DNA from: Deltaproteobacteria bacterium | GTDB lineage: Bacteria; Desulfobacterota; Binatia; Binatales; Binataceae | Assembly (NCBI GenBank): GCA_021780585.1 | Contig: JAJXYM010000232.1 | Location: 1 to 16,757 of the forward strand | Direction of reading: 5' to 3' | Length of the DNA stretch: 16,757 nt | Shown: positions 1-16,757 of the stretch, one piece after another | Layout: each line of letters opens with the position of its first letter | Position numbering within the stretch: position 1 is the first letter of the stretch | The notes under the pieces: model-generated | Told to the model about the DNA's origin: nothing | Databases searched by the model: none | Seen by the model: the letters and a program-made list of their open reading frames with translations, nothing else | Translations under genes and position numbers: made by a program

Positions 1-69
1 GAGCGATTGAACGATAACGGCGCAAATCGCAAAATCGCGGATGAAGTTGACTCAAATCGCGCGCGACGC

Positions 70-2106
70 ATGAAGGCGAGGCTAATGAACATGGGCGGAT
101 CGATCTCGTTGGTCGCGGCGACGTGGATGTATTGGTGGTCGCCGCTGTTCGACGCCGTCGCGGCGATCGCGATCGTGGTGTTGCCGTCGTTGCGGCGGAT
201 CGGGCCCTCCGAGATCGGTCTGCTGATCAAGCGTGCGTCATTTTCCAGACTCGCCGATGACAGTCCCGTCGCGTTCAACGGCGAGGCGGGATATCAGGCG
301 CGGCTGCTGATGCCGGGGTTACGATTCGCGCTGTGGCTGCTCTATCGCGTGGAAAAACATCCGTGGGTCCAGATTCCCGCCGGCGAGATCGGCGTGGTGG
401 TGGGACAGATCGGCGCGCCGTTGCCGACTGGGGCGAAATCCGCCGTCTATAAGCCCGAGTTCGGCAATTTCACGAATCTGCCGGCTTTTGTCGGCGGCGG
501 CGGCCAGAAGGGGGTGCAACGTCCCGTGCTGCCGCCGGGATCGCTTTTGCCGATCCATCCGGTGGCGTTTCTCGTAATTACGAAAGAGCGATGCTACGGC
601 GTGCCGCTCTCGCATGAGATTCTGGGTGAGGACGGCCGCTTCGGCCTCGACGCGGATCAATTCGACGTGCTGCGAATCGCGCCCCGCCGCGGCTCCGATA
701 ACGAAAGCTCTCTCGATACGGTCGGCATCGTGACCGTTTTCGAGGGCGATCCGCTGCCGTCGAGTCAAATTGCCTCGCGTTTGGGCGAGTTCAAGGATGT
801 CGAGGAGCTCGAACGATCGGGAGCAAGCGATTCCGAAGTGATCGAAACCATCTTCGGCAGCAAGAACCATCTGCATAATAACTATCAGGATTTTCAGGCG
901 TTCCTCGATCATGGCGGCCGGATAGGATTGCAGCACGATCCGCTGCTCTACGGCGCCTACAATCTCAATCCATTCCTGATCCGGGTCGAGATCGCGCCGA
1001 TGCTGGTGGTGCGACAGGGCGAAGTCGCGGTGATCAAGGCGTACGTCGGGATGGCGACGCAGGACACTTCCGGCCTCGATTTCAAGTTCGGCTCCCTGGT
1101 CCGACCCGGCCATCGCGGCATCTGGCAGGAACCGCTGCGCACGGGGAAATATCCGATCAACCCGCGATGCTATCAGGCGGAAATCGTGCCGACCGCGATC
1201 CTCACCCTCAATTGGGCGGAAGCGTCGTCGCAGGCGCACAATCTCGACAAGCAACTCAAGCAAATCGACGCCAAAAGCCGCGAGGGTTTCGTCTTCGCGA
1301 TTGATCTGCAGGTGCAGATTCACGTCGCCGACACCAAGGCCCCGCGGGTCATCTCGATGGTCGGCACGATGTACAATCTGGTCAACGAGGTGCTGCAGGC
1401 CGCCGTCGGCAATCATTTCCGCGACAAGCTGCAGAGCATGCCCGCGATCAGCTTTATCGAAACACGCCAGCTGATTCAGGAAGAGGCCCTCGCGCATATG
1501 CGCGCGAAGCTCGAAGAATATCAGGTCGAAACCAAGGGCGTTTATATCCAGGACGTGGTATTGCCGACCGAACTCGTCGACGTACTCACACAGCGCGAAA
1601 TCGCCCATCAGGAGCGTGACACCTTCGCCCAGCAACAGCTCGCGCAGGTGGCCCGGGTGCAACTCGAGGCGGAACGCGGCCGCGCCGATATGCAGCATGA
1701 ACTGGCGGGTTCGGAGGTCGGCAAGGAAATCGCCTCGAACCGCGCCGCCGCGCGCAAATCCGAAGCCGACGGCGAGGCCGCCTATATCGGCGAGACCGGA
1801 GCGGCCAAAGGCGCCGAAGTCCGCGCCGTTGGCATGGCGCGAGCCGAGGGTTTCGAGGCGCAGCGCCGCGCGCTGGGCGAAACCGCCACCGCAATCATCA
1901 ATTCGATCGACGGCCTCGCACGCGGCCAGCGCTTCGTGCCGGACATCCTGGTAACGGGCGGCGCAAATCCCTTCGACACGATCGCGGCGGCCTTGCTCCG
2001 GATGGTCAACGGCCACGGCGACCAGCCGCATGGCGACGGCGGCGCGGCGCCGGAAGCCGTTAAAGTCGCCGCCGCCGCGGCGAATGGTCCCGACGGCAAG
2101 GCGTAA
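70..2106 (+). CDS. Flotillin-like SPFH/band-7 family membrane protein (YqiK-like). Start uncertain and possibly 5'-truncated by the window edge.
   Basis: The 699-aa reading frame is open from position 1. A hydrophobic N-terminal helix (LVAATWMYWWSPLFDAVAAIAIVVL) is followed by a long conserved flotillin-type region (NGEAGYQARLLMPGL ... EKHPWVQIPAGEIGVV ... GGQKGVQRPVLPPG ...), then an SPFH core and an Ala/Glu/Arg-rich coiled-coil tail. Candidate ATG starts lie at 70, 85 and 91, none with a strong Shine-Dalgarno. The stop is TAA at 2104-2106. Confidence 0.8.
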   Translation: MKARLMNMGGSISLVAATWMYWWSPLFDAVAAIAIVVLPSLRRIGPSEIGLLIKRASFSRLADDSPVAFNGEAGYQARLLMPGLRFALWLLYRVEKHPWVQIPAGEIGVVVGQIGAPLPTGAKSAVYKPEFGNFTNLPAFVGGGGQKGVQRPVLPPGSLLPIHPVAFLVITKERCYGVPLSHEILGEDGRFGLDADQFDVLRIAPRRGSDNESSLDTVGIVTVFEGDPLPSSQIASRLGEFKDVEELERSGASDSEVIETIFGSKNHLHNNYQDFQAFLDHGGRIGLQHDPLLYGAYNLNPFLIRVEIAPMLVVRQGEVAVIKAYVGMATQDTSGLDFKFGSLVRPGHRGIWQEPLRTGKYPINPRCYQAEIVPTAILTLNWAEASSQAHNLDKQLKQIDAKSREGFVFAIDLQVQIHVADTKAPRVISMVGTMYNLVNEVLQAAVGNHFRDKLQSMPAISFIETRQLIQEEALAHMRAKLEEYQVETKGVYIQDVVLPTELVDVLTQREIAHQERDTFAQQQLAQVARVQLEAERGRADMQHELAGSEVGKEIASNRAAARKSEADGEAAYIGETGAAKGAEVRAVGMARAEGFEAQRRALGETATAIINSIDGLARGQRFVPDILVTGGANPFDTIAAALLRMVNGHGDQPHGDGGAAPEAVKVAAAAANGPDGKA

Positions 2107-2168
2107 TCGGGCGTCATACGTATGCGAATCGAGCGGCTGCCGGCGGCGCTCCAGACGCCGGAACAAAA

Positions 2169-2535
2169 ATGGCAATGATATTTCATCTGGCAGGGCGGGC
2201 TGAATGGGAAGCGGCGCGCGCGGCCGGAAGTTATGCGCCGGCGTCGCTCGATCGCGAGGGCTTTATCCATTGCTCGACGCGCGCGCAACTTGCCGCGACG
2301 GCCAACGCGTGGTTTCGCGGACGGCGCGATCTGATCGTTCTCCGTATCGACGAGGCGCGCCTCGACGCTCCCCTCCGCTACGAGGCGCCGAAAGCGCCCG
2401 GCGACGCGCGCGGCCGAGCGCTTTCCCCATCTGTACGGTCCGCTGAGGCCGGACGCGGTGATCGAGGTCGTGGAATTTCCCTGCGACGCGAACGGCGCCT
2501 TCGAGTTGCCGCCGGCGCTGCGCCCCATGCGATGA
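2169..2535 (+). pseudogene. DUF952 family protein, interrupted by an apparent +1 frameshift near 2400-2416 in the sequence as given.
   Basis: The N-terminal part in frame 0 reads MIFHLAGRAEWEAARAAGSYAPASLDREGFIHCSTRAQLAATANAWFRGRRDLIVLRIDEARLDAPLRYEAP, which is typical of DUF952. The conserved C-terminal motif ERFPHLYGPLRPDAVIEVVEFPCDANGAFELPPALRPMR then continues in frame +1 and ends at TGA 2533-2535. One extra nucleotide in the GC-rich run gacgcgcgcggccgag would explain the shift. Confidence 0.6.
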
Positions 2536-2618
2536 TTCCGCCCGCCCGCGTGGCGCTCGCTCGCGGCATCCCTTACGATTATCCGGCAAATCAATCGTGC
2601 GGGCGTGGTCGGATCACT

Positions 2619-3515
2619 ATGGAAACGCGGCGGCTGGGCAAAACCGGAATGATGGTGAGCGTGATCGGTTTCGGCGCGTCCGAAATCGGCTATCAGAACG
2701 TCGCGCCGCGCACGGTCGAAACGTTGCTCAATTCCGCGCTCGACGCCGGCCTCAACGTGATCGACACCGCCGCCTGTTACGACGCGAGCGAGGAATTGAT
2801 CGGCCGCGCGATCGGCCATCGCCGCAACGAATACTATTTGCTGACCAAATGCGGCCACGCCAAGGGCCTGACCGCGCGCGAGTGGACGCCCGGGATCGTC
2901 GCGATGAGTCTCGCGCGCAGCCTCAAGCGGATGCGCACCGATTACGTCGATCTGCTGCAATTCCATTCGTGCGACGCCGAGACGCTGCGCGACGACGCGC
3001 TGATCGCGGCGCTGGCGCGAACGCGCGAGCAAGGCCTGGCGCGCGCGATCGGTTACAGTGGCGACGGTCCGGCCGCGCTCGCCGCGATCGCGCTGGGCGT
3101 CTTCGACACGCTGCAGATTTCCGTCAATCTCGCCGATCAGGAGGCGCTCGAACGCGCCCTGCCGGAGGCCGCCGCGCGCGACATGGGCGTGATCGCCAAG
3201 CGCCCGATCGCCAACGCGGCGTGGCTCCAGAGCCGCTGGAGCATCCCCGAATACGGACGGCCCTATCGGCGCCGGCTGCGTAAGCTCGACTATCCGGCTT
3301 TGCGCGGCGATCGCGCCGCCACGATCGGCGCGGCGCTCCGCTTCACGCTGGCCGCTCCTGGCGTCCATACCGCGATTATCGGCACCACCAGGCCGTCGCG
3401 ATGGGAAGAAAACGCGGCGTTGCTCAAGGCCGGTCCGATGCCGGCCGGGGAGTTCGCGGCGATCCGCGCGCGCTGGCGCGAAGTCGCCGGCGACGACTGG
3501 GTCGGCCTGCGCTGA
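2619..3515 (+). CDS. Aldo/keto reductase family oxidoreductase.
   Basis: METRRLGKTGMMVSVIGFGASEIG ... LNVIDTAACYD ... ELIGRAIG is the AKR N-terminal signature. The full (beta/alpha)8 AKR fold length follows, about 298 aa. The ATG lies at 2619 in the same frame as the ORF-track 448-aa ORF. That ORF is an artefactual read-through from the DUF952 region. Confidence 0.85.
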   Translation: METRRLGKTGMMVSVIGFGASEIGYQNVAPRTVETLLNSALDAGLNVIDTAACYDASEELIGRAIGHRRNEYYLLTKCGHAKGLTAREWTPGIVAMSLARSLKRMRTDYVDLLQFHSCDAETLRDDALIAALARTREQGLARAIGYSGDGPAALAAIALGVFDTLQISVNLADQEALERALPEAAARDMGVIAKRPIANAAWLQSRWSIPEYGRPYRRRLRKLDYPALRGDRAATIGAALRFTLAAPGVHTAIIGTTRPSRWEENAALLKAGPMPAGEFAAIRARWREVAGDDWVGLR

Positions 3516-3525
3516 CGCGGACCCG

Positions 3526-3541
3526 GCGCGCGATCGCGCGC
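3526..3541. terminator. Perfect 16-bp GC palindrome GCGCGCGATCGCGCGC followed by a T-rich tract (tttcgtctt). This is a candidate intrinsic terminator or protein-binding site just after the AKR stop.
   Basis: The palindrome is read directly from the sequence. It lies 11 bp downstream of the stop at 3513-3515 and is followed by TTTCGTCTT. Confidence 0.35.
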
Positions 3542-3629
3542 TTTCGTCTTGCGGCGGCGCGCGCCATCTCGCTAACGTCCTGACCAACCGGATACGCCGC
3601 GCGCCGGCGTATCGCGCGAGGAGGCTCCG

Positions 3630-4610
3630 ATGAAGTGCAAGGCGATCGTCGTGGCGAAAACCGGCGGCCCGGAAGTGCTCGACTTCAAAGAGGTCGACGT
3701 GCCCGCGCCGGGACCGGGACAGGTCCTCGTGCGGCATCGCGCGATCGGCCTCAACTTCGTCGAAATCTATTTCCGCGCCGGCGTCTATCCGGCGCCGTCG
3801 ATGCCGTTTACGCCGGGCAGCGAGGCCGCCGGCGTGATCGAAGCGCTCGGCCCGGGGGTGACGGAATTCAAGGTCGGCGACCGCGTCGCATACGCCGGCG
3901 GACCGCTCGGCGCGTACGCCGAGGCGCGCGTGATGCCGGCGCGGGTGCTGGTGAAGCTGCCCGACGCGATCGACGAAATCACCGCCGCCGCCACGATGCT
4001 CAAGGGCATGACCGCGCATTTCCTGATCCATGCGACCCGCCCGATCCGGCCCGGCGAAACGATCCTCGTGCATGCCGCCGCCGGCGGCGTCGGGCAGATT
4101 CTCTGCCAATGGGCGGCGCATCTGGGCGCCACCGTGATCGGCACGGTCGGCAGCGACGACAAGGCCCGGCTCGCGGCGGCCCACGGATGCGCCCATACGA
4201 TCGTTTACAGCCGCGAGGATTTCGTCGCCCGCGTCAAGGAGATCACGGGCGGCGCGCTGGTCCCGGTGGTCTACGATTCGGTCGGCGAGGCGACCTTCAT
4301 GAAGTCGCTCGATTGTCTCAGTCCGCGCGGTATGATGGTCAGCTACGGGCAGGCATCGGGAATCGTGCCGCCGTTCAGCGTCAATCTCCTGAGCGCCAAA
4401 GGCTCCCTCTACCTGACCCGCCCGACGCTCCAGACCTACACCGCCAAACGCGAGGAACTGGTCGAACGCGCGCAGGCGTTGTTCGACGCGCTGGCGCGCG
4501 GCGTGGTGCGATGCGCGGCGCCCCGCCGTTTCGCGTTGGCCGACGCCGCGGCGGCCCATCGCGCGCTCGGCGAGCGCCAGACCACGGGATCGAACGTGCT
4601 CATTCCCTGA
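3630..4610 (+). CDS. qor: NADPH:quinone oxidoreductase (zeta-crystallin family, MDR superfamily).
   Basis: The 326-aa protein matches E. coli Qor end to end as recalled (GGPEVL ... AIGLNFVEIYFRAGVYP ... HAAAGGVGQILCQWA ... VYDSVG ... SLDCL ... GSLYLTRPTLQTY ... GSNVLIP). A strong SD GAGGAGG lies 6-8 nt upstream of the ATG at 3630. Confidence 0.93.
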   Translation: MKCKAIVVAKTGGPEVLDFKEVDVPAPGPGQVLVRHRAIGLNFVEIYFRAGVYPAPSMPFTPGSEAAGVIEALGPGVTEFKVGDRVAYAGGPLGAYAEARVMPARVLVKLPDAIDEITAAATMLKGMTAHFLIHATRPIRPGETILVHAAAGGVGQILCQWAAHLGATVIGTVGSDDKARLAAAHGCAHTIVYSREDFVARVKEITGGALVPVVYDSVGEATFMKSLDCLSPRGMMVSYGQASGIVPPFSVNLLSAKGSLYLTRPTLQTYTAKREELVERAQALFDALARGVVRCAAPRRFALADAAAAHRALGERQTTGSNVLIP

Positions 4611-4691
4611 ACGATTCGGAAGCGGTCGCCTCGTCCGCGCCGCCCGGCTAGCGTGATCGAGGCGCGATCGATCGTTGATCGCGCGGGCGCG

Positions 4692-5894
4692 ATGAAAATT
4701 CTGGTCTTCAATTGCGGCAGCTCGTCGCTCAAATTCGAGCTGATCGAAATTCGCGACGGCGCGGCCGGTCGCGATCGCCTCGCGCGCGGCGTGTTTCAGG
4801 AGATCGGACCGCGCGCGCATGCGACGATGGAATCCGCCGACGGCCGCAAATGCGACGCCGCGGCGCCTGTCGGCAGCCATCGCGAGGCCGCGATTCGCGC
4901 ACTGGAATGGCTCGCCGGCGACGCCGCCACGCCGCGTCCCGACGCGATCGCCCATCGCATCGTCCATGGCGGCGCGAGCGTCAGCGCGCCGACGCTCGCG
5001 AACGACGCGGTGATCGCGGAACTCGAGGCCGCCGCGCGCTTCGCGCCGCTGCATAATCCGCCGGCGATCGAAACGCTCAAGGCGGTGCGCGAAAAATTTC
5101 CCGGTGCGCCGTCGGTGATCGTCGCCGATACCGCGTTCCATCAGACGCTCCCGCCGCACGCCCGCGAATACGCGATTCCGCGCGCGATCGCCGCCCGCCA
5201 CGGAATCCGCCGCTTCGGCTTTCATGGCGTCGGCCATTCGTGGATGCTCGAGCGCTACGCCGAAATCGTCCAAAGGCCTCCGGCCAGCCTCGATCTGATT
5301 ACGCTGCAACTCGGCGCCGGATGCTCGATCGCGGCGATTCAGGCCGGCCGCTCGATCGATACCTCGATGGGGCTGACGCCGCTGGAAGGGCTGATGATGG
5401 CGACGCGCTCGGGCGATCTGGATCCGGCGATCGTGAGCTACCTCGCAACGGCGGAGCGGATTTCGGCCGCCGACGTCGAACGCATCCTGAATTACGAATC
5501 GGGCCTGCGCGGCGTCTCGCAACTCTCCGACGACATGCGCGAGCTGGAGCGCGCGGCGCCGTCGCATCCCGACGCGGCGCTGGCGATCGCAATGTTCCGC
5601 TACCGCGCGCGCAAATATATCGGCGCCTATATGGCCGCGCTCGGCCGCGCCGACGCGATTATCTTCGGCGGCGGAATCGGCGAGAATTCAGCCGCGATCC
5701 GCGCCCGGATCTGCGCCGGACTCGAAACCTTCGGAATCGCTTTCGACGCCGCGCGTAATCAGGCCGCGAGCGGCCGCGAAGCGCGTTTCAGCGCCGACGG
5801 CGCGGCGACGGAACTTTGGGTCGTGCCGCTCGACGAGGAATTTCAGATCGCCCGCGCGACCGCGCGCCTGCTGCGCGGCGAGGCGCCGCGTTAG
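4692..5894 (+). CDS. ackA: Acetate kinase (or acetate/propionate kinase family).
   Basis: MKILVFNCGSSSLKFEL is the canonical acetate kinase N-terminus. Later motifs VHGG, ADTAFHQT, FGFHGVGH and IFGGGIGENS are present. The ORF track starts at a GTG at 4653, but the ATG at 4692 gives the conserved N-terminus. The stop is TAG at 5892-5894. Confidence 0.9.
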   Translation: MKILVFNCGSSSLKFELIEIRDGAAGRDRLARGVFQEIGPRAHATMESADGRKCDAAAPVGSHREAAIRALEWLAGDAATPRPDAIAHRIVHGGASVSAPTLANDAVIAELEAAARFAPLHNPPAIETLKAVREKFPGAPSVIVADTAFHQTLPPHAREYAIPRAIAARHGIRRFGFHGVGHSWMLERYAEIVQRPPASLDLITLQLGAGCSIAAIQAGRSIDTSMGLTPLEGLMMATRSGDLDPAIVSYLATAERISAADVERILNYESGLRGVSQLSDDMRELERAAPSHPDAALAIAMFRYRARKYIGAYMAALGRADAIIFGGGIGENSAAIRARICAGLETFGIAFDAARNQAASGREARFSADGAATELWVVPLDEEFQIARATARLLRGEAPR

Positions 5895-6013
5895 GCGCCC
5901 TCGCGCCCGGACCGTCATGGCCCGCCGACGCGATTGCCGCTCGCCGGAACCGAACGTATCGTGACCGCAAGCCGTGTCCGCTTGGCGCTTGAGCCGTTCC
6001 CGTTGGAGTCACG

Positions 6014-7351
6014 ATGACGCATCTGATCGCCGCACGTTCGCAGATGGCGATGTCGCTCGCCTTCCATATCCTCTTCGCCTGCGTCGGAATCGCGATGCCG
6101 CTGCTGATGATCGTCGCGGAATGGCGCTATCGGCGCACGCGCGACGAGGTCTATCTGCTGCTGGCGCGGCGCTGGGCGATCGGCGCGGCGATCATGTTCG
6201 CGGTCGGCGCGGTCTCGGGCACGGTCCTGTCGTTCGAACTCGGCCTGCTGTGGCCGCATTTCATGGGCTGGGCGGGCGCGATTATCGGCATGCCGTTTTC
6301 GCTCGAAGGCTTCGCCTTTTTTACCGAAGCGATCTTCCTCGGCATTTATATGTACGGATGGGATCGGGTCAGCCCGCGCGCCCATCTGGGAGCCGGCGCG
6401 ATGGTCGCGCTGTCGGGCGTGGTCTCGGGAATTTTCATCGTGATCGCGAACGCGTGGATGAACACGCCGGTCGGCTTTCGCCTGGTCGGCGGCAATCCCG
6501 TCGATATCGATCCGCTGGCGACGCTGACCAATCCCGCCGCGCTCCACGAAACCGTCCATATGACGATCGCGGCATACGCCGCCACCGGCTTCGTCGTTGC
6601 GGGAATCCATGCCGCGATGTGGCTGCGCGATCGCGCGAATTTGTTCCATCGCCGCGCGCTCGCGATCGCCTTCGCGGTCGGCGCGGTCGCCGCGATCCTG
6701 CAGCCGCTCAGCGGCGACGCCTCGGCCCGCGCCGTCGCGCGCCTGCAACCGATCAAAATCGCCGCCTTCGAGGGGCTGTTCGTTACCGGCCCGCATGCTC
6801 CACTCGCGATCGGCGGTATCCCGGACGTCGGCGCGCGCCGCCTGCGCTACGCGATTGAACTGCCCTCGATGCTCAGTATCATGACCTACCATAACCCGGA
6901 CGCGGTGATGCGCGGGCTCGATTCGTTCCCTGAAAACGATTGGCCGAGTCCGCTGATCGCGGTGCATCTCGCCTTTCAAATCATGGTCGGCGCGGGTTTC
7001 GCGATGGCCGCGCTGGCGCTCTGGGGCGCGTGGCTGGCGTGGTGGCGGCGCAATCTTTTCGGCTCGGTATGGTTCATGCGCGCGCTCGCGCTCGCCGCTC
7101 CGCTCGGGCTAATCGCGGTCGAGGCCGGATGGGTGGTGACCGAAGTCGGCCGCCAGCCGTGGATCATTTATGGCGTGATGCGGACGGCGCAGGCGGTTAC
7201 GCCGATGCCCGGTCTGTACATCACCTTTCCCATCTTTTCCCTGCTCTATCTGTTCCTCGGCGTGACGGTGGCCTTCCTGATGTGGCGGCAGGTGATGGCG
7301 AGTCCGACCAGCGCGGAGCTCGCCGCGCTGGCCGCGACGGAGGAACGATGA
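6014..7351 (+). CDS. cydA: Cytochrome bd-type ubiquinol oxidase subunit I (short Q-loop type).
   Basis: The 445-aa polytopic membrane protein shows CydA signatures (MSLAFHILFA ... GWAGAI ... EAGWVVTEVGRQPWIIYGVMRTA). A GGAG SD lies upstream of the ATG at 6014. The stop overlaps the cydB start in an ATGA overlap. Confidence 0.92.
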   Translation: MTHLIAARSQMAMSLAFHILFACVGIAMPLLMIVAEWRYRRTRDEVYLLLARRWAIGAAIMFAVGAVSGTVLSFELGLLWPHFMGWAGAIIGMPFSLEGFAFFTEAIFLGIYMYGWDRVSPRAHLGAGAMVALSGVVSGIFIVIANAWMNTPVGFRLVGGNPVDIDPLATLTNPAALHETVHMTIAAYAATGFVVAGIHAAMWLRDRANLFHRRALAIAFAVGAVAAILQPLSGDASARAVARLQPIKIAAFEGLFVTGPHAPLAIGGIPDVGARRLRYAIELPSMLSIMTYHNPDAVMRGLDSFPENDWPSPLIAVHLAFQIMVGAGFAMAALALWGAWLAWWRRNLFGSVWFMRALALAAPLGLIAVEAGWVVTEVGRQPWIIYGVMRTAQAVTPMPGLYITFPIFSLLYLFLGVTVAFLMWRQVMASPTSAELAALAATEER

Positions 7352-8394
7352 TGCCGTTCGCGCTCTGGTTCGTCGCGGGCGTATTGATTGTCGCGCTGAC
7401 GATCTACGTGCTGACGGGAGGCGCCGATTACGGCGGCGGCGTATGGGACCTGTGCGCCGCCGGCCCGCGCGCCCAAGCCCAGCGCGACCTGATCGCCCAC
7501 GCGATCGGACCGGTATGGGAGGCCGATCACGTATGGCTGATTCTGGTCGTCGTGATTCTCTTCGACGGCTTTCCCCCCGCCTTCGCCCGGATCATGACCG
7601 CGATGCATGTGCCGATCACGCTGATGCTGATCGGCGTGGTCCTGCGCGGCTCCGCCTTCAGCTTTCGCAGCTACGGACTCGGTCAGGATCGCGCGCGGCG
7701 CGAATGGGGCCGGGTCTTCTCGATCGCGAGCCTAATCACGCCAATCCTGCTCGGAATTATTATCGGCGCGATCGCCTCCGGCCGCATCCCGGCCAATCCG
7801 CACGTCCTGCGCGACTTCGTTACGCCGTGGCTGACGCCGTTCTGCTTCGGCGTCGGCGTGTTCACGCTCGCGATTTTCGCCTATCTGGCGGCCACGTATG
7901 CGACCGTCGAAGCCGGCGCAGTCGGCGACCCCGCCCTGGCTGACGATTTCCGCCGCCGCGCGATCGGCGCCGCGCTCGCCGTCGGCGTAATCGCCGGCGT
8001 CGTCCTGACGCTTTCGATTCATGGCGCGCCGCTGATCTGGAACGGCCTGACCCATCGCGGATGGACCTGGCCGATCTTCTGGCTCACCACGATTTTCGCG
8101 CTGGCCGCGCTCTGGGCGCTTTGGACGAGGCGCTTCGCTTTGGCCCGCATCTGCGCGGCCGGCCAGGTCGCATTGATTCTGTGGGGCTGGGCGCTGGCGC
8201 AATTCCCCTATCTGCTCGAACCCGATCTGACGATATTTAACGCCGCCGCGCCGGTCCGAACGCTCGATATTCTCGCCCTCGCGCTGGCGGCGGGAGCCTT
8301 GCTGCTCCTGCCGTCGTATCGCTATTTGCTGATCGTCTTCAAGCGCGATCGGCGCGCCGCCGTCGCCGTCGCCACACCGCCGCCGCGCGATTAG
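7348..8394 (+). CDS. cydB: Cytochrome bd-type ubiquinol oxidase subunit II.
   Basis: MMPFALWFVAGVLIVALTIYVLTGGADYGGGVWDL is the typical CydB start. The protein is about 348 aa and all-membrane. The start at 7348 overlaps the cydA TGA at 7349-7351, with GGAGGAAC just upstream. The 484-aa ORF-track entry beginning at 6940 is an upstream read-through in the same frame. Confidence 0.9.
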   Translation: MMPFALWFVAGVLIVALTIYVLTGGADYGGGVWDLCAAGPRAQAQRDLIAHAIGPVWEADHVWLILVVVILFDGFPPAFARIMTAMHVPITLMLIGVVLRGSAFSFRSYGLGQDRARREWGRVFSIASLITPILLGIIIGAIASGRIPANPHVLRDFVTPWLTPFCFGVGVFTLAIFAYLAATYATVEAGAVGDPALADDFRRRAIGAALAVGVIAGVVLTLSIHGAPLIWNGLTHRGWTWPIFWLTTIFALAALWALWTRRFALARICAAGQVALILWGWALAQFPYLLEPDLTIFNAAAPVRTLDILALALAAGALLLLPSYRYLLIVFKRDRRAAVAVATPPPRD

Positions 8395-8481
8395 CTTTCG
8401 CACCAGACGGCGCGGACAAACCGCCACAAATCGCGCGGCCCACCCGCGCCGCGGTTCGGAAAGCGAAAGGAAATTAAAGTA

Positions 8482-8934
8482 ATGGATGAATTTCCCGATC
8501 TGAGCCGGCTGCTCGAACGCAGCGCCGTCAGCGCCACGCCCGCCGTCGCCGATTCAGTCGGCTATCCGCCCCGGCAGATGACGGCGGAGGAATTCGTCGA
8601 GTTCTGGCGGAGCGTCCGGCTGGTCGCGATGGCGACGGTCGGCGCGCATGGCCAGCCCCATCTCGCCCCGGTTCACGCGACGCTGCAGGGCGCGACGCTC
8701 CGCATGGTCATTTACGACAATGCCGTGCGCCGCGCCGATCTCGCCCGGAATCCGCGCGTCGCCTTCACCACCTGGCGGGCGGACGGCGCGGTCGCGATCG
8801 TCTATGGCCGCGCCCGCGAACTTCCCGACAGCCTGCGGCCGGCCCGTCCCGGCCGTAGCGGCAAGCCGCGCCAGGTGGTCGAAATCGAGGTCAAACTGAC
8901 GCGCGTCTACGCGATGCGCCCGGCATCCGCTTGA
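8482..8934 (+). CDS. Pyridoxamine 5'-phosphate oxidase-like (PNPOx/FMN-binding split-barrel) family protein.
   Basis: The 150-aa product carries motifs typical of the small PNPOx-like family: EEFVEFWRSVRLVAMATVGAHGQPHLAPVH ... RNPRVAFT. The spacing of AAAGGAAA upstream of the ATG at 8482 is long, and an alternative internal start at 8578 cannot be excluded. Confidence 0.6.
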   Translation: MDEFPDLSRLLERSAVSATPAVADSVGYPPRQMTAEEFVEFWRSVRLVAMATVGAHGQPHLAPVHATLQGATLRMVIYDNAVRRADLARNPRVAFTTWRADGAVAIVYGRARELPDSLRPARPGRSGKPRQVVEIEVKLTRVYAMRPASA

Positions 8935-9004
8935 GCCCGCCGCCGCGCCCTCGAGCAGCTTCACTACGCCGTCAGCCGTCCATCGGCGGGCGCGGGGCGC
9001 GCCG

Positions 9005-9037
9005 AAAAAAGCGGCGGCGTCTCGCCGACGCCGCCGC
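9005..9037. terminator. Bidirectional intrinsic-terminator hairpin between convergent genes.
   Basis: Stem GCGGCGGCGTC (9011-9021), loop TCGCC, stem GACGCCGCCGC (9027-9037). An A6 run sits immediately 5' at 9005-9010, which reads as a U-tract after the hairpin for the minus-strand gene ending at 9086. The hairpin lies between the plus-strand PNPOx stop at 8934 and the minus-strand stop at 9086. Confidence 0.6.
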
Positions 9038-9085
9038 TCTCCGCACGATTAACCGCGACTCGATCCGGTTGTGGTCGATGCGGCT

Positions 9086-10288
9086 TTAGTTATCGCCGCC
9101 GCCGTCGCCGGAGCCGCTCGATTGATCCACCGACGTCGCAGCGACGCTGCCGTCCGGCTGGACCACCCCCTCGACGTCGGCCGCGCCCGCGCTCAAGTCG
9201 GCGCAGGTCGCGTTATCGTTGTCGTTGACGCTGATCTGCGTGGTCGGCCCGAGCGTAACCGTGAGCGCGGTATTCGCGTTCCCCGGCGTGAAGGCGAAGC
9301 TCTGCGGGCTCGCGCCGCAATTGATCGCGCCGATCGTCCCCGAGGATTCGAATTGCAGCGCCTGGATGGTCACGCTGTCGGCATTGACCGTGCCGTTCGG
9401 ATTCGCCGCCCCTTCGACTTCGACGCCAGCGCCGTCGGCTAGATCTGCGCAGCTTCCGGGCGTTTCATTGTCCTGATTCTCGATCGAGATTTGCGTGTTG
9501 GCGCTCAGATCGACGGTCACGCTCACGTTGTCCGGATAGCGCGTGACCACGAACGAGGTCGGACAGTCGCTCGACGCGACCGCCCCCTTGAACTCGAGGT
9601 TGTCCGACCCGCCCGCCGATTCGGCGGGATACAGATCCACCTCGGTCGCCGCGAGCGCGCCCGACGAGTTGACGATCGCCTGCGCCGTGACGGGCGTTGC
9701 CGGACTTTGGCCGGCGTAGCTGGCCAGATCGGCGCAGGTGACGATCCGATTGCCGGTCGCGTCGTTCTGGATAATCGTCGCCGACGGATCGAAGCTCATC
9801 GTCTCGTCGCCGGAGCTGGTCGCGACCGTCAGCGTGTTCGGCGTCGCGCCGCAATCGACCGCGGCCAACGCGCCGCTGACCGTGAGGTCCTCCTGCTCAG
9901 CGCTGGCGGTTCCGGCGGTCGGGTCGAGCGCTATCTGATGCAGCGTCAGCCGCGACCCGGCGGGCGCGTTGACCGCAATTTCGCAGCGATTTTTGCCCTG
10001 ACGAATCAGCAGGGTCCGCGGTCCCGCCAGCGCGGCTCCGCGCAAGACGAAGAATCCCGTCTTATGATTCGCCACCACGTGTCGAGCCAAGCCCTTGACG
10101 CCGATCACGACGGCCCCTTTGCCCGGCGTGACCGATCCAGCGATCACGGTGGTTGCCTTGCCCTGGTTTTTCGCCGGTTTTTTGGCCAGCGCCGCCGGCG
10201 TCAGCGTCAACGCCGCCAGCGCGGCGACGGCCGACCCGAAAATCGCGCCGCGCCATCTCCGCGTACTATTGATTTCCAACAAACTCAT
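9086..10288 (-). CDS. Secreted protein with an N-terminal signal peptide and three tandem DUF5666-like repeats of about 100 aa each, two cysteines per repeat.
   Basis: The signal peptide MSLLEINSTRRWRGAIFGSAVAALAALTLTPAALA-KK is preceded by SD GGAGGAGG 8 nt upstream. The ORF-track start 8 codons further up, at 10312, is unlikely. The three repeats share the pattern ...DC(G/P)..P..(F/L).V.......(V/L).V.L...TQIS(I/V).N.DN.T..(C)ADL..GA.VEVEG...P.G(T/S)V.A.SV. The family name DUF5666 is my recollection and is not verified. Confidence 0.75.
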   Translation of the reverse strand: MSLLEINSTRRWRGAIFGSAVAALAALTLTPAALAKKPAKNQGKATTVIAGSVTPGKGAVVIGVKGLARHVVANHKTGFFVLRGAALAGPRTLLIRQGKNRCEIAVNAPAGSRLTLHQIALDPTAGTASAEQEDLTVSGALAAVDCGATPNTLTVATSSGDETMSFDPSATIIQNDATGNRIVTCADLASYAGQSPATPVTAQAIVNSSGALAATEVDLYPAESAGGSDNLEFKGAVASSDCPTSFVVTRYPDNVSVTVDLSANTQISIENQDNETPGSCADLADGAGVEVEGAANPNGTVNADSVTIQALQFESSGTIGAINCGASPQSFAFTPGNANTALTVTLGPTTQISVNDNDNATCADLSAGAADVEGVVQPDGSVAATSVDQSSGSGDGGGDN

Positions 10289-10312
10289 TCCGTGTGCCTC
10301 CTCCACGTGCAT

Positions 10313-10611
10313 CGATTACCCCCCACGCATGGGATCGCACCCAGCGACAGTCACGACATGAGACGCTATTAGTTGTCCGTTTTAGATGGAAGTCATTTTT
10401 TATTGCTTTCCAATTGCGGAATCTTCGCCCGTTCGGTAGCCGCGCCGACGCGCGTTCGCGCGATCCGTCCGCCGCCGCGCCGACCCGCCGCACGCGGCTT
10501 CGCTTTGCCCGGACGCGTCGCGCCGGTAATTTGATGTTCGCGCAAAGACTGCTTCGCCGCCCGGACGATTGTCGGAACCGGCGTTAGCGGCCGGCGCGGA
10601 GGGATGCTGCG
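10313..10611. promoter_or_regulatory. Divergent intergenic region with an AT-rich core, presumed to hold promoters for the two oppositely oriented secreted or membrane repeat-protein genes.
   Basis: The 299-bp gap between divergent starts contains the only AT-rich stretch in the area at about 10360-10430 (ttagttgtccgttttagatggaagtcattttttattgctttccaattgcggaatc). I could not assign a confident -35/-10 pair. Confidence 0.3.
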
Positions 10612-11082
10612 ATGGCTCAGATGACGGGCGGAAAATGGACCTACCTGATGGTGGCGTTGATCGGCGGAATCGCCGGCGGCGCGATCGGCGGCCGATGGCT
10701 CGCGCCGCGTCCCGCGATCGCCGCCGACACGGCGCCGAAATCTCTCGCCGCCCAGGAGATCATGCTGGTCGACGCCCAGGGCCATCCGCACGCCGTGCTG
10801 CGCCTGAATCAAAACTTCGAGCCGGTGATGCAGATGTACGACCATGCCGGCAAGCCGCGCGCCGCGATCGGTTTCGGCAAGGATCAGGACGTCGGCCTGC
10901 TCTTCTCCGACGACACCGGCGCCACGCGCCTGATCATGGGCGTCAGCGGCGACAATATCCCGGCGGTGCGATTGTTCGACGAACATGGCCGCCAGCGCGC
11001 GCTGATCGGCGTCGACAGCCAGGGCGAGGCCGCGCTCGATTTTTACGACAGCAACGGCAAGCTGCTGCGCGAGTTACCCTGA
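10612..11082 (+). CDS. Small membrane-anchored or secreted hypothetical protein with five tandem repeats of about 23 aa (consensus h.h.D..G..R..hGh..dG...).
   Basis: An N-terminal hydrophobic helix (WTYLMVALIGGIAGGAIGG) is followed by the repeats EIMLVDAQGHPHAVLRLN / MQMYDHAGKPRAAIGFGKDQDVG / LLFSDDTGATRLIMGVSGDNIPA / VRLFDEHGRQRALIGVDSQGEAA / LDFYDSNGKLLREL. SD GGAGGG lies 8 nt upstream of the ATG at 10612. Confidence 0.65.
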   Translation: MAQMTGGKWTYLMVALIGGIAGGAIGGRWLAPRPAIAADTAPKSLAAQEIMLVDAQGHPHAVLRLNQNFEPVMQMYDHAGKPRAAIGFGKDQDVGLLFSDDTGATRLIMGVSGDNIPAVRLFDEHGRQRALIGVDSQGEAALDFYDSNGKLLRELP

Positions 11083-11191
11083 ACGCCCGTTTTCCCGTCC
11101 GCCGCGCAAACGCTATGGTGAGACGCCGGCGGCCGACCGGGCCCGGCAAGCGTAAGGCTTACGACGATTTTCCCGAAAATGGTTGACTACG

Positions 11192-13957
11192 ATGAGCAAG
11201 GATAGTTTCAGCACGCGAACGACCCTCAACGTCGGCTCGAAGAGCCACGTTATCCACTCGCTCGAAGCGCTCGCCAAACGCGGCTTCGATCTCGCCCGCC
11301 TGCCGTTTTCGATCAAGGTGCTGCTCGAAAACGTGCTGCGGCGCGAGGACGGGGCCAACGTCACCGCCGACCACGTCGCGGCGCTGGCGCGCTGGAACGG
11401 CGCGCGCGATGGCGATCGCGAATTTTCCTTCATGCCCGCGCGCGTGCTGCTGCAGGATTTCACCGGCGTGCCGGTGGTCGCCGACCTCGCCGTGATGCGT
11501 GACGCGATCCGCCGGCTCGGCGGCGATCCCGCCCGCATCAATCCGCTCCAGCCCGCCGATCTCGTCATCGACCATTCCGTGCAGGTCGATTCCTACGGCC
11601 TGCCGAGCTCCTTCGCGCGCAACGCCGAACTCGAATTCGAGCGTAATCAGGAACGCTACCAGTTCCTGCGCTGGGGCCAGCGCGCGTTCGACAATTTCCG
11701 CGTCGTCCCGCCCGATACCGGCATCGTCCATCAGGTCAATCTCGAATATCTGGCTCCCGTCGTCTTCGTCTCCGCCGCCGGCGAGGCCTATCCCGACAGC
11801 GTCTTCGGCACCGATTCGCATACCACGATGGTCAACGGACTCGGCGTCGTCGGATGGGGCGTGGGCGGAATCGAGGCCGAAGTCGCGATGCTCGGCCGCT
11901 CCAGCCCGATGCTGATTCCGCAGGTGGTCGGGATGCGCCTGAGCGGCGCCCTGCGCCCCGGCGCGACCGCGACCGACCTCGTCCTGACGGTCACGCAGAT
12001 GCTGCGCAAGCAGGGCGTGGTCAACAAGTTCGTGGAATTTTACGGACCAGGAATTGCCCATCTGAGCGTCGCCGACCGCGCCACGATCGGCAACATGTCG
12101 CCCGAATACGGCGCCACGATCGGTTTCTTCCCGGTCGACGACCAGACCCTCGCCTATCTGCGCCTGACCGGCCGTTCCGAGGACCAGGTGCGATTGGTCG
12201 AGGCCTACTGCAAGGCGCAGGGACTCTTCCGCACGGCGGCGTCGCCCGAACCGATCTTCACCGACACGCTCGAACTCGACCTCGGCGCCGTCGAACCGAG
12301 TCTCGCCGGCCCGCGCCGCCCGCAGGATCGGATCACGCTGGCCGCGGCGCGGCGAACCTTTCGCGCCGACCTGGCGAAGGAAGTCGCCAATCACGCTTCG
12401 GCCGATCCGAAAGTCGTCGATCGCTGGATCGCCGAAGGCGGCAATCCCGAGGTCGCCCCGCATGAACGGGTCGCGCCGCCCGCGACCGGGCCGATCGCGA
12501 CGCGCCTCGAAGTCGCAATGGACGGCGAAAAATTCCCGCTCGGCCACGGCGCGATCGTGATCGCCGCGATCACGAGCTGCACCAACACTTCGAATCCCTC
12601 CGTGCTGATCGGCGCTGGATTGCTGGCGAAAAAAGCGGTCGAGCGCGGCCTCACCGTCAAGCCGTGGGTCAAGACCAGCCTTGCGCCGGGGTCCAAGGTC
12701 GTCACCGCCTATCTGAATCGCGCCGGCCTGACGCCGTATCTCGAAAAGCTGCGCTTCAATCTCGTCGGTTACGGATGCACCACCTGTATCGGCAACAGCG
12801 GCCCGGTCGCCGAGCCGATCGCCGGCGCGATCAAACAGGGAAATCTCGTCGCGACGGCGATCCTGAGCGGGAATCGCAATTTCGAAGGCCGCATCAATCC
12901 CGTCGTGCGCTTCAATTATCTCGCCTCGCCGCCGCTGGTGGTGGCCTACGCGATCGCCGGCACGATGGACTTCGACCCGAACGTCGAGCCGCTCGCGCGC
13001 GATTCAAAAGGCGCGCCCGTCTATCTGCGCGAGCTCTGGCCGACCGCGGCCGAAATCGAAGCCGCGATTTCCGCGTCGGTCGATTCCGCGATGTTTCGCG
13101 CGGAATACGGCCAGGTCTTCGAGGGCGACGAGCGCTGGCAGAGCCTGAAAATCCCCGCGGGCAATCTGTTCCAATGGTCGGACGATTCGTCCTACGTCAA
13201 GGCGCCGCCCTTTTTCGACGGCGTCGGACCGCATCCGGCGCCGGTCGGCGACCTCGTCGGCGCGCGCGCGCTCGCGGTCCTCGGCGACAGCGTCACCACC
13301 GATCATATTTCGCCCGCCGGCTCGATCGCGACCGACAGTCCCGCCGGCCGCTACCTGGTCGCCAACGGCGTCCAGCCGAAGGACTTCAATTCCTACGGCG
13401 CGCGCCGCGGGAATCATGAGGTGATGGTGCGCGGGACCTTCGCCAATATCCGGCTCAAGAATCTGCTCGTGCCGGGGGTCGAAGGCGGCGTCACCGCGCA
13501 TCTGCCGGACGGCGCGAAGACGACGATCTATGACGCCGCCGAGCAGTATCGCAAGGAGGGCGTGCCGCTGGTGATTATCGCCGGCAAGGAGTACGGCTCC
13601 GGCTCGTCGCGCGATTGGGCGGCGAAGGGCACGCAACTACTTGGCGTGCGCGCCGTGATCGCCGAGAGCTTCGAGCGGATACATCGCAGCAACCTGGTCG
13701 GGATGGGGGTCTTGGCGCTCGAATTCGTCAACGGCCAGAATCGCGCCAGCCTGGGCCTGACCGGCCGCGAAGTCTATTCGATCGGCGGCCTCACGGACGG
13801 CCTCAAGCCGCGCCAGACGCTCAAGGTGCGCGCCGAGGAAAACGGCAAAGTGACAGAGTTCGACGTGCTGGCGCGAATCGATACGCCCGAGGACGTCGAA
13901 TATATCCGCCACGGCGGCGTATTGCCCTACGTCCTGCGCGAACTGCTCCGCGCCTGA
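11192..13957 (+). CDS. acnA: Aconitate hydratase A (aconitase A).
   Basis: The roughly 921-aa protein aligns with AcnA along its whole length as recalled ([11 protein letters not shown]-type N-terminus here [15 protein letters not shown] ... [24 protein letters not shown] ... [10 protein letters not shown] ... [12 protein letters not shown] ... [10 protein letters not shown]). The ORF track begins at a TTG at 11183. The ATG at 11192 (MSKDSF...) is the more plausible start. The stop is TGA at 13955-13957. Confidence 0.93.
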
Positions 13958-13983
13958 CTAGCGCACGGCCGATCCGACTGGAC

Positions 13984-14133
13984 GTCATGGCCGGGTCTGA
14001 CCCCGGCCATCCAGACCGATGGACCCTCGGGTCACGCCCGAGGGTGACCAAAAAAAAAGCGCCCGAGGGTGGCGGAAAAAAGACGCCCGAGGGTGACGGC
14101 GAGCGCGCCGCGCCGCTGGCTCCGTCATGGCTG
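13984..14133. repeat. Left arm of a long imperfect inverted repeat, built from REP-like hairpins plus a GCCCGAGGGTG/A-run minisatellite.
   Basis: It contains hairpin A (ATGGCCGGG-tctgac-CCCGGCCAT, 13987-14010), hairpin B in inverted orientation (ACCCTCGGG-tcacg-CCCGAGGGT, 14023-14045), GGTCAC-gcccgagg-GTGACC followed by A9 (14050-14058), A6 (14076-14081), then gacggcgagcgcgccgcgccgctggctccgtcatgg. The reverse complement of this segment matches 14621-14857 end to end, apart from a copy-number difference in the internal minisatellite. Confidence 0.85.
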
Positions 14134-14215
14134 GGCTTGACCAACCATCCCGAGAACGTCCCCGAGAACGTCATGGCCGGGCTTGACCAACCATCCCGAG
14201 AACGTCCCCGAGAAC
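14124..14215. repeat. 46-bp tandem duplication (x2) of a degenerate REP unit, gtcatggc(y)gggcttgaccaaccatcccgagaacgtccccgagaac. Each unit contains an internal 12-bp direct repeat cccgagaacgtc x2.
   Basis: The units start at 14124 and 14170 and are near-identical. The second stem half of the hairpin is replaced by CCAACCAT. Confidence 0.85.
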
Positions 14216-14300
14216 GTCATGGCCGGGCTTGACCCGGCCATCCACATCATTCGCACAACCAACCGGCGATCGTCATGGCCGGGCTTGACCCGGCCATCCA
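14216..14300. repeat. Two canonical REP-like hairpins in direct orientation, GTCATGGCCGGG-CTTGA-CCCGGCCATCCA, at 14216-14245 and 14271-14300. The second ends 5 bp from the GIY-YIG stop codon.
   Basis: Both are exact 9-bp stems with a 5-nt loop CTTGA. The same motif recurs 7 or more times in the window. Confidence 0.9.
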
Positions 14301-14305
14301 TGTGA

Positions 14306-14593
14306 CTATGTGAGCCTTTCGTAGAGATCGTCCCAGTGCGGATTGCTGCTCCCGATCAGCGACAGCTTCCACGCACGCGGCCAGTGCTTGAGATTTTTTT
14401 CGCGCTGAATCGCATCTCTGATGTCCTCGTGCCACTCGGTGTGAACCAGCCGTCTTAGGCCATAGCGTTTCGTGAAACCCTCGACCGACCCTTCGCGATG
14501 CTCCCACACGCGGCGCGCAAGGTCGGCGGTCACGCCTACGTAAAGCGTGCCGTTCGGACGATTCGTCATGATGTAGACCCAGCCGCCTGTCAT
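14306..14593 (-). CDS. Small GIY-YIG nuclease family protein (COG2827/YhbQ-YazA-like, 95 aa).
   Basis: The product reads MTGGWVYIMTNRPNGTLYVGVTADLARRVWEHREG ... FTKRYGLRRLVHTEWHEDIRDAIQREKNLKHWPRAWKLSLI. It has the GIY (VYIM) and YIG (LYVGVT) motifs and the conserved Arg, Glu and Asn of the GIY-YIG fold. The ATG is at 14593-14591 and the stop TAG at 14308-14306. The gene is flanked on both sides by REP hairpins. Confidence 0.85.
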   Translation of the reverse strand: MTGGWVYIMTNRPNGTLYVGVTADLARRVWEHREGSVEGFTKRYGLRRLVHTEWHEDIRDAIQREKNLKHWPRAWKLSLIGSSNPHWDDLYERLT

Positions 14594-14594
14594 C

Positions 14595-14618
14595 GCTTCG
14601 ACGGGGCTAGCGAAGCGT
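14595..14618. other. Inverted repeat CGCTTCG-acggggctag-CGAAGCG abutting the GIY-YIG start codon, with no recognisable SD upstream on the minus strand.
   Basis: On the minus strand the 3' arm of the stem ends on the nucleotide before the ATG (…ccccgtCGAAGCG-ATG). This could occlude the ribosome-binding region, and it sits between the gene and the REP at 14621. Confidence 0.4.
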
Positions 14619-14620
14619 GG

Positions 14621-14857
14621 ATGGCCGGGTCAAGCCCGGCCATGACGGAGCCAGAGGCGCGGCGCGCTCGCCGTCACCCTCGGGCGCCCTTTTCCGCCAC
14701 CCTCGGGCGTCCTTTCTGTCACCCTCGGGCGTCTTTTTTCCACCACCCCCCGAGCACCCTTTTTTGTCACCCTCGGGCGTCTTTTTTTGTCACCCTCGGG
14801 CTTGACCCGAGGGTCCATCGGTTGGGATGGCCGGGTCAGGCCCGGCCATGACGGGGA
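14621..14857. repeat. Right arm of the long imperfect inverted repeat, the reverse complement of 13984-14133 with an expanded minisatellite.
   Basis: Hairpin A in opposite orientation (ATGGCCGGG-tcaag-CCCGGCCAT, 14621-14643) is followed by gacggagccagaggcgcggcgcgctcgccgtcaccctcgggcg, which is the reverse complement of 14082-14133 with 1-2 mismatches. Five to six units of the GTCACCCTCGGGCGTCTTTTTT minisatellite follow at 14673-14788, then hairpin B (ACCCTCGGG-CTTGA-CCCGAGGGT, 14792-14814), ccatcggt, and hairpin A with loop tcagg (14827-14849). Confidence 0.85.
14673..14788. repeat. Minisatellite of 22-24-bp units GTCACCCTCGGGCG(T)C + T5-7, with 5-6 copies here against 3 copies (as A-runs) in the left arm.
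   Basis: The units begin at 14673, 14696, 14718, 14742 (degenerate) and 14766. The left-arm counterpart lies at 14029-14081 on the opposite strand, so copy number differs between the arms. Confidence 0.8.
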
Positions 14858-15879
14858 AGGACGTCCGCCGCCGCGGCCATCCGCGCCGGATTCGGCTGCT
14901 CGTGGCCGAGCACCGGATGCGGCCGATAAGGCGCCTCCAGCGCCGCGACTTCCTCCGCCGTCAGCTCGAGCTCAACCGACGCGATAATCTCCTTGAGATG
15001 GTTCGCCTTGGTCGCGCCGACGATCGGCGCGGTCACGCCCGGCGCCTGCAGAATCCATGCGCAAGCCACCTGCGCCGGCGTCGCGCCGCGCTCACGCGCG
15101 ACCTTTTCGGTCGCCTCCGCGATATCGTAGTCGTGCTCCTGATGGTACAGCCCGCGGGCGAAATCGTCCGTGCGCGCCCTGAGCGTCGCCGCGTCTCCGC
15201 CCTCGCGCTTGCGATTCCCGGCCAGAAAGCCGCGCGCCAGCGGACTCCACGGAATCACGCCCACGCCCTGGTCGATACAGAGCGGAATCATCTCGCGCTC
15301 CTCCTCGCGATAGACCAGGTTGTAATGGTTCTGCATCGCGACAAACCGATGCCATCCGCGCTCGCCCGCCGTATGCAGCGCCTTGGAGAACTGCCACGCC
15401 GCCATGCTGCTGGCGCCGAGATAGCGCACCTTGCCATGGCGCACGAGCGTGTCGAGCGCGTCGAGCGTCTCCTCGATCTGAGTCGAATAGTCCCAGCGAT
15501 GGATCTGATACAGGTCGATGTAATCCATCTTGAGGCGGCGCAGGGAGTTTTCGCACGCCTCCATGATATGCTTGCGGCTGAGGCCGCGGCGGTTCGGCCC
15601 CTTCGCCATCGCGCCGTGAACCTTGGTGGCGAGGACGATATCGTCCCGCGACGCCATCTCGCCCAGCCAGCGGCCGGTGATCTCCTCGCTGACGCCGACC
15701 GAATAGACGTCGGCGGTGTCGAAGAAGGTGATTCCCGCTTCCAGCGCGAGCTTGAAATGTTCGCGCGCCTCGTCCGCGCCAACCGTCCATTCGCGCCATT
15801 TCTTGTCGCCGTAACTCATGCATCCGAGGCAGATGCGCGAGACGGTCATGCCGGTATTGCCGAGCCTGGTGTACTGCAT
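14836..15879 (-). CDS. Aldo/keto reductase (YajO/Tas-like NADPH-dependent oxidoreductase). The last codons and the stop codon lie inside a REP hairpin.
   Basis: MQYTRLGNTGMTVSRICLGCMSYG ... ITFFDTADVYS ... the full AKR length of 347 aa. SD AGGAGC lies upstream of the ATG at 15879-15877. The C-terminal codons HGRA* map onto the right half and loop of hairpin A at 14827-14849, and the stop TGA at 14838-14836 sits in the loop TCAGG. Confidence 0.88.
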   Translation of the reverse strand: MQYTRLGNTGMTVSRICLGCMSYGDKKWREWTVGADEAREHFKLALEAGITFFDTADVYSVGVSEEITGRWLGEMASRDDIVLATKVHGAMAKGPNRRGLSRKHIMEACENSLRRLKMDYIDLYQIHRWDYSTQIEETLDALDTLVRHGKVRYLGASSMAAWQFSKALHTAGERGWHRFVAMQNHYNLVYREEEREMIPLCIDQGVGVIPWSPLARGFLAGNRKREGGDAATLRARTDDFARGLYHQEHDYDIAEATEKVARERGATPAQVACAWILQAPGVTAPIVGATKANHLKEIIASVELELTAEEVAALEAPYRPHPVLGHEQPNPARMAAAADVLPRHGRA

Positions 15880-15994
15880 CGTCGCTCCTGTGCGAGTCGC
15901 GTCGTTATGGGCGAATGCGCCGCGTGCTTCGATCGATTGTCGGATTATTCCGAGAAGAAGTTGTCCGCCGCTGGCGCGTTGTCAAGCGTCGCCG

Positions 15995-16215
15995 CAATGG
16001 ATGGCCGGGTCAAGCCCGGCCATGAAGCGCTGCCGTCACCCTCGGGCTTGACCCGAGGGTCCATCGGTCTGGATGGCCGGGTCAAGCCCGGCCATGACGG
16101 TCGCGGACGACGCTCCGCATCGGCCATGACGGTCGCGGACTACGCTCCGCATCGGGCGCGGCCATCGCGCAAACAACGAACGTCATCCTCGGGCTTGACC
16201 CGAGGATCCACGGGC
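15995..16215. repeat. Third REP cluster in the divergent intergenic region between the AKR and tam genes.
   Basis: It contains hairpin A (16001-16023), hairpin B (16035-16067), hairpin A (16073-16095), a 32-bp tandem duplication x2 (gccatgacggtcgcggac(g/t)acgctccgcatcg, units starting at 16091 and 16123), and a third stem variant C ATCCTCGGG-CTTGA-CCCGAGGAT (16185-16207). The module hairpin B+ccatcggtctgg+hairpin A is near-identical to 14789-14853. Confidence 0.85.
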
Positions 16216-16298
16216 GCCGCATTGGCGCCGGCGCTTGTTCGGATGGGACGTGCGCCGTATGCTCGGGCGCGACGCGATCGCGTCCGTGAGTCCGTTCG

Positions 16299-16757
16299 AT
16301 GGCTGATTGGGACCCCGAACTTTATCATCGCTTCCGCCGCTACCGCGCCGAACCGGTCGAATTGATCTTCGCCCGCCTGCGCTTCGCGCGCGGCGCCGAA
16401 GAAAGAATCGTCGATCTCGGCTGCGGCACCGGCGAGCATACGATCGAACTCGCGCGCCGCTCGGGCGGCCACGCCCGCGGCATCGATTCCTCCCCCGCGA
16501 TGATCGACAAAGCCAACGAACTGCGCGCCGCGCTCGACCCGGAATTACGGGCGCGCGTCGCCTTCGTCCGCGAGGATATCCGCGATTTCGCCGCCGAGAG
16601 CGAATACACGATCGTCTTTTCGAACGCCGCTCTGCAATGGCTCGGCGACCATCGCGCGGTGTTGGCCGCCTGCTTCCGCGCCCTGACGCCCGGCGGTGAA
16701 ATGGCGATCCAGATGCCCGCCAATGAGCATGAGACCGCCCAGGCGACCTTGACCGCG
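16299..16757 (+). CDS. tam: Trans-aconitate 2-methyltransferase (5' partial, runs off the window end).
   Basis: A manual translation from the ATG at 16299 gives MADWDPELYHRFRRYRAEPVELIFARLRFARGAEERIVDLGCGTGEHTIELARR ... GIDSSPAMIDKA ... VREDIRDF ... FSNAALQWLGDH ... MAIQMP. This parallels E. coli Tam as recalled (MSDWNPSLYLHF ... DLGCGPGNST ... GIDSSPAMI ... EADI ... FANASLQWLPDH ... LAVQMP). The frame is absent from the ORF track because there is no stop codon within the window. Confidence 0.8.
   Translation, partial: MADWDPELYHRFRRYRAEPVELIFARLRFARGAEERIVDLGCGTGEHTIELARRSGGHARGIDSSPAMIDKANELRAALDPELRARVAFVREDIRDFAAESEYTIVFSNAALQWLGDHRAVLAACFRALTPGGEMAIQMPANEHETAQATLTA

Follow-up and report, generated by a model that had tools for sequence, protein, structure and literature searches.

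The 95-aa GIY-YIG protein encoded in the window, i.e., the whole stretch of 16,757 nt analysed here, is predicted to belong to the Ssn family of single-stranded DNA (ssDNA) endonucleases, and the hairpins that surround its gene would represent the cognate repeats of this nuclease, a reading to which a probability of about 85% can be assigned. The homology of the protein, the architecture of the locus, the systematic association of the gene with hairpins, the agreement between the two flanking stems of a locus and the change in the gene's position from one relative to another are all established by observation. The Ssn proteins have been described by Chenal et al. (Nat Commun 2025, PMC11893778) as single-domain GIY-YIG nucleases of ~94 aa which bind a hairpin repeat in ssDNA and cut just 5' of the repeat, and whose genes are flanked by such repeats, named Ssn-related motifs (SRM), or NTS in Neisseria. 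Both the NTS-ssnA-NTS architecture and its comparison with the IS200/IS605-RAYT systems are already found in that work, together with the occurrence of the same architecture in 42-71% of the homologues and an ssDNA-specific cleavage for four of them (PMC11893778). The statement in the preliminary description of this DNA, that a partnership of this kind had not been described, is superseded by the publication of the Ssn/SRM (NTS) system (PMC11893778).

With respect to the protein, the Pfam domain GIY-YIG (PF01541) matches the product of the 95-aa open reading frame with an E-value of 8.8e-15 and covers residues 4-76, and the Pfam search revealed neither an accessory domain beyond GIY-YIG nor a Y1_Tnp match. 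The window protein shares 52% identity over 86 aa (BLASTP E 1e-31) with the translated ssnA locus of N. gonorrhoeae, an orthologue from a mislabelled PLSDB record which serves here as the reference in place of the assayed N. meningitidis protein, and whose 5' end looks frameshifted. This locus is also the sole place matched by tblastn with the window protein in the 2.17-Mb N. gonorrhoeae record (E 2e-21), the homology criterion adopted for Ssn being a tblastn E < 1e-10 (PMC11893778). Residues Y7, Y18 and E65 of the window protein align with identical residues of the N. gonorrhoeae sequence and occupy the positions expected for Y6, Y17 and E64, the residues mutated in N. meningitidis SsnA and found experimentally essential (PMC11893778). 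The N. gonorrhoeae ssnA locus displays 11 NTS copies in 3.2 kb, and its gene is likewise flanked by NTS on either side. The model of the Ssn family in CDD is cd10448 (GIY-YIG_unchar_3). The best relatives in the PDB are the UPF0213 proteins 1zg2 and 1ywl (E 1e-5 and 7e-3, respectively), which are distant, and no Ssn structure was found there; the window protein scores 93 bits with the Neisseria Ssn vs 29 bits with the UPF0213 structures. A search against the PADLOC defence models gave no match.

The gene is enclosed by a perfect 30-nt inverted pair of hairpins (14271-14300 and 14618-14647) of type A, the upstream one reading CGTCATGGCCGGGCTTGACCCGGCCATCCAC on the sense strand of the gene. Hairpin A is laid out as CGTC-ATGGCCGGG-CTTGA-CCCGGCCAT-CCA, and hairpin B as (C/T)GTC-ACCCTCGGG-CTTGA-CCCGAGGGT-CCA. 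By their sequence features, i.e., the tag, the AT-starting stem, the loop and the CCA tail, these hairpins belong to the CGTC-tagged REPs. As ssDNA, the upstream hairpin A has a predicted fold of -11.7 kcal/mol (z -5.3), and hairpins A, B and the variant B' all give stable predicted ssDNA folds of -10 to -12 kcal/mol. All three keep a GTC just 5' and a C just 3' of the palindrome, and both the GTC and the C matter according to the mutagenesis performed in Neisseria (PMC11893778). In the 16.7-kb window, ~11-13 hairpin copies were located with a pattern allowing variable gaps and with a general hairpin search; they occur in two spacers, and none is convincing inside the genes; shuffling the window (n=200) gave 0 matches to the hairpin pattern vs 7 real sites. 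The published SRM pattern, HGTCWYN(0-2)YYVSBRHN(0-5)WNVSBRGN(0-2)RNCYNB, matches three copies of hairpin B/B' (at 14788, 16034 and 16181) with 0.1 expected, and the type A hairpins adjoining the gene, with their 9-bp GGCCGGG stem, have no match to the literal pattern because of the sequence and length of this stem. The preliminary description had correctly placed a REP copy 5 nt from the stop of the gene (14271-14300); the other distance proves to be 23 nt from the ATG, and becomes 27 nt if counted from position 14621, as was done there.

The association was followed in 83 ssn gene copies from 80 related loci (L001-L080) belonging to many genera. In these 80 loci, hairpins occur at a density of 8.31/kb up to 100 nt away from the gene vs 0.366/kb elsewhere, a 22.7-fold enrichment, and a CGTC-type hairpin occurs within 200 nt on both sides in 55 of the 83 gene copies. 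The flanking stems are usually alike within a locus and unlike between loci: they are identical in 31 of the 55 cases vs 17.6% of the pairs taken from different loci, and locus L012, for example, exhibits a B-type stem on both sides of its gene. In the loci of the (+,-) arrangement, the upstream hairpin is oriented as in the window and is separated from the gene by 18-72 nt (commonly 18-23 or 43-49 nt), and another one is found 4-71 nt past the stop (at most 30 nt in most of them). The pairing of gene and hairpins is real and systematic and not due to chance, and the specific partnership between a stand-alone GIY-YIG nuclease and REP-like hairpins, put forward in the preliminary description, is borne out by these figures.

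By homology with Neisseria SsnA, the window protein would bind hairpin A only in the form of single-stranded DNA, which might become available during replication, repair, DNA uptake or transfer. Only the strand reading CGTC-stem-loop-stem-C would be bound, and the nick would probably be placed on the 5' side of the CGTC tag, a few nucleotides away from it. Since both flanking tags point outward, the predicted nicks would fall just outside the 377-bp unit, one per strand. Both the activity and the cut position of the window protein are biochemical predictions drawn from its homology. The 870-bp structure can probably be understood as a BIME-like cluster of these repeats, made of hairpins A and B and half-hairpin minisatellites and duplicated in inverted orientation on the two sides of the gene, rather than as an element of another kind.

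Coordinates of the nuclease gene and of the repeats in the window
Feature	Position	Strand	Description
ssn-like gene	14306-14593	minus	95 aa, single-domain GIY-YIG nuclease
Hairpin A downstream of gene	14271-14300	+	5 nt past stop codon; tag outward
Hairpin A upstream of gene	14617-14647	-	23 nt from ATG; tag outward
Left-arm outer end	13983-14049		hairpin A 13983-14013 (+) and hairpin B 14020-14049 (-), tail to tail
Left-arm minisatellite, then GC-rich core	14034-14121		TRF 14034-14099
Tandem array	14123-14245	+	46 bp, 2.4 copies; TRF score 217, 98% matches
Right-arm GC-rich core and minisatellite	14648-14787		TRF 14671-14801
Right-arm outer end	14788-14854		hairpin B 14788-14818 (+) and hairpin A 14825-14854 (-), tail-to-tail dimer
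Second repeat cluster	15997-16211		without nuclease gene; next spacer

The left arm (~13983-14150) is collinear with the reverse complement of the right arm (~14617-14854), in keeping with the inverted arms of identical order recognized in the preliminary description. The two arms are identical at 153 of 175 aligned positions (87%) and differ mainly in the copy number of the minisatellites, reflected in two gaps of 46 and 21 nt in the left arm. Across the arms, segments 14077-14142 and 14628-14693 form an inverted repeat of 66 nt that is 94% complementary. The outer end of the left arm forms inverted repeats with the right arm, and the A/B tail-to-tail dimers have 6-nt spacers. The minisatellite of the left arm contains ~2.7 units of 25 bp, each made of half a hairpin B and an A-run, and that of the right arm ~5.7 units of 23 bp, GTCACCCTCGGGCG followed by a T-run; in the latter, assemblies from a single population vary by one unit (spacer of 855/856 vs 877/878 nt, L086-L090). 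Four directly oriented REP copies (14123, 14169, 14215 and 14271) do lead from the left arm to the gene, as was first noticed, but the first two, which belong to the tandem array together with the intact copy at 14215-14245, are degenerate hairpins A with a mutated 3' stem and a predicted ssDNA fold of only -3.4 kcal/mol vs -11.7 for the intact hairpin. The array also contains 12-bp repeats, CCCGAGAACGTC, in which the CGTC tag is joined to one half of a B-type stem. The neighbouring gene on the right, previously taken for tam, is actually an aldo/keto reductase (AKR) gene, followed by a methyltransferase gene, and the stop and last codons of AKR fall within the outer hairpin A of the right arm. 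The second cluster, in the next spacer, comprises a hairpin A with a degenerate tag (~15997-16026), a B+A tail-to-tail dimer (16034-16100), a 32-bp tandem repeat which starts in half of a hairpin A (16089-16169), and a B variant, CGTCATCCTCGGG... (16181-16211).

A further reading, in which the hairpin-ssn-hairpin unit is mobile and the nicks made by Ssn drive, in a RAYT-like manner, both the relocation of the gene and the spread of gene-less dimers, is put forward as a tentative one. It extends the explanation of the locus as an Ssn nuclease with its cognate repeats, and is compatible with it. The comparison with empty sites, as proposed in the preliminary description, was carried out and places ssn in different spacers of close relatives: a relative whose AcnA and AKR are both 92% identical to those of the window has no ssn between acnA and AKR (two samples), and a 78%-identical ssn resides in its adjacent AKR-methyltransferase spacer (L172) and is collinear over the whole 377-nt unit, whereas the orthologous spacer of the window holds hairpins only. 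Global alignments of the window and L172 spacers are not dependable within the repeats, and the positions that can be equated are the ends of the genes and single hairpins. Neither acnA nor AKR neighbours ssn in any of the 80 related loci, and three loci of differently named genomes, dissimilar in other respects, have in common a unit of ~400 bp at 92% identity. The host is apparently a member of the Binataceae, whereas the nearest relatives of its ssn are alphaproteobacterial, and the GC content of ssn is 59% vs 66% for the host genes. In addition, the A/B tail-to-tail dimers look like the unit without its gene. As to the neighbourhood in more distant relatives, neither acnA nor ssn accompanies the AKR homologues found in JGI metagenomes (80 loci, identity of up to 79%), which are therefore not syntenic with the window, and the acnA-AKR synteny is lost in AcnA orthologues of 82-85% identity.

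Other observations speak against mobility. No direct repeat that could represent a target-site duplication abuts the inner unit (bounded by GGCGAT and GAGCCA) or the outer boundary of the composite structure, and identical copies of the protein are limited to a single locus per assembly. The reaction of GIY-YIG enzymes is the hydrolysis of DNA, and we know of no strand-transfer activity of this fold. The hairpins are inverted, with one cleavable site per strand, so that a single-strand excision of the IS200 type does not fit. Moreover, repeat clusters that recombine with one another, or a duplication with different copies lost in different lineages, could also account for the difference in position. 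The reading as a MITE or a transposon, made in the preliminary description, is a tentative one: the inverted repeats and the different spacers occupied in relatives agree with it, and the boundaries free of direct repeats and the single locus per assembly do not. The stronger proposal of an autonomous, GIY-YIG-driven element, which would hop between repeat clusters, cross from the Alphaproteobacteria to the phylum Binatota, spawn dimers and disseminate the CGTC REPs, also appears doubtful.

It is rather improbable that the hairpins act primarily at the level of RNA or transcription, as terminators, mRNA stabilisers or operators regulating the gene and its neighbours. The short distance between stop codon and hairpin, 5 nt in the window and at most 30 nt in most related loci, would suit such a role; Di Nocera et al. 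argue that many REPs form part of transcripts and are located past the ends of genes (PMC3733652), and regulation was at first considered by Chenal et al. (PMC11893778). However, promoter and terminator consensus scans gave nothing and no terminator-like T-tract is present, no Rfam family was found in 13800-16400, and the Neisseria SsnA does not bind RNA (PMC11893778). In addition, termination requires neither an orientation-specific CGTC tag nor stems that match on both sides of a gene.

A classical GIY-YIG homing endonuclease, which cleaves both DNA strands of an empty site and has its gene copied there during repair, is a very improbable identity for the protein. A match to TIGR01453 (group I intron endonuclease) was obtained below threshold (23.5 bits vs a cutoff of 56), and the occupancy of the site varies between relatives. 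However, the protein consists of 95 aa only and has no DNA-binding domain, its closest characterised relatives are ssDNA-specific, and tblastn against a collection of phage genomes gave no match; since intact hairpins flank the gene on both sides, there is no disrupted target. Finally, the chance landing of a GIY-YIG gene in an ordinary intergenic REP cluster, to which the same gene-less hairpins of the next spacer might point, is made practically negligible by the enrichment around ssn, the recurring orientations and the short distances in 80 loci of many genera.

The preferred reading, that of an Ssn nuclease with its cognate repeats, brings the Ssn/hairpin partnership to an apparent member of the Binataceae, a lineage unmentioned in the text of PMC11893778, and the hairpin of the window's clade, with its 9-bp stem, lies outside the published search motif. 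It also adds comparative evidence, namely the different spacers, the gene-less-looking dimers and the near-identical units in dissimilar loci, to the question left open in PMC11893778 of a present or past mobility of the NTS-ssn-NTS unit, by which the CGTC-type REPs would spread. If the autonomous element were real, Ssn would be the long-missing "dedicated enzyme" of the CGTC-tagged REPs. Moreover, each Ssn with its hairpin may offer biotechnology a new tool that cuts ssDNA at a specific sequence.

Among the known systems, the UPF0213/YhbQ proteins resemble the window protein by their similar size and stand-alone GIY-YIG fold, but their similarity to it is much weaker than that of the Neisseria Ssn, and to our knowledge no association with hairpin repeats has been reported for them. 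The RAYT/REPIN systems (REPtron; Nunvar 2010, Bertels & Rainey 2011, Ton-Hoang 2012) share with the window a small nuclease gene located between inverted copies of a hairpin repeat (scattered through the genome in those systems, and present in two spacers of the window) and inverted dimers resembling gene-less derivatives, but they rely on an HUH/Y1 transposase fold instead of GIY-YIG, and on a GTAG tag instead of CGTC. Membership in this group was considered and rejected on account of the missing Y1_Tnp match and the CGTC-tagged repeats. The CGTC-tagged REPs, with 9-bp stems and 5-nt loops, have been described by Di Nocera, De Gregorio & Rocco in 2013 as repeats that "lack a dedicated transposase" (PMC3733652). 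As a class, they are defined by a CGTC tag (or TGTC/CCTC), a stem of 8-9 bp that begins with AT, a loop of 4-5 nt and a CCA-like tail. The window copies correspond to them in the CGTC tag, the AT start of the stem, the 5-nt loop, the CCA tail, the extragenic location and the formation of heterodimers, and these REPs are predominantly alphaproteobacterial (PMC3733652), as are the relatives of the window unit; the window copies, by contrast, are associated with a gene for a GIY-YIG nuclease, like the repeats studied by Chenal et al. The window differs from the Ssn/SRM system by its 9-bp stem (GGCCGGG or CCTCGGG) in place of the published stem TTCCCGCG, which leaves hairpin A outside the published search pattern, by tags pointing outward and not inward as at the Neisseria locus, and by its host, apparently a Binataceae metagenome-assembled genome (MAG). 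The stem of hairpin A and the orientation of the tags count against the Ssn reading. With this same system the window shares a hairpin with a CGTC tag, an AT-starting stem, a short loop and a C that follows its palindrome, a single-domain protein of ~94-95 aa, inverted flanking copies and additional copies in the nearby spacers.

The 878-nt spacer that separates acnA from its right-hand neighbour, an aldo/keto reductase (AKR) gene and not tam as had been stated in the preliminary description, contains a single credible gene, encoding an Ssn-like GIY-YIG nuclease, the remainder consisting of two hairpin repeats, A and B, and fragments of both. Hairpin A reads CGTC-ATGGCCGGG-CTTGA-CCCGGCCAT-CCAC and hairpin B reads (C/T)GTC-ACCCTCGGG-CTTGA-CCCGAGGGT-CCAT, with predicted folds in single-stranded DNA (ssDNA) of -11.7 and -11.1 kcal/mol, respectively, and z-scores of about -5. 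The ssn gene is enclosed by two copies of hairpin A (14271-14300 and 14618-14647) that form a perfect inverted pair of 30 nt, one lying 5 nt from its stop codon and the other 23 nt from its ATG, and the minimal unit thus delimited measures 377 bp. Farther out, two larger arms display the same order, A, B, minisatellite (an A/T run combined with one half of hairpin B), GC-rich core and A, and are collinear in inverted orientation, with 153 of 175 aligned positions identical and gaps of 46 and 21 nt, due to the differing copy number of the minisatellite. Four direct copies of hairpin A, the first two degenerate, occur between the left arm and ssn, and the next spacer (about 15997-16211) contains the same hairpins and is devoid of the nuclease gene. 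Since no match to the hairpin pattern was found in shuffled versions of the window, a chance origin of the hairpins is excluded, and the nuclease gene does lie within an inverted hairpin structure, as had been proposed.

Main features of the window around the ssn-like gene
Feature	Position	Strand	Characteristics
acnA	11183-13957	plus	NCBIfam AcnA
Aldo/keto reductase (AKR) gene	14836-15879	minus	Pfam PF00248
ssn-like gene	14306-14593	minus	95 aa, single GIY-YIG domain (PF01541, E 8.8e-15)
Minisatellite, 25-bp units	14034-14099		units begin/end in half hairpin
46-bp / 12-bp repeats	14123-14234		units begin/end in half hairpin
Minisatellite, 23-bp units	14671-14801		units begin/end in half hairpin
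32-bp repeat	16089-16169		units begin/end in half hairpin
Tail-to-tail A/B heterodimers	13983-14049, 14788-14854, 16034-16100		spacers about 6 nt (CGGTYK)

The reading frame of the AKR enters hairpin A (14836-14856), its last codons (...PRHGRA) and stop codon being repeat-encoded; in a Binataceae relative (L172), the AKR ends earlier (...MLADVRR), outside the hairpin, which occurs there in the opposite orientation. The leader of 23 nt that separates hairpin A from the ATG of ssn (14594-14616) forms a small inverted repeat (GCTTCG...CGAAGC) and lacks an obvious Shine-Dalgarno sequence; this leader is conserved in part in L172 (10173-10196) and different in the alphaproteobacterial units.

Both hairpins conform to the definition of the CGTC-tagged REPs, mostly alphaproteobacterial repeats that combine a CGTC tag with a stem of 8-9 bp beginning in AT, a loop of 4-5 nt and a CCA tail; the study that defined them concluded that they "lack a dedicated transposase" (Di Nocera et al. 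2013, PMC3733652). The Neisseria repeat of this class, dRS3/NTS (consensus CGTCATTCCCGCGMAVGCGGGAATCYRG), is bound and cut by SsnA, a 94-aa single-domain GIY-YIG protein which acts on ssDNA only, and on the CGTC-first strand only, a few nt 5' of the hairpin, and for which the C following the palindrome and the three bases preceding it are critical (Chenal et al. 2025, PMC11893778). SsnA homologues (CDD cd10448) are widespread, with at least one motif nearby in 71% and motifs on both sides in 42% of cases (PMC11893778). An N. gonorrhoeae record of 2.17 Mb contains just one match to the window protein (52% identity, tblastn E 2e-21; E 1e-31 in the pairwise comparison with the translation), located amid 11 NTS copies in 3.2 kb, with NTS on both sides of the gene. 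In the alignment, the places where the essential Y6, Y17 and E64 are expected hold conserved residues, which pair with Y7, Y18 and E65 of the window protein, and the best solved structures are distant UPF0213 proteins only. The published search pattern for SRM, the hairpin repeats tied to Ssn, matches three B-type hairpins of the window (0.1 expected) and leaves the hairpin A copies unmatched because of their stem, hairpin A still retaining both the GTC that precedes the palindrome and the C that follows it. Membership was thus tested directly and, on account of the Neisseria homology, the residues at catalytic positions and the features of the hairpins, the window gene is filed as a putative member of the Ssn family and the hairpins as its probable SRM/CGTC-REP repeats. 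As hairpin A escapes the search motif, the published rates of 71% and 42% may be underestimates for Alphaproteobacteria. The 9-bp GGCCGGG stem of hairpin A is the commonest among the 80 related loci. The N. gonorrhoeae locus (L081, NZ_CP119142.1 1880219-1883476) belongs to a chromosome-sized record mislabelled as a plasmid in PLSDB; its ssnA-like gene shows an apparent frameshift near the 5' end (ATG CAC GGT TTA ... TAA), with a conserved frame from 1501, and is possibly a pseudogene in that strain.

Scanning one genome per species yielded 80 loci encoding relatives 68-80% identical to the window protein, from Alphaproteobacteria in nearly every case. The flanks of all gene copies, once printed, revealed a recurring layout, with a GTCAT...CATCCACG hairpin on the upstream side of the gene and, just past the stop, the reverse complement of that hairpin. 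A generic search for tagged hairpins located one on each side, no farther than 200 nt away, in 55 of the 83 gene copies, with tags directed outward, as in the window, in 34 of these two-sided copies and inward in 11; only six copies with complete flanking sequence have a hairpin on neither side. Within 100 nt of the gene the density of hairpins reaches 8.31/kb, 22.7 times the 0.366/kb measured in the remainder of these loci, and the REP-associated GIY-YIG partnership suggested previously is right in substance. Stems vary among loci (GGCCGGG, GCCCGGA, GCCCGCA, GGCCCGG, CCCTCGGG and others), and in L012 a B-type stem flanks the gene on both sides. The two flanking stems are identical within the locus in 31/55 copies, compared to 17.6% for pairs drawn across loci, a pattern that marks the coevolution of a protein with its cognate site. 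Both orientations recur in a rough neighbour-joining protein tree, in which the inward class is scattered. Several genomes contain two ssn copies or fragments within 1-2.5 kb (L033 3001-4402, L071 2141-3273, L080 581-3285, L056 and L076), each with its own flanking hairpins, as local paralogues or tandem units.

The four tandem arrays of the window all consist of units that start or finish in a half hairpin. The acnA-AKR spacer, which holds the 23-bp array, measures 855/856 or 877/878 nt in assemblies from the same population, a difference of about one unit. Such half-hairpin arrays would be the expected outcome if the hairpins were often sites of breakage, stalling or slippage, and suggest that this may be so. 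The 67-nt A/B dimers, which fold at -24.8 kcal/mol as ssDNA, reproduce the hairpin-gene-hairpin unit minus the gene, in a REPIN-like layout.

The exact window protein occurs in four assemblies, at the same locus every time. Homologues of AcnA assign the host to Candidatus Binataceae or its vicinity, the named matches belonging to that family (76-85% identity), and the nearest ssn relatives belong to Alphaproteobacteria (up to 80%), in which hairpin A is identical. These differing affinities, together with the lower GC content of ssn (59% vs. 66% for the host genes; GC3 74% vs. 84%), suggest a horizontal acquisition of the unit. In the empty-site comparison that had been envisaged, the close relative L172 proved informative; it keeps the order acnA, AKR, methyltransferase, and its AcnA and AKR are 91.8% and 92.0% identical to those of the window. 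Its 389-nt acnA-AKR spacer (7947-8335) contains hairpins and lacks ssn, which resides instead in the AKR-methyltransferase spacer (9885-10227), between a B' hairpin and hairpin A; the corresponding spacer of the window (15880-16300) contains hairpins only, and the occupancy of the two spacers is thus reversed. In a further sample (L173), the genes downstream of acnA are spaced as in L172. The L172 and window ssn (77.9% identical as proteins, 79.6% as DNA over the whole 377-nt unit) are mutual closest relatives within the sample in the rough tree. Four farther relatives (AcnA 82-85% identical; 48 kb fetched in total) showed neither hairpins nor ssn in the regions covered, and neither acnA nor AKR adjoins ssn in any of the 80 alphaproteobacterial loci. 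Three loci, L001 (2817-3345), L002 (2903-3429) and L005 (2838-3348), from genomes with different names (Magnetospirillum aberrantis and two MAGs), share a unit of about 400 bp with 92% DNA identity and are otherwise dissimilar. The core of the L002 unit is inverted with respect to shared outer flanks of about 110 nt and about 50 nt, and the upstream hairpin has a CGTC/GACG tag at both ends.

Taken together, occupancy, tree, shared units and dimers show a turnover of positions and make a horizontal spread probable. The differences in position are also compatible with a duplication and subsequent differential loss, or with recombination between clusters of repeats. The MITE or transposon reading advanced in the preliminary description finds support in the turnover among relatives and stays unproven, since no target-site duplication is visible at the window unit and the comparative observations do not show a transposition mechanism.

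By homology with SsnA, the Ssn protein of the window would recognise hairpin A extruded in ssDNA and nick it just 5' of CGTC. Both flanking hairpins having their tags outward, one cleavable site per strand is predicted, immediately beyond the limits of the 377-bp unit. The N. gonorrhoeae ssnA locus (L081 1363-1800) belongs to the opposite orientation class; its tags point inward, and the predicted nicks consequently fall between hairpin and gene. The excision of one strand in the IS200 manner is disfavoured by the inverted geometry of the hairpins.

With respect to known systems, a classical homing endonuclease was rejected for the window gene, because the protein has no DNA-binding domain and both flanking hairpins are intact. 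The system works like RAYT/REPIN but falls outside that family, owing to its GIY-YIG fold and its CGTC tag. The partnership, previously thought undescribed, was in fact published in March 2025 by Chenal et al. (PMC11893778), including the REP-like GIY-YIG pairing, the RAYT/IS200 analogy and the domestication hypothesis; no later work on the mobility of the Ssn/hairpin system was found in the literature. The novelty of the present locus is modest and consists of a Binataceae host, a 9-bp-stem hairpin outside the published search motif, tags of the orientation class opposite to the Neisseria one, and two adjacent spacers that provide a natural comparison of filled and empty sites. In this respect, the window locus and its relative L172 offer usable comparative evidence on whether Ssn spreads CGTC REPs.

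Follow-up and report, generated by a model that had tools for sequence, protein, structure and literature searches.

The short repeats clustered between positions 13984 and 16209 of a 16,757-nt stretch of DNA (the window) are very probably CGTC-tagged repetitive extragenic palindromes (REPs) of the SRM class, and a 95-aa GIY-YIG protein encoded among them is, from sequence comparison, very probably their cognate Ssn-type nuclease. The host looks like a member of the Binataceae. Its aconitase and a synteny of seven genes match Candidatus Binataceae at 76-85% identity, which displaces the Rhizobiales-type host proposed in an initial annotation of this DNA.

CGTC-tagged REP families were catalogued by Di Nocera, De Gregorio and Rocco (2013, BMC Genomics; PMC3733652), who did not identify the GIY-YIG partner described here. 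Chenal et al. (2025, Nat Commun; PMC11893778) reported hairpins named Ssn-related motifs (SRM; NTS and NTSvar in Neisseria) together with Ssn GIY-YIG single-strand DNA nucleases, and gave biochemistry for four Ssn homologues. No new principle is therefore involved, as the repeats were catalogued in 2013 and the missing enzyme was identified in 2025. The window provides a clean natural example of the rule that recognition depends on fold plus stem sequence, with many stems, essentially all of them paired, and several per locus.

Hairpins with a common frame and paired stems

A hairpin scan and a pattern search based only on the frame agreed on 13 copies, all held by three neighbouring spacers. 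The frame consists of (C)GTC, a 9-bp stem enclosing a 5-nt loop, and CCA. The initial annotation had given it as GTCA followed by a 9-nt stem, thereby counting the A twice, and a literal search for that form returns one chance match and no real copy. Because the A belongs to the stem, the frame is GTC plus a 9-nt stem that starts with A. The family itself was correctly recognised, with 13 copies found against 0.8 by chance. Specifically, the pattern GTC-N9-CTTGA-N9-CC with at most one mismatch gave 13 matches against 0.84 expected, a count reached in none of 200 shuffles. Twelve of these matches fall within 14021-16209 and the remaining one, at 9558, is stemless; the fixed-length pattern skips the copy at 13984 because of its 6-nt loop.

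Perfect stems are present in 11 of the 13 copies, namely seven of variant A (ATGGCCGGG), three of variant B (ACCCTCGGG) and one of variant C (ATCCTCGGG), exactly the counts first claimed. Equally exact was the description of their differences: stem positions 2-5 distinguish A from B, position 2 distinguishes B from C, and every change is compensated. Variants A and C start with AT and B with AC. The tag is CGTC in ten copies and TGTC, GGTC or CTTC in one each, the tail is CCA in intact copies, and the loop measures 5 nt in all copies except one of 6 nt. Altered loops number three, one more than originally counted. As single-stranded DNA the hairpins fold with energies of -10 to -12 kcal/mol (z about -5). 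The peptides quoted in the initial annotation are indeed in-frame translations of the hairpin, and nothing beyond that.

The first spacer opens with an A/B doublet (13984-14048), whose left half is a plus-strand hairpin A (13984-14012; CGTC tag, 6-nt loop TCTGAC, CC tail) and whose right half is a minus-strand hairpin B (14021-14048; loop CGTGA on its own strand). Next comes a plus-strand 46-bp tandem repeat of 2.4 copies (14123-14234), comprising two degenerate A hairpins with the 3' arm CCAACCAT (14124-14151 and 14170-14197) and, as its third hairpin, an intact A (14216-14243, plus strand). Two further A hairpins bracket the GIY-YIG gene with their CC tails facing it. One (14272-14299, plus strand) lies 6 nt past the stop codon, and the other (14619-14646, minus strand, which is the strand of the gene) lies 25 nt upstream of the start codon. 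Beyond the latter, a plus-strand B (14789-14816) and a minus-strand A (14825-14852; loop CCTGA on its own strand) form the left and right halves of a convergent hetero-stem doublet with an 8-nt spacer (14789-14852), part of a 75-nt repeat that is 91% identical to 16035-16109. The third spacer separates divergent aldo/keto reductase (AKR) and methyltransferase genes. It carries a minus-strand A whose tag reads TTC in place of GTC (15999-16026), a second convergent doublet (16035-16098) of B (16035-16062, plus strand, left) and A (16071-16098, minus strand, right) around the 8-nt spacer ATCGGTCT, and the plus-strand hairpin C (16182-16209, or 16181-16208 with its 5' C).

The window thus holds three A/B doublets, and in single-stranded DNA folding a doublet forms two separate hairpins. 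Inverted neighbours with different stems are also the usual arrangement elsewhere, accounting for 66 of 70 and 41 of 48 cases in two independent locus sets. Two arrays are built from half-hairpins. In the array at 14671-14801 (plus strand, period about 23 bp) each repeat combines half of hairpin B, GTCACCCTCGGGCG, with a T-run, and a sister strain is without one 24-bp unit; the array at 14034-14099 (period about 25 bp), which combines half of hairpin B, CGCCCGAGGGTGAC, with an A-run, is its mirror. No folding was found when these half-hairpin arrays were checked for structure.

Pairing extends well beyond this locus. Among 80 loci carrying homologues of the GIY-YIG gene, and with no pairing imposed in the search, 177 of 201 frame matches have at least seven of nine stem positions paired, with 27 distinct perfect stems. 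The covariation score is 0.50, compared with 0.18 for shuffles (none of 500 reached the observed value) and 0.07-0.14 for slid controls. In metagenomes, again with no pairing imposed, 87 of 87 copies of the B/C/D series are fully compensated. A census for uncompensated stem changes thus finds compensation to be the rule, in the metagenomes as in the 80 loci. These data support selection of the stems for pairing, as the initial annotation had argued; part of the apparent compensation nevertheless comes from families with pairing already in place that spread by copy and paste, and not every difference represents an independent double substitution. Outside the stem, 232 distinct copies from other genomes define the extended consensus C-GTC...CC-ACG, with C at position -1 in 95% and A after CC in 96%.

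The relationship to a known REP family, also suggested at the outset, is well founded. Such repeats are common in Alphaproteobacteria including Bradyrhizobium, which is represented among our loci, and families CGTC-3 and CGTC-4 are found mainly in that class, including Bradyrhizobium and Rhodopseudomonas (PMC3733652). Shared with these families are the unpaired CGTC (sometimes TGTC) tag, the CCA tail, a 9-bp stem with A-T first and a 5-nt loop (the published criterion being a stem of 8-9 bp, A-T then T-A, and a loop of 4-5 nt), the presence of several families in one genome, and the lack of an associated transposase gene. Inverted dimers are likewise frequent and mostly heterodimers, as published for CGTC-2 and CGTC-3. 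Unlike CGTC-3 and CGTC-4, variant B has C-G and not T-A at the second stem position, and convergent (tail-to-tail) doublets are commoner here, whereas the commonest published kind is termed HH, which may or may not equal tail-to-tail.

A GIY-YIG gene bounded by inverted hairpins

The gene at 14306-14593 (minus strand) encodes a 95-aa protein in which PF01541 is the only domain found (E = 8.8e-15, residues 4-76). The initial annotation overlooked this gene and left the recognising factor open. Searches of NCBIfam and the PDB, which returned only a sub-threshold intron-endonuclease match and distant UPF0213 GIY-YIG proteins, respectively, gave no subfamily placement. The distances separating Y7, Y18 and E65 (11 and 47 residues) equal those for Y6, Y17 and E64 in N. 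meningitidis SsnA, a comparison of the translation with published residue numbers and not an alignment; mutation of those SsnA residues abolishes cleavage (PMC11893778). The A copies that flank the gene are inverted, 14272-14299 being 100% complementary over 30 nt to 14618-14647.

Chenal et al. (2025; PMC11893778) define Ssn proteins as single-domain proteins of about 94 aa (<150) with blastp E < 1e-10 to SsnA (CAX49033.1), cd10448 as top CDD hit and a repeat within 500 bp on both sides of the gene. The locus resembles that system in its single-domain 95-aa protein, in the inverted hairpins on both sides of the gene (25 nt upstream and 6 nt downstream), in a hairpin frame of CGTC-A, stem, loop, stem and T-CC, and in that the majority of copies are intergenic and lie scattered at a distance from the gene. 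The published SRM search pattern, HGTCWYN(0-2)YYVSBRHN(0-5)WNVSBRGN(0-2)RNCYNB (PMC11893778), is matched by B at 14788 and 16034 and by C at 16181, where 0.12 matches are expected from shuffles. Variant C differs from NTSvar by two mismatches that constitute one compensated pair; the purified enzyme of N. wadsworthii, to which NTSvar belongs, cuts single-stranded DNA near its own repeat (PMC11893778). Three features depart from the published system. The main stem A, which flanks the gene, falls outside the pattern, with zero matches among A copies despite a common tag, tail, stem length and loop length. Several stems occur together in one locus as hetero-stem doublets, and the apparent host family, Binataceae, was not found named in the available part of the report.

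Association of hairpins with the gene recurs among homologues. Across the 80 loci (1.29 Mb; homologues 68-81% identical), 159 of 299 hairpins are no more than 250 bp from the gene; hairpins are present on both sides in 48 loci, and in 30 of 40 the tails of the closest flanking pair face inward. The recurring organisation is a gene between two inverted hairpins with tails inward, and away from the gene there are singles or convergent two-stem doublets that resemble the gene cassette minus the gene. In one locus (L019) the flanking pair is of type B. In a search for residues that track stem type, proteins with the same flanking stem were 74% identical and those with different stems almost as similar, at 70%; a rule of one stem for one enzyme is therefore no more than a possibility.

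From the published biochemistry of the four homologues we infer the following mechanism. When the DNA becomes single-stranded, the strand carrying CGTC-stem-loop-stem-CCA would form the 9-bp hairpin. The nuclease would then bind the hairpin and the C that follows it and cut a few nucleotides 5' of the GTC tag, leaving duplex DNA, RNA and the opposite strand untouched; SsnA does not bind RNA and its action is restricted to single strands (PMC11893778). Recognition would require both fold and stem sequence, as mutagenesis led Chenal et al. to propose (PMC11893778), and a change in one arm would thus be tolerated only with its partner in the other. The various stems, A, B, C and D among them, probably correspond to distinct nuclease/hairpin specificities. 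The strong conservation of the loop (CTTGA/CTTGT) counts against this explanation, as loop identity is dispensable for Neisseria SsnA (PMC11893778); the conserved loop may have some other purpose.

Other explanations for the repeats

Hairpins that act as RNA, as terminators or as 3'-end mRNA stabilisers of the kind proposed for E. coli REPs, would make the GIY-YIG gene incidental. REPs lie mostly downstream of genes and may be transcribed (Di Nocera et al., 2013; PMC3733652), and the spacer at 13958-14305 is downstream of the convergent aconitase and GIY-YIG genes while that at 14594-14835 is downstream of the aldo/keto reductase gene, though upstream of the GIY-YIG start. Such a function appears unlikely, since four or five copies occupy the divergent promoter spacer 15880-16300 and since copies in both orientations relative to transcription retain the strand-specific CGTC tag and CCA tail. 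In addition, a search of 13900-16350 gave no terminator-like site where chance predicts 1.4, the T-runs come after half-hairpins that do not fold, and no Rfam family was matched, a permissive threshold giving only a meaningless miRNA hit. Tight clustering around GIY-YIG genes in the 80 loci, and the lack of RNA binding by SsnA, also speak against it. A secondary RNA effect on neighbouring genes may exist. Function as duplex DNA, either as cruciforms or as sites for nucleoid or topology proteins such as gyrase or IHF, has been proposed for BIMEs, which the alternating-orientation clusters recall, and perfect 9-bp palindromes could extrude cruciforms. We regard this as quite improbable, because a duplex site would have no need of the strand asymmetry of tag and tail that 95% of 232 copies retain, and because it leaves unexplained the association with a kind of nuclease shown to act only on single strands.

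The resemblance to classical REP, BIME and REPIN elements with RAYT tyrosine transposases (Nunvar, 2010; Bertels and Rainey, 2011; Ton-Hoang, 2012) encompasses size, palindromic form, extragenic place and inverted doublets. In both systems a small dedicated enzyme recognises short hairpins from extragenic DNA in single-stranded form (as homologues suggest for the hairpins here), inverted copies surround the enzyme gene, and gene-less inverted doublets are scattered through the genome; clusters show two hairpin types in alternation, as with the Y and Z REPs of E. coli BIMEs. Mobilisation by an IS200/IS605-like RAYT is nonetheless highly improbable. The tag is CGTC and not GTAG, no Y1 transposase domain was found among called genes in 20 kb around the locus, and CGTC repeats were found to flank no transposase gene in any species (PMC3733652). 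The gene between the hairpins, at this locus as in 48 of the 80, codes for a GIY-YIG nuclease, which differs from the HUH-type RAYT in fold and chemistry. Finally, local duplication clearly produced some copies, those of the 46-bp tandem repeat and of the doublet repeat of 75 nt, which might suggest that a few recent duplications in one locus produced compensated variants by chance. This is already refuted by identical 28-mers in Magnetospirillum, Stellaceae and other genomes, by further copies on the same contig about 4 kb outside the window and by the B/C/D series in at least 120 metagenome stretches, all compensated; window shuffles, moreover, never reached the observed count. Confinement of the motif to a single locus is excluded by the same occurrences.

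Comparison with a sister species

Insertion-sequence-like behaviour of hairpin-ssn-hairpin units is put forward only as a hypothesis by Chenal et al. (2025; PMC11893778), and REPIN transposition has direct population evidence to which nothing comparable exists for Ssn elements. Comparison of presence and absence with a sister species, whose housekeeping proteins are 92% identical to those of the window, is the most useful part of this analysis, although the new point is a modest one. In the sister species the gene occupies the AKR-methyltransferase spacer, with a hairpin of type A at one end and one of type D at the other. The collinear site in the window is the A/B doublet 16035-16098, with its hairpins only 8 nt apart, and the window gene, 78-79% identical to that of the sister species, lies in the adjacent spacer. 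Collinearity is judged by where the hairpins fall and by the conserved ends of the AKR-methyltransferase spacer; automatic alignment of the two spacer versions misplaced the large gap and was set aside.

This arrangement is a hint of a hairpin-bounded gene cassette, and the presence of the gene in different hairpin-bounded spacers of two close relatives supplies a concrete pair of sites for the question of insertion or excision. It is possible, though we would not call it likely, that ssn and two inward hairpins form a mobile cassette bounded exactly by them, that convergent hetero-stem doublets are empty sites or gene-less, REPIN-like derivatives, and that the cassette recently entered one lineage of Binataceae from Alphaproteobacteria. 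Such entry would be consistent with the identical 28-nt hairpins in Magnetospirillum and with the closest named homologue of the gene, 81% identical, in the same genus. In more distant Binataceae (five loci, aconitase 82-85% identical) hairpins and ssn gene are absent at this locus; these were rejected as clean empty sites, since their downstream genes differ. At the orthologous site of hairpin C, the sister species has the stem ATTCTCGGG.

Hairpins flanking a gene for a putative GIY-YIG nuclease

The hairpin-bearing region extends from the end of an aconitase gene (13957) to a methyltransferase gene that starts near 16300, and comprises three spacers that are split by a 95-amino-acid ORF and by an aldo/keto reductase (AKR) gene (14836–15879, minus strand). 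A hairpin scan recovered 11 perfect hairpins with 9 bp stems, all located in these spacers, and none of this type in the 14 kb preceding them. The stem counts of the initial annotation were exact: stem A (ATGGCCGGG) occurs seven times, B (ACCCTCGGG) three times and C (ATCCTCGGG) once, with compensated differences between them as it had described. Two more copies of A, both degenerate, reside within a 46-bp tandem repeat. The direct view of hairpin anatomy includes a CGTC 5′ of the stem in 10 of 13 copies and a CCA 3′ of the stem in intact copies. On searching the window for the frame GTC-N9-CTTGA-N9-CC with at most one mismatch and no stem pairing imposed, we found 13 matches where 0.84 are expected, a number reached in none of 200 shuffles. 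All but one of these matches lie within 14021–16209; the exception, at 9558, lacks a stem. Because of its 6 nt loop, the copy at 13984 falls outside this fixed-length search.

Repeats of this class, the CGTC-tagged REPs, were defined as having an unpaired CGTC tag, an 8–9 bp stem that begins with AT, a loop of 4–5 nt and a CCA tail; they are found chiefly in Alphaproteobacteria, Bradyrhizobium included, in multiple families per genome and with 'no dedicated transposase' (Di Nocera et al., 2013; PMC3733652). Chenal et al. (2025; PMC11893778) report that such hairpins, generally named SRM and represented in Neisseria by NTS (CGTCATTCCCGCGMAVGCGGGAATCYRG) and NTSvar (CGTCATACTCGGGNNNNNCCCGAGTATC), flank genes for GIY-YIG proteins of ~94 amino acids, the Ssn family (cd10448). 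In that study, four purified Ssn homologues bound their hairpin solely in single-stranded DNA, with the cut falling a few nucleotides 5′ of it. Of the nucleotides around the palindrome, the preceding three are important in cutting and the following C in binding, and activity was abolished by stem replacement even when the fold was kept. The published SRM search pattern is matched by the B and C copies of the window but not by its A copies, and NTSvar is one compensated pair apart from C.

The 95-amino-acid ORF (14306–14593, minus strand), which is absent from the initial annotation, encodes a protein whose single domain is GIY-YIG (PF01541, E = 8.8e-15) and whose putative catalytic residues Y7, Y18 and E65 are spaced as the catalytic Y6, Y17 and E64 of SsnA. 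One A copy is located 25 nt upstream of its start codon and another, inverted, lies 6 nt past its stop codon; the two are complementary over 30 nt (100%), with both CC tails facing the gene. Homologues of the protein number in the thousands at 70–80% identity. At 80 homologue loci (1.29 Mb searched), the association of gene and hairpin is observed directly: 159 of 299 tagged hairpins lie no more than 250 bp from a GIY-YIG gene, hairpins occur on both sides of the gene at 48 loci, and the nearest flanking pair is oriented tail-inward, as in the window, at 30 of 40. At locus L019 the pair around the homologue is B-type, and elsewhere B thus takes the flanking position beside a homologous gene. 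By analogy with the published homologues, the folded strand would be bound as single-stranded DNA and cleaved 5′ of the tag, with recognition probably dependent on the stem sequence as well as the fold.

Several minor features of the gene and its surroundings were also recorded. A small inverted repeat (14594–14617; CGCTTCG, 10 nt, CGAAGCG) occupies the 25 nt that separate the start codon from the A hairpin upstream of it, and a shorter CGCTT...AAGCG precedes the gene of a sister species (L084, 11173–11197); this repeat may have a role in translation or regulation. Where the stems on either side of a gene match, residue 25 of the encoded protein (L25 in the window) is Leu for 10 of the 11 flanked by A and either Ile or Met for each of the other eight, and the sister-species protein, with A upstream and D downstream, has Ile. 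This residue could be a specificity determinant, or could reflect shared ancestry alone. Five loci (L043, L059, L061, L082 and L083) each carry at least two GIY-YIG homologues within a few kb, and paralogues thus tend to cluster. The 232 distinct hairpin copies from the 80 loci give a consensus that extends beyond the initial frame to C-GTC...CC-ACG. Positions −11 to −3 of these copies, the reported Ssn cut zone, are depleted in G (6–13%) relative to an approximate background of ~33% that was not measured directly.

Selection on stem pairing

Covariation of the stems was assessed in three censuses in which the variable stem positions were free of any pairing requirement. The frame GTC-N9-CTTGW-N9-CC gave 201 matches in the 80 loci of other genomes, with a bimodal distribution of pairing: nine of nine pairs in 122 matches, eight in 52, seven in 3 and four or fewer in 24, the last being chance matches. 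These matches include 27 distinct perfect stems. Among 88 distinct sequences, 80% of cells are paired versus 59% in shuffles, and the covariation score is 0.50 versus 0.18 when shuffled (no score as high in 500 shuffles) and 0.07–0.14 when partners are slid. A metagenome scan with GTCAYYCTCGGGCTTGACCCGAGRRTCC, permitting 16 combinations at two stem pairs, returned 87 matches at 80 loci, all of them compensated (TC/GA 64, CC/GG 15 and TT/AA 8). As the families spread by copying, hairpin copies are not independent events; nevertheless, one-sided stem variants are completely absent, which supports selection on the fold. The structural selection proposed in the initial annotation is supported by the other genomes, where stem changes are mostly compensated, and by the metagenome matches, where they are entirely so.

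A fold under selection might instead act in RNA, as a terminator or a stabiliser of mRNA. However, terminator-like sites were not found in the hairpin region and no Rfam family matches, a divergent promoter spacer contains five of the hairpin copies, and the strand-asymmetric tag and tail are retained irrespective of the direction of transcription. The copies could also belong to a REP/REPIN system mobilized by a RAYT tyrosine transposase, but the genes called across 20 kb include no such transposase.

Hairpin doublets and a gene-less site

Two loci, L084 and L211, represent one related species (99% identical to each other) whose aconitase and AKR share 92% amino-acid identity with those of the window, whereas the GIY-YIG proteins share only 78–79%. 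Gene order in this sister species is aconitase, AKR, GIY-YIG and methyltransferase, versus aconitase, GIY-YIG, AKR and methyltransferase in the window. From the methyltransferase side, the sister spacer reads D(−), A(+), the gene, D(−), ~350 nt of decayed copies and A(+); that of the window reads C(−), A(+), 8 nt, B(−), 9 nt and A(+). Both ends of the AKR–methyltransferase spacer are conserved, and together with the spacer order this identifies the A/B doublet at 16035–16098 as the gene-less counterpart of the occupied site, a difference in presence that is seen directly between the two lineages. The boundaries of the gene-less site fall at the tails of its two hairpins. Closest to the methyltransferase gene, the window has hairpin C where the sister species has D (ATTCTCGGG); the positions are orthologous and the difference is compensated. 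The arrangement fits a hairpin-bounded cassette that may be gained or lost, the direction and mechanism being matters beyond this single comparison.

The window contains three copies of the unit B(+), 8 nt, A(−): at 14789–14852, at 16035–16098 and, inverted, at 13984–14048. Stems differ in 66 of 70 inverted neighbours in one set of loci and in 34 of 35 convergent pairs in a second, independent set, and direct neighbours share a stem in 19 of 29 cases. This heterodimer rule for inverted neighbours was already reported for CGTC-REPs, whose dimers are mostly heterodimers (Di Nocera et al., 2013; PMC3733652). Computed folding of the doublet as single-stranded DNA gives two separate hairpins and no single long one.

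Either side of the GIY-YIG gene are mirror-image tandem arrays (14034–14099 and 14671–14801) with a period of 23–25 bp, in which every unit joins hairpin B's 5′ half to CG and a run of T (GTCACCCTCGGGCG-TCTTTTTT). These half-hairpin arrays do not fold, and their copy number varies by strain, a sister strain (L002) being one 24-bp unit shorter. A 32-bp tandem repeat (16089–16169, 2.1–2.5 copies), each unit opening with the last 9 nt of an A hairpin plus its tag (CGGCCATGACGG), looks like a partial duplication from the hairpin edge.

Host and origin of the module

The best named relatives of the aconitase are all Candidatus Binataceae (phylum Binatota; 76–85% identity), and a named Binataceae assembly (L087) shares with the window (11183–13957 and upstream) the seven-gene order ADH, acetate kinase, cytochrome bd I and II, PNPOx, a 156-amino-acid ORF and aconitase. 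A Rhizobiales-type host, as initially proposed, is thus unsupported. The contig is Binataceae-like, yet its repeat and nuclease module is nearest to alphaproteobacterial named relatives. Among named homologues of the nuclease, the closest are from Magnetospirillum (81%), Telmatospirillum and Stellaceae, which carry the identical 28-nt A hairpin, and the repeat class itself is alphaproteobacterial. Hairpins were not found at the orthologous locus of Binataceae relatives whose aconitases are 82–85% identical. Together, these relationships suggest, short of proof, that the lineage of the window acquired the module recently. The Neisseria NTS core (CGTCATTCCCGCGAAAGCGGGAATCC) is matched exactly by single copies beside the 9-bp-stem family in Paramagnetospirillum and a Rhodospirillales MAG (L018, 6714–6737, and L020, 7530–7553).
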